DNA of 64,000 nucleotides, from NCBI GenBank assembly GCA_951406725.2, contig OX597831.1:42966001-43030000 (forward strand), written 5' to 3'. Shown here in pieces: positions 1 to 64,000 of the stretch. Position 1 is the stretch's first letter; every line of letters starts with the position of its first letter. The stretch is from Octopus vulgaris. Lineage: Eukaryota. The notes under the pieces are model-generated. The model was not told the origin of the DNA, did not search any database, and was given only the letters and a program-made list of their open reading frames with translations. A program made the translations under genes and the position numbers.

Positions 1-224
1 CATATTCTCTGTTATACTGCTCTGAATAACCTGATTCATTGTAGATTTGAGGGGACTCTTTATCCTTTTGGGGAAACCCTGTACACTCAGTAAAGCAGAA
101 GGCAAATGATTTGCGACTATGTAAGGATGAGAGGACACTTTGGTTTGGCTGAGAACATGACAACCTCTCTAGTGCTGGTGCTATAATAATATACTCAGTA
201 TGTCCTGTATGATTCACTACAAGG

Positions 225-636
225 TTCAGTTCTTCATGTAGTGTGGTATCTTGTGTGTGTCAATGACCCTGAGAGCTATGGAAGCAAAATGCAAGGTCCT
301 GGTAAGGGCCTCATATGCTGGACAGGTCAAAGGATAGAGGGCACACTAATACGAACCGTCTGTTCCCAGAGGTAAAAACAGGTTTGTGTAGAGCTTACAC
401 TCAACCTTGAAAAAACAGGGTTATAGAAGCATTGATGACAGTTCAAAACCAGCAAAACCTGAGAGAGGAAGGCCTTCTCTCAGGCAAAAATATGCAGCAA
501 AATCTGAAAGGCAGAGCTGAAAATGCAGGCATTCAAGTGGAGTGAAGCAGAAAAGGCATCTCAGAGGCAAGAATATTAGAGAAAAGTTATCAAAAGCCTA
601 TGCTCTATAGAGAACAAAGTGCTTAAATAAATAATT
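225..636 (+). mobile_element. Short bipartite RTE-derived non-autonomous element (5' leader fused to 3' tail)
   Basis: Leader CAATGACCCTGAGAGCTATG..CCTGGTAAGGGCC..GGACAGGTCAAAGG. Tail GCCTATGCTCTATAGAGAACAAAGTGCTTAAATAAATA. Confidence 0.6.
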
Positions 637-754
637 ATACTCTGTACAATAGTTGCTGTTAAGAAGAGCATCAAGTAGTAGAAACCATTCCAAAAAATAG
701 AATGTATGAGTAAAACATGGTCCCCTGACTCAACTAAGATGGCACTAAGTTCTG

Positions 755-1075
755 AGATCCCCTTCGGTCACAACACAGACCATGGGATTGCACCAGGGGA
801 TTGCACCAGGCAAGGTTGTTTATGGAAGACCAGCAGTCACCCATGCATACTGGCCTCCCTTCTCCATGCTACAAGTGTTATCCAAAGGAAAGGCAAAGGC
901 CAATACATCTTGGCACTTGTGATGTCGCAACTCATTGCTACAGCTGAGTGAACTGGAGCAACGTGAAATAAAGTGTCTTGCTCAAGAACACACCATGCAG
1001 CCCAGTCCGGGATTCGAGCTCACAACCTCATGATCGTAAGCTCAACGCTCTAACCACTGAGCCATGCACCTTCAC
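755..1075 (-). mobile_element. tRNA-derived SINE, family B
   Basis: Minus strand reads GTGAAGGTGCATGGCTCAGTGGTTAGAGCG..CTCGAATCCCGG..TCTTGAGCAAGACACTTT. Relatives lie at about 14095-14383, 63585-63910, 15440-15785, 3880-4120 and 32271-32530. Confidence 0.8.
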
Positions 1076-1739
1076 TAAGTCCAAATAAGAAGAAACGAAC
1101 TCAACTATAATAACCCATCCAACCCATTCAAGCATGGAAAGCAGATATGAAAACAGTGATGAAGATGATAATGGTGATCTCATCAACTTAGTCATCAGCA
1201 TCGTCATCATTTAGCATCTGTTTCCATGCTGGCATGGGTTAGATGGTTTGACTGGAACCAGCATGTCTATATAACAAAGAAGCTTCTAGCCATAAATATG
1301 TATTACGAGGTGACCATTATTATTATTATGTATCCTGTTATATTACTCTGCTAACCTTAAATCTTCCCGGGGATGATATTGATTGAAATAGGATAAACTC
1401 TGCAAGGCTTCATTATACCCTGACCATATTATATGAAGAATGAAGTCTTCAATAGATTCACAATGGTACAATGCTAATAGGCAGAGTCAATAATTGACCT
1501 GGCAGAAGTAGAAACCAAATCACTCTCGAGTCACACAGTACCATCTCAAAAGAAAAAAGAAAAAGAAATATTGGATAATGTATTCTTAGGCATACTATGT
1601 CAATAAAGAAAAAGTGGGAGAGGCAAGAGAGGAAACAGATGAAATGTCTTTGACTCAAGATTTGATAAACATTAATCTGGTACTAAACAACAATGACAAC
1701 AACAACAATAACAGGCCACATTTTGTGTGTGTGTGCGTA

Positions 1740-1777
<38 letters not shown>

Positions 1778-2551
1778 TTTGTGTGTGTGTTTGTGTGTAT
1801 GTGTGCATACACAAAAGTTACTCAGTGTAGCTATGTTTACTCACCTTTTCCTGGGACATGCCCAGATTAATTCGTTTTAGTTTTACTTTTGCCTATAAAA
1901 TAGAAGAAAAAAACAGACAAAAATAAAATAAAGGAAGCTAAGATTGATTACTGAACATCTCCAAGACACCTTTTTTTCTTATACAGAAAAAAAAAAATCA
2001 ATATTGATTGAACAAACCATTAGAGTTACTACAAAGTCAAATCACATGCAGAAGAACTACAACACCTCTCTCTCTCGCTCTCGTGAATGGTTCAGCCCGG
2101 AATGTAAGACTTCTCTCCATCACCAAAATAGTTTATTTCACTTTCTGAAATTTTCTACACATAGAGCTTAGAAGCTTTGTTTCAAATTTGTCCTCTTCAT
2201 TACCTCTTGAGTTTTTAAAATTTATCTCACGGATAGGTTTTTGTTTTAAGTGATTCATGTTAACTATTTGTGCAACATATTATAAAATTAAATACATTAT
2301 TAACCAACGAAACAAACACAGATGTGGACATAAATACATGTATACGTACATATATACACATACACAAATACATGAATACATACACACATACATATATATA
2401 CATAATCATCACCCTCATTTAATGTCCATTTTTCATGCTGGTATGTGTTACACAGTTTGACAAGATCTGGCATGCCAAAGGTTTGTGACAACCTCCAGTG
2501 TCAGGTTTGACACATGTGGCCTAAGTGTGTGTGTGCGTGTGTGTGTGTGCA

Positions 2552-2578
<27 letters not shown>

Positions 2579-2582
<4 letters not shown>

Positions 2583-2770
2583 TATAATTTAGGATATCTA
2601 AGAGATACCACCATGCTTGAAATAGCCGCTAAAACTTGACTAAAACAACATTAAATATTCATACAGCACCAGGAGTGGTGCTGTATGAACATTTAATGTG
2701 CTTTTAGAGTCAAGTTTTGGCTGCTGTTTCCAGCATGGTGGTATCTCTTAGATACCCTAAATTATAATTT
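2579..2770. repeat. Long imperfect palindrome (arms ~95 bp, 4-nt loop)
   Basis: AAATTATAATTTAGG..ATACAGCACCA-GGAG-TGGTGCTGTAT..CCTAAATTATAATTT. Confidence 0.9.
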
Positions 2771-2871
2771 TAATAATAATTATTACCTTTGAAGGTTTTT
2801 ATTCCCATGCTGGCCACTTGATAAGTTCGATATTTAAATAACGATCTTATCCTAATATATATAAATTTTTA

Positions 2872-2918
<47 letters not shown>

Positions 2919-3396
2919 ATATATATATATACATACACACATACATGATTGAGTGTGTGTGAGTGTGATTTAAAATTATTCAAATTAAAACATTCTATCA
3001 AAATTTCTTAATATACATTCCAAACATCAGGTTAATAATGATGGTTACTTTCAGCAAATTCCTTATTATTCTAAACATTGATTGAAATGAAGGCAGAGAA
3101 TTTCAACAGAAATCAATAACAAAAAGGGTTTATACAATGAATTGAAAAGCCTATTTAGCCACATAGGAAGGTTCCTATAAAAACATGACTTTCTCCCATA
3201 CAACACATTCACACAATTATCAAAGAGTATAGACCAAAAGAAAAACGTTTCAGCTTTTCAGAAGTACTTTGTATCTAACACTTTGTGCAAGTTGGGGTCA
3301 GATAAATAAAACTGCTTACTTGTTATTCTCATGAGGAATAATAGACACATTTATTTATCAGATTCCAAATGTTTATTTCTTAACCACATGATTTTA

Positions 3397-3696
3397 GTGG
3401 AGGTGCAATGGCCCAGTGGTTAGGGCAGTGGACTCGTGCTCGGGGGATCGCAGTTTTGATTCCCAGACCGGGCGTTGTGTGTTTATTGAGCGAAAACACC
3501 TAAAGTTCCACGAGGCTCCAGCAAGGGTGGTGGTGACCCCTGTTGTACTCTTTCACCCCAACTTTCTCCACTCCCTCTTCCTGTTTCTTGAGTAACACTG
3601 CGATGGACTGGCGTCCAGCTGGGGGAGACACATACACCACAGAAACCGGGCCCATGAGCCTGGCTAGGTTTGAAAAGGGCACATAAATAAATAATA
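3397..3696 (+). mobile_element. tRNA-derived SINE, family C, with 11-bp TSD, nested in another SINE
   Basis: Head GGAGGTGCAATGGCCCAGTGGTTAGGGCAG. ACATGATTTTA is at 3386-3396 and 3697-3707. Confidence 0.8.
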
Positions 3697-4170
3697 ACAT
3701 GATTTTAACTTCAGTCCTAATGTGTGGCACCTTGGACAAATGTCCTCTATTCTAATCCCAGGCCAACTAAAGCCTTGCAAGTAGATTTTGTAGACAGAAA
3801 CTGAAAGAAGTCCATCATGTGTGTGTGTATCTATGATGGACTTTCTTATTGAAGATGATATATGAGTATCCAGCTTTGCTGAATGACCCACCCAAATGGT
3901 TTGTTTATAGTGATTAAATGCATGTGCCATATATTAGTGCACTCGCTCCACCAAATTGACATTGTCTGAATAGGTGCACTGTGTACCAGGTGTTCAAGTG
4001 ATTGTAGAGCAACATGAGATGAAGTGTTTTGCTCAAGAACACAATGCACCACCTGGCTTAGAAATCGAAGTCATGATTGCTAGATTGTAAATGCAACGCC
4101 CTAACCACTAAACCATGTGCTCTGACATGTATATATGATTTGATCTGACTTAACATCAATAATATTTTTA

Positions 4171-4570
4171 TGTGGCTGTGTGGTAAGTAGCTTGATTACC
4201 AGCCTCATGGTTCTGGGTTCAGTCCCACTGTGTGGCACCTTGAGCAAGTGTCTTCTACTATAGCCTCGGACCAACCAAAGCCTTGTGAGTGGATTTGGTA
4301 GGCGGAGACTGAAAGAAGCCTGTCGTATTTATATATATATATATATATATATATGTTTATGTATATGTTTGTGTGTCTGTGTTTGTCCCCCCAACATTGC
4401 TTGACAACCGATGCTGGTGTATTTACATCCCAGTAACTTAGCGGTTCAACAAAAGAGACTGATAGAATAAGTACTAGGCTTACAAAGAATAAGTCATGGG
4501 GTCGATTTGCTCGACTAAAGGCGGTGCTCCTGCATGGCCACAGTCAAATGACTGAAACAAGTAAAAGAAT
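4171..4570 (+). mobile_element. tRNA-derived SINE, family A (central TA/TG microsatellite)
   Basis: A-box-like GTGGCTGTGTGGTAAG, B-box-like GGTTCAGTCCC, core CCTTG(G/A)GCAAGTG, tail CAGTCAAATGACTGAAACAAGTAAAAGA. More than 15 copies occur in the window. Confidence 0.85.
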
Positions 4571-4761
4571 ATTATATTCACTCAAATATAACATGAGAAA
4601 TTTAATTCAAAACATTAGGGTTAATGGTGGGAAGGGCAGGTAGCACTATACTTAAGTATGAGAAAAGGTAGGAAGATAATAGATATCACATGATAATCCA
4701 AATCACATTGCACTTGAATGAATACATTAGCTTTGGGGGCTGGAAAGAACAGCAGCTTGTT

Positions 4762-5235
4762 TGGAGGCGCAATGGCCCAGTGGTTAGGGCAGTGGACTCG
4801 TGGTCGTAAGAATGCAGTTTTGATTCCCAGACCGGGCATTGTGAGGGTTTATTGAGCAAAAACACCTAAGCTCGACGGGGGTGGTGGTGAACCCCGCTCT
4901 ACTCTTTCACCACAATTTTCTCTCACTCATTCATCATACTTCTGCCACAAAGCAGAGGAACCATGGTGTAACCTGCTATGGTGTGGTAAACTTTCAGACC
5001 CTAGTCTAGATTGCGAATCCTCTGTACCCCTGGACAGTTCAGCTCTCCACCCATTAAAAAGCTACCATTTATGGAATGAGGATAACAACGTAGCTTTCGC
5101 ACCCGTGCAACTGCCAGTCTATCGTGTGTGGTGGATGGATCTTCAAGTTGCCACACACATTCTTAGTAGCTTAGAATAGGCTCCATATAGAGATTATTCT
5201 TTGTGGCTAATGGCATGAGTCCTGATTGGAAGAAG
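4762..5235 (+). mobile_element. SINE with family C head but a different 3' half, 13-bp TSD
   Basis: ACAGCAGCTTGTT is at 4749-4761 and 5236-5248. The head matches 3397-3570 and then diverges. Confidence 0.75.
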
Positions 5236-5607
5236 ACAGCAGCTTGTTAAACACTAATATTGGAATTGTTGTGACTTTTCAAGATTAGATGCATTCATCA
5301 AGAAGTGTTTTAATCAGATCAGATCTACAGACTTCAGTGTGAATGGGTGTTGATACAGTCACACGTTATATCTGGTCTCATGGATATGAGTTAATATGAG
5401 TGAAATAAAATAACTAAAGTAGAGCGTGAAAAGTGTACTGAAAATTTAAGTTTGAGTCAACAGAAGCATATATTTTATTCTATATGTGGGCATTATATAT
5501 ATGTGTGTATATCATCATCATTGTTTAATGTCCGCCTTCCATGCTGGCATGATATATACATACATATACACATTATCTATCTATCTATCTATTTATCTAT
5601 CTATCAA

Positions 5608-5667
<60 letters not shown>

Positions 5668-6538
5668 AATATGCATATAAACACACACACACATTTATGG
5701 GTGTAAGAAATAGTTGATTTATGATATTTAAAATCCATGAAAGCTTTGTCACTGTGGGAAACAGGTTACTAACCTGTGGCTAAAAACAGCACTAGACCAA
5801 AGGTTACCTGAAATAAATAATAGCAACTTATTCAGTTCTCTATAGAAATGATAACTTGAGAGAAGGAAGGAAAGAAGACATGGATGATTGATTTGACAAT
5901 CATATAGTATATTTGTTTAAAATATATTTACTAATAATATAAATACAAAATCTGGGTTTCATCCATCCATCTTCTCTGCCCTCTATTCCTGGGGAAGGGG
6001 TTGTGAGGGTAGAGTCCTCCATGAAGAAACTGTCATTAGGTTCTCCAGCTGGATTTCTAAGCATGACTGACTGAGACTATGGATAGTATTCAACTATCTC
6101 ATCTTTGATCAACTCCTAGGTTTCCTGCAAGTTGTATCAGCTTGAAGAATCCATCTTGAGATTTGTTCCCACAACATCCAAATCACATATCCACAGTATC
6201 AGAGCTGTGACAACCTGTTGTGGTGACATAGCAGCTCCACCCGGAGAGACACCCTGGTTTCTAAGCTATGTACCCTGTTCAGTAACGTTACTCCAAAGAT
6301 CCTTCAGAAGAACCCTACATTGACTGTTTATATTCCTGATTGTTCTCTTTCTGTCATTGCTGATGGTTAATGGAACATTAACTGATTTGCCACCTCCTAT
6401 TAAAATTAATGACTATAAGCAAGGTTAAGCATAAAAACTGAATTGTAAGTAGCAAGTTTGGTTTATTTTTACCAGCCTCTCTTCTGTGTGGTAGGGTTGC
6501 ATATGTAATATCATTTAATAATCACTGATAAAGAAAGA

Positions 6539-7033
6539 ATACCCTCCATCAGGCATTTGCCATATTCTGAACGCCTTACTTCCCTGGGCGTGGACACATT
6601 GAAACTCCGACGTCTGGCAGCTGACTTGGCAAACACCCATAAAATTATTACTAACAATAACTCTGAGCACCTTTTCAAACTCCATCTGTCTAACACCCGT
6701 GGACATGTTTACAAAGTCAGTAAACAGCACAGCTCCCATGACTTTCGGAAACATTTTTTCATGCTAAGAGTTGCTGAAGTATAGAACAAACTGCCAGTAT
6801 CAGTTGTTAGTTGTCGGAGCACTGCATCCTTAAAAACTTCCATGCTTCCTGAGATTCGCCAACACTACACCTGATTTTCTCCCCTCCATGCACACGCAAG
6901 CATGTATCTGACTCATACACTGTTCACCTTCCAGACATTTGTGCATTACTGCATATGATTTGTACACACTTTTGACAAGTTGTGGTGCACCTGAACACTG
7001 TATACAATAATTTCATTATTATTATTATTATTT
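6539..7033 (+). mobile_element. CR1/L2-like LINE 3' fragment with (ATT)n tail
   Basis: Translation includes LPYSERLTSLGVDTLKLRRLAADL..NTRGHVYKV..FRKHFF.LRV. Followed by a 3' UTR and (ATT)n. Confidence 0.85.
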
Positions 7034-7266
7034 TAAGATTGAAAAAGAAAAAAAATTGAAAGCAAAAATTGGGGAAGCTGAATATAAATATGAAGGAATT
7101 AATTTAGACTGACAATTAAAATTGACTGAAATTGTCTTCTTGATTGATACAAAAAGATTTTACACATACATACATGTATAAATGCATAAGAATGATGTAG
7201 TTTGCTTGAAGTATTGCGAAACGGAAGTATCAAATTATTCACTTCTGATGATCAGCTTTAGTGCTT

Positions 7267-7578
7267 AAAATACATATATGATATAATGAAATTATTGTAT
7301 ACAGTGCTTAGGTGCACCACAACTTGTCAAAAGTGCATATAAAGCATATACAGTAATGTACAAATGTTTGGAAAGTGAACAGTGTATGAGTCAGATACAT
7401 GCTTGCGTGTGTATGGAGGGGAGAAAATCAGGTGTAGTGTTGGCGAATCTCAGGAAGCATGGAAGTTTTAAAGGATGAAGTGCTCTGACAACTAACAACT
7501 GAAGCCGGCAGTTTGTTCCATACTTCAGCAACTCTTAACGTGAAAAATTGTTTCCGAAAGTCATGGGAGCTGTGCTGA
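7267..7578 (-). mobile_element. CR1/L2-like LINE 3' fragment, inverted relative to 6539-7033
   Basis: Reverse complement of about 6725-7020. Confidence 0.85.
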
Positions 7579-7681
7579 TAAAGGTTTCTCAACGTTCTCA
7601 TTTAGCATTGACAGAAGCTCTCTGTTATTTGTCAGTTTACTTTATATACATACATACCTACATGTGTGTGTGTGTGTGTGT

Positions 7682-8060
7682 AGGTACAGGTGTGGCTATG
7701 TGGTAAGAAACTTGCTTCCCAACCACATGGTTCCAGGTTCAGTCCCACTGCATGACACCTCGGGCAAGTATCTTCTATAACCTCAGGCTGACCAAAGCCT
7801 TGTGAAAGGATTTGGTTGACGAAAACTGACAGAAGCTTGTTGTAAATATATGTGTGTGTGTATCTGTTCCTTACCCTCACCACTGCTTGACAACCAGTGT
7901 CGGTGTGTTTACGTCCCCATAACTTAGCAGTTTGACAAAAGTAATCGATAGAATAAGTATCAGGATTTTAAAAAATAAAAGCACTGGTGTTGATTCATTT
8001 GATTAAAAATTTATCAAGGCTGTACCCCAGCATGGTCACAATCTAATGATTGAAACAAGT
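7682..8060 (+). mobile_element. SINE family A copy
   Basis: Collinear with 4171-4570. Confidence 0.8.
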
Positions 8061-8780
8061 TATATATATATATATATATATATATACCAGATGCGTGTAG
8101 TGATCTTTCTGGTTGGGGAAGCAAAGACCAAGGTTTTCTGTCACATAGATATTTGAATCAAATTGACAATTTCATAGTATACAGCTATTTTAAAAATAAA
8201 AACAAAAAACACATTATATATTAAGGGTTTTCTCTAATTTGAAAAAGTATAAAATATTAGTTGTATAAGCACAGAAAACTATCCATGTTATCTTTTCACC
8301 ATTTTTTCTGATGGAGGCAAAATGTCAACTTGCTTCCTTTTTCCTATGTGTTACATAACAACGTAAGATTATATATATATATCATAAGTATTGTGAATTG
8401 ACAGAAACTTAATCTAAGCGTATAAGTATTTATTAGCATCTAAAATTATTTGTCATCAGATCATACTAGAAAAAAATTGCCTTTGTGGCATTTTTATCGG
8501 AAAAAATGTTACACAGAAATGGATGCAAGAGTTCCTGTTGATCCCCTTTCACAGATTTTTTGTGTCGTCTGCCACTGCTTGTTGTCTCATGCTAATTCCA
8601 ACAATAACAGTCTGAAGCCTATGATGTCATGTACTTTATAATATTAATTTTACAGAACATTAGAAAAACGATCTTATAAAAAATAATATAGTTTTAATTT
8701 TAGTTCGTTTTTGGATTTGGTTTGCAAGATTCTTTATATGAGTTCGTGTGTTGAAACATATTCTGTGTGTCTGGGGAGAT

Positions 8781-8888
8781 TAATGTAACACACTCATCAG
8801 TAAAATTTCCACTTATTTCTTATTTTAATTTTTATAAAAATAAAAATAAGAAATAAGTGGAAATTTTACCGGTGAGTGTGATACATTA
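8781..8888. repeat. Inverted repeat
   Basis: TAATGTAACACACTCA..GTAAAATTTCCACTTATTTCTTATTTT pairs with AAAATAAGAAATAAGTGGAAATTTTAC..TGAGTGTGATACATTA. Confidence 0.85.
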
Positions 8889-9040
8889 TAAGGCACAAAA
8901 AGAAAACGACTCTCCCTAGACACAACAGTTTAAATTTTGTTTCTCTAATTTTTAAAGGCAGCATTGCTTCCCTTGCTTCCTTGGACTGCATGCTTATGAT
9001 ATATCTATCTATCTATCTATATATATATACACACACACAT

Positions 9041-9113
<73 letters not shown>

Positions 9114-10789
9114 TATTTATGACACTATTGTTTTCCCACATACACATTTTGTAAGTATTGCCACCTATTTCCTCCTACTTCATGTCTCACTCCCATATTC
9201 CTTACATTCCTCTCTAATCGAAACTCCCTCTTGTTCAGGCTCTTCATTCACTGTTTTCACTTCTATCTTCATCTCTACAATTTGTTACTCCTTTTCCATG
9301 CTCATGTAAACCTACTTCTCCACCCTACTCTCTCTCTCTCTCTATTTACCGTTTCATACTTTAAGGGAACACCCTGATGCACCTTCTCCAAAATTTGTTC
9401 TCCTTTTCTTGCTGGTACACCCATGTATTCTCTCTACAGCAAAATACTTGTTTTCCTGTTCCTCTTTCCTGCTTTAACCTTTCCTCATACCTGGCACAAA
9501 CCCACCTCCCTCAATACTGCACCCCAACTCTACCAAGTTATTTGGTAATCCCATGAGAAGGGTGTCACTCAATGGGAAACGGTACCTTGCAGCAGGATTG
9601 AACCGAAAACCATGAAGTTGCAAAGTGAGTTTCTTAAAAACCAAATCAGACCTATTAAAGAAATCTTTGAATCTGTGGTTAACTAATATAGCATTGGTAA
9701 TTTTTGCTTAATTATTTCAGTATGTTAGGATAATGGTCAAACATGATAGGTCCATAAGCCAAAATATAAATACATTCCAGGAATAAAATAGTAAAAGAAA
9801 TTACATGTAGATATATTATACATATATGTACACCACACCTGCTAGAAAGGGCAGACTAAATCTCCCTCAAATCACACCATCACTTTTTGAAAAAAGGACA
9901 CACTGGACGATATAGTTTTGGATTTTCAGTATATATATGAAAAAGACAGGATGGTCACATGTGGAATATATGACCATCCTGTTTCATTACAAGTTCGATC
10001 AGGACTAAGCTAGTGTTAAACAGTAAAAAAAATAGCCAGGGAAGCATGTAAGTGGTTACATGATCTGTTTGAAATAACAGTTAAATCTCCCTTAAATCAC
10101 TCATCTTTAAATTAAGGAAGGACTTATTAGACAGTGCAGTTTACTGCTTAAACAACAAAAAAAAAGTGGTGTTCTCATGGTTAAGAACGCTTTTGGTCAA
10201 AGAATCTGCACATTCAGAACTAACCTGAATCTAAACAACTATTTGTTGATTTTCCTAGCCGAGTCACTAAAATGTTAAAATATGACTAAATGTAAAATTT
10301 CTAATCAAATTAAGACGAAAAATAAATTTCAAATAAAAATATAAAACCAGTTTACAGGTAAAATATTGAATTACAAACACCAATGCATGAATTATAAATA
10401 GAGTTATCTCCCTTGCACGCTTTTCCCGTTAATTCGTTTGCATGATTATTTTACAATCGTTAGCACGCTAGATAAAATGTTTAGCGGCATTTCGTCCGTC
10501 TTTACGTTCTGAACTTAAATGATGCCAAAGTTGTCTTTGCCTTTCATCTTTTCTAGGTCGATAAACTGGGGTCGATGTAACCTACTAGCTTACTCCACTA
10601 AGTTTCAGGCTTCGTGCCTGTAATAGAAAGGATTATATCTCGATACAAGGATGATTGGGGGTGGTAGAATGAGCTGTGTAATGGACAAAATACTTTATGG
10701 CATTTAACTTCAGTCCCTTATGCCCAGAGTTCAAACCCTGCTAAGGCTGAGTTTGACTTTCATAATCAGTAAAATAGATATTCTTTTCT

Positions 10790-11188
10790 TTTCTTTTCTT
10801 TTATTTGTTTCAGTCATTTGACTGCGGCCATGCAGGAGCACCAACCTTTAGTCGAGCAAATCGACTCCAGGACTTATTCTTTGTAAGCCTAGCACTTATT
10901 CTATCGGTCTCTCTTGCCGAACCGCTAAGTTACGGGGACGTAAACATCGGTTGTCAAGCGATGCTGGGGGTTTGGGGGACAAACACACGCACACACATAC
11001 ACATACACATACATACATATATACGACGGGTTTCTTTCAGTTTCTGCCTACCAAATGCACTCACAAGGCTTTGGTCGGCCTGAGGCTATAGTAGAAGACA
11101 CTTGCTCAAGGTGTCGCGCAGTGGGACTGAACCCAGAACCATGTGGTTGGTAAGCAAGCTACTTACCACACAACAACTCCTGCGCCTA
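10790..11188 (-). mobile_element. SINE family A copy, young
   Basis: Reverse complement of the family; CpGs retained. Confidence 0.85.
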
Positions 11189-11472
11189 TAGTAGAGAAGA
11201 ACAATATGTTATAATATGTATTGTGTGTATGTGTGTACATGTGTAAGATTAAAGAAATTTTGTTCTGAACACTGGCATATAAAACAGGAAAAAATTCAAG
11301 AGGAACGTTCCTATGAAAGGATTTGTATAGCAACAGCTTAGCGTTTAAAGTTCCTCTGCTGTACAATTGTCCCAAAAAGACTGCGTAAATCCTGCTTATA
11401 GGAAGAGGAATTGCACTGTGTAACACAATTTTTGTCCTTGGGTAGCAACTGTCATTTGCTATTTGCTTACCC

Positions 11473-11833
11473 CTAGAAAATATGAAAAATGGATAATATT
11501 TCCTTCAAAATTTGTTTTTGTAACATTTATTGAAACCCCAAAGAATCCCTCTTAACACATGGCTATGATGCTCCCCAACTACTCCTGCTCATGATCAAAG
11601 ATGCACATATTGTCAGCCACTAAGGGACATTCTCAAGTGATTAAGGTCAAGCAACTGACAAGCAAATTTGCGGTATTGAGCAGAATATTTATTATAATGA
11701 TATTTCTGCTTCAGCAACTCAATGCTGAATCTGCTGGAAATGTAATGGAAAATAGGTCAGTTTCAAACCATTGATGTCCAGGTCACAAAAGCAAAGTTTG
11801 AAGGGAATAATAGTAATTTCCTGTGATTTCTAG
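11473..11833. mobile_element. MITE-like element with degenerate ~50-bp inverted ends
   Basis: 11473-11524 resembles the reverse complement of 11782-11833. Confidence 0.45.
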
Positions 11834-11951
11834 ATAGAAGCAAGAAGGAAATAACACTTACTAACCAAAGGCTAGAATAAAAATATAAATTTTGCTACAC
11901 AGTGTTATGATGTGTTACATGCAGAATGTGGGTATCTTTTATGATACACAC

Positions 11952-12000
<49 letters not shown>

Positions 12001-12233
12001 TTGTATACTTATTTTATATTTCATTTATTTCTGTCATTGGACAACATTCATGCTGGGGCCTCACCACGAGGAGTTTGGTTCAATAAATTAATCTCAGTGC
12101 TTTATTTTTCTAAAGTCTGGTACTACTTCTATTGGTCTCTCTTGTTTATGGGGACATAAGCAAAACAGCACTGACTGTCATGTGATGGGCGGACAAACAT
12201 AAACATATAGATAACAGGCTTCCACACAGTTTC

Positions 12234-12470
12234 CTATTTCTTTACTACCCACAAAGGGCTACACACAGAGGGGATAAACAAGGACAGACAAACGGATTAA
12301 GTCGATTATATCAACCCCAGTACATAACTGGTACTTATTTAATCAACCCCGAAAGGATGAAAGGCGTAATCGATTTCAGCAGAATTTGAACTCAAAACAT
12401 AGTGGCAGACGAAATACCGCTAAGTATTTTGCCTGGCATGCTAACGTTTCTGCTAGATCGCCACCTTAAT
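12234..12470 (-). mobile_element. SINE family D (GCCTTTCATCCTTTCGGGGTCGATAAA core), 18-bp TSD
   Basis: AGGCTTCCACACAGTTTC is at 12216-12233 and 12471-12488. Relatives lie at about 10455-10640, 27540-27760, 42030-42260, 42552-42787 and 57340-57520. Confidence 0.8.
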
Positions 12471-13149
12471 AGGCTTCCACACAGTTTCTGTCGACCAAAT
12501 TCACTTATAGTCAGCCTGGGGCTATAATAGAAAACATTTGCTTAAAGTGCTTGTATCACACACACACACACAAACATATGTGATGAGCTGCCACACAGCA
12601 TCTCTCTACCAATTCCATTCGCAAGGCACTGGGCAACCCAAGACTTTTTCCCATAGTTTTGTGCAGTGGAATCACATTCAGGACATATGGTTGCATAATG
12701 AATTTTGAAACTACACAGCCATTTAAAAAAACAAGAAAAAAAAACCTCCTTTTATCCATCTCTCACTCTATCTGTTACTTTTGCTTTCTCTGCTGTCTAC
12801 CTCTGTTCCTTACACTGAACTTTTTTACCAATCATTCTTCCAGACTGTTATAGCTCTCACAAGTCTCACCTCTCCACTACATCATTCCCACAGATATTGA
12901 CCCTTAGATTTTTAAATCAATCATTAAACATATCATTATCATTGTTTTAACATTTACTTTTTCATGATTGCATGGTTCAGACAGAATTTACTGAGGCAGA
13001 CTTTCTATGGTTGGATGCCCTTCCTGTTGCCAACCTTCATTTCTTATCAAGCAAGATAATGCTTTCCCATGCTTAGACATGTTTTCATGGAAGACTGGAA
13101 ATGATGGACACCGCTTGAATGATGGTGACACTTGCTTGCGACAAAAGTG

Positions 13150-13833
13150 TCAAAGGGGTGTCTTGGCATCACTCAGCAATACCCTTACCAGCTGCTCTTC
13201 AGCTATCTATTTAAGGCTGTATATGGCTATGGTGTGGCCACACTTGAAATTTGCATCACCAGTCTGGGACTCCTATCTTGCTCAGGACATTGACCTCCTG
13301 GAAACTGTTCAGAGATGTGCAACCAAGCGAATACCCTCTATCAGGCATCTACCATACTCTGAATGCCTTGCTTCCTTGGACATGGCTACATTGAAGCTCT
13401 GACATCTGGCAACTGCACTTGGTAAACCCCTGCAAAATTATTAACCATTGTGCGAACAATCACCTTGAGCACCTTTTTGAACTCCATGTGTCTAACACAC
13501 GTGGGTATGTCTATAAAGTCAGAAAACAGCACAGCTTCCATGACTTTTGGAAACATTTTTTCACACTCAGAGTTGCTGAAGCATGGAACAAACTACCTGC
13601 ATCAGTTGTTAGCTGCCGAAACATTGCATCCTTTAAAACCACCATGCTTCCTGAAATTTTTCCAACACTACATCTGATATCCCCCCTCCATACACATGTA
13701 CACATGTATACCATGACTCATACACTGTTCACTTTCCTGACATTTGTACATAATTCTTTGTACTATACATGCACCTTGATAAGTTGGAGTGCACCTGAGC
13801 CCTATACACAATAATTTCATTATTATTATTATT
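13150..13833 (+). mobile_element. CR1/L2-like LINE 3' fragment, same family
   Basis: Translation includes LYMAMVWPHLKFASPVW..DIDLLETVQRCATKRIP..NTRGYVYKV..AWNKLPASVV. Ends in (ATT)n. Confidence 0.88.
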
Positions 13834-14870
13834 AAATACATGATGTGAAAACAATGAAAGGCTAACATACACACATATATGCACATACATATACATGCTG
13901 GACTTCTTCCAGTTCTGATCAACCAAATTCACTCACAAGATTTTGGTTGGCTCAGGGCTATTGTAGAAGACACTTGCTCAAGACACCATGCAGTGAAACT
14001 GAACCTGAAACTGTGTCACTGAGAAGTGAACATCTTAATCACACAGCCACACCTGCACAATCACACTAATCTAGTAAAAAAAAAAGGGGGAGTAAAGACC
14101 CCCTTCGATCGTGAACGACCACGGGATTGCATCTAGAAAGTTCCCCTCCAAGGTACAAGTCTGGGCAAATTTGTTTATGGAAAACTAGCAGATGCTCAGC
14201 CTCCTCTCTTCATGCTGCCAATGTTATCCAAGGGAAGGGCAAAGACTGATACAACTTGACACCAGTGACGCTGTAACTCATTTCTACAGCTGAGTGACAC
14301 AACACAGCCCAGTCTAGAAATCCAACTCACCATCTCATGATTGTGAGCCTGACGATGTAACCACTGAGCCATGCATCTTCACACTAACCTTATAGAGCCT
14401 GCAAATGTCATCAACATTTCTTAATTTCTTCTAAGTAACAATTTAACAAAAATTCCTACTGTTTTTGCTAAAAAAATTTGTGCTAATTATGCACAAACGA
14501 CCACTAACTGATGAAATCCTTAAGCATTAAGAATAAATTAGCATTTGAGAGTTTATAGGAAGATCTAGTGCATTTAAATGTACTTTCTGAATAATTTATT
14601 TCTAACTGCTTCAGTCAGTTATCGATAGGCTGTGGTTAATATTTGCTTTCAGTCTATCCCAGATATAATTCCATTGGGTGCATTATTGCAGTGTTTGTAT
14701 ACAGTATTTACATATCTGTTTATAATTAAGTTAAATAAAATCTCTCTGATAAGTTTAGTTACTGCAACTGTAACAGGTGTTAAGAGAAAAATGTTGTTTG
14801 ATATAGATTTAATAATTTAACGATCCCTCTCTCTCTCTAAAACAGTATATGTTTATAATTTAATAAAGCT

Positions 14871-15052
14871 TTGAAAGATACAGAAATAATTTATTCTCGA
14901 ACATATGATAATGTTAATACAATAGCATGAACAGGATAAACTATCCTATATTGCAGAATTTTTCCAAAATATATGCATAGTTTATCCTGTTCATGCCATT
15001 GTATTAGCATTTATCATACGTTCGAGAATAAATTATTTCTGTATCTTTCAAT
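14871..15052. repeat. Long inverted repeat (arms ~75 bp)
   Basis: TTGAAAGATACAGAAATAATTTATTCTCGAAC..GAACAGGATAAACTAT pairs with ATAGTTTATCCTGTTC..GTTCGAGAATAAATTATTTCTGTATCTTTCAA. Confidence 0.9.
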
Positions 15053-16527
15053 ACATTTCAATGCTTCTAAAGCAAACTTTGTTTACGTTCATTGTAAGTT
15101 GAATTTATAAGGTTTCATTTAGAAACATGTAGAAGGAATATTGGCAGAGTCTGAGCCACCAACTTCACTGCCTAGGAAATGAACCCAAAATCACCATGTT
15201 CAGATGTGAAAATAACTATAAATAGCTGACCGAAGTGTGTCAGGGACTGATGACATCAGCAAACAATTAGCCATTCAGGTTTCTGGTAAAAAACATAATA
15301 ACTTGTGTTTGTCAGTTGCTGGGCTGCCTGGCAAAAATGCAATCGACCCATGATGCTTAATTCGTTAAAATCCCAGTCATAAACATTTGTGGATAAACAG
15401 CATAATGGAATGTCATTAATGATTTTGTCTTTGGCATCTTTTCTTTGAGAGAGTATGGGTGGCACTCCATCTTTTGTGAAATACAAGAGTTCCAGTTAGT
15501 CGGATCAATGGAACAGCCTGTTTGTGAAATTAACATGCAAGTGGGTGAGCACTCCACAGACACACATTGCCTTAATGTAGTTCTCAGGGAGATTCAACAT
15601 GACACAGAATGTGTGAAGGCTGGCCCTTTGAATTAGAGGTACTACTCATTTTTGCCAGCTGATTGAACTAGAGCAATGTGAAATAAAGTTCCTTGCTTAA
15701 GGGCACAATGCACAGTCAAGAATCGAACTCATGACCTTGCAACTGTGAGCTGATTACCTTAACCACTAAGCCACACGCCTTCACCAGAGTATGGGTATAT
15801 AGAGACAATTTGTTCGGTAACTAGTCATGGTTGCAACACAGCTAAAGTCAAAAGAATTTGATGACTACGACAACTCACCATCTGACACACATCTGGCAGA
15901 GACACATAATAACAGTTTATTTGATTCTATTTTTTCTTCATCATCATGCAGAAACATTAAGGCAGTGAGATGGCAAGTTGTGGTGCACCTGAGCACTGTA
16001 TACAATAATTTCAGTATTATTATTATATCAAAGAACCAGTCTTGTCATATTCTGTGACATGCTGAATCTCGCTGAGAACTATGCTAGGGGTTGGTGTGTC
16101 TGTTAAGTGCTTAAGTACTTGCATGTTAGTTTCACAAGCAGGCTGTTAGTTCAATCAGATCAACTGGAAAACTTGTCATCATAACTGATAGAGTGTCAAT
16201 TTATATTAATAGCTAGCAAGGGCAATGTACAGGATGTCACATAATGAAGAATATATTTTAATTGTTAATTTCCTCGTTATGAGATACCTTGCACATGTCT
16301 ACACACACACGCATACACACACACCATCCTTTAATTCCTATTAATACACTGGCTTAAGCTCAGCTTATGTCATCACAATGTCTTCCATATGTAGGCGCAT
16401 AATATATATATAAATAAATAGGCACAGGAGTGGCTGTGTGGAACTTTGGGCAAGTGTCTTCTATTATAGCCTCGGGCCGGCCAAAGCCTTGTGAGTGAAT
16501 TTGGTCGACAGAAACTGAAAGCCCATC

Positions 16528-16575
<48 letters not shown>

Positions 16576-16777
16576 ATACAAAATAGTTGGGAGCTCATTA
16601 GTCTTGTAAGTTTCAAGGTAACTGATTTGATTCTGGGACCATGGTAAAATGTTTGGCGAATCAAGCAGTAGCAACATAAGGTTCCATGGATGCCTTAGTC
16701 TTGCCAAAGGCTTGACAACCTCTCTAGTTCTGGTGCCATGATAAAATGCATCCAGTACAGTTTATAAACTATCATAA

Positions 16778-17205
16778 GGTCCAGTCCTTGTTGTAGTGTG
16801 GTGGCTTGTATGCCTCAATGATCCTGAGATCTATGCCAGTGGAGCACAAGTTCCTGGTAGAGCCTCCTATACTGGACAGGTCAAAGAATAGAGACTAGAC
16901 TTAACATGGACCACCTTCTCCCAAAGGTAAAATTAGGTTTGCATAGGACAAACACCTATCAAGAGAAAAGCATAACTGTAGAAGCATCAATGACAATTCA
17001 AAACCAACAAAGGCTGAGAGAGGAAGACCTTCCTTCAGGGAAACTCAACATGAGAGGCAAAAGAGGAGATGCCATAAAAATAGCTGGAGAGTGGATACTG
17101 CCAACTGGAGATGAGCAGAAAAGAAAACCAATAGTTGAGAACAGCAGAAAAAACTTATCCATGGCCTATGCACTATAGGGGATAAAGGGCCTATGTAAGG
17201 CCTCT
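16778..17205 (+). mobile_element. Second copy of the bipartite RTE-derived element
   Basis: Collinear with 225-636. Ends GGCCTATGCACTATAGGGGATAAAGGGCCTA. Confidence 0.6.
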
Positions 17206-18573
17206 TAAAGAGTTTGGTGTTAGGAAGGACATTCAGTGATAGAAACCATGTCAAATTTGAGATGACCAGGGGATTTGTAGTTCTGTAATCTGTCCAGGAG
17301 AGCAGTAGCACCAAAACCAGTTGATTAAACCCTATGTAATCATCTGACCCATGTCAGCATAAAGAACAGACGTAAAATGATGATAATGATGATGAAGACA
17401 AGCACAAGTGCTCTCCTCCGCAGAGGGAAGAAAAAGTAATGCCAACTGTAAAGTGATCTGATCTCAGAATCTAATGACTTAAATTATTGAGCATCGTTTA
17501 ATTTACCATTCTACCATTCCTGTCAATAGTAGCAGTACTAGTAATAGCAGTAGAGTATTATGGAGATCCATTGTCTTGAAGGTCAAACGTGTGTGTATGT
17601 ATGTGTTTAAAGACTGTTCTGATAATCAAAACTATTGTAACTAATGAATAATCTGACATCCTGGGGTCAACTAATTAAAATCTATGTCAATGAGAGAGAG
17701 AGAGGAAGAAAGAAGAATAATTGTGGTTCTGTTGATTCGTTATGCAACATTAAACGAGATTGAATGTATTCACTGAAAGAAGACACAACAGTTGCAGACC
17801 GATGTAATTATCTTCAGCTTGGAATATTTCCCAAGACATGGCTAACAGGCAGAAAGACAATAGTTATTCGCAAAGAACAAAGAGACAGACTGACATTGAT
17901 AAAGAAAGGGAAAGAAAACGACGATTAAAATACACACACACACACACACACGTTCTATATATATATATATATACATATATATATAGGAAGAGTGTAGGAT
18001 AGGTAGAGATTTAAAAGGATAGTGCAGTTGACATTTTCAAAGAATTACATAGATAAAAAGAGGAGGGAGGGTGGCATTGAAAAATAAAAAAAAACTTACT
18101 ATCACAACAAACAAAAGCTTTAAAAAAAACCCATAATATGATAGCAGAAAGACTAGCCTGACTCATATCCTAGACATATTAAATAAAGCGTGACCAATTA
18201 TCTCTGTACTCAAGAGAATTACAAGTCAAGGAATAAAAAGAACAAACCTTCGCTTACAGTGCTACATATACTATGATTAGTACTTTTGTGTTTAATCTAA
18301 GGCTACTTATAGTGAATGTTTTTTTTTTTATTGAAATATGCTTTATTAATAGAAATGTGCGTACATGTTTACAAGTATTATCTATATATATATTAATATT
18401 TGTATAGATTATATATTATGTATGTTATACATACATACATACTCACATTTGATCTTTGAAAGAAATTATACTTTAATAACAGATATACATAAATATATAT
18501 CCAAATATTTAAATATTTATATATTTTTTAATGTATAACTAGTTTTAAAGGATTAAATGTGTGTGTTTGTGTG

Positions 18574-18620
<47 letters not shown>

Positions 18621-18623
<3 letters not shown>

Positions 18624-18774
18624 TACAGGAGTGGCTGTGTGGTAAGTAGCTTGCACATGGTACCGGGTCCAGTCCCACTGCATGGCACCTTGGGCAAGTG
18701 TCTTTACTATAGCCGTGGGCCAAATAAAGCCTTGAGTGAATTTGGTAGACGGAAACTGTAAGAAGCCAGTTGTA

Positions 18775-18822
<48 letters not shown>

Positions 18823-19076
18823 CGTGTGTGTGTGTGTGCGTGTGTGTGTGTGTGTGTTTGTGTTTGTTTGTGTGTCTGTGTTTGTCCCCCCAACATCACT
18901 TGACAACTGATGGCGGTGTGTTTACGTCACCGTAATTTAGCGGTTCAACAAAAGAGACTAATAGAATAAGCACTAGGCTTCCAAAGAATAAGTCCTGGGG
19001 TCGATTTGCTCGACTAAAGGTGGTGCTCCAGCATGGCTGCAGTCAAATGACTGAAACAAGTAAATGAGTAAATGAG
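18621..19076 (+). mobile_element. SINE family A copy
   Basis: Full head, core, microsatellite and tail. Confidence 0.85.
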
Positions 19077-19621
19077 ATATATATAAAAATGCATATAATA
19101 TGAATAAGGTATAATTTATACTTCTATATATTTATATTATACATAGATAATTGTACTTTATTCATACATACATACAAACAAACATACATATGGTTGGTAT
19201 CATAAAAATTTTATAAACTTTCAAGCGAACACAAAATAATTTCTTTTTGGTAGAGTGGGTGTCAAAGCTGATAAAGCTATGAATAATTGCAAGCAGATAT
19301 TAGGTAGAAAAATGTGGCTGCTCACAAGCATCTTTCACTTTATCTATCCAAAATGGATTTTCTGCTCAATATTTACACACTACTATTTGTTGCTGTATAA
19401 GTTTTGAAACCCACTGTTCAAAAAAAAAAAAAAGAATTATATCTAAATATGCCAGTGTATATATTTATATTATAAGCATAGCTGAAGACTTATGAAGTTC
19501 ACTTCACAACCTCATGATTTTGATACCATATGCAAGTGTCTTTTACTATAGCCCTTCACCAACCAAAGCTTTGTGAGTAGATTTGATATTCAGAAACAGA
19601 AAGAAGTTTGTTGTATGGATA

Positions 19622-19691
<70 letters not shown>

Positions 19692-20103
19692 TGTGTTTTG
19701 TTTCCTCACATCATCTGTTATATGTAAACAAACAACAATCATACAAGCAGTGTTGTTAGCAATCTTCTGTGAAGTCGTGTCTGGCCACTGTGCTGTTTCT
19801 GTTCAAAGAACTCGGAAGAATATGTCCTTGCATTGAAAGAGGACAGGAAGGGCATTCAGTCAAAAAAAAAATCTGCCTCAACAAACTTCATGTGATTCAT
19901 GCAAGCAGGGAAAGTGAGTGTTAAAATGATGAAGATTATGATGCTTATTTTTCATTTGTAACATCTCCAGCCCAGCTAGAATTCAAACACATAAACACCC
20001 CCTCCCACCCATCCATCCATCCATCCATCCATCAGTCCATCCATCTTCTCCACCCTTTACTCTTGAGAAAGTCATGGTAGGTGGAAGTTCTCAGTTTCCC
20101 CCT

Positions 20104-20520
20104 CTATAAGGTCTTAACAGAAGCAATTGTCATTGGACTTTCTGGCTGGATCCCCTTGTGTGACCAGCTGAGATTAAGGATATTATCCAAGCATCTTGTT
20201 CTTGGTTTATCCCTAGGCCTCTGGCCAGTTGGCTTGGCTTGAAGAATCTGCCTTGTGATTCTTTCTTGCAACATGCTAACTACATGTCTGGAGCATTGAC
20301 CTTTCAATGCTAAGAAGCATCAGCTTGATCTGGAGATACTCCCTTGATCTCCAGGTTACACACCCGTTGAGTAATATTACTCAAGAGACCTTTCAATGAA
20401 ACTCCATTTCAGCCACATATTCACAATTGTACCATTTCAGTCATTACCAAATATTCATGTAAATAGGTGAGGCCAAGTATGAAAACCAAATTGAAAATCA
20501 CAAATTTGGATCTCTTTTAC
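20104..20520 (-). pseudogene. Decayed RTE C-terminal fragment
   Basis: Translation includes HVVSMLQERITRQILQAKPTGQRPRDKPRTRCLD. Confidence 0.65.
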
Positions 20521-21172
20521 CAACATCACCTCTCTTGAGCATACATGAATACATGAGTTTCTAAATGACAATGATCAATCAGAAATGACAACTTTACCAT
20601 GCAAGTGGCAATAACTACATCAGGCCTCAACTTTGTTATTACTAATATACCTCACCTTATTATAACTGATCTTAACTGATCCCATAAATTATACTTCTGG
20701 CCAGGCTGTGTTTATTTTTAGTTCATCTGCCCAATAAAATTCAATCACTGATATTTTATCTTCTGACACAAAAATTCCAAACAGCAAACAATTGGATTGG
20801 TTTGTCCTAAATGACTCATTCTCCTATATTGATTAGAATTTAATTCTTTCTGAGGAAAATGCGTAACTTAATTGGCATAAGTTCAAAACATTCTATTTTA
20901 ATATGCTCAGAGGTCATTCCTGGTCAATACCTAATTGAAAACAGTCTACTAATTGCTTACATATAATTCTTTTGCTAAGCTAATAATTCTTTGGCTAAAC
21001 TAAAAGCTGACAAGGCAAGAACTTGGAAACTATGTATCTGATAAATGCGATAGTTCCTGCTTTGATTTTGCCAAAATTAGAAAACAACTGTGATTATATT
21101 AGACTCAATAAATCTACTCATTTCTTATCTACAAATATCTGCAAGAATGAAATAAACTCTAAAATAAACTCT

Positions 21173-21985
21173 AGAAGCTCGGATTTGGTCATTCAACCAT
21201 TCATTGACACCTGTGTGCCACCAGAAAAGTCAGCTAATTAGGTCAATGGGTTCCTCACAAACTTTCCAAGTCTAATCGTGTGCAGAGAGTGAATGTGTGC
21301 TCTTCTTTGCTGTCACATCTCACAAATGATCCTTTTTTGGACTGAATAGTGACTGGTGACAAGAAATGGGTTCTCTATAAAAATGTTAAGCCCTGAAGAC
21401 AGTGAATAGGAGAAAGGAAAAACACTGCCACCTCAGGCTAAAGAAGATCTGTTTGGTGGGATATGAAAGGTTTAGTCCACTTTGAACTTTTAAACCCAAA
21501 CCAAACGATAACAAAGGAGATCTACTGTGAGCAGCTTGAGTGGCTTAAGTCAGCACTAGAAGAAAATGACCATCTTTGGTTTCAAGATGAAAGATGGTCT
21601 TCTATCAGGATAATGCTCAGCCACATACATCAAAAATGACATTCCAAAGCCTGGAGCAGTTTGAATGGGAAATGATACCCCACCCACCATATTCACCAGA
21701 CATTACCCCATCTAATTATCATTTATTCTACAGTCTTCAAAATCATTTGGACAGAAAAAATATGAATTCTGTAGACGAGATCAGAACAGTACTGGAGGAA
21801 TATTTTTTGTCATGGACAAGTGAATTTTGGAAGAGGGGCCTTTGCAAGTCTACCAGATAGATGGAAGAGCATTATAGAAAATGAAGGAGAGTATCTTTTA
21901 GATTAAAAAAGAATTTTGTTTTATCTTAATTTTGAAAAATAAAAGAAGTATAAAAAAACTGCATTATTCATGGGATAACCCAATA
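21173..21985 (+). mobile_element. Decayed mariner (DD34D-type) transposon, 3' portion with right TIR
   Basis: Motifs WVPHKL, IVTGDKKW, FYQDNAQPHT and HPPYSPDITPSNYHLF, with stops and frameshifts. Ends GCATTATTCATGGGATAACCCAA|TA. Confidence 0.88.
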
Positions 21986-23859
21986 GTTGGGTGGTAACCT
22001 TCTTACCACACAGTCACGTTTGCACCAATACCTTTGTATTAAGATGCCAATCAATTAATCAAAGTAAAAATCCTGCTAAATGGAAGACAGTGATTGCTAT
22101 ACCATTTTATAAAAATAATAAACCTGGTAAATCCAACTAAAATTGCTTCTGCCTAATCACAGTTACTTCAAACATTCACACACTGCCAGAGAGTTTAGTC
22201 AATAGCAAAATTTCGGATTTTTTATGCTCTAATAATCTGATTTCCACCGCTCAATTTCGATTATCTCACCACTCATCCACTGACCAATCCAACCTATCTA
22301 TTCCCAAAATACTTCTCTCATCTTGTAAGTAAATAAAAACTACATCCACACTACTCAATTTGACTACTGCTTTTAGTACCATGCATGGATTTTGTCAACA
22401 GAAATTGAAAAGCAAGTCATCATCATTATCATCATCATCATTTGGACAGTTTGATAGAATCTGCTGAGTCCAAAGGCTGCAGTGTGATCCATGTCTGCTT
22501 TGGCATGGTTTCAATGGCTGGATGCCTTGCCTAACACTAACCACTTTACAGTGTCTACAGGGTGCTTTTTCATGCCACCAGATGTGTGTTTGTGTGTACC
22601 ATTGTCTTCAACATCATGTGATGGTTATAAATGAGCATCATCATCATACAAGCAATAATTGTTTCTAGTCTTCCATGTAAAACATGTCTGGCTATAGAAA
22701 AATATTTCCTTACTTGGAAACAGATAAGGGTTGGCGACAAGGACATCTAACCATTGAAAATCTACCTCAACAAATTCTGTTTGATCCATGCAAACATGAA
22801 AAAGTGATGTTGATGACTCCTTGCAGTTGATATACAAAAGTGCCTTGCTTAAAGAATATGTAAATGTTATTTTAAATGGTTAGACAACTTTCTTCATAAA
22901 ACTCAAAGGATTATAAATCAGTAGTGCATTTTATGATTTATGCATAATAACAGAAGCAAGATAGCTCAGTTTGTTTCTTTTATTTTATTCTTTTTATTTT
23001 ATTATTTACAAATATTCTTGTTTATCTTCATAAACTGGTTTCTTCTGACACCCATCAAGTTGGTTTAATTTATGCTGACATTGCTATGCTTATTACCATC
23101 GGTTTGTCTAAGGGTGTTCTTTCAAGGTAACAAAACTATGGCTTAGATCATATTGCAGACTGGGCTTGTAAATGGGGCATACACTTTAAACAACTCAACC
23201 AAAGAAGAAAAGAAATGAAGATGACAAAAAAGAAAAAAAACTGTTGGTTCATTCTCTTTGAAATTGGGTCAAATGCCATCAAACAATGAAATGTCTTAAT
23301 CACCCTGTTGCATTTGCAAAGAAATTCACTTATCTAGGAATTTGGTCTATTGTTAGCCTCAAATTTAAATGCCATGTTTATCAAGTATACAAAATGGTTT
23401 CATCTCACCTGTTTTGCTCTGCCCAACAACCATATCACCTACCTAAGAAGTTTTTCAAATAATATATATAAACAACATTCTTCTTCCTTTTGAGTATTTC
23501 TCACCAGTTTGAGCTGCACTAAATTTATCAGAGGAATTGGATCATAGGGCAACATGCTGTGCCTGAGGAGACCTATTGAGACAAGTACATCAACATCAAA
23601 ATCAAAATCAAATGGGAATTGTAGTTGTGATACCTGTGCCAGTGGCACGTAAAAAGCACCAACTTATCGTGGCCGTTGCCAGCCTCCCCTGGCACCTGTG
23701 CTGGTGGTATGTAAAAAGCACCCACTACACTCACGGAGTTGTTGGTGTTAGGAAGGGCAACCAGCTGTAGAAACTTGTCCACAGTGCCACATAGTGGGAC
23801 TGAACCTGAGGCCATGTGGTTGGGAAGTAAACTTCTTACCACACATTCATGCCTGTGCC

Positions 23860-23898
<39 letters not shown>

Positions 23899-24696
23899 TT
23901 GTGTCTGCTGTAGTCAAATTATATCCTGCAAAAGCTGATGTGATTAGCAGACTGTTGGAGCATATTTAACCTGCTGAACCAATATCTGGCAACTTTACTG
24001 TCCTATTAAAAATAGGATATTGATTTCTAGCTTGGCATACAAAATGGAAAATATTAAATTTCAACCATGATAAGACTTAAATTCACTGCATAAAGGGACC
24101 TGATTAATTACTACAAAGTGTTTAGTATATTTTTTTAAAAATATTTCTGAAACTTTCTCTCACATGTGGCTTTACACACACACACACACATATATATAAA
24201 TATTGGTTTCAGCACATGGTTTCATATGAAAATTCTAACAAAACAAATTCAAAATCAATATGTTAGTGTGTGTTTGAGTTAGTGTATATTTATTTGTATA
24301 GGCACAAGAGAAGATATGTGGTTAAGAAGCTCATTTTGCATCCATTTTGGGTTCAGTCTCACTGTGTGGCACCTTGGGCAAATGTCTACTGTAGCCCAAG
24401 GTCATCCGATGCCTTGTGAGTGAATTTGATATATATCAAAATGTGGGTCTTTGTGTCTGTCCTCACCTCCCTACTACTTCTTGTTGGTTTGTTTACATCC
24501 CTATTTATGTTCCTGTAACTTAGTGGTCCAGCAAAACATTAAAAAAATGGAAGAATAAGTACTGAACCTAAACGAGAAAACATAAGTACTAGGGGCAATA
24601 TTCATTTGATTAAAACCCTTGAAGGTGGTGCTCCAGTATGGCCATCGTTCGATGACTGAAACAATAAAAACTACAAGATGTGTCAATGTATATGTA

Positions 24697-24727
<31 letters not shown>

Positions 24728-24734
24728 GTGTGTG

Positions 24735-24794
<60 letters not shown>

Positions 24795-25200
24795 ATCATA
24801 CATACATGCATACATACATACGTGTGTGTTTGCAGATATGAATTTAAATATACTGGAGACCAACACAATCTACATTAGTAGATATTAAATCAAATAATCT
24901 ATCAAAACAAAATTATTTCAAACAAATTATTCCAACCTAATGCTCCTTTGACTGGTCATGATCATCTATGAAGAAAGGGGAACCGGTAAGCATATCTTTC
25001 AATTTTATAGTATATACTGTATAGTATACTGAATTAGTTTGAATTAGCGTATGAAGGGTCAGAACAAGTTAATGGTTTTTCTATAATCTTATGAAATGAT
25101 ATTGTGGTTGATCAAGAACACTGGACAATTGTTTACTGATGTAGGTGTGGCTATAGGTGTGGGCATGGTTATAGGCACAGACATGTAGCTATAAATGATT

Positions 25201-25600
25201 ACTCTTTTAATTGTTTCAGTCATTTGACTGTGGCCATGCTGGAGCACTGCCTTTAGCCGAGCAAATTGACCCCAGGACTTATTCTTTGGAAGCCTAGTAC
25301 TTAGTCTATCGGTCTCTTTTGCCGAACCACTAAGTTACAGGGATGTAAACACACTACCATCGGTTGTCAAGCGATGTTGGGGGGACAAACACAGACACAC
25401 AAACATATACAGACAAAAACATATATATAACATATATACGATGGGCTTCTTTCAGTTTCCGTCTACCAAATCCACCCACAAGGCTTTGGTCGGCCCGAAG
25501 CTATAGTAGAAGACACTTATCCAAGGTGCCACGCAGTGGGAATGAACCCAGAACCATGTGGACGGTAAGCAAGCTACTTACCACATAGCCACTCCTGCAC
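25201..25600 (-). mobile_element. SINE family A copy
   Basis: Full-length reverse-complement copy. Confidence 0.85.
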
Positions 25601-25809
25601 CTGCTATATTATTCAGCAGTTTATAGAAAACCATTAACTTTCACTGTTACTTACCAACATGGTTCCAGGTTTAAGCTCACTGCATAGCACCTTGGGAGGA
25701 TGAAAGCCTTGTGAGTGAATTTGATAGACAGAAACTGAAAAGATCCCGGGTTTTTGTGTCTGTCTCCCACCACTTTTTGACAACTGGTGTTGATGTGTTT
25801 ACTTCTATA

Positions 25810-25970
25810 GGTACAGATGTGGCTGTGTAGTAAGAAGCTTGCTTCCCAGCCACATGGTTCCAGGTTCAGTAATACTGCATGTTACTTTGGCCAAATGTCT
25901 TCTACAACATTTCTCGGGCTGACCAAATCCTTGTGAGTGAATTTGGTAGATGGAAACTGAAAGAAGCTTG

Positions 25971-26018
<48 letters not shown>

Positions 26019-26135
26019 TTGTGTGTCTGTGTTTGTCCCCCACCATCACATGACAACTGATGTCTTCTATAACATCCCTCGGGCTGACCAAATCCTTGTG
26101 AGTGAATTTGGTAGATGGAAACTGAAAGAAGCTTG

Positions 26136-26178
<43 letters not shown>

Positions 26179-26388
26179 TGTGTGTATATGTTTGTGTGTC
26201 TCTGTTTGTCCCCCACCATCACATGACAACTGATGTTGGTGTGTTTACGTCCCCATAATTCAGCAGTTCAGCAAAAGAAATAGAATAAGTACTAGGCTTA
26301 CAAAGAATAAGCCCTGGGGTTGATTCCTTCAACTAAAGGCGGTACTCCAGCATGGTCACAGTCAAATGACTGAAACAAGTAAAAGAAT
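25810..26388 (+). mobile_element. SINE family A copy with an internal tandem duplication
   Basis: The segment TGTCTTCTA..CATGACAACTGATG occurs twice (about 25896-26060 and 26061-26235). Confidence 0.85.
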
Positions 26389-26784
26389 TCCCTTTACTTT
26401 AGTGCTTTGGCAAAAGAGACCAACAGAAGAAGTACCAGGTTTAAAAACAGTAAGTACAGGGGTAAAGCCGTCTGACTAAAACTCAAGGCAGTGCTCCAGC
26501 ATGGTCAAGGTCTAATGATTGAAACAAGTAACAGGTAAAAGATAAAAAGACATGAAGTGTGCACCAACGAATTTGCTTAGATTGCTTTAATTCTATGGGA
26601 AGGCGATGACAAAGCGTTCTAGTTATAAGACATACAATGCCGCCTCTTTGCAATATATAATTAACTAATCACTAAGAGCTCAACGCATTGTTATATTAAT
26701 GTATATTAATATTAAGTACAAGCATGGCTGTGTGGTTAAGAAGTTTGCTTCCCAATCACATGGTTTTGGGTTCAATTTCCCAAA

Positions 26785-27145
26785 GTCCATCCCCTCCTCA
26801 CCTTGGTGGGGACGCTGGCAATGGGTAGTGTCAGAGCTATACCGTAGGGAACTTCGGTTCCTGGTAGGGCCACCCAAGGCGGATTGGTCTGACACCGAGT
26901 GGTATTAGGGCCACAACCCGGCAGACAGGGCTCTCATGAAAATTCTCGGAGTGTCTGTTTCGGCAACCGGCGGCTCCTTGGTCGTTCTGTCCCTGTGTTT
27001 GCGGACAATCTGCGGCAAACAGGATGTCTCTACATGTGGGATTGTTGGGGACCGCTTGTGAAATCCACATATTCCCACGAAACTTCTTCCAAAGAAGAAA
27101 CTGACTCAACCCGCCCAGGGTGAATGTCGCCACAGATACAGGTAC
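26785..27145 (+). mobile_element. GC-rich RTE-type 5'-leader-like insertion inside a SINE head
   Basis: Shares CAATG..GAGCTATACC..CCTGGTAGGGCC.CCCA..GG..GGTC with the bipartite elements. It interrupts a SINE between its B-box region and CTTGAGCAAGTG. Confidence 0.5.
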
Positions 27146-27786
27146 ATGGTAACTTGAGCAAGTGACTTCTAAAGCCCTGAACTGACCAAAGCCTTGTGAG
27201 TGGATTTGGTAGATGAACATGGGAACTGAAAGAAACTCCTTGTATGTGTTTATGTGTGGCTGAGTGTATATCATTGTTTTGCTGGTGTGTATGTGTCTCC
27301 TTGCTTTTACATTGCACAATAGGGTAAATGAGCATCCCCGTCATACAAGCAGTGTCATTTATTTCCAATCTTCCGTAGAAACATGTCTAACCATTGGGGA
27401 AAATATCACCTCTCCTTGGAAACAGATGAAGGTTGTCAACAGGAAGGGCATCAAGCTGTAGAAAACCTGTCACAATGAATTCCCTCTAACCCATGCAAGC
27501 ATCAGAAAGGTGACTGTTAAAACAATGTTGATGATAATTGTTTCAAAATTTGGCACAAGGCCAGCAATTTTAGGGAAGGGGTTAATTGCTTATATCAATT
27601 TCAGTGCTCAACTAGTATTTTTTTTTTATTGGCCCTGAAAGGACAAAAAGTAATGTTGACCTCAGCAGAGTTTGAAATCAGAATGTAAAGAATCAAAGAA
27701 TCGGATCAAATGACATGAAAGCATTTTTGTCCTGAGTGCAAACAATTCTGCCAGCTCACCACATCATATTGATGATGATGATGATG

Positions 27787-27845
<59 letters not shown>

Positions 27846-28377
27846 CAGAGAGAGGGGGGAGAAGAGGGAAAAGGAGAGAAAAAAGGAGAGGATGAAACAG
27901 GAAGATTGAAGGATACTGAGTAAGAAGGGAGTGCTGAACTATTAACTATCCAATCCTTGACAGCTATGGAGGAATGAACAGCCAGCCATAAATTGACAGT
28001 GACGCAAGCAAACACAGTTACACACACAAACACACACATCATATACAAAACAGAAAGCTACCCTACAAGATGACAAATCTTTGAATGCAAAACATAAATG
28101 GATTTGACACGTGAGTGTGTGTGTGTGTGTGCGTGTATAAAACAGTTGAACCTGAGGAAAATGATGTTGTATGTTGGCAAGTAGTAATATAAATAGTTTA
28201 AATTTACAGTATTATGTTTGAAGAGTATCTTTCTAATTTCTGATACAAACACACAAACGCACAATCTCTCAGACCTCAAATCATTTTATAAGTTCTGCCG
28301 ATTAAATATAATAATAATAACAATAATAATAATAATAATAATAATAAATATATATATATCATTCTCATCTTTATATA

Positions 28378-30150
28378 TCTCTTATTATAAAAGGCAGATT
28401 TTATCTGCCTCCCTTTGGGAGTTATACAAATCTACAATATAGGATTTCTTCAATTACAATTTACCTAGCAGTTTTGAGAGTACAATGCATCGCGTCATGC
28501 CAGGTCCAGTTTTTAAAATTTAAACTCCAATTAAGCAAAATTTACAGAAAACTCACATTCTGGTGTGTGTGTCAAATGCTTTTCTTAGTCTGGTTTACAC
28601 CACACGCAAACGCACACACACAGTGGGCAATGAATAAAATGAAAGTAAATAGCGACAGAGAGATTTGAGGAAGACTAAAGTGAAATTATTCTGTCCATGA
28701 CGCTGATAGATACATGAGTAAAATGTATGGGAAGCTAAGAGCTAAGAGTGAGTGAAAATGTTCTTGGAAGAGAGTAATTAGTAATAAAGTAAAAATACAC
28801 TCATACATACATACATACATACATACACATACATACATACACACATACACACACACACACATACATACATACACACATACATACATACATATACATACAT
28901 ACATACATATACATACATACATACACACACACACATACACACACACACAGTATTGAAGCTTGAGAACAATCAGATACATTTGCAACACATCTGTTGAAAA
29001 TATTATTGTTCACACACATACATATACATATATACATACAGACAGACAGACAGATAGACACACACACACACACACACATGATCCAGCATGGCCACAACCT
29101 CAAGGCTGAAACATATAAAAGAATAACAGAATATAAATGTGTGCAAAGTACAAGAAATATTAATGCAGTATATGGGGATTGGACAATAAGCGTAAGGCAG
29201 TGTCAATGGTGGTTCCAGAAATCCCGAGCCATAAACTACAGCCTAGAAGACGAGCCTCATCCTGAAAGATCTGTAGAACTCGACAAGGACATCCTGAAAA
29301 CCCTGGTGGAACAAAATATCATCGTAACTGTTGAGGAACTAGCAGAGAAGCTTGGATTTGGTCATTCAACCATTCATTGACACCTGTGTGCTATCGGAAA
29401 AGTCAGCAAATTGGGTCAATGGGTTCCTCACGAACTTTCCGAGTCTAATTGCATGCAGAGAGTGAATGTATGCTTTTCTTTGCTGTCATATCTCACCACT
29501 ACTGCGCTATGTATATCTATATATATAAAACTGTAGTTGTGTGAGTGTCTGTCCCCTTCGATTTAGATTCCTAACTACTCCCACATTTTGCGGTACAGTT
29601 TAACCAAATTCGGGTAGCTTATAGTCGTGATTCATATCGAGCCCGTCTGAATATTAGCGCGCGTCTACGATGAGTCTACGATTTTAAAAATAATTTAACA
29701 TCATTTTTTATTCCATTTTAATGCATAATTTTTCGTGTGTCGATGGCGGCGGAGTTGGCGTCCACGCTCACACCTGCACCTGTGGGGAAGGGAGTGTAAG
29801 GAAATCAACGTCGTAATGCGTTGTCAAGGAGACCAGTGTTCTTTTAGAACAACGACTTCATGGCTTGAAGACACCAAAACAGAAATGGCTAAGAAAGCGT
29901 CTACATGAGTCTACGATTTAAAAAAAAATTTACCATCGTTTTTTTCCATTTTAATGCATTTTTTCGCTATTATATAAGGAAGTAACTCTCTAAAAATGTC
30001 TACGATGAGTCAACGATTTAAAAAAAAATTTACCATCATATTTTTTCCATTTTTAATGCATTTTTTGCTATTTTTTGGCTATAACTCTCTAAAAATGCTT
30101 ATATAGTTATTTCCCTTACAAACCCGAGCAACGCCGGGCGATACTGCTAG
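28378..30150 (+). mobile_element. Composite non-autonomous Helitron, copy 1 (1773 bp)
   Basis: Starts TC (TCTCTTATTATAAAAGG) after an A. Ends with the hairpin CCCGAGCAACGCCGGG and CTAG. Contains a mariner fragment and a second 5'-like end at 29516. Confidence 0.8.
29135..29497 (+). pseudogene. mariner transposase N-terminal (HTH) fragment inside Helitron copy 1
   Basis: Translation includes STRNINAVYG..QCQWWFQK..SLEDEP..TVEELAEKLGFGHSTIH*..KLGQWVPHEL. WVPHEL is the mariner linker motif. Confidence 0.85.
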
Positions 30151-31925
30151 TCTCTTATTATAAAAGGCAGATTTTATCTGCCTCCCTTTTGGAGTTATAC
30201 AAATCTACAATATAGGATTTCTTCAATTACAATTTACCTAGCATTTTTGAGAGTACAATGCATCGCGTCATGCCAGGTCCAGTTTTTAAAATTTAAACTC
30301 CAATTAAGCAAAATTTACAGAAAACTAACATTCTGGTGTGTGTGTCAAATGCTTTTCTTAGTCTGGTTTACACCACACGCAAACGCACACACACAGTGGG
30401 CAACGAATAAAATGAAAGTAAATAGACAGTGATTTGAGGAAGACTAAAGTGAAAGTATTCTGTCTATGACGATGATAGATACATGAGTAAAATGTATGGG
30501 AAGCTAAGAGCTAAGAGTGAGTGAAAATGTTCTTGGAAGAGAGTAATTAGTAATAAAGTAAACATACACTCATACATACATACATACATACATACATACA
30601 TACATACATACACACACACATACACACACACATACATACATACACACATACATACATACACACATATACATACATACATACATATACATACATACATACA
30701 CACACACACATACACACACACAGTATTGAAGCTTGAGAACAATCAGATACATTTGCAACACATCTGTTGAAAATATTATTGTTCACACACATACATATAC
30801 ATATATACATACAGACAGACAGACAGATAGACACACACACACACACACACATGATCCAGCATGGCCACAACCTCAAGGCTGAAACATATAAAAGAATAAC
30901 AGAATATAAATGTGTGCAAAGTACAAGAAATATTAATGCAGTATATGGGGATTGGACAATAAGCGTAAGGCAGTGTCAATGGTGGTTCCAGAAATCCCGA
31001 GCCATAAACTACAGCCTAGAAGACGAGCCTCATCCTGAAAGATCTGTAGAACTCGACAAGGACATCCTGAAAACCCTGGTGGAACAAAATATCATCGTAA
31101 CTGTTGAGGAACTAGCAGAGAAGCTTGGATTTGGTCATTCAACCATTCATTGACACCTGTGTGCTATCGGAAAAGTCAGCAAATTGGGTCAATGGGTTCC
31201 TCACGAACTTTCCGAGTCTAATTGCATGCAGAGAGTGAATGTATGCTTTTCTTTGCTGTCATATCTCACCACTACTGCGCTATGTATATCTATATATATA
31301 AAACTGTAGTTGTGTGAGTGTCTGTCCCCTTCGATTTAGATTCCTAACTACTCCCACATTTTGCGGTACAGTTTAACCAAATTCGGGTAGCTTATAGTCG
31401 TGATTCATATCGAGCCCGTCTGAATATTAGCGCGCGTCTACGATGAGTCTACGATTTTAAAAATAATTTAACATCATTTTTTATTCCATTTTAATGCATA
31501 ATTTTTCGTGTGTCGATGGCGGCGGAGTTGGCGTCCACGCTCACACCTGCACCTGTGGGGAAGGGAGTGTAAGGAAATCAACGTCGTAATGCGTTGTCAA
31601 GGAGACCAGTGTTCTTTTAGAACAACGACTTCATGGCTTGAAGACACCAAAACAGAAATGGCTAAGAAAGCGTCTACATGAGTCTACGATTTAAAAAAAA
31701 ATTTACCATCGTTTTTTTTCCATTTTAATGCATTTTTTCGCTATTATATAAGGGAAGTAACTCTCTAAAAATGTCTACGATGAGTCAACGATTTAAAAAA
31801 AAATTTACCATCATATTTTTTCCATTTTTAATGCATTTTTTGCTATTTTTTGGCTATAACTCTCTAAAAATGCTTATATAGTTATTTCCCTTACAAACCC
31901 GAGCAACGCCGGGCGATACTGCTAG
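30151..31925 (+). mobile_element. Composite non-autonomous Helitron, copy 2 (tandem)
   Basis: Near-identical to 28378-30150. Junction is CTAG|TC at 30150/30151. Ends CTAG followed by T (31926). Confidence 0.8.
30908..31270 (+). pseudogene. mariner transposase N-terminal fragment inside Helitron copy 2
   Basis: Duplicate of 29135-29497. Confidence 0.85.
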
Positions 31926-32533
31926 TATATATATATAGGTAGTCAGCCGTCTATAGGTAGCCTAGCAGTCTTGCCCTGCCAATATACACATATATTAGAA
32001 TTTTCTCTGATTTCTCAGATTTTTTGTATGCTGGACTACTGGTTTTAAATTGATATTAAAATTAATATTAATTTATCTCCCTCATTATTTAAATATATAT
32101 ATATATATATATATATATAACAGGAAGCTTTACGAAAATAAACAAAAGACGAAGGCAGGTGGAGTACAAACAAACAATTGTATTAGTATGGCGCTCAGGA
32201 ATAGAAATAAAACAAGTCTTTTACGTTTCGAAGAGAGAGAGAGAGAGAGAGTGAAGGTGCATGGCTTAGTGGTTAGGGTGTTGCACTCACAATTGCGAGA
32301 CTGGGCATTGTGTTGTGTTCTTGAGCAAAGCACTTTATTTCATGTTGCTCTGCAATCATTTCATCATCTGACATGTGGCACCCATTGCATCTGTACAGGT
32401 TATGTTGACTTGATGGAGGGAGTGAGCTTATGTCTACACAAACATTTGATTGCTATAAACAAACCATCTGTGAAGTTGTTCAGCAAGAAATTGTCAAACC
32501 CTCATATGTTGTTTAATGATAGGAGAGTCCATG

Positions 32534-32574
<41 letters not shown>

Positions 32575-33043
32575 TCATCATCACCATCGTTTAATGTCTG
32601 CTTTCCATGCTAGCATGGGTTGGACGATTTGACTGAGGACCGGTGAACCAGATGGCTGTACCAGGCTCCAATCTGATCTGGCAGAGTTTCTACAGCTGGA
32701 TGCCCTTCCTAATGCCAACCACTCCAAGAGTGTAGTGGGTGCTTTTTATGTGCCAGTCAGGTGGTACTGGCAATGGCCACGCTCAAATGGTGCTTTTTAT
32801 GTGCCACCTGCACAGGAGCCAGTAAGGCAATGCAGGTAACGATCACGCTCGAATGGTGCTTTTTACATGCTACTGGCATGGAGGCCAGTTTGCTGCTCTG
32901 GCAACAATCACACCACACACACACACATGTACTCATGCATTAAGTTCTGTTTATCCAATTTGTTCCACCAAATATATGCATGTATGTGTAAGTATATATG
33001 GGTATATATGTGTGCGAGTGAGTATACATACATATATATATAT

Positions 33044-33083
<40 letters not shown>

Positions 33084-33159
33084 ATAATAATATTAGGGAG
33101 TAAATCCAAACTTACAGGGAAAAATTAGATTTAGGATTAAATCTAATTTTACAGTATAA

Positions 33160-33296
33160 ATATAAATTAAATTAGAGATAAAACCACTATTAGGCAAATC
33201 AAACATTATATTAATTAATTTTATTTCTATGTTTTGGTTTATGTTTTCACTGTTTGATTTGCCTAATAGTGGTTTTATCTCTAATTTAATTTATAT
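33160..33296. repeat. Perfect ~45-bp inverted repeat adjacent to the RTE tail
   Basis: TATAAATTAAATTAGAGATAAAACCACTATTAGGCAAATCAAACA and its reverse complement at 33251-33295. Confidence 0.9.
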
Positions 33297-33312
33297 ATAT
33301 ATATATATATAT

Positions 33313-36300
33313 ATCATCATCATCATCATCATCATCATCGTTTAACGTCCGCTTTCCGCGCTAGCACGGGTTGGACGGTTTGACCGGGTCTGGGAAGCCA
33401 GGGGCCGCTCCAGGCTCCAGTCTGAATCTGGCAGAGTTTCTACGGCTGGATGCCCTTCCTAACGCCAACCACTCCGTGAGTGGATTGGGTGCTTTTTACG
33501 TGCCACCTGCACAGGGGCCGGAGGGTCCGGCATCGTCACGATGGGTTCGAGCATTTTAACGTGTCAGCGGCACGGGGGCAACGAGGTCCGGGGTACTTTG
33601 GGGATCGGGGTACTTTGGGGATCTAGGGTACTTTGGGGATCCGGGGTACTTAGAATGGGTAGGGGGTATGTGGAATTGCTGCAGAAAGCAGCCCGGGTCT
33701 TTGTAGTCACAGCATATCTCCAGAGATCTCGGTCCTTCGCCATTGCCTCAGTGAGGCCCAATGCTCTGAGGTCATGCTTGACCACCTCATCCCATGTCTT
33801 CCTGGGTCTACCTCTCCCCCTGATACCTTCAACTGTTTGGGAGTGGCACTTCTTCACACATCTCTCTTCATCCATCCGCAGCACATGACCATACCATCGC
33901 AAGCGTCGCTCTTGCACACCACATCTGATGCTTCTTATATCCATCATTTCTCTCAGGATACTTACACTCTGTTTTGCGTGCACACTGACACTACACATCC
34001 AGCGGATCATGCTAGCTTCATTTCTTTCAAGTCTACGCATGTCTTCTGCAGTCACAGCCCATGTTTCATTACCGTGAAGCATGGCAGTTCGCACACATGC
34101 ATCATACAATCTACCTTTTGCTCTGAGGGAGAGGCCTTTTGTTGCCAGTAGGGGTAGGAGCTTTCTGAACTTTGCCCAGGCTATTCGTATTCTAGTGGTG
34201 ATACTCTCTGTGCATCCACCTCCGCTACTAACTTGGTCTCCCAGGTAGCGGAAACTATCAACTACTTCTAGTTTCTCTCCCTGGAGTGTGATGGAATCTG
34301 TTTTCTGAGTGTCTGTTGTGTCTATTGTCCCTGTGCATCTGCCGCACATGAAAGCTATCTTATCTGTTAATTTCCCTTTAATGTTGCTGCACCTCTTATG
34401 TGTCCATAACTTACATTGGGTGCATCTTATGGAGTTTCTACCTGTACCTTTCCTACAGGTTGAGCAGGGCCACCTACCCGAGGGGATGTGTGTTGAGTAC
34501 CTCTTGCTGCTTACTAATACTTTGGTCTTTGCTACATTTATTCTAAGGCCCTTTGATTCCAACCCTTGCTTCCACACCCGAAATTTCTCTTCTAGTTCCG
34601 GTAGTGATTCTGCTATGAGAGCTAGGTCATCGGCATAGAGGAGCTCCCAGGGGCATCCCGTTTTGAATTCCTCTGTTATTGCCTGAAGGACTATGATGAA
34701 TAAAAGGGGACTGAGGGCTGAGCCCTGGTGCACACCTACTTCTACTCGGAATTCTTCACTATATTCGTTGCCAATCCTAACCTTGCTAACAGCCTCTCTG
34801 TATAGAGCCTGTACAGCCCTTATTAGCCATTCTTCAATCTCCAGTTTCCGCATCGACCACCAGATAAGGGAACGGGGAACCCTGTCAAAGGCTTTCTCCA
34901 AGTCTACAAAAGCTATGTAGAGGGGTTTATCTTTAGCTAGGTACTTCTCCTGCAGTTGTCGGACCAGGAATATAGCATCAGTGGTGCTTCTACCTGGTAC
35001 AAAACCGAACTGCATTTCATCTAAACAAATTCTCTCCCTAATGAGATTGGTTATGACCTTCTCTGAGACCTTCATCACCTGGTCCAACAGTTTGATACCT
35101 CTGTAGTTATTTCTATCTAGAGCATCACCCTTACCCTTGTAGCAGTTGACTATGGTACTGCTGCACCAGTCATTGGGTATGGCTCCATTGTGAACTACCT
35201 GGTTTACAATGCGGGTGACTATGGCATGGCCCACATAGCCAGCTGTTTTAAGCATCTCAGCAGTGATTCCTGATAGGCCAGGGGCTTTGCCTGGTTTCAT
35301 ATCCTTAATTGCCTTATCTACAAGGGAGCTGTCTATTCGGGTAGCTGGTCCCTCTACTGGGTCAACATTTGGCAGGCTCTCCTCCTCCCATTCATTCTCC
35401 TCATTCAGCAGTCTTTCATAATGGCTTCTCCAAGCCTCTTTCTTTTCACTAGTAGTAAAAGCAAGTGCCCCATCATCCATGCGGACACATTTCTCTCCTA
35501 TAACATCGCTATTTTCTCTGACACACTGTCTGGCAATCCGAAATACTTCAGCTCTTTGATCCTCGCGACGCTGGACATTGGCAAACTTCTTCTTTTCTGC
35601 TACATCTTTGGCAATGTATACCTGCCGCCCAGCCTCCCTTTTGGCTATCTGGTACAGTTCCCTGCTGCCCCCATCCTTCCAGGCTTTCCAGGCCCGTCTC
35701 TTTTCACAGATGGCTTTATCTACTGCACTATTCCACCACCACGTAATTCTAGGTCTGGAAGGGACTTTGCACCATCCACAAACTTGGTCTGTGGCACTCA
35801 ACAAGCTGTCCCGTAGGAATTCCCAGCTACCTTCTATGTCTGACGTCTGAAGCTCCTCTTCCCTCTCATCAAATTTCTTGATGAGTATGTCCCTAAATTT
35901 CTGACCATGCGAAGGGTTCTTTAGCCTCCAAATCCTTCTTTTCTGGATTGGTTTGTTTCTTGGAGTCCTTCTGGCCTCAAGCTTAAAGTCACTGATGATT
36001 AGTCTATGCTGAGGGATACATTCTTCACCCGGGAGGGTCTTTGTATTCAAGAGCAACCCTGCATCCCGTTGTCTGGTGAGGATGAAGTCTATTTGGCTAG
36101 CAGAGTCTCCTGACTGATAAGTTATAAGGTGGCAGACTGGCTTCTTGAAGTTAGTGTTGCAGATTGAAAGGTTACATGCATCACAGAATTCCAGTAGTCT
36201 AGTTCCCTCATCATTTCTGGTGCCAATACCATAGCCACCATGTACCCCAGTGAAGATACCCGATTCCCGCCCAACATGCCCATTAAAATCTCCACCTACA

Positions 36301-36726
36301 AAGATGAGGTCCTTGTTACTAGTCTTTGAAGTAGCCTGCAGAAGGGTATCATAAAAGTTGTCCTTCTGATCATTTGGTAGTCCCGCTTGTGGGGCATAGG
36401 CTGAGATAATCATAGCTGTGCCACTCTGTAGGACCAACCTGAGCTTAAGCACTCTATCACAAACCCTGACAACCTCTATGACCTTATCTACCCATTCCTC
36501 CGCAAGGAGAATGCCTACACCCCCTACACCTTCCGCGTTACCTTGCCAGTAGAGTTTGTATCTAAGTGCCTTGCCCGTGAGGACCCTAGCTGAAGCATCT
36601 CTCCATCTTACCTCTTGTATGCAGCATACATCAACCTGTCTTCTCTCTAGCATCTCTACAATCTCACTAGACTTGCCTGTCAATGTACCAACATTGATAG
36701 TGCCAACTCTGAAAACTGGGAAGGAG
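33313..36726 (-). mobile_element. Young RTE LINE copy with 3' UTR and (GAT)n tail, inserted in a (TA)n tract
   Basis: Intact ORF. The 3' end reads ...GCGGAAAGCGGACGTTAAAC(GAT)n on the minus strand. (TA)n lies on both flanks. Confidence 0.9.
33564..36725 (-). CDS. RTE-clade LINE ORF: APE endonuclease + reverse transcriptase with an internal PHD finger; 5'-truncated but otherwise uninterrupted
   Basis: ORF track 33564..36875. APE motifs: GTINVGTL, CCIQEVRW, ISAYAPQ, GGDFNGHVG, QIDFIL. RT motifs: NYRGIKLL, QFGF, FVDLEKAFDRV, GVHQGSALSPLLF, YADD (34626-34637), FRYLG. RTE-type C-terminus: RRLRWYGHVLRM, GRGRPRKTW. The part above ~36726 is (TA)n/(CA)n flank read in frame. Confidence 0.95.
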   Translation of the reverse strand, partial: SFPVFRVGTINVGTLTGKSSEIVEMLERRQVDVCCIQEVRWRDASARVLTGKALRYKLYWQGNAEGVGGVGILLAEEWVDKVIEVVRVCDRVLKLRLVLQSGTAMIISAYAPQAGLPNDQKDNFYDTLLQATSKTSNKDLIFVGGDFNGHVGRESGIFTGVHGGYGIGTRNDEGTRLLEFCDACNLSICNTNFKKPVCHLITYQSGDSASQIDFILTRQRDAGLLLNTKTLPGEECIPQHRLIISDFKLEARRTPRNKPIQKRRIWRLKNPSHGQKFRDILIKKFDEREEELQTSDIEGSWEFLRDSLLSATDQVCGWCKVPSRPRITWWWNSAVDKAICEKRRAWKAWKDGGSRELYQIAKREAGRQVYIAKDVAEKKKFANVQRREDQRAEVFRIARQCVRENSDVIGEKCVRMDDGALAFTTSEKKEAWRSHYERLLNEENEWEEESLPNVDPVEGPATRIDSSLVDKAIKDMKPGKAPGLSGITAEMLKTAGYVGHAIVTRIVNQVVHNGAIPNDWCSSTIVNCYKGKGDALDRNNYRGIKLLDQVMKVSEKVITNLIRERICLDEMQFGFVPGRSTTDAIFLVRQLQEKYLAKDKPLYIAFVDLEKAFDRVPRSLIWWSMRKLEIEEWLIRAVQALYREAVSKVRIGNEYSEEFRVEVGVHQGSALSPLLFIIVLQAITEEFKTGCPWELLYADDLALIAESLPELEEKFRVWKQGLESKGLRINVAKTKVLVSSKRYSTHIPSGRWPCSTCRKGTGRNSIRCTQCKLWTHKRCSNIKGKLTDKIAFMCGRCTGTIDTTDTQKTDSITLQGEKLEVVDSFRYLGDQVSSGGGCTESITTRIRIAWAKFRKLLPLLATKGLSLRAKGRLYDACVRTAMLHGNETWAVTAEDMRRLERNEASMIRWMCSVSVHAKQSVSILREMMDIRSIRCGVQERRLRWYGHVLRMDEERCVKKCHSQTVEGIRGRGRPRKTWDEVVKHDLRALGLTEAMAKDRDLWRYAVTTKTRAAFCSNSTYPLPILSTPDPQSTLDPQSTPIPKVPRTSLPPCR

Positions 36727-37063
36727 ATATATATATATATATATATATATAATGTATTACACACAAATACACACACATACACATATATATATATGTACTT
36801 ATGCACATTCATATGTATATGTGGTGTTACAGCTTTTTTTCTGTTTTCTATATTAGATATACACACATTATACAAAGACTCACATTATGGCTTTTACAAT
36901 AAAGGACGACTCAATAGCAGGCTGGAACTTTGAAGTCACTATCAACTTCCTTCTTGTAACCAGTATAATACATAAGTATTCCACAAAAAGTTATTAATTC
37001 TTTGGTTTAATGTTACTTTGTTTCATTATAGTTAACATAAAGATAAACATTAATATATATATA

Positions 37064-37690
37064 CAGGGTGTTCAGACTAACATTATTTACATTGGATGGA
37101 TACGTGTCCTCATCTTGTTTGCTGTTACCATAACGTTTTGGCTGATATACTCTCCAGCCTTCTTCAGATGTCCTGGTGGAATTTTGAACCCGACTCAGTG
37201 TTCTCATTCACCTAAAGAAGGCTGGAGAGTAAATCAGCCGAAACATTGTCGTAACAACAAACAAGATGAGGACACATATCCGTCCAATGTAAATAATTTA
37301 CAGAATTTCTCATCTCTAAAATATAGAACAGTATGTTCAGACTAAATTTAACAGATTTTATGGAAGGTAAATAAACAATATCCTATTAAAAAAATATCAA
37401 CTAGATTACGGCCAGGAGATAGCAGTTACTTAAAGTAGTCACTCTCAGCTACTTCCACAGCCTCAAGATGGCTCTGGAATCTGGTACATGCATTCTTCAT
37501 TATGTCCATGGGATGTTCTTTGAACACTTTGATCTGGGACACTAACTCAACCTTAATGTTGCAGGCAAAACATGCCCTACACATAGTAATCCATGGAATT
37601 ATAATCAGGAGGGTTAGGAGGCTACAAATTGGGGCTGATGAAGTCATAGAAATTCTCCATGCACCACATCTGACTCTTTCTGGAGGTATG
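37064..37690 (-). mobile_element. Decayed Tc1/mariner-superfamily (maT-like) transposon 3' end, TIR interrupted by an insertion
   Basis: Minus strand reads NFYDFISPNL*PPNPPDYNSMDYYV*G (WPPNSPDLNPLDY-type motif) and ACTRFQSHLEAV. The terminus is TA|CAGGGTGTTCAGACTAA. Confidence 0.7.
37081..37333. mobile_element. Penelope-like inverted fragment with minimal hammerhead-like cores and a 12-bp target duplication
   Basis: Arms ~37082-37168 and ~37211-37297 are reverse complements. Each carries CT(G/A)AAGAAGGCTG..CAGCC(G/A)AAAC. TGTTCAGACTAA is repeated at 37069-37080 and 37334-37345. Confidence 0.72.
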
Positions 37691-38007
37691 GCAAGATGAA
37701 AAATAAAATCACAGATGGTAAAAAAGAGAAATGAATATACAATCCATCGAGAAAAGTATTAAAAATACTTTTCTCGCTGGATTCTGTGTTCTAATTAGCT
37801 GCTATTCTTTTTACAAAACAGGAAGTTACGCTGCTATGGAACAGTTATTCTTTTGAGTTGTATTTATTTTATCACCTGACAAGATATATCTGCACTGCTG
37901 GATGCTCCTGAACCAGTTGTTGAGTATCCCACCCATGAGGAATCGATGTTAGATGTGTCGAAACAATTATCGTGATTAATAATAAATTCTTGTAAATTCC
38001 ATCTGCC

Positions 38008-38054
<47 letters not shown>

Positions 38055-38508
38055 CATATACACACACACATATATATACACACAAACATATACAAAATTT
38101 AGAGGAATGACCACTAAAGTGGACACCCTATATGCTAAACATAGATGTCAAATTGTCATTACCACGAAAAATGTGTCCCCCAAGAAAAAAATTTCAATAC
38201 ACACATATATATATACACACATATACACACACATATATATACACACACACATATATATATATATATTTATATATGCACACATAGCCTCTTTCTTCCGGTC
38301 ATTTCATCATATTGAACCATTAATTCCAACATATGTTTTTCTCTCACCATTTTATTTTCATTCTTTCTCCATTTTTTTTTCTCCCAATCCTTTCTGTTGA
38401 AGAGCATAGGCATGAAATATCAAAGAATTTTCCATTCTTCCCAAGCATTAAACTAAAACACCGTCTTGTTCCCTCACTTGTCTTCATCTTTTGTTTTCTG
38501 TAAATTTG

Positions 38509-38562
<54 letters not shown>

Positions 38563-40416
38563 CCCAATAGACTTCTTTCAGTTTCAGTCCTCTCACGAGG
38601 ATCTAGTCAGTACCCAGAGCTAGCTGAAGATACTTGAAGGTACTACTCAGTCAAAATTGATGGAGGACTCTTTCATCCATCCATCCATCCATATATATAT
38701 ATATATACACGTTCATGTATGATTGCACACACATGCACATCATCATCCTTGATCTACACCTGCTTTTCCATGCTGGTAATGAATCTGATGTGTTTTCAGA
38801 GGCAGTGTTTTACGACCAGATGCTCTTCCTGTTACTAACCAATTTAGTCATGTTCTAAAACACAGGAATATGTTATATCTATCCTAAAATAATGGAGATG
38901 CACAGTACACCTCCCTCATGTGTGTGTATGTGTGTGTGTGTGTTTATGTGTATGTGTGTGCGGGACAGAGAGAGAGAGAGCATGCGTTTATGTGAGGTAA
39001 GTATTTGTGACAATAATTTTACACATACACACCAAATTTACTACATAACATTTTCATACATACCAATATATGCACAACACATACACATGCATACATACAC
39101 ACATTCCTGACTCACACAAATTAGCACAGATGGACAGATACATGTACACAGAAATTCACATGCATCTACACTTATATAAATGCAAAGTTAAACGACACCA
39201 GAACATTTAGCGATAAATTATCTCTTGACTGCCAGATGATGAGAAATAATTGCAAATATCAAAGCAATGTGTAAAGAGGTACATTGAGCTAATGGAGTCA
39301 TAGGTAGGATGTAGGAGTCGGGGAAGGAGTAGAGGTCAGTGAGTGACTGGGTGTAGTGGTGTGTGTGAGAGAGAGAGAAAGAGGGAGGGAGAATGAGAGG
39401 AAGGAGAGTGAGGTCTGTGAAGATAAGCGACTGATAATTCTTGTATGCAAATACAAAAAAATGAATGGCAGGCATGGCTGTGTAGTTAAGAAGCTCGCTT
39501 TGTAACCTCATGGTTTTGAGATCAGTTCCATGGCATGATCCTTTTGGAGAGTGTCTTCTAGTATAACCCGAGACCAACCAATGCCTTGGTGAGTGAATTT
39601 AGGAGACAGAAACTCTGTGGGTGGATGGATGGATGGACAGACAGACAGACATGTAGATAGATAGATAGATAGACAGACAGACATGTAGATAGATAGATAG
39701 ATATGAATAGATAGATAGATATGAGTTCATGGCTCACAGGACGGCCTGCTGTGCTAACCTTGGATCGTAGAGTGACTCACTGTTCTTGAGGAGACCTGTT
39801 GAATCAAGTTCGTCAACATCAAAAATTCAAATGGTAATTGTAGTTAAGACACCAGTGCTGGTGATACGTAAAAGCACTGTTCAAGTGTGGCAGTGACTAG
39901 TGTCGCCTGACTGGCGTCCGTGTCGGTGACATGTAAAAGCACCAACCGATCGTGGCTGTTTGCCAGCCTGCACTGGCTCCTGTGCTGGTGGCATGTAAAA
40001 AACACCCACTATACTCACGGAGTGGTTGGCATTAGGAAGGGCATCCAGCTGTAGAAACACTGCCAAATAAGACTGGAGCCTGGTGCAGCCTCCATGGCTT
40101 ACCAGACCCCGGTCGAACCGTCCAACCCATGCCAGCATGGAAAACGGACGTTAAATGATGATGATGATATGAATAGATAGATAGATATAAAGATAGATAG
40201 ATAGATATGAATAGATAGACTCATAAGGATGGAGATTAACCCAGTTTACATAGCATCTAAGTGACTGAGAATACAACACTCTCCCACTGAATAGGACACC
40301 AGTCCACCACAGGGTTAACTTCCCAGCTATTGTTGGAGCTCATTTACTGCAGAGCGGACTGGATCAAGAACCTAATGCATCTTATAATCACAAGCACAAT
40401 ATCCTAACCACCATGC

Positions 40417-40560
40417 CACATTCCACTATGCACCTTCACATTCCGTTATGCCTTCACATTCTGCAATGCACCTTCACATTCCGCTAAACCCTCACATTCC
40501 ACTATGCTCTCACATTCTGCTAAGGCTTCACATTCCACTATGCCCTCACATTCTGCAATG
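40417..40560. repeat. 18-20-bp minisatellite (CACATTCCACTATGCCCT-like, about 8 units)
   Basis: Direct tandem repeats at the head of a minus-strand SINE. Confidence 0.85.
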
Positions 40561-42551
40561 TTACTTGTTTATTTTATTAAATTCCTTGAAGGACAAAACA
40601 ATGAAGTTGACTTGATGTAATTAAAAGTCAAACCTGCAATGCAACAAAACGGATCACACAGTCTGGAACATTTCTGATTGGACCTTCAGAAATAAAACAC
40701 TGGGTTTGGTTAATTACTTGTCATTCATTACTATTCACAGTTTCTGCGACAGCATTTTAGACAGACATATTGATAGGAAGATATTTGGAGAAAAGGTTGT
40801 TTCATTTACAAGTTACAGGTTCATTTTCCCCTGATGCTTTTTAAAATGATGAAAACACCTGTCAATCACACTTCTAAATTACATATGCATTTCCCTAAAA
40901 CGAAGGTTTAGTGTACATCATAGGATGTAAATGAAATCACAGGTGTTGGATCAGAGTTTTCCTCTTTCTAGAGAGATGTTTTAACAAAGACTAGGAATCT
41001 CAGATTTCCAATTGTTGGATGGTCATTGAGAGGTTTTCTTACCCATCTTGCAGAATGTCCAGTGAAATCTACCCTCCTTACCAAACAGGATTGGTAGGGC
41101 TATCAGTTTGTCTGCTGATGGCCTGACCATGTGATAGGTTGTACTGGATTACATGTTACTAGTAACACTAAGAGGAACCGTTGTATACATTCATAAATAC
41201 TTTTAAAATTGTGTTTGTATATGTATGTAAGAGGCATGTAGGGAGACAGACAGAATGACAGTTGGAGAAAAAGTGAGAAGTAGGCATAGAGGAGAGAGAC
41301 AGGCAAACAAAGACTGTCTCTGTATGTGTTTTGTGTGTATATATGCACATGCACACATAATTATATATATTCGTTGTAACTGCAAAGGGTATCAAGCAGT
41401 TAAAAATGTTAAAAGCTTTCAAGTTGTTGGAAGAATTCATAATGAATAATTACACACATTGGATAATAACAGATATTGTCAATTATTAATTATATCCTGT
41501 CTTAACTTTAAACCCTGTTGTCAGTAAATCACAAATAAAAACAGAGGGGAAAAATCTTAAAACAACAACAGCAACGACAAAAACCACACACATAAGGGAA
41601 GTAATTCATAACCCATTATGACATTTACTGTAAGATGAGCGTGAATCAGGCTGTTTCTGTATGGGGCACAGCGTGCTAGAGATAGCAGTCAAACCTCCTT
41701 TAAATCACACCCAATTGTTTTAAATAAAGGAACAATACATTCTATAATGAGGTCCTAGATACATACCCCAGCCTCCCAAAAACTGGAATGGTCATGGCTG
41801 GAATGACTTTGGAATGGTCTGTTAAAACAGCTTGACCAAAGTTGACTAGAAGCTGAACTATAACAACACTATCATATTCACACATTGGACATTTAACAAC
41901 AGCTGAACCAATTTTTGTTTTACTCCCCCACCCCCACAAGGTTAGCTATGATAGAACAGTCCAACGATCGAAGACATACCACCTGTGACCATCAAGTTTA
42001 TTATCATTATTATCTTTATTGTAATTATTCTTAAGGCAGCAAGTTGACAGAATCATTAGCACGCCAGGCAAAATGCTTAGCGGTATTTTGTCTGCTGCTA
42101 AGTTCTGAGTTCAAATTCCACCGATGCCAACTTTGCCTTTCATCCTTTCGGGGGTCAATAAAATAAGTACCAGTTGCATACTGGGGTTGATCTAATTGAC
42201 TGGCTCCCTCTCCTAAAATTTCAGGCCTTGTGCCTATAAGAGAAAGGATTATTATTATTATAATTATTATCAATTATTTTATATATGTATAACCTAGACT
42301 ACATTATCTTAGCTTTAATCTTTTCTTTTATCTTTTACTTGTTTCAATCATTGTACTGCAGCCAAGCTGGGGCACCACCTTGAAGGGTTTAGTTGGACAA
42401 TACTATTTTGTTTGAAATCTGGCACTTATTCTGTCAGTCTGTTTTGCTGAACAGGGATGTAAACAAACCAACATCAGTTGTTTAGCAGTAGAGCGAGGAA
42501 TCAATCACAAGCACAAACACACATGCATCTGATGAGCTCCCACCCTGTTTC

Positions 42552-42902
42552 TTATTTCTTTATTGCCCACAAGGGGATAAACATAGAGGGGACAAACAAG
42601 GACAGACAAAGGGATTAAGTCGATTACATCGACCCCAGTGCATAACTAGTACTTAATTTATCGACCCCGAAAGGATGAAAGGCAAAGTTGACCTTGGCGG
42701 AATTTGAACTCAGAATGTAGTGACAGACGAAATACTGCTAAGCATTTCGCCCGGCGTGCAAACGTTTCTGCCAGCTCACCGCCTTATCTCCCACCCTGTT
42801 TCTTATTTCTTTATTGCCCACAACGGGCTAAACATAGAGGGGACAAACAAGAACAAAGGGATGAAGTCAATTACATCGACCCCAATTACATCACCGCCTT
42901 AT
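42552..42902 (-). mobile_element. SINE family D copy plus an adjacent internally deleted duplicate
   Basis: The flanking motif CTCCCACCC(T/C)GTTTC occurs three times (42537, 42788, 42903). Confidence 0.8.
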
Positions 42903-45839
42903 CTCCCACCCCGTTTCTGCCTACCAAATTCATTCACAAACCATTGGTTGATCATGGGCTATAGATGACGACAAATGCTGAAGGTACTGTACACTGGCAC
43001 TGAACCTGAAACTACAGAGTTGCAAAGTGAGTTTCTTAACCACACAGCCGGTGTTTATGTGTCATTTCCTTTCATAAGAACAGTAGAATGTAAACTGAAA
43101 GAGAAAGTTTAGTCCTATCTTTTGCAGATTAATTGGAACGATTATTTCTACAGCTGAATACCCACCATTCTCCATATTCTTTTCTCTAGCTTCTTTAGTC
43201 TGGTGGTTAGTCATATTTTCTTCTTAAGGTATTCACAATGTGAGGAGGTTGTATGGATCAGTAATGACCACATTAAAGTTTGAGTTTCAGACATTTTATA
43301 AACCTGCATCATTGTATTTAAAGTGTGTGTGTGTACATATAAGATTAGTGTTGATTGTCAAGTATGACATAACCATAATATAAGAGAAAATTGACAGAGA
43401 GGGCTAGAGACTAACTCACATAGATTCCCTAAAACAGCAATAGGCTTTTTGGTCTGAGGTGGAAGTTGTCAGTTTTTTATAACTGCAAGCCATCTTTCTA
43501 GAATTTCCGGTCAAACTGTTTGACAGGAAAAACTCACACATTTCTTTTGTAGTTTGCCACTTCAACGATAAAAAAATCATCCATAGGTCTGCTCAGTCAG
43601 AGCTGATCTGGGACTGAAATAGCCAGCAAAGGAGCCTCTACATAGTAGCTCAGCTTGGAAGAAAGAACCACCAAATTTATCCACAAATTTATATTTCCAA
43701 CTTTTCATCATACAAAAGGAGAGACATATTAGATAATATAGTACTAGAAGTGTTGGTCATGGTTGGAACACTTTTGATCAAAGACTACTTGATCAAGGAT
43801 AAACAACATAAATAACAATTACAAGCAAAGAATATTCTGGCAACTCAGGCATTAAATAAAAAAGAAGGAAAAACTTGATGTAAAATAAGGCATGGTTAGT
43901 GGTTAAGAAACTTGTTTTGTAACCACATCGTTTTGGGTTCAGTCCCACATTGGGGCACCTTGGACAAATGTCTTCTACCATAGCCCTGGGCCAACCAAAG
44001 CTTTGTGAGTGAACTTGGCAGATGGAAACTGTGTGGAAGCTTGTTGTTGTGTGTGTATGCGTGTGCATGTGTGCACATGTTTGATCCTTTTTCCACTGCT
44101 TGATAAATAAGGTTGGCTTGTTTATATTCCCCTAACATAGCAGTTTGGCAAGAGAGACTGACAGAATAAGAACCAGCCTAAAGAAATAAGTACTAAGATA
44201 GATTTTTGCAGCTAAACACTGTTTGGTGTTATTCCAGCATGGCCATAGTCTGAAGACTGAAACAATTAAAAGATATGAAAGCAAAGCGAAATAAATTAAT
44301 TTAAAAAGAAAAAAGGGGAAGAAAATACAAAAGAACAACAGAAAGAGTACCTACGGGTGACAAAGAGGTATATTTGTCAATATAGACAATGGTAGAGACC
44401 TCCATGCTCTAGGAAGAAGATGAGACAAGCGTGGCTGGTTTCTTCCTAATTTTTGTGCAGGTCCTTTAATGCCTGTGCCACTACACCTGATCTTTATAGC
44501 CTTTATCTGTCTTCCCAGACTTTCTTAGCAGCATTAATTAGCATGGCGTGGAGAAGAGACAAGACAGTGGTGGTGCCAGTGGAGTGAATAAGATATAGAA
44601 GAGCAGGGAAGTGGGGTGGTGGGGGAGTGGAATCATTAGGTTACAACCAGGATGTGGCAAAAGTCCAGTCATCAAGCTTGGACATCTGGGATGGGTAGGT
44701 GGAACAAAAAGCAGACAAATGCACTACTTTTTTTTTTTTATCTTTTACTTGTTTCTGACATTGGACCGTGGCCATGCTGGGGCACCACTTTGAAAAGTTT
44801 GGTTGAAGAAATCGGTTTTAAATCTGTTTTTTATTTTATCGGTCTTGTTTGCTGAGCCACTAATTTACATTGATATAAACAAAAGACAGGTTGTCAAGCA
44901 GTGGTGTGGACAAAGACATATACATATATAAGATGGGCTTCCACACAGTTTCCACATGCCAATTTACTCGAAAAGCACTGGTTAGCCTGGCACTACAATA
45001 GAAAAGTTTTGCCCAAGATGCTGTGCTGTGGGACTGAACCTGAAACCATTTGTTCCAAGTGAACTTCTTAACCACACAGCCATGCCTGAACCTTGTGGAA
45101 AAAAAACTAAAAGCAAGTCTTTCTTTCCTTGATGATCATCAGTGCTGCTAGCAAGATTTGAACTCGTAGCTGAGAAGCACCAAACCTTGGTGCATTAATG
45201 TACTCAATGCTCTAAACAGGGAAGGTAAGTATTTGGTACACGTGAAATAATTAAGTCTAATTTATTAGGTAATCCTAATGACCTGACAGCAACCCACACA
45301 ACTCAAGCTTTTTCACTTGCTTACACTTTCCCTCCTCCTACTCTTCCTCTTTTTCACCCCACTCCACCCCGACCGTGTTGTCCTAATAATGAAAGTTACT
45401 CCCCTCATTCTCTCATCTCTCACTCCTTGGCAATGAGACAATTTCTACAAGCTGTTTGACAATGAATGGAGGTAGATCTCCTTTCAAGTAAAACAGTGGA
45501 ATGGAAATTGTGGAAGGATGGGGTGGTGGGGAGGCAACACTTGATAGACTGTGGGAGAGAGTGTGATAGGAATGAGTGAGTGAGTGAGTGAGTAAAAGAG
45601 AGAGAGGAAAATGTGTTAAGGGAGAGAGACTAGGAATAAGGAATGTGTTAAGGGAGAGAGACTAGGAATACAGTGAAGCAAAAATGGCACAAAGATGAAC
45701 TTTGCTTAAAGAGATCAGGAAAAGAAAAATTAAAATGAAGGAATGAGACAGACAGACAGACAAATTAACAGAACATGTAAGAGAAACTTGAGAGGAGAAC
45801 TCCAGAATGAGTTATCGGTTGAGGTGAAAGAAATTATGA

Positions 45840-45892
45840 CAGAGAGAGAGAGAGAGAGAGAGCAATAGATAGATAGCCAGAGAGAGAGATAG

Positions 45893-45926
<34 letters not shown>

Positions 45927-46020
45927 GCAGGCAGGCAGGTAGGTAGGCAGACAGACAGACAGACAGATAGATAGATAGATAGATAGATAGACAGATAGAG
46001 ACAGACAGATACAGACTGAC

Positions 46021-46055
<35 letters not shown>

Positions 46056-46170
46056 TAGAGATAGATAGATAGATACAGGCAGACAGACAGATAGATACAG
46101 ACAGACAGATACAGACAGATAGACAGATAGATACAGATAGATAGATATAGACAGAGAGACAAACAGATAG
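45840..46170. repeat. Compound (GA)n/(GACA)n/(GGCA)n/(GATA)n microsatellite
   Basis: Directly visible; it is the source of the spurious ORFs at 45730-46247. Confidence 0.95.
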
Positions 46171-49100
46171 CAAAACATAAGAAATTGCAGACAGTCATAA
46201 GTTAGGGAAAAGGTGAGAAAGACAGTCAAGAGAAAAGGAGAAAACAAAATAAATTAAAAAAGGAAAGGGAAGGTGGAATGCGTGCATAATGTGTCCAGCC
46301 CTTGATGGAGCACAACTATGATAATATCATTCCTGCTGGGACTATCCCATCATTTTTTTAGGGGTAAGTAGGAATACATTACCTAATGTGTTGTTTGCTT
46401 ACGTAAGATTGTAGGGTGTAATTTAAGGTAGATTTGTCTATTTCTAGCAGGCCGTGTAACCACATGGAAGCTCCTTTGATTGGCTTTGTATGTATTTCAT
46501 GTTACATGATGATGGCCACAATGATGCTGATAATAATTAAGACATGAGGATGAAGATGATGCTGAAAATGATGACAATAACTGCCAAATAACAACATCAA
46601 AAAGTATTAAAAGAAGGATTTAAAAATGTGAAAATACAAAATAATTTAAATAAGATAAATTTAAAGCAAAAGAGAGAAAAGAAAAATGAAATCAAACAGT
46701 ATTTGCCCAGAGCAAAAACTGGTTACCTCAATTTCCCTCTTCAGGTTAAGGTCTGCCATTTCCTTTGAAGGAATTTTCGTAGGGCCCCTATTATCTCTTC
46801 TCTGATACCTTTGTCTGGAATCAGAAATTATTTCACAACCGCCTATGTGGCGCCGTATGAATTCCATTGTCAGAAAGAAAAAAAAAGAGAAAAAGTAGGG
46901 GACAACTATAAAGCTCTCGGAGAGTTTATTGAGGAGGGTAATGGTAGCAACGAAATATAGTTTGTCATGATCTGGTCCAAGAGAGTTGTTGTAAGTAACC
47001 ACTGAGTCACCAAGTTCAAAGAGTGGGTAGTTCCGCATTGAGTAGAAAAAAGGGAAAATAAAGAGAAGAAAAAATGGTTTCTTCCAATCAGATTTGAAAT
47101 GAATCTAGTGATTCCAGGCAATGTGACAGAATGCATTAAGGATGTCAGCCACAGGAGCAGCAGAAAAAATAGGCTCAGACTGTTTCTTACCTCCGCTTGG
47201 TGTCAGATGGAAGTATTCAGCTCCTATGTAAGAAACAATTTTAGGCTGAGTCAAATATGTGTGGAACTATTAGAAATGTTCAATGGAATACAGATTGGGA
47301 AACATCAGGTTAAACATTCCATAAAAGGATGCACGTGTAAGAAGAGAAGAAAAAATATTACTGACACCTCAGAGGTTGCAGTGCCATCAGGACTTTAGAT
47401 GTCTCGACAATATTTCATGTGTCTCCATAATCCAATAGGATTGCTTGTATCAATGCTGAACAACAATAACAACAACAAAAGCAAGACCAGCAGAACATCA
47501 GTGGCACCAAGGAGGAAAATTTAAGGGACGAAAATTGGTTAGCAAAATTCCATCAGACCAAATGTAATGTAAAGTAAACTGGTCATACAATAAATCAGTT
47601 GGCACTTGAGGTAGTTTTTCTGGGTTTTTTTCAAGTCGGTTGGCAGCAGAAAATCTTTGGTAAATTTTAGGTACCCATAAGAATGCTGTGAAAGGTGACA
47701 AATGGCTTTAGCATTTAGGTTATGCTACTGGATTCTGTAGATTTTTGAGTAGAGTAAATGCTTAACTGTGTATTCTGTGAGATAGTGAGCTGCAAAGTGT
47801 TACACTGAATACTCAAGGAGTAGTAGAATGGCTGAGTGGACGGAGTATCTTCTCAGTTGGAATGCTGTTAATTTGTACTGGACACACATGAACTGCTGTG
47901 TCCTTCTTGTGTTGTACTTTGAGTGTGGTAATATTCTCTTGTCCCAATTTAACTGACAGTTAAAGAAGATAGAGGAAACATTGAGTGGTCAGGTAATATA
48001 ACCAACCATCACCAATTTCATTGACACAGAAGCATAAGGGTAGGAGATAATGAGAGAGAAAGAGACAGGAGAGAAGGAAGGTGTGTATGTGAAATAGAGT
48101 GTGTGGTGAGTAAGAGAGAGAGAGAGAGTCTGTGCATATGAGAGAGGGACAGAGAGTGTGTGTGTGTGCTACAGAGAGAGAGTGTGTGTGTGTTAGAGAG
48201 ACAGCAAACTCAAAGACTAAGTGTCATGCTTTTGTGAATGTGATGTATAGTTTTGGTGGGAAAGTGCTTTTTGTCAAATGTCGAAAATGAAGTTCTTGAA
48301 GAATGAAAACTAAAAGAAAATTACAAGAACCTCGGCAACAGGAGCAGAAGTAGTAGAAGTAGCAGCAGCAACAACAACAACAGATTCTTGAAACAAGCCA
48401 CTCTATTGTATTCACTTCAAGTCCTGCGTGGTTTGAACAAGAAAATTTTTCTGAAGTTTGCATTAGAAAGTAGGACGTAAAGAACAGGACAAAACAAAAC
48501 AAGATATCCAGCTGATTAAAAAATTTTAGAAAAAGACAATTTACATACATTCCAAGATGATGGATAAAAATTCTTCACGCTGATTGACCTATATATATAT
48601 ACGTATATATATATATATATATTTAACACAAAGTATCCAGCAGTTGAAACAATCTTCCTGACAAGTTACTCATAAGGGGACATAAATCTGTTGAATCCTT
48701 ATATTATAATACAGAGGAGAAAATGAAAGCATTTCTGTTGAAGCCTTCTGGTTCTTATTTTGGTCTTGAATGTTTCCTTCCTTGTTTTTCTCCTTGTTTC
48801 AGATCATATGGCATCCACTTTTGGGAAATTTGCTTAAAAAATGCATTCAGATATCATATATATATATATATTTATACACACACTAAACACATGTTCATAT
48901 ATGCATATACAGACACGTGTGTATGCATGTAAATCACTTCAAGAAATCAAATCCCCAATGTTTATTTGTTGTTTGTTATTGTTGTCCTTATTTTTTTCTT
49001 CTTTTTGGTTGGGGTTCTTTTTTTTTTGTTCCTTAGATGCTGGCTGCCAGCCGTATATAACCAGTTACCTCTGTGCCATAGGTCTGATAAAGCAGGGCTG

Positions 49101-49439
49101 ACTCAACAAGGCCGTGGCTATTCTTCAACAAAAACAACAACAACAACAACAACCTGTAGTGGGTGTGTGTGTGTGTGGGTGTGTGTACTGGTGTAGACAA
49201 TAGAAGCAACTAATATTGTCGTTGATTTGTGAGTGTGTAAGACTATGTATTGGAATGGAGCAGAACTGGTATAATTAATGAAGAATCAATTAAACAGACA
49301 ATGTAGAGGGTGACTAAGATTAAACTCACAACACATGCATATACACAGGTAGGTATACATAGACAATTACACACATATATATACTGAATTACATAAGCAT
49401 ACTCAGTGTGTGTGTGCGTGCATGTGTATGTACATTTTA

Positions 49440-50070
49440 TATCATCATCATCATCGTTTAATGTCCACTTTCTATGCTAGCATGGGTTGGACAATTTGAC
49501 AGAGGACTGGCAAACCAGATGGCTGCACCAGGCTCAAATCTGATCTGACAGAGTTTCTACAGCTGGATGCTCTTCCTAATGCCAACCACTCCGGGAGTGT
49601 GGTGGGTGCTTCTATGTGCCACCGGCATGAGGGCCAGTCAGGCGGTACTGGCAAGGGCCATGCTCAAATGGTGTTTTTTTTTACGTGCCACCTGCACAGG
49701 AGCCAGTCCAGCGGCACTGGCAATGACCTCACTTAAATGCTTTTTCACGTGCCACCGACACAAGTGCCAGTAAGGCAATGCTGGTAACAATCACGCTCAA
49801 ATGGTGCATTTTTACGTGCCACCGGTATGGAAGCCAGTTTGCTGTTCTGGCAATGATCATGCTCGGATGGTGCTCTTAGCACTCCACTAGCATGGATGCC
49901 AGTCATCAAATTTGATTTCAATTTCGATTTCGATTTCTCTTGCCTCAACAGGTCTTTGCAAGCAAAGTTTAGTGTCCAAAAAGCTCTGCTTGCGAAGACC
50001 TATTGAGGGAAGTGAAATCGAAGTAAAATTCAATGACTGGCATCCGTGCTAGTGGAGTGCTAAGCTCTTT
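49440..50070 (-). mobile_element. RTE 3'-UTR-only copy with internal ~70-bp repeats
   Basis: Same terminal tail as the RTE, plus repeated GGTGCTTTTTACGTGCCACC units. Related copies lie at about 32571-32910, 39725-40170, 57080-57310 and 23555-23770. Confidence 0.75.
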
Positions 50071-50343
50071 ATATATATATATATATATACATATATACTG
50101 TATATACATATATACAGTTATTGGGCAGTTTCTTCCCCTGTCAGCATATGTGTATACATTTGCACTCTCCTTATAGAACCAGGAGTATTTTACTCCTATT
50201 TCTAGCAATATAGGTGTCTTGTCATCTGTTAGTCATTCCCACTACAAGGCACCTTGGACAAGTGTCTTCTACTATAGCCTCGGGCCGACGAATGCCTTGT
50301 GAGTGGATTTGGTTGACAGAAACTGAAAGAAGCCCATCGTATA

Positions 50344-50405
<62 letters not shown>

Positions 50406-50444
50406 CGTGTGTGTGTTTGTGTGTATATGTCTGTGTTTGTCCTT

Positions 50445-51070
50445 TATAGGCCATCTGCAGTCCAGTTTGGAGTGGTATCGTCTTTAGCATACTGCATCTC
50501 ATGGACTGAGATGGTGGAGATCCTCATCTTTGCATGGAGATGTGCAAGATTGAAGTGTCCACCATCCGAGCGATAGCACGTGTTGTAGAAGGCAAGCCTG
50601 GTGGGATTTCATTGAACATGGTGGCCATGTACAAAGAGAAACAGGTTTGTGCAGGACAAATCTTTACTTAAGACCCCCAAAGATGGAAAACAGGTCTGTG
50701 AGGGCATGCCATCATGAAGGTGGCGGAGCAGAGCAATGAAGTCCCCCGGACATCCAAACCGAGCAAGGATGGCCCACAATGCAGAATGGGGGACCTTGTC
50801 AAAGGCTTTCTTTAGATCCCAGAAGATTAACATTGCAGGCTGTTATTGTTCTTGACACTTCTCATGAAGTTGGTGGGCACAAAAGATCATGTCAATTGTG
50901 CCTTGAGAGGGTTGAAAGCCACACTGGGACTCAGGAAGGACATCTTCCACAAGGATGAGGAGGCAAATGAGTGGGATATGGGTGAATATCTTGCTTGGAA
51001 TACTCAGGAGTGAGATGCCCTGATAGTTGTTGCAATCCTCTTGGTCTCTCTTCTTGTAGATGGTGAGGAT
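50445..51070 (-). pseudogene. Decayed RTE (BovB-like) reverse transcriptase fragment, a different family
   Basis: Translation includes TIYKK.D..DCNNYQGISLLS..VLPESQCGF..GTIDMIF..QLHEKCQEQ and DLKKAFDKV..LWAILARFGCP..LHDGM. Confidence 0.85.
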
Positions 51071-52334
51071 ATATATATGTGTGTGTGTGTGTGTGTATGA
51101 ACACACACACACGCGCGCACGCATGCACACACACATGCATGCATGCACGCACACACACACACACACACATTTGTTGAGGCAGATTTTTCTGGCTGGATGT
51201 TTTTCATGTTACCAACCTTCTCCTGGACTGCATGTTTTTTTAACCTTCCATGTAAACATGCTCACATTAGTCAAGTAATATTACCTTGCTTGAAAGCAAG
51301 TGAGGGTTGGTGACAGACAGAGCATCCAGCCATAAAAAACTACCTCAATGAGTCATTCCCTTTCTCTGATGCAAGCATGAAAAAATTAGAACAATGATGA
51401 AGATAACGCCATAGTGTGTGTGTGTGTTTGTGTGTGAGTGTATTATACTAGATTATAAATGTGACAATATCTTGTATTTTCATGAAACAATCAATACTGA
51501 TCAATTAGATTTTTTGGATGATCGATTATTTTTAAGTGTTTTTCTCCCAACTGGTTATCACTTCAAAAATGGAATCATGCTTCATTTAATTTGATGTACA
51601 GTTACATTTAAAATGGTTACTGCAAAAAGGCTGCATAATCTACAAGAAATAGCAGCAAAATCTCATTCGCATCACATTCCGCTGTCTTAAAAAAAAAAAG
51701 CATGTTGATTAATGTAATCTTAGATACACTATCTTTTACTTCTTTAAGTTATGTGGCCATGCTGGGGCACCACCTTGGACGGTTTTAGTTGAACTCATCA
51801 ACTCTAGTACTTGTTTTTTGTTTTTGCCTTTTTTTTTACATCTGGTACTTTTTCTATTGGTCTTTTTTGCTAAGTTAATGGTAAAGTAAACAAACCAACA
51901 CCGGTTGTCAAGTGGTGTATGGGAGGGTGACAAGCACAGTCACAAATAGGTGACCACACACACACATAAACACACAAATCATATACACACATACGCTATA
52001 CATATTTACATACTATGCATACACACATACATACATACACACACGATGGGCCGCCACACAATTTCTGTCCACCATGACAACCAAATTCACTCACAAGATA
52101 TTGATCAGTCCAGTGATATAGAAGAACGTGACCAAGGTGTCACACAATGAAACTGAACCTGAAACCACATGGTTATGAAACAAGCTCCTTAACCACTCAT
52201 CCATACCTGCATCTGTCTAGAAAAAACAATGCAGGATGGTCAGGTCGAAATAATTTGGATGATAGTTCTGCTTAATTTAAAAAGGCCTATTTTTACAGTT
52301 AATTATAAAATGGATCACATTATAGAATTTTTTT

Positions 52335-52738
52335 CTCTTTTACTTGTTTCAGTCATTTGACTGTGGCCATGCTGGAGCACTGCCTTCAGTTGAGCAAATC
52401 GCCCCCAGGACTTATTCTTTGGAAGCCTAGTACTTATTCTATCAGTCTCTTTTGCCGAACCACTAAGTTATGGGGACGTAAACACACCAGCATCGGTTGT
52501 CAAGCGATGTTGGGGGGACAAACACAGATGCACAAACATATACACACACATACATATATAGATATACATATATATGACAGGCTTGTTTCAGTTTCCGTCT
52601 ACCAAATCCACTCACAAGGCTTTGGTTGGCTCGAGACTATAGTAGAAGACACTTGCCCAAGGTGCCATGCAGGGGGAATGAACCCAGAACAATGTGGTTG
52701 GTAAGCAAGCTACTTACCACACAGCTACTCCTGCACCT
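52335..52738 (-). mobile_element. SINE family A copy
   Basis: Full-length reverse-complement copy. Confidence 0.85.
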
Positions 52739-53802
52739 ATAATATTTAAATACAAAGAAGCAGAAGAAAAAAGGAAAAGAAAGAAAAAAATGGTGAGGAA
52801 ATAGAGCAATAGAAAGAAAAATAGGGGATACAAATCAATAAATACAGGGGTCTGACCAGTTGCTAACACTTTGTGCTGATCGCCATTGAGATGTCAGGTG
52901 TTCCTCAGACCCTGTACTTCTGATTTTCTCCACAAAATTGGGATAATGATGGCTCATCTGAGAAATGAGCCCAGTGAGGTGGAGTGGCTGTTGCAGTAAA
53001 TATTGCTGGCCATTCTCTGTGGCAACACCATAGCAGTCATTACCATGGGGTGCATCTGAGCTTACCATTTGTTTTGGGGTGTGTGGCCCATCGCGTCCAC
53101 ACCCTTGTATCTTCTACTGCTTTACCCAACCCCTTTTTTTCTTTCTTTTCCTTTTTCATCTGTCTTTTTTTTCTTATTTCTTCATATTTAAATGTTCAAC
53201 TTAACTGGTGTTAATCAGGAGCTGAACACCACCACCAACAACAGAATGGATTTAAGCAGTCTTTTGACCTGCTAGAAATAACAACCAAGTCTTCTTCAAA
53301 TGACACTATACTGTTTTTAAAAGTAGATACACTAAATAATGCAGTCCAGGATATAACATGTCTGAAAGATGAGGAGATCGTCATGGTTGGAACATAACAA
53401 TGCACATCTGCATTATAAATTCTCGATAAACCTCATACCCACATGAACATGTCAGTCCCATTTTATGTATTCTTTTGATTAAACACCAAACAAGGAAGCA
53501 CATACAATTCTTTGTATCCTTTCAATTAAGTCACACACACAAGGAAGATTAATTTTTATTGACACTTAATTATTGTATATAAAATATAAAATTAAAATTG
53601 GAAATTTTTTTTTCATAATTCAAGCAGAAACATTCTATCTGGATAAATAAAATGTGCTACTTTAGTATCTGATCTACCACAGTATCAGTTGTCTACACTG
53701 TGAAATGACCTGATCTGAGTTATATTAAGGGTTAGGAGTTAGGGTTTGGAATAAAGGTTTAAAGTTAGACTGCACACTAAAGTGTAAATGGCCAGGTAGA
53801 CT

Positions 53803-54221
53803 CAGGGCCGAATTAAGACCCATCAAGGCTCTAAGCAATTAAAAGATTTTGGTGCCTCCATAAAAGATTATGTAATTCAAAATATAAATAACAAACAATA
53901 AAATAAATTTTTTATTTTCAAAATGAAACAAAACAGTAAGAGGGAAAATAATGTTTATTTTTGTATACTTCCACTTAATTTATATTAGAAAAGTTCCTCC
54001 TACTTTTTTGAATTGCAAAGTCTTTGGTCAGCTCCTCAAAATTAATCTTAGATAACATATCTGCATTTATACTTAGTAGAGATAAAGCATCCTGAATATT
54101 ATTTTAGGAAGTTAAAGTGATTTCTTTTGTGCCATAACCATTTACCATTTCTGTGGTGCTCCCTCCTTCCCTTGATGTCCTAAGCACATGCTTATTTTGC
54201 TTAATGGTTAATCAAGTGCTG
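53803..54221 (-). mobile_element. Non-autonomous hAT element with 8-bp TSD
   Basis: Termini are CAGGGCCGAATTAA and TTAATCAAGTGCTG. GGTAGACT is duplicated at 53795-53802 and 54222-54229. Minus strand retains DALSLLSINADMLSKINFEELTKDFAIQKSRR, resembling a hAT C-terminus. Confidence 0.85.
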
Positions 54222-54524
54222 GGTAGACTACACACTAAAGTGGCACTGGTGAGAATTTGCATCAGAGGTCAGGTGCATGAGATTAATGCATTTTGTTGTT
54301 ATTTAGCCTGCACCATGAAAAAAAGGACCTATGCCGGTGTCATGTAAAGGGCACCAGTGCCAGTGCTGTGTAAAAAGAATGTAAAAAGCTGACATACCAG
54401 CTCCACGTGAAGAGGCACCTGTGCCAATGCCATGTCAGAAGGTACTCGTGCCAGCACCATGTGAAAAAAGCACCCATGCAAACATGGACAGTTGGATGTA
54501 GACCTGATGCAAGATGATACGTAT

Positions 54525-54925
54525 ACTCTTTTACTTGTTTCAGTCATTTGACTGTGGCCATGCTGGAGCACCGCCTTTAGTCGAGCAAATCGACCCCAGG
54601 ACTTATTCTTTGTAAGCCTAGTTACTTATTTTATTGGTCTCTTTTGCTGAACTGCTAAGTTATGGTGACATAAACACACCAGCATCGGTTGTCAAGCGAT
54701 GTTGGGGGTGACAAACACAGACACACAAACATATACACACACATATGCATATACATATAGACGACGGGCTTCTTTCAGTTTCCGTCTACCAAATTCACTC
54801 ACAAGGCTTTGGTCAACCTGAAGCTATAGTAGAAGATACTTGCCCAAGGTGTCATGCAGTGGGACTGAACCTGGAAGCATGTGGTTGGTAAACAAGCTAC
54901 TTACCACACAGCCATTGCTACACCT
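54525..54925 (-). mobile_element. SINE family A copy
   Basis: Full-length reverse-complement copy. Confidence 0.85.
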
Positions 54926-55617
54926 GGTATGATGGTTAATTTGGAGGGAGATTTGGTTACTATTTCTAGTAAGTTGAGTGACTCATTGACTTGGAAGTAC
55001 TTGTTGCAGGATTAAAGTGTGTTAGGTATGTGGAATGGAGAGAGAGTAAAAATGTGACTAAAAGCTGTACCAATTAAAATTAGTTGCTTAGATAGGTTAC
55101 TAAGTCAAAAACAACTGATTCAAAAATGGATTTTATCATTCAATATCTGAAAAACAACTAATTTGACTTATCAACATATAGAATGTCACAGATGGTCAGA
55201 TGGTCATACCGATAGGTTCTTGAGTACATGTGTTTTTGACAAGGTCACTTAACTAAACAGATGTAGAACATTATTTTATTGATTTTTCAATCATTGGATT
55301 TTGACCAAGCTGGGGTACAGGACTTTAAAGGATTACATTTGGTACTGAAACTTATTTTACTGACTCCCAGGATGGAAAAAGACTGCAGCACTTTTAGGAT
55401 TTGTACTGAAACTTATTTTACTGACTCCCAGGATGGAAAAAGGTAAAGCTGACCTGTGGTTAGTCCACATTATACTGAAAGGAGCATAGGGTTGGTTTCC
55501 CAATTTCCATGGTGTATATGCTCCTTCTTGGATGGGACACCGGTCTGTTACAGGATTACTCATTTTTACCAGCTGAGTGGACTGGAGCAGCATGAAATGA
55601 TGTTGTTTGCTCAAGGA

Positions 55618-56030
55618 CAGAGTCAGGTTAAAATCTAAAGAGGCCCTAAGCACTTAAAAGGTTTAGATGCCCTCAAGTATATGAAAATAGTTCAAAATGT
55701 AAACAAAGATAATTCAAAATGTAAATGATGATAAACCATGAAATAAATTTTATTTTTCAAAATGAAACAAAATTCACAGAAAGATGGAAAATAATGTTTA
55801 TGTTTATATGCTTCCACTTCATTTATATTTGAAAAGTTTTCTGTTTTTTTTATATTGCAAAGTGTTTGATGATATGGTTAAAATTAATTTTATGCAAAAC
55901 TTCTGCTTCTATACTTAGTAGAGATAAGTCATTATGAATATTATTTTAGCAAGTTTAAAGTGATTTCTTTTGTGCTGTAAACCATTTTCATTTCTGTGGT
56001 GCCCACATTCCTTGATGCTCTAAGCACCTA
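55618..56030 (-). mobile_element. Second, more diverged copy of the same hAT element, nested in a SINE
   Basis: Collinear similarity to 53803-54190. It splits a minus-strand SINE (about 55470-55617 and 56030-56115). Confidence 0.7.
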
Positions 56031-56177
56031 ATGGAATTGTGGTTCCAGGAATCGAAACCATAGTCTTATGATCAAGAGTCCAAAACCCTAACCACTAAGC
56101 CATGCACCTCCACAAGTTGACCACTTCAGGATTTGAACTCAAGAATAAAATGATGTAACTAAATACTTCAACCACAC

Positions 56178-56500
56178 TGTCCAGTCCCAGTGGTAGTGTT
56201 GTGGCATATGTGTCTCAATGACCCTGAGGGCTATACCAAAAAAACACATGCTCTAGTAAGGTCTCCCATGTTGGACAGGTCAAAGGATAGAAGTCAGACT
56301 AATAAAGACCACCTCTTTCCAGAGGTAAAAATGGGTTTGTGTAGAACCAACACCTCTACTAAGTTACAGAAGCATCAATAACAACAAAATAATATCTGTG
56401 AGAGGAATGCCTTATAATCCAAAGTTAAGTTAAGGACAATGGAGAAAAGTTGTCAATGGCTTGTGTTCCATAGAGAGCAAAGGGCTTAATAAACAAAATG
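56178..56500 (+). mobile_element. Third, internally deleted copy of the bipartite RTE-derived element
   Basis: Same leader and tail motifs as 225-636. Confidence 0.6.
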
Positions 56501-58346
56501 ATGAACTAAATACTTACTACAAAACAATTTATCTGACACTTGCAATTCCATCACCCTTCAACCCTAAAGGTCAACATTATAAATTGTTTTAAAACAGGAG
56601 CAGCACTATAAAACTTATGAGTACTTCACTGGTCTGCAATTCCAAGCCAAACTCCTTTCAAGAGAGTAATTGTGACATGGAAGGACAATGCTAGACTGAC
56701 TTTCCCCATACACATTACACGAAGGAGAGGTCACCTGCAGCAGCCCTTTACAACCCAATAGTTTACAGGATTTCTATCAACAGGGAACTTGAGAATAACA
56801 GAAGCTATTTTAATTAACAAGTACAGCCCAGGGAATTAATAACAGATCTGAAGTGCATACAGCTGATTGGATACAGAAGCAATACAAACCAACCATTCAA
56901 ACACACACACAACAGAACAGAGAAATCAGCTATCAACATCCTTTCTCTGTAAATTTCCTGAAGAAGGGGCTCTAAGTCAGAAATATTGAAATACCAGTTA
57001 ATAGTACTAACCATTGACCTATATTATTAATTTTCATGACTTGTGTTATTTTGGCTTTAAAGAAAAAAAATTCTTTATTGGCAGTACCGCCTGACTGACC
57101 CTCGTGCCAGTGGCACATAAAAGCACCCACTACACTCTCGGAGTGGTTGGCATTAGGAAGGGCATCCAGCTGTAGAAACTCTGCCAGATCAGATTGGAGC
57201 CTGGTGCAGCCATCTGGTTCACCAGTCCTCAGTCAAATCGTCCAACCCATGCTAGCATGGAAAGCAGACGTTAAACGATGATGATGATGATAATGATTAT
57301 GATGATGATATCTGCAAATGCTTCATGAAAACAATTTCACTATGCTTAGTCGCATTTCATCCATCTTTAGGTTCTGAGTTCAAATCTTGCCAAGGTTGAC
57401 TTTGCTTTTCATCCTTTTGAGGGGGTCAATAAAATAAATACCAGTTGAACACTGGGGTTGATGTAATTGACTTATCTGCTCCCCTGAAATATCTGACTTT
57501 GTGTCAAAATTTGAAATCAGTATTTTACTGAGAGGGCTCAGAATGAGAGAAGAAGGGAAGGTCTTACAAGCAGACAACCACAGCTCTTGGTAGTTTATGT
57601 GGAAGTTCTCACATATTCATTCAGCTTAATGTAGCACACTCAAAAATCTTTCTTTCCCTCCATCAGCAAATTCTTTTATTACACAAAAAGGGACCGCATG
57701 TTTAATACTTACAAAAACAAAGATAAACTCCAAATTTCTACCACTTTCTACAATGAGTATTCAGTTGTTCAATCAACTGAACAACTTATTCTTTGAACTA
57801 TAATAGTAAAAGTGGCTGAGTATTCCACAGACAGAGGTACTCTTAACACAGTCGTCTAACAGAATTAGTGTGGCACAATGTGACAAGACAGTGGACCATT
57901 CAAGTCTAGGTACAAACCATTCAACACACTTCTGCACAAGGTTTGCACAAGTCTTGTCTCCCCAGTTCCATTCACAAGTTTTGTGACTAAAACTGGCAAA
58001 CAGAAACTGGAGAAGCCTGACTGTGTGGCACCTGGGATGAGAGTTTTCTATTATAGCCCCAGAATGACCAAAACCTCATAAGTGGATTTGGTAAATGAAA
58101 ACTGAAAGAGGCTCACCATACCCATTGTATATATATTTGTGTGTGTGTGGTGTTTGTTGCACACCACTTGACAACCAATGTGGGTTTGTTTACATTCCCA
58201 TAACATAACACTTTGACAGAAGGGACTAACAGAATAAGTCCCAGACTTTAAAAAAAGAAAACAACAACCGCTGGGGGTTGATTTGTTCTACTAAAACCAC
58301 TCCAGCTTGGCCACAGTCCAAATACTGAAACAAATAAAAGACAAAA

Positions 58347-58390
<44 letters not shown>

Positions 58391-58530
58391 TTTTTTTGTC
58401 TTTTACTTGCTCCTGAACTAGTTGTTAAATATCCTACCCATGAGGGATCGATGTTAGATGTGTCGAAACAACTGTAGTAATTAATAAAAATTCTCTTATC
58501 TTCTATTTCTCATTCACCATATATGATATA

Positions 58531-58633
<103 letters not shown>

Positions 58634-59089
58634 ATGCATGCATGTATGTATGTATGTATGTATGTCTGTATGTCTGTATGTCTGTATGCATAGATAGATA
58701 GATAGATAGATATAGGCATATTTGTGAGTGTGTATGCATGCCAATGTGTTTTCGTGTACAAGTGTGTGTTTGTGTGAGTTTATATGTTTTCCCACTTTCA
58801 CACATGTTTGCTGTTTGTAAACAAAATCATCACTTTCCATTCATGCTGTATTTGTCCGTTTTCAGTCCATCACAGAAACACATCCTAGCTTCTTGACATG
58901 TCTTGACATGTACAATCTTTTGAAAATAAAATGCACATTCAAATGGTATCATTTGTCTCCAGTCCTCCACATAACTATGTTTGATCTGTTTATTGCATGA
59001 CAATACGGGGAATTTATAACCTTGCTTACCAACAGTTACCAAGAAGAGCATCCTGCCGTAAAAAAGAAAAAAACACAAATCTAATCAAT

Positions 59090-59190
59090 CCCATTGCGTG
59101 GCACCTTGGGCAAGTGTCTTCTACTATAGCCTTGGGCTGACCAAAGCCTTGTGAGTGGATTTGGTAGACAGAAACTGAAAGAACCCCGTC

Positions 59191-59235
<45 letters not shown>

Positions 59236-59451
59236 AAAAAGAAGTTTGAAAATGCCACTATATAAGACAAATTTTAATTTTCTTAGAAATTCTACATGTT
59301 TCGGTTCTTCTTGAAAAAATGAACCTTATCAAAAATAATTTTAAAAGTTAAGTGTAATAAAAAAGTTCATAATTGTTTCTTACTAGTCTCAACAGAATCC
59401 ACATGGTGGTTTTTTGTTGGGGACAGCATAATAGCTGTTTTGTGTGTTGAC

Positions 59452-59484
<33 letters not shown>

Positions 59485-59672
59485 GTTTGTGTCTGTGTTT
59501 GTCCCCCTAACATTGCTTGATAACCGATGCTGGTGTGTATACGTCCCCGTAACTTAGTGGTTTGGCAAAAGAGACAGATAGACAAAGAATAAGTCCTGGG
59601 GTTGATTTGCTCGACTAAAGGTGGTGCTTCAGCATGGCCACAGTCAAATGACTGAAACAAGTAAAAGAGTAA
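59090..59672 (+). mobile_element. SINE family A copy split by a Penelope-like fragment inside its (TA)n
   Basis: SINE halves lie at 59090-59230 and 59452-59672, with the insert between them. Confidence 0.75.
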
Positions 59673-59929
59673 AGTGTAATGTAATGGTCTTATTTGACCC
59701 ATGCAAACATGGGAAAGTAGATGTGATGACTATCTTGCACTAATGTCAGTCATTAGATTGCAGCCATGGTGGGGGCACTGCCACAAAGAATTTGAGTTAA
59801 ATGCATCAATCCAAGTATATATTTTTCTTGGTCTGATGCTTATTCTATTAATCTCTTTTGCTAAACTTTTAAGTTACCAAAATGTAAACATGCAAAACTG
59901 ACTGTCAAGCAGTGGTGGAGAATAAACAC

Positions 59930-60585
59930 AGGCAGTGAAACATGGACTGTGACTACTGTGGACATGCATAGAATAGAAAGAAATGAAGCTACTATGCTCT
60001 GCTGGATGTGTAATGTCAGTGTGCATACACGACAGAGTGTAAATGCCCTGAGAGAAAAGTTGGACATAAGAAGCATCAGATGTGGTGAGCAAGAGAGACA
60101 ACTGCACTGGTCTGGTCATGCGTTGCATATAGATGAGGACGGCTGTGTGACGAAATGTCACACCCTAACAGTGGGAGGAACCTGTGGAAGAGGTAGACCC
60201 AGGAAGACATGAGATGAGGTGGTGAAGCAGGACCTTCAAACGCTGGGCCTCACCGAGGCAATGACAAGCGGCCGAGACCTTTGGAGATATGTTGTGATTG
60301 AGGAGACCCAGCAAGTCAAGTGAGATTGTAGCTGTGGCTGACGTCAGTGTCACATGACTGGCCCATTTAAAAGTACCCTTCAATCGTTGGGCAATATGCT
60401 GTGTTTGAGAAGACCTGTTTAGTGAAATTGTAGTCATGGCCAATGCCAGTGCCACCTGACTGTTACCTGTGCCAGTGGCACATAAAAAGTACCATTTTAG
60501 TGTGGTCGATGCCAGTGCTGTCTCACTGGCCCCCATGTCAGTGACATGTAAAAAGCACCCACTACACTCTTGGAGTGGTTGGCCT
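59930..60585 (+). mobile_element. 3' fragment of an RTE related to the 33.5-36.7 kb element
   Basis: Translation includes DMHRIERNEATMLCWMCNVSV..IRSIRCG..GRGRPRKT. Followed by 3' UTR repeats. Confidence 0.85.
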
Positions 60586-61885
60586 CAGGCCGACCAAAGC
60601 CTTGAGAATGGATTTGGTAGACAGAAACTGAAAGAGGCCCATCGTATATAATATATATATATGTTTGTATGTATTTGTGTGTCTGTGTTTGTTCCCCCCG
60701 CCATTGCTTGACAACTGATGTTGGTGTGTTTATGTTCCTGTAACTTATGGTTCAACAAAAGAGACTGATACAAAGAACAAGTCCTGGGGTCGATTTGTTT
60801 GACTAAAGGTGGCGCTCCAGCATGGCTGCAGTCAAATGACTAAGTAAAAGAATAAAAGAATATATATATATATATGATGGGCTTCTTTCAGTTTCTGTCA
60901 TCCAAATCCACTCTCAAATTTTGAGACAGCCCAAGGTCATAGTAGAAGACACTTGCCCAACGTTCCACACAGTGGGACTGAACCTAGAACCATGTGGTAG
61001 GGAAGCGAACTTCTTGGGCCCATTTAAGAGTACCCTTCAATCAAGGGACAATAAACTATGTTTGCGAAGACCTATTGAGCCATGTGAAATAACTATAGTG
61101 GCCGATGATGGTACCACATAATTGGCACCTGTGCCAGTGGAACGTTAAAAGCACCATTTGAGCATGACAGTTTGACTGAGGGCTGGCGAGCCAGAAGGCT
61201 GCACCAGTCTGCAATCTGATCTATTCTATGTGTGTGAGATAACAATGAGATTAATATCAACAATGGTGGTGATGGCACAACATGAAATTGGTGACAATGA
61301 TAACTGCAATGATAATGATGATAAACTGAAGTGTGATGTTTGTGCAGTTCAAAAGATAACAACAGCAACAAGAACAAAACCTGACTGATGATCACATGCA
61401 CACACACATATACTATGTCCAAACATGATGATTTACAAGGAATGCTTAAGAAAACATTGACAGTTTTAGTTCTCATTTCCCCCTCGTTTTTTTTTTTTCT
61501 TTACGATCCTCCTTTGAATTCTTACCATTCTGCTGTCACTTCATTTCTCTCTTCTCACATTCCTTTCTAACTTCCTTTACACATCTCTCTCTCTCTTTCT
61601 CTCTCTACCTTTATTTCTCTTTTTATTTAATTGATGAAGGCAATTGATATAAATTCACTTGTTACTAAAGCCTAGTTAGTAGCTATTGCATCAAAGCTAT
61701 CAATAAACTGATGCAGCAGTTCATAACAGACATGTACAAGATGAGACTATGGAAGGAGAGAAAGGGGAAAGATAGAGAGAGAAGAAATGAAACAAGGAAA
61801 AGAAGAGAAAATTAAAGTTATCTCCATATTGCAAATAAAACAATGCACACATACATGTATAGAGAGATGCTTGAGGTTTGATATT

Positions 61886-62690
61886 GATCATCATCATCAT
61901 CATCATCATCGTTTAACGTCAGCTTTCCATGCTGGCATGGGTTTGACGGTTTGACTGAGGGCTGGCGAGCCAGAAGCCTGCACCAGTCTCCAATCTGATC
62001 TGGCAAAGTTTCTACAGCTGGATGCCCTTCCTAACACCAATCACTCCAAGAGGGTAGTGGGTGCTTTTACATGCCTCTGGCATGACGGCCAGCCAGGCGG
62101 TACTGGCATCAGCCACGCTCAGATGGTGCTTTTTACATGCCATCTGCACAGAAGCCAGTCCAGCGGCACTGGCAACAACCATGCTCGAATGGTATTTTTT
62201 TATGTGCCATCGGCATGGGAGCCAGTCAGCAGCCCTGGTAACGATCACACTCAAATGGTGCTTTTAACATTCCACTGACACAGGTGCCAATTAGGTGGTA
62301 CCATCATTGGCCACAACAGTGATTTCACTTGCCTCAACAGATCCTTGCAAGCATAGTTTATTGTCCATTGATTGAAGGGTACTCTTAAAGGGGCTGGTTA
62401 TACAGCACTGGCATAGGCCATGATTACGGTCTCACTTGGCTTCCTGGGTCTTCTCAAGCACAGATTATCTCCAAAGGTCTTGCTCACTTATCATTGCCTC
62501 AGTGAGGCCCAATGTTTGAATGTCGTGCTTCACCACCTCATTCCAGGTCTTCCTGAGTCTACCTCTTCCACAGGTTCCCTCAACTGCTACGGTGTGACAC
62601 TTTTTCACACAGCTGTCTTCATCCATTCATAGCACATGACCATGCCAGCACAGTTGTCTCTCTTGCACACCACATCTGATGCTTCTTATA
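61886..62690 (-). mobile_element. 5'-truncated RTE copy (ORF end + 3' UTR + (GAT)n tail)
   Basis: 62440-62690 matches the RTE ORF end at about 33710-33940. The tail (ATC)nGTTTAACGTC is at ~61890. Confidence 0.85.
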
Positions 62691-62726
62691 TATATATATA
62701 TCAAAAATGGGGAAGGCCGGTTTATG

Positions 62727-62785
62727 GGATCACCTTAGGTTTCCCGTCCATAAAAGGTTTAGCCTTATGGTGTATCGTCAGATCC
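62727..62785 (-). ncRNA. Minimal type I hammerhead ribozyme-like motif, probably inactive
   Basis: Minus strand reads GGAT-CTGACGA-[CCATAAGG..CCTTTTATGG stem II]-GAAA-CCTAAGG-T-G-ATCC. Stem I is GGAT/ATCC and the cleavage triplet is GUG. Confidence 0.55.
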
Positions 62786-64000
62786 AAATAAACTTGTTGG
62801 CCCATGACCTCTTCAAAATATTGTATGTGTGTGTGTGTGTGTGTGTGTGTATTTCTATGTAAAGATGCATGGCCAAGTGGATAGGGTGTTGAGCTCACAA
62901 TTACTAGATCACAGGTTCAATTTCCAGACCTAGTGGAACATTATGTTCCTGAGCAAAGAACTTTATTTCATGTTGCTCCAGTCTAGACAACCGTAAGTGG
63001 GTAACCCTGTGACAGACTAGCCTACCAATCAGGAGAAGAAAACCAAAGGTATAATACATCAAGATGAATTAAACATTGAAATGCTTCGTTCCGTGCAGAA
63101 ACTACAAGAACTACTCAGAGGTACTGGAAGCTCCTCTTTTGAATCCATTGTAATATCAGACACCCTTATCATTTCATCAATGTCTCAATTGTTTGGGGTC
63201 TTAATTTTTTTGTCCTTTAGCTTGCAGCAGAAAATTGTTGTGAGCAAACATTTTAAACAGTCTTAACTATAGAAGGAAATTGAAGATATAGCATATTTAT
63301 AATATTATTCTGCTTTCATATGACATATATGGATATGCTTTCATCATTACCATCATCATCATCATTTAATATCCGTTGTCCATGCTGGCATGGGTTGGAT
63401 GGTTTGACTGGGATCTAGTCTGACTAACATATCTTAATATTTTTACCATATCCTTACTTTCATATCAGAGAAAAATGCATATGGTTGAACTTGAACCTGA
63501 AGTCCTAGTGAACAAAGCACAATAGCTACAACACTGAGCTATGGATTAAAAACTATATACATATAGGTTAAAAAGGTAAAGACACCCTTCAGTCCTGAAT
63601 GACCATGGAATTGCACCTAGAAAGATTCCCTCTGAGGCACAAGTCCGGGCAAGTTTGCTTATGGAAGACATGCAATCACCCATGCATACCAGTGTCCCGT
63701 CTCCATGCCACCAATGTTGCCAAAGGAAAGGCAAAGGATGATACAACTTGGTACCAGTAATGTTACAACTCAATTCTACAGTTGGGTGAACTGAAGCATT
63801 GAGAAATAAGTCTCTTTCTCAAGGACACAACACACAGCTTGGTTTGGTAATCAAACTCACCACCTCATGATTGTGAGCCCAATACTCTAACCACTGAGCC
63901 ATGCATCTCTATAATAATAATAATATATATATATATTGGCAAAAATGGTAAATTAACAAAAGAAAGAAAGAGACCTCAATATTATGTAAATAGAGGAAAT

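What the first reader, a model, noticed from the sequence alone, without database searches (positions are those of the whole stretch)
34335..34472. PHD zinc finger inserted inside the reverse transcriptase of an intact RTE LINE
Seen: the minus-strand ORF contains W-P-CSTC-x10-CTQC-KLWT-H-KR-C-x14-CGRC, a complete C4HC3 pattern with Trp two residues before the His. It lies between the post-YADD motif (GLRINVAKTKVL) and LEVVDSFRYLG, where RTE RTs normally have only a short linker. Known: C4HC3 defines PHD fingers, many of which read histone H3 tails, and in LINEs PHD fingers are mainly known from ORF1 of CR1/L2-type clades. Inference: this single-ORF element may carry a chromatin-reading or protein-interaction module on the polymerase that could steer integration. 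I cannot confirm that this is undescribed.
Basis: partly seen in the sequence, partly recalled or inferred. Interest (0 to 1): 0.8.

Follow-up and report, generated by a model that had tools for sequence, protein, structure and literature searches.

The report
PHD finger inside a LINE polymerase
A widespread family of jumping genes carries a conserved zinc-finger module (a PHD finger) in the middle of its copying enzyme, in the loop that a related enzyme uses to grip its target DNA, so it likely helps the element hold on to DNA or chromatin where it inserts.

Summary
Window 34472-34335 (-) encodes a C4HC3 PHD finger (Pfam PHD 27.7 bits, cut-off 24) inside the RT of an RTE-type LINE, probably from an octopus. 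It is an insert of about 62 residues between RT motifs 6 and 7. It marks a whole lineage: all eight ligands are kept in 119 of 121 aligned relatives, some families carry two fingers, and one origin is not rejected. The site aligns with R2 loop 6a, which contacts upstream target DNA. The finger is Pygopus-like: the aromatic and hydrophobic pocket residues are kept, the two acidic ones are lost, and it is basic (mean +6.7). Best reading: it likely docks the enzyme on target DNA or nucleosome (0.40); H3K4me reading is the main rival (0.25). No binding is shown. One correction: the frame is unbroken, but this copy is 5'-truncated with no start codon before the endonuclease. Eight literature searches found no description; Repbase was not searchable, and Pfam annotation already lists both domains together. 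An earlier, untested scan note describes a different finger module inside a Perkinsus RTE-type RT.

The parts
34335..34472 (-). PHD finger (C4HC3, Pygopus-like), residues 751-796 of the ORF product
34293..34508 (-). Whole loop between RT motifs 6 and 7 (residues about 739-810): variable linker, PHD finger, variable linker; the position of R2 loop 6a
   Evidence: spacing; alignment to R2Bm; linker conservation 0.41-0.45 against 0.66 for the finger; pLDDT 73 and 65 in the linkers against 85-92 in the finger
35979..36722 (-). APE-type endonuclease domain (residues about 1-248); 5' end cut just before its first motif
   Evidence: Pfam Exo_endo_phos; fold matches to APE and L1 endonucleases, Z about 24
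34509..35360 (-). RT core up to motif 6, including YADD at residues 696-699
   Evidence: Pfam RVT_1 E 1.3e-29; profile match to L1 ORF2p and R2 proteins
33690..34292 (-). RT motif 7 (FRYLG), thumb and C-terminal helical region
   Evidence: model helices from residue 838 to 1014; aligns to finger-less relative P0268
33564..36722 (-). Single unbroken reading frame, 1052 codons to the stop, no Met before the endonuclease motif
33315..33563 (-). 3' UTR ending in a (GAT)n tail; its last 200 or so bases are shared with shorter repeats in the window
36726..36752 (.). (TA)n tract at the 5' junction; a second (TA)n tract follows the tail at about 33292-33314, so no unique target-site duplication can be read

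Best explanation
This is an RTE-type LINE whose reverse transcriptase carries a conserved PHD zinc finger in the loop between motifs 6 and 7, and the finger likely acts as an accessory grip on the target DNA or nucleosome next to the nick. Shown here: the domain, its position, its conservation across a lineage, its basic charge, and the alignment of the site with R2 loop 6a. Inferred: an ancestor of the lineage captured a Pygopus-like finger once, perhaps from the ORF1 of another LINE; the palm folds normally around it; during target-primed reverse transcription the loop faces upstream target DNA as in R2; and the conserved Lys/Arg, Gly, Asn, Ser and Trp face contacts that DNA, without needing a methylated histone tail.
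For: Position: a finger-less relative aligns through motifs 5-7 to R2Bm, and R2's DGHRKK (6a) falls directly after the motif-6 strand, where the insert begins. In R2Bm this loop reads the upstream target motif and its deletion blocks nicking (PMC10499050, passages); in two vertebrate R2s it wedges into upstream DNA (PMC11601368, passages). Charge: mean +6.7 over 102 dereplicated fingers, one neutral, none negative; Lys/Arg in 79, 86 and 96 of 102 at three positions. Constraint: eight ligands in 119 of 121; modal-residue conservation 0.66 in the finger, 0.72 in the RT core, 0.41-0.45 in the linkers. Fold: the full model has pLDDT 85-92 over the finger with RT strands continuing on both sides. 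Three full-length-type clusters (33, 45 and 21 members) carry two different fingers in tandem at the same site.
Against: No binding was measured. The best-conserved face is the histone-pocket face of Pygopus, which fits a peptide ligand as well. Related RTEs work without the insert, and 5 finger-less rows fall inside the finger-bearing branch. An ORF1 source for the finger was not tested directly: none of 116 top profile hits examined came from anything but these RTs.
Confidence: 0.4

Rival explanations
1. The finger is a true reader of methylated histone H3 lysine 4 and would steer insertion towards marked chromatin.
For: Pygopus fingers are the best sequence and fold matches. Four of five Pygo1 K4me-cavity positions (PMC2726290, passages) are kept: W366 as Trp in 99 of 102, Y341 as an aromatic residue in 97, V350 as Val in 93, A356 as Ser/Ala in 101; I357 is Ile in 93. 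A review calls this Trp invariant in K4me3 readers (PMC3241642, passages). PHF13, the best single-sequence match, is itself net basic (+4 by my count); that it binds H3K4me3 is recalled.
Against: D352 and E360 equivalents are acidic in only 1 and 5 of 102, and mutating E360 removes binding in Pygo1. The Pygo loop is two residues shorter. Pygo's histone face is acidic, whereas these fingers are basic overall. The window copy has Thr at the V350 position.
Confidence: 0.25
2. The finger binds the element's own RNA, standing in for part of the job of the ORF1 protein that these elements lack.
For: It is basic with an exposed Trp. PHD fingers of L2 and CR1 ORF1s also have Pygo chains as top hits in several subgroups (PMC4120745, passages with Table 1).
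Against: In R2 the 3' UTR is held by the N-terminal extension and thumb, while loop 6a contacts DNA. Finger-less RTEs also have a single ORF (P0268).
Confidence: 0.13
3. The pocket binds a non-histone host protein, or another part or copy of the LINE protein, to time or place integration.
For: The conserved pocket face without its acidic rim suits a neutral or acidic peptide. Some PHD fingers bind non-histone proteins (PMC3241642, abstract and passages), and L1 ORF2p binds host factors through surface sites (PMC7617806, passages).
Against: No partner is suggested by any search. The motif is constant across hosts as distant as octopus and catfish, which needs a very conserved partner.
Confidence: 0.12
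4. The finger is a tolerated passenger that is kept only because it has to fold for the palm to stay intact.
For: Finger-less relatives exist, some possibly by loss. A folding constraint alone would preserve the ligands and core.
Against: Non-ligand positions of the pocket face and neighbouring basic positions are strongly conserved (Gly 98, Asn 100, Trp 99, Lys/Arg 96 of 102), insert length is nearly fixed, and a tandem duplication was kept in full-length families. A clean deletion would be the easier outcome for a passenger.
Confidence: 0.1

Closest known systems
RTE-clade LINEs (single ORF, APE endonuclease + RT)
   Same: One ORF with APE and RT, short 3' UTR, simple-repeat tail, many copies with depth falling towards the 5' end; 36% identical over 1006 columns to a finger-less relative.
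   Different: About 62 extra residues forming a PHD finger between RT motifs 6 and 7.
R2 retrotransposon RT loop 6a (R2Bm, R2Tg, R2Pm)
   Same: An insertion at the same place in the RT, directly after the motif-6 strand (PMC10499050).
   Different: 6a is a short loop that reads a fixed rDNA motif in an element with a restriction-like endonuclease; here a whole zinc-finger domain of unrelated sequence sits there in an APE-type, dispersed element.
Pygopus PHD finger (Pygo1/Pygo2)
   Same: Y-P-C start, Val, small residue, Ile and Trp of the K4me cavity in register; best profile match E 1.6e-7; top fold match.
   Different: No EVND aspartate, no E360, shorter loops, net basic instead of acidic.
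PHD fingers of CR1/L2 ORF1 or N-termini (PMC4120745; Kapitonov and Jurka 2003 seen only as a reference line)
   Same: A PHD finger in a LINE, often with Pygo chains as top hit, proposed to help target the host genome.
   Different: Those lie upstream of the endonuclease, in ORF1 or at the start of the ORF; this one lies inside the polymerase domain of another clade.
RTE-2_OV of Octopus vulgaris (PMC9115989)
   Same: An octopus RTE with one long ORF.
   Different: Described with a C2H2 finger and a microsatellite straight after the ORF; 3 of 3 of its primers tried have no match in the window at up to 3 mismatches. It is probably another family; its sequence files could not all be seen.

Membership tests
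PHD finger | C4HC3 ligand pattern | tested here: met
   all eight ligands in 119 of 121 rows
PHD finger | Pfam PF00628 above its cut-off | tested here: met
   27.7 and 28.7 bits against 24 on isolated pieces; 20.2 on the whole protein
PHD finger | PHD fold | tested here: met
   66-aa model, pLDDT 76.9; the listed Foldseek rows are PHD-containing chains, best 4up0_A probability 1.00, TM 0.61, but E 0.03; best VIA-align row Pygo 3zpv Z 5.0, rmsd 3.5, 53 aligned. Scores are low, as expected for so small a domain.
PHD finger | Core aromatic residue two before the seventh ligand (usually Trp; recalled) | tested here: met
   Phe 67, Tyr 35 of 102; aromatic but never Trp
PHD finger | Binds two zinc ions | not testable with these tools
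   inferred from the ligand pattern only
Pygo-type H3K4me reader | Cavity walls and base W366, Y341, V350, A356 | tested here: met
   99, 97, 93 and 101 of 102 (Trp; aromatic; Val; Ser/Ala); register; roles
Pygo-type H3K4me reader | Acidic residues D352 and E360 | tested here: not met
   acidic in 1 and 5 of 102
Pygo-type H3K4me reader | Binds H3K4me peptide | not testable with these tools
   needs a binding assay
Unmodified-H3K4 reader PHD | Acidic cluster before the first Cys and no aromatic cage | tested here: not met
   the position three before the first Cys is Lys/Arg in 79 of 102 and the cage Trp is present
RTE-clade LINE | Single ORF with APE endonuclease and RT, short 3' UTR with simple-repeat tail | tested here: met
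RTE-clade LINE | RT groups with named RTE reference elements | not tested
   the tree holds unnamed relatives only; the clade label rests on architecture and on recalled motifs
R2 loop 6a | Insertion between RT motifs 6 and 7 | tested here: met
   through finger-less relative P0268 (E 0.0037 for that stretch); one search gives the same register
R2 loop 6a | Contacts upstream target DNA | not testable with these tools
   known for R2; inferred here

The most novel reading that the evidence does not exclude
A large RTE lineage has built a working histone-mark reader into the catalytic core of its reverse transcriptase and uses it to choose chromatin for insertion; the loop between motifs 6 and 7 is a swappable targeting socket of non-LTR RTs, holding a DNA-reading loop in R2 and one or two PHD fingers here.
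Probability: 0.25. Interest if true: 0.85.

Novelty: new variant of a known kind. Interest (0 to 1): 0.62.

Why it matters
How endonuclease-type LINEs meet chromatin is open; target choice is usually credited to the endonuclease alone (as stated in PMC10499050). A folded reader-type domain at the RT loop that grips target DNA in R2 gives a direct test, with finger-less and double-finger relatives as natural controls. It also shows that this RT loop tolerates a whole domain, which matters for engineering retrotransposon gene-insertion tools. The family is high-copy in its host and shares its 3' end with shorter repeats, so it may have shaped much of that genome.

Tried and rejected
Complex prediction of the finger with yeast H3 residues 2-32 and zinc gave 'no answer' (score 0.13, mark 0.34); it is no evidence either way. 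No whole genome was held, so copy number, insertion-site spectrum and a per-domain dN/dS could not be computed. Raw-read run X24 laid only 22 reads, nearly all on the 3' end, so it gave no depth or variant data. The variant table showed 40 rows and hid 344; only 3 shown sites fall in the finger (2 synonymous, 1 not), too few for the insert alone. C1, RING and FYVE alternatives scored below PHD and, for the window's finger, below their cut-offs. Rfam gave only microsatellite-driven miRNA matches far below gathering scores. The idea that this is RTE-2_OV was not supported; one search covered only part of that paper's supplements (four listed files not searched, two too large). A non-RT source of the finger was sought with the Atlas (unnamed short PHD clusters, no partner domains) and a profile search (all 116 examined were RT fragments); no donor was found. 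The L1 structure papers gave no passage on this loop. Earlier scan notes by sequence: none.

Full report
Observation. The minus strand holds one unbroken frame of 1052 codons (33567-36722) with an APE endonuclease and an RT. Pfam PHD scores 27.7 bits on an 80-residue piece against a cut-off of 24, and 20.2 on the whole protein. All 30 of 30 inserts from diverse relatives match the same family at E<=0.01. A model of the isolated domain (pLDDT 76.9) matches PHD-containing chains, led by Pygopus, though with weak scores (Foldseek E 0.03, TM 0.61; Z 5.0, rmsd 3.5 over 53 residues).

The element. Upstream of the first endonuclease motif the sequence passes into a (TA)n tract, and the first Met lies after that motif; full-length relatives have a Met-started leader. 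So the frame is undamaged but the copy is 5'-truncated. A 250-base 3' UTR ends in (GAT)n followed by another (TA)n tract. The host is probably an octopus: the best relative is an Octopus bimaculoides protein, 77% identical over residues 690-900. Two contig sets laid 84,685 and 2,340 pieces on the element, with depth falling from 3' to 5', the pattern of a high-copy LINE. Of the 40 best-supported differences shown (344 more hidden), 34 lie in the frame; 24 are synonymous, against 22-33% expected without selection (binomial p 7e-6). This copy therefore descends from a lineage under purifying selection. Only three of those sites lie in the finger.

The insert is a lineage trait. A search with residues 690-900 found 143 relatives among 1092 candidates and listed 120. 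All eight ligands are present in 119 of the 121 aligned rows; modal-residue conservation is 0.66 in the finger, 0.72 in the RT core and 0.41-0.45 in the two linkers. That search included the finger, so I repeated it with the RT core alone against 1.84 billion representatives. Among the best 150, 17 carry the finger, 14 of them with a measurable YADD-to-YLG spacing of 127-136; finger-less hits mostly have 65-70, and many of these are near-copies of one family. The insert is thus about 62 residues. A tree of the RT core (56 rows left after dropping short matches and dereplicating 209 at 68% identity; 39 with, 17 without the finger) puts all finger-bearing rows on one branch with support 98/93, together with 5 finger-less rows; three changes are needed. 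Forcing the finger-bearing rows and one degraded finger-less row into one clade is not rejected (p-AU 0.32; the group was chosen after seeing the tree). One gain, with or without later losses, fits. In metagenome loci, 42 of 44 that span both flanks have the finger (the query alignment came from finger-bearing proteins). A profile of the finger alone found 2346 proteins among 5758 candidates; of 116 top hits examined, 108 had RT motif 6 or 7 beside it by pattern and the other 8 were RT fragments on reading. Three long clusters (33, 45 and 21 members) have two different fingers in tandem at this site. Named hosts are few: octopus, the catfish Neoarius graeffei, and Mollusca for an Atlas cluster with 3 known phyla.

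Where it sits. The full-length model (pLDDT 89.5, pTM 0.87) has the motif-6 strand ending at 738, a confident finger (85-92), less certain linkers (73, 65), and the RT strands resuming at 810. It resembles L1 ORF2p overall (Z 25.6, rmsd 3.8 over 556 residues to 8c8j). A finger-less relative aligns to R2Bm through motifs 5-7, and R2's DGHRKK follows the motif-6 strand exactly where the insert begins. Those six residues are loop 6a, which reads the upstream target motif and is needed for nicking (PMC10499050, passages); it also wedges into upstream DNA in vertebrate R2s (PMC11601368, passages). That the finger faces target DNA is an inference from this: I could not measure it on coordinates, and the R2 authors considered 6a specific to R2.

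What kind of finger. Pygopus fingers are the best profile matches (E 1.6e-7). In Pygo1 the K4me cavity is formed by W366, Y341, D352, V350 and A356, with I357 and E360 also needed (PMC2726290, passages). Across 102 dereplicated inserts the equivalents are Trp 99, aromatic 97, acidic 1, Val 93, Ser/Ala 101, Ile 93 and acidic 5. The hydrophobic pocket is kept and its acidic rim is gone. The net charge averages +6.7 and is never negative; Pygo1 is about -6 by my count. The signature of unmodified-K4 readers, an acidic cluster before the first Cys (PMC3241642, passages), is absent. PHD fingers in L2 and CR1 ORF1s often have Pygo chains as top hits too (PMC4120745, passages), which suggests capture from another LINE; I did not find the donor.

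Mechanism. I put 0.40 on an accessory grip on target DNA or nucleosome through the basic face, 0.25 on true H3K4me reading, 0.13 on RNA binding, 0.12 on a non-histone protein partner and 0.10 on a passenger. Position and charge favour the first; the conserved pocket keeps the second alive. The two are not exclusive on a nucleosome. Two of six complete 3' ends in the window are followed by long (TA)n tracts, which cover 1.7% of the window; the sample is too small to call a preference.

Novelty. Eight full-text searches returned no paper describing a PHD finger inside an RTE RT; I saw their listings and read passages of the likeliest papers. The library lacks most subscription journals and Repbase reports, and automatic annotation already shows RVT_1 with PHD on many of these proteins, so a prior mention is quite possible. 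Verdict: real, conserved, a new variant of a known kind, with an untested but testable targeting role. Interest 0.62.

Noticed in passing
P0399, P0401, P0403: RTE families with two different PHD fingers in tandem between RT motifs 6 and 7, in long open frames and multi-member clusters.
   Followed up: partly
window 33315-33520 and copies near 32553-32860, 39918-40189, 49441-49720, 57099-57303, 61887-62120: The last 200 or so bases and the (GAT)n tail are shared with shorter repeats whose upstream parts are tandem units unlike this copy's UTR; contig depth there is about five times that of the ORF's 3' end. Likely a SINE-like partner or truncated sister subfamilies.
   Followed up: partly
window 59931-60311 (+), 62354-62689 (-), 50774-51070 (-): Three further RTE fragments, 66%, 55% and 43% identical in protein; none covers the finger.
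   Followed up: partly
window 33591-33645: Three 17-18-base tandem units inside the last codons of the frame; the tail they encode is modelled with low confidence and some contigs lack units.
   Followed up: no
P0004 / P0248 (XP_060771234.1, XP_060771233.1): Catfish gene models named slc22a21 isoforms contain this RTE's RT and finger joined to a transporter-like start; probably an annotation artefact or an exonised insertion.
   Followed up: no
window about 37130-37340 and 33100-33290: Two palindromic stretches flanking the element at some distance, possibly small inverted-repeat elements; they caused spurious miRNA matches.
   Followed up: no
P0079: A finger-bearing RTE protein is filed under a bacterial symbiont assembly, likely host DNA carried into that assembly.
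   Followed up: no
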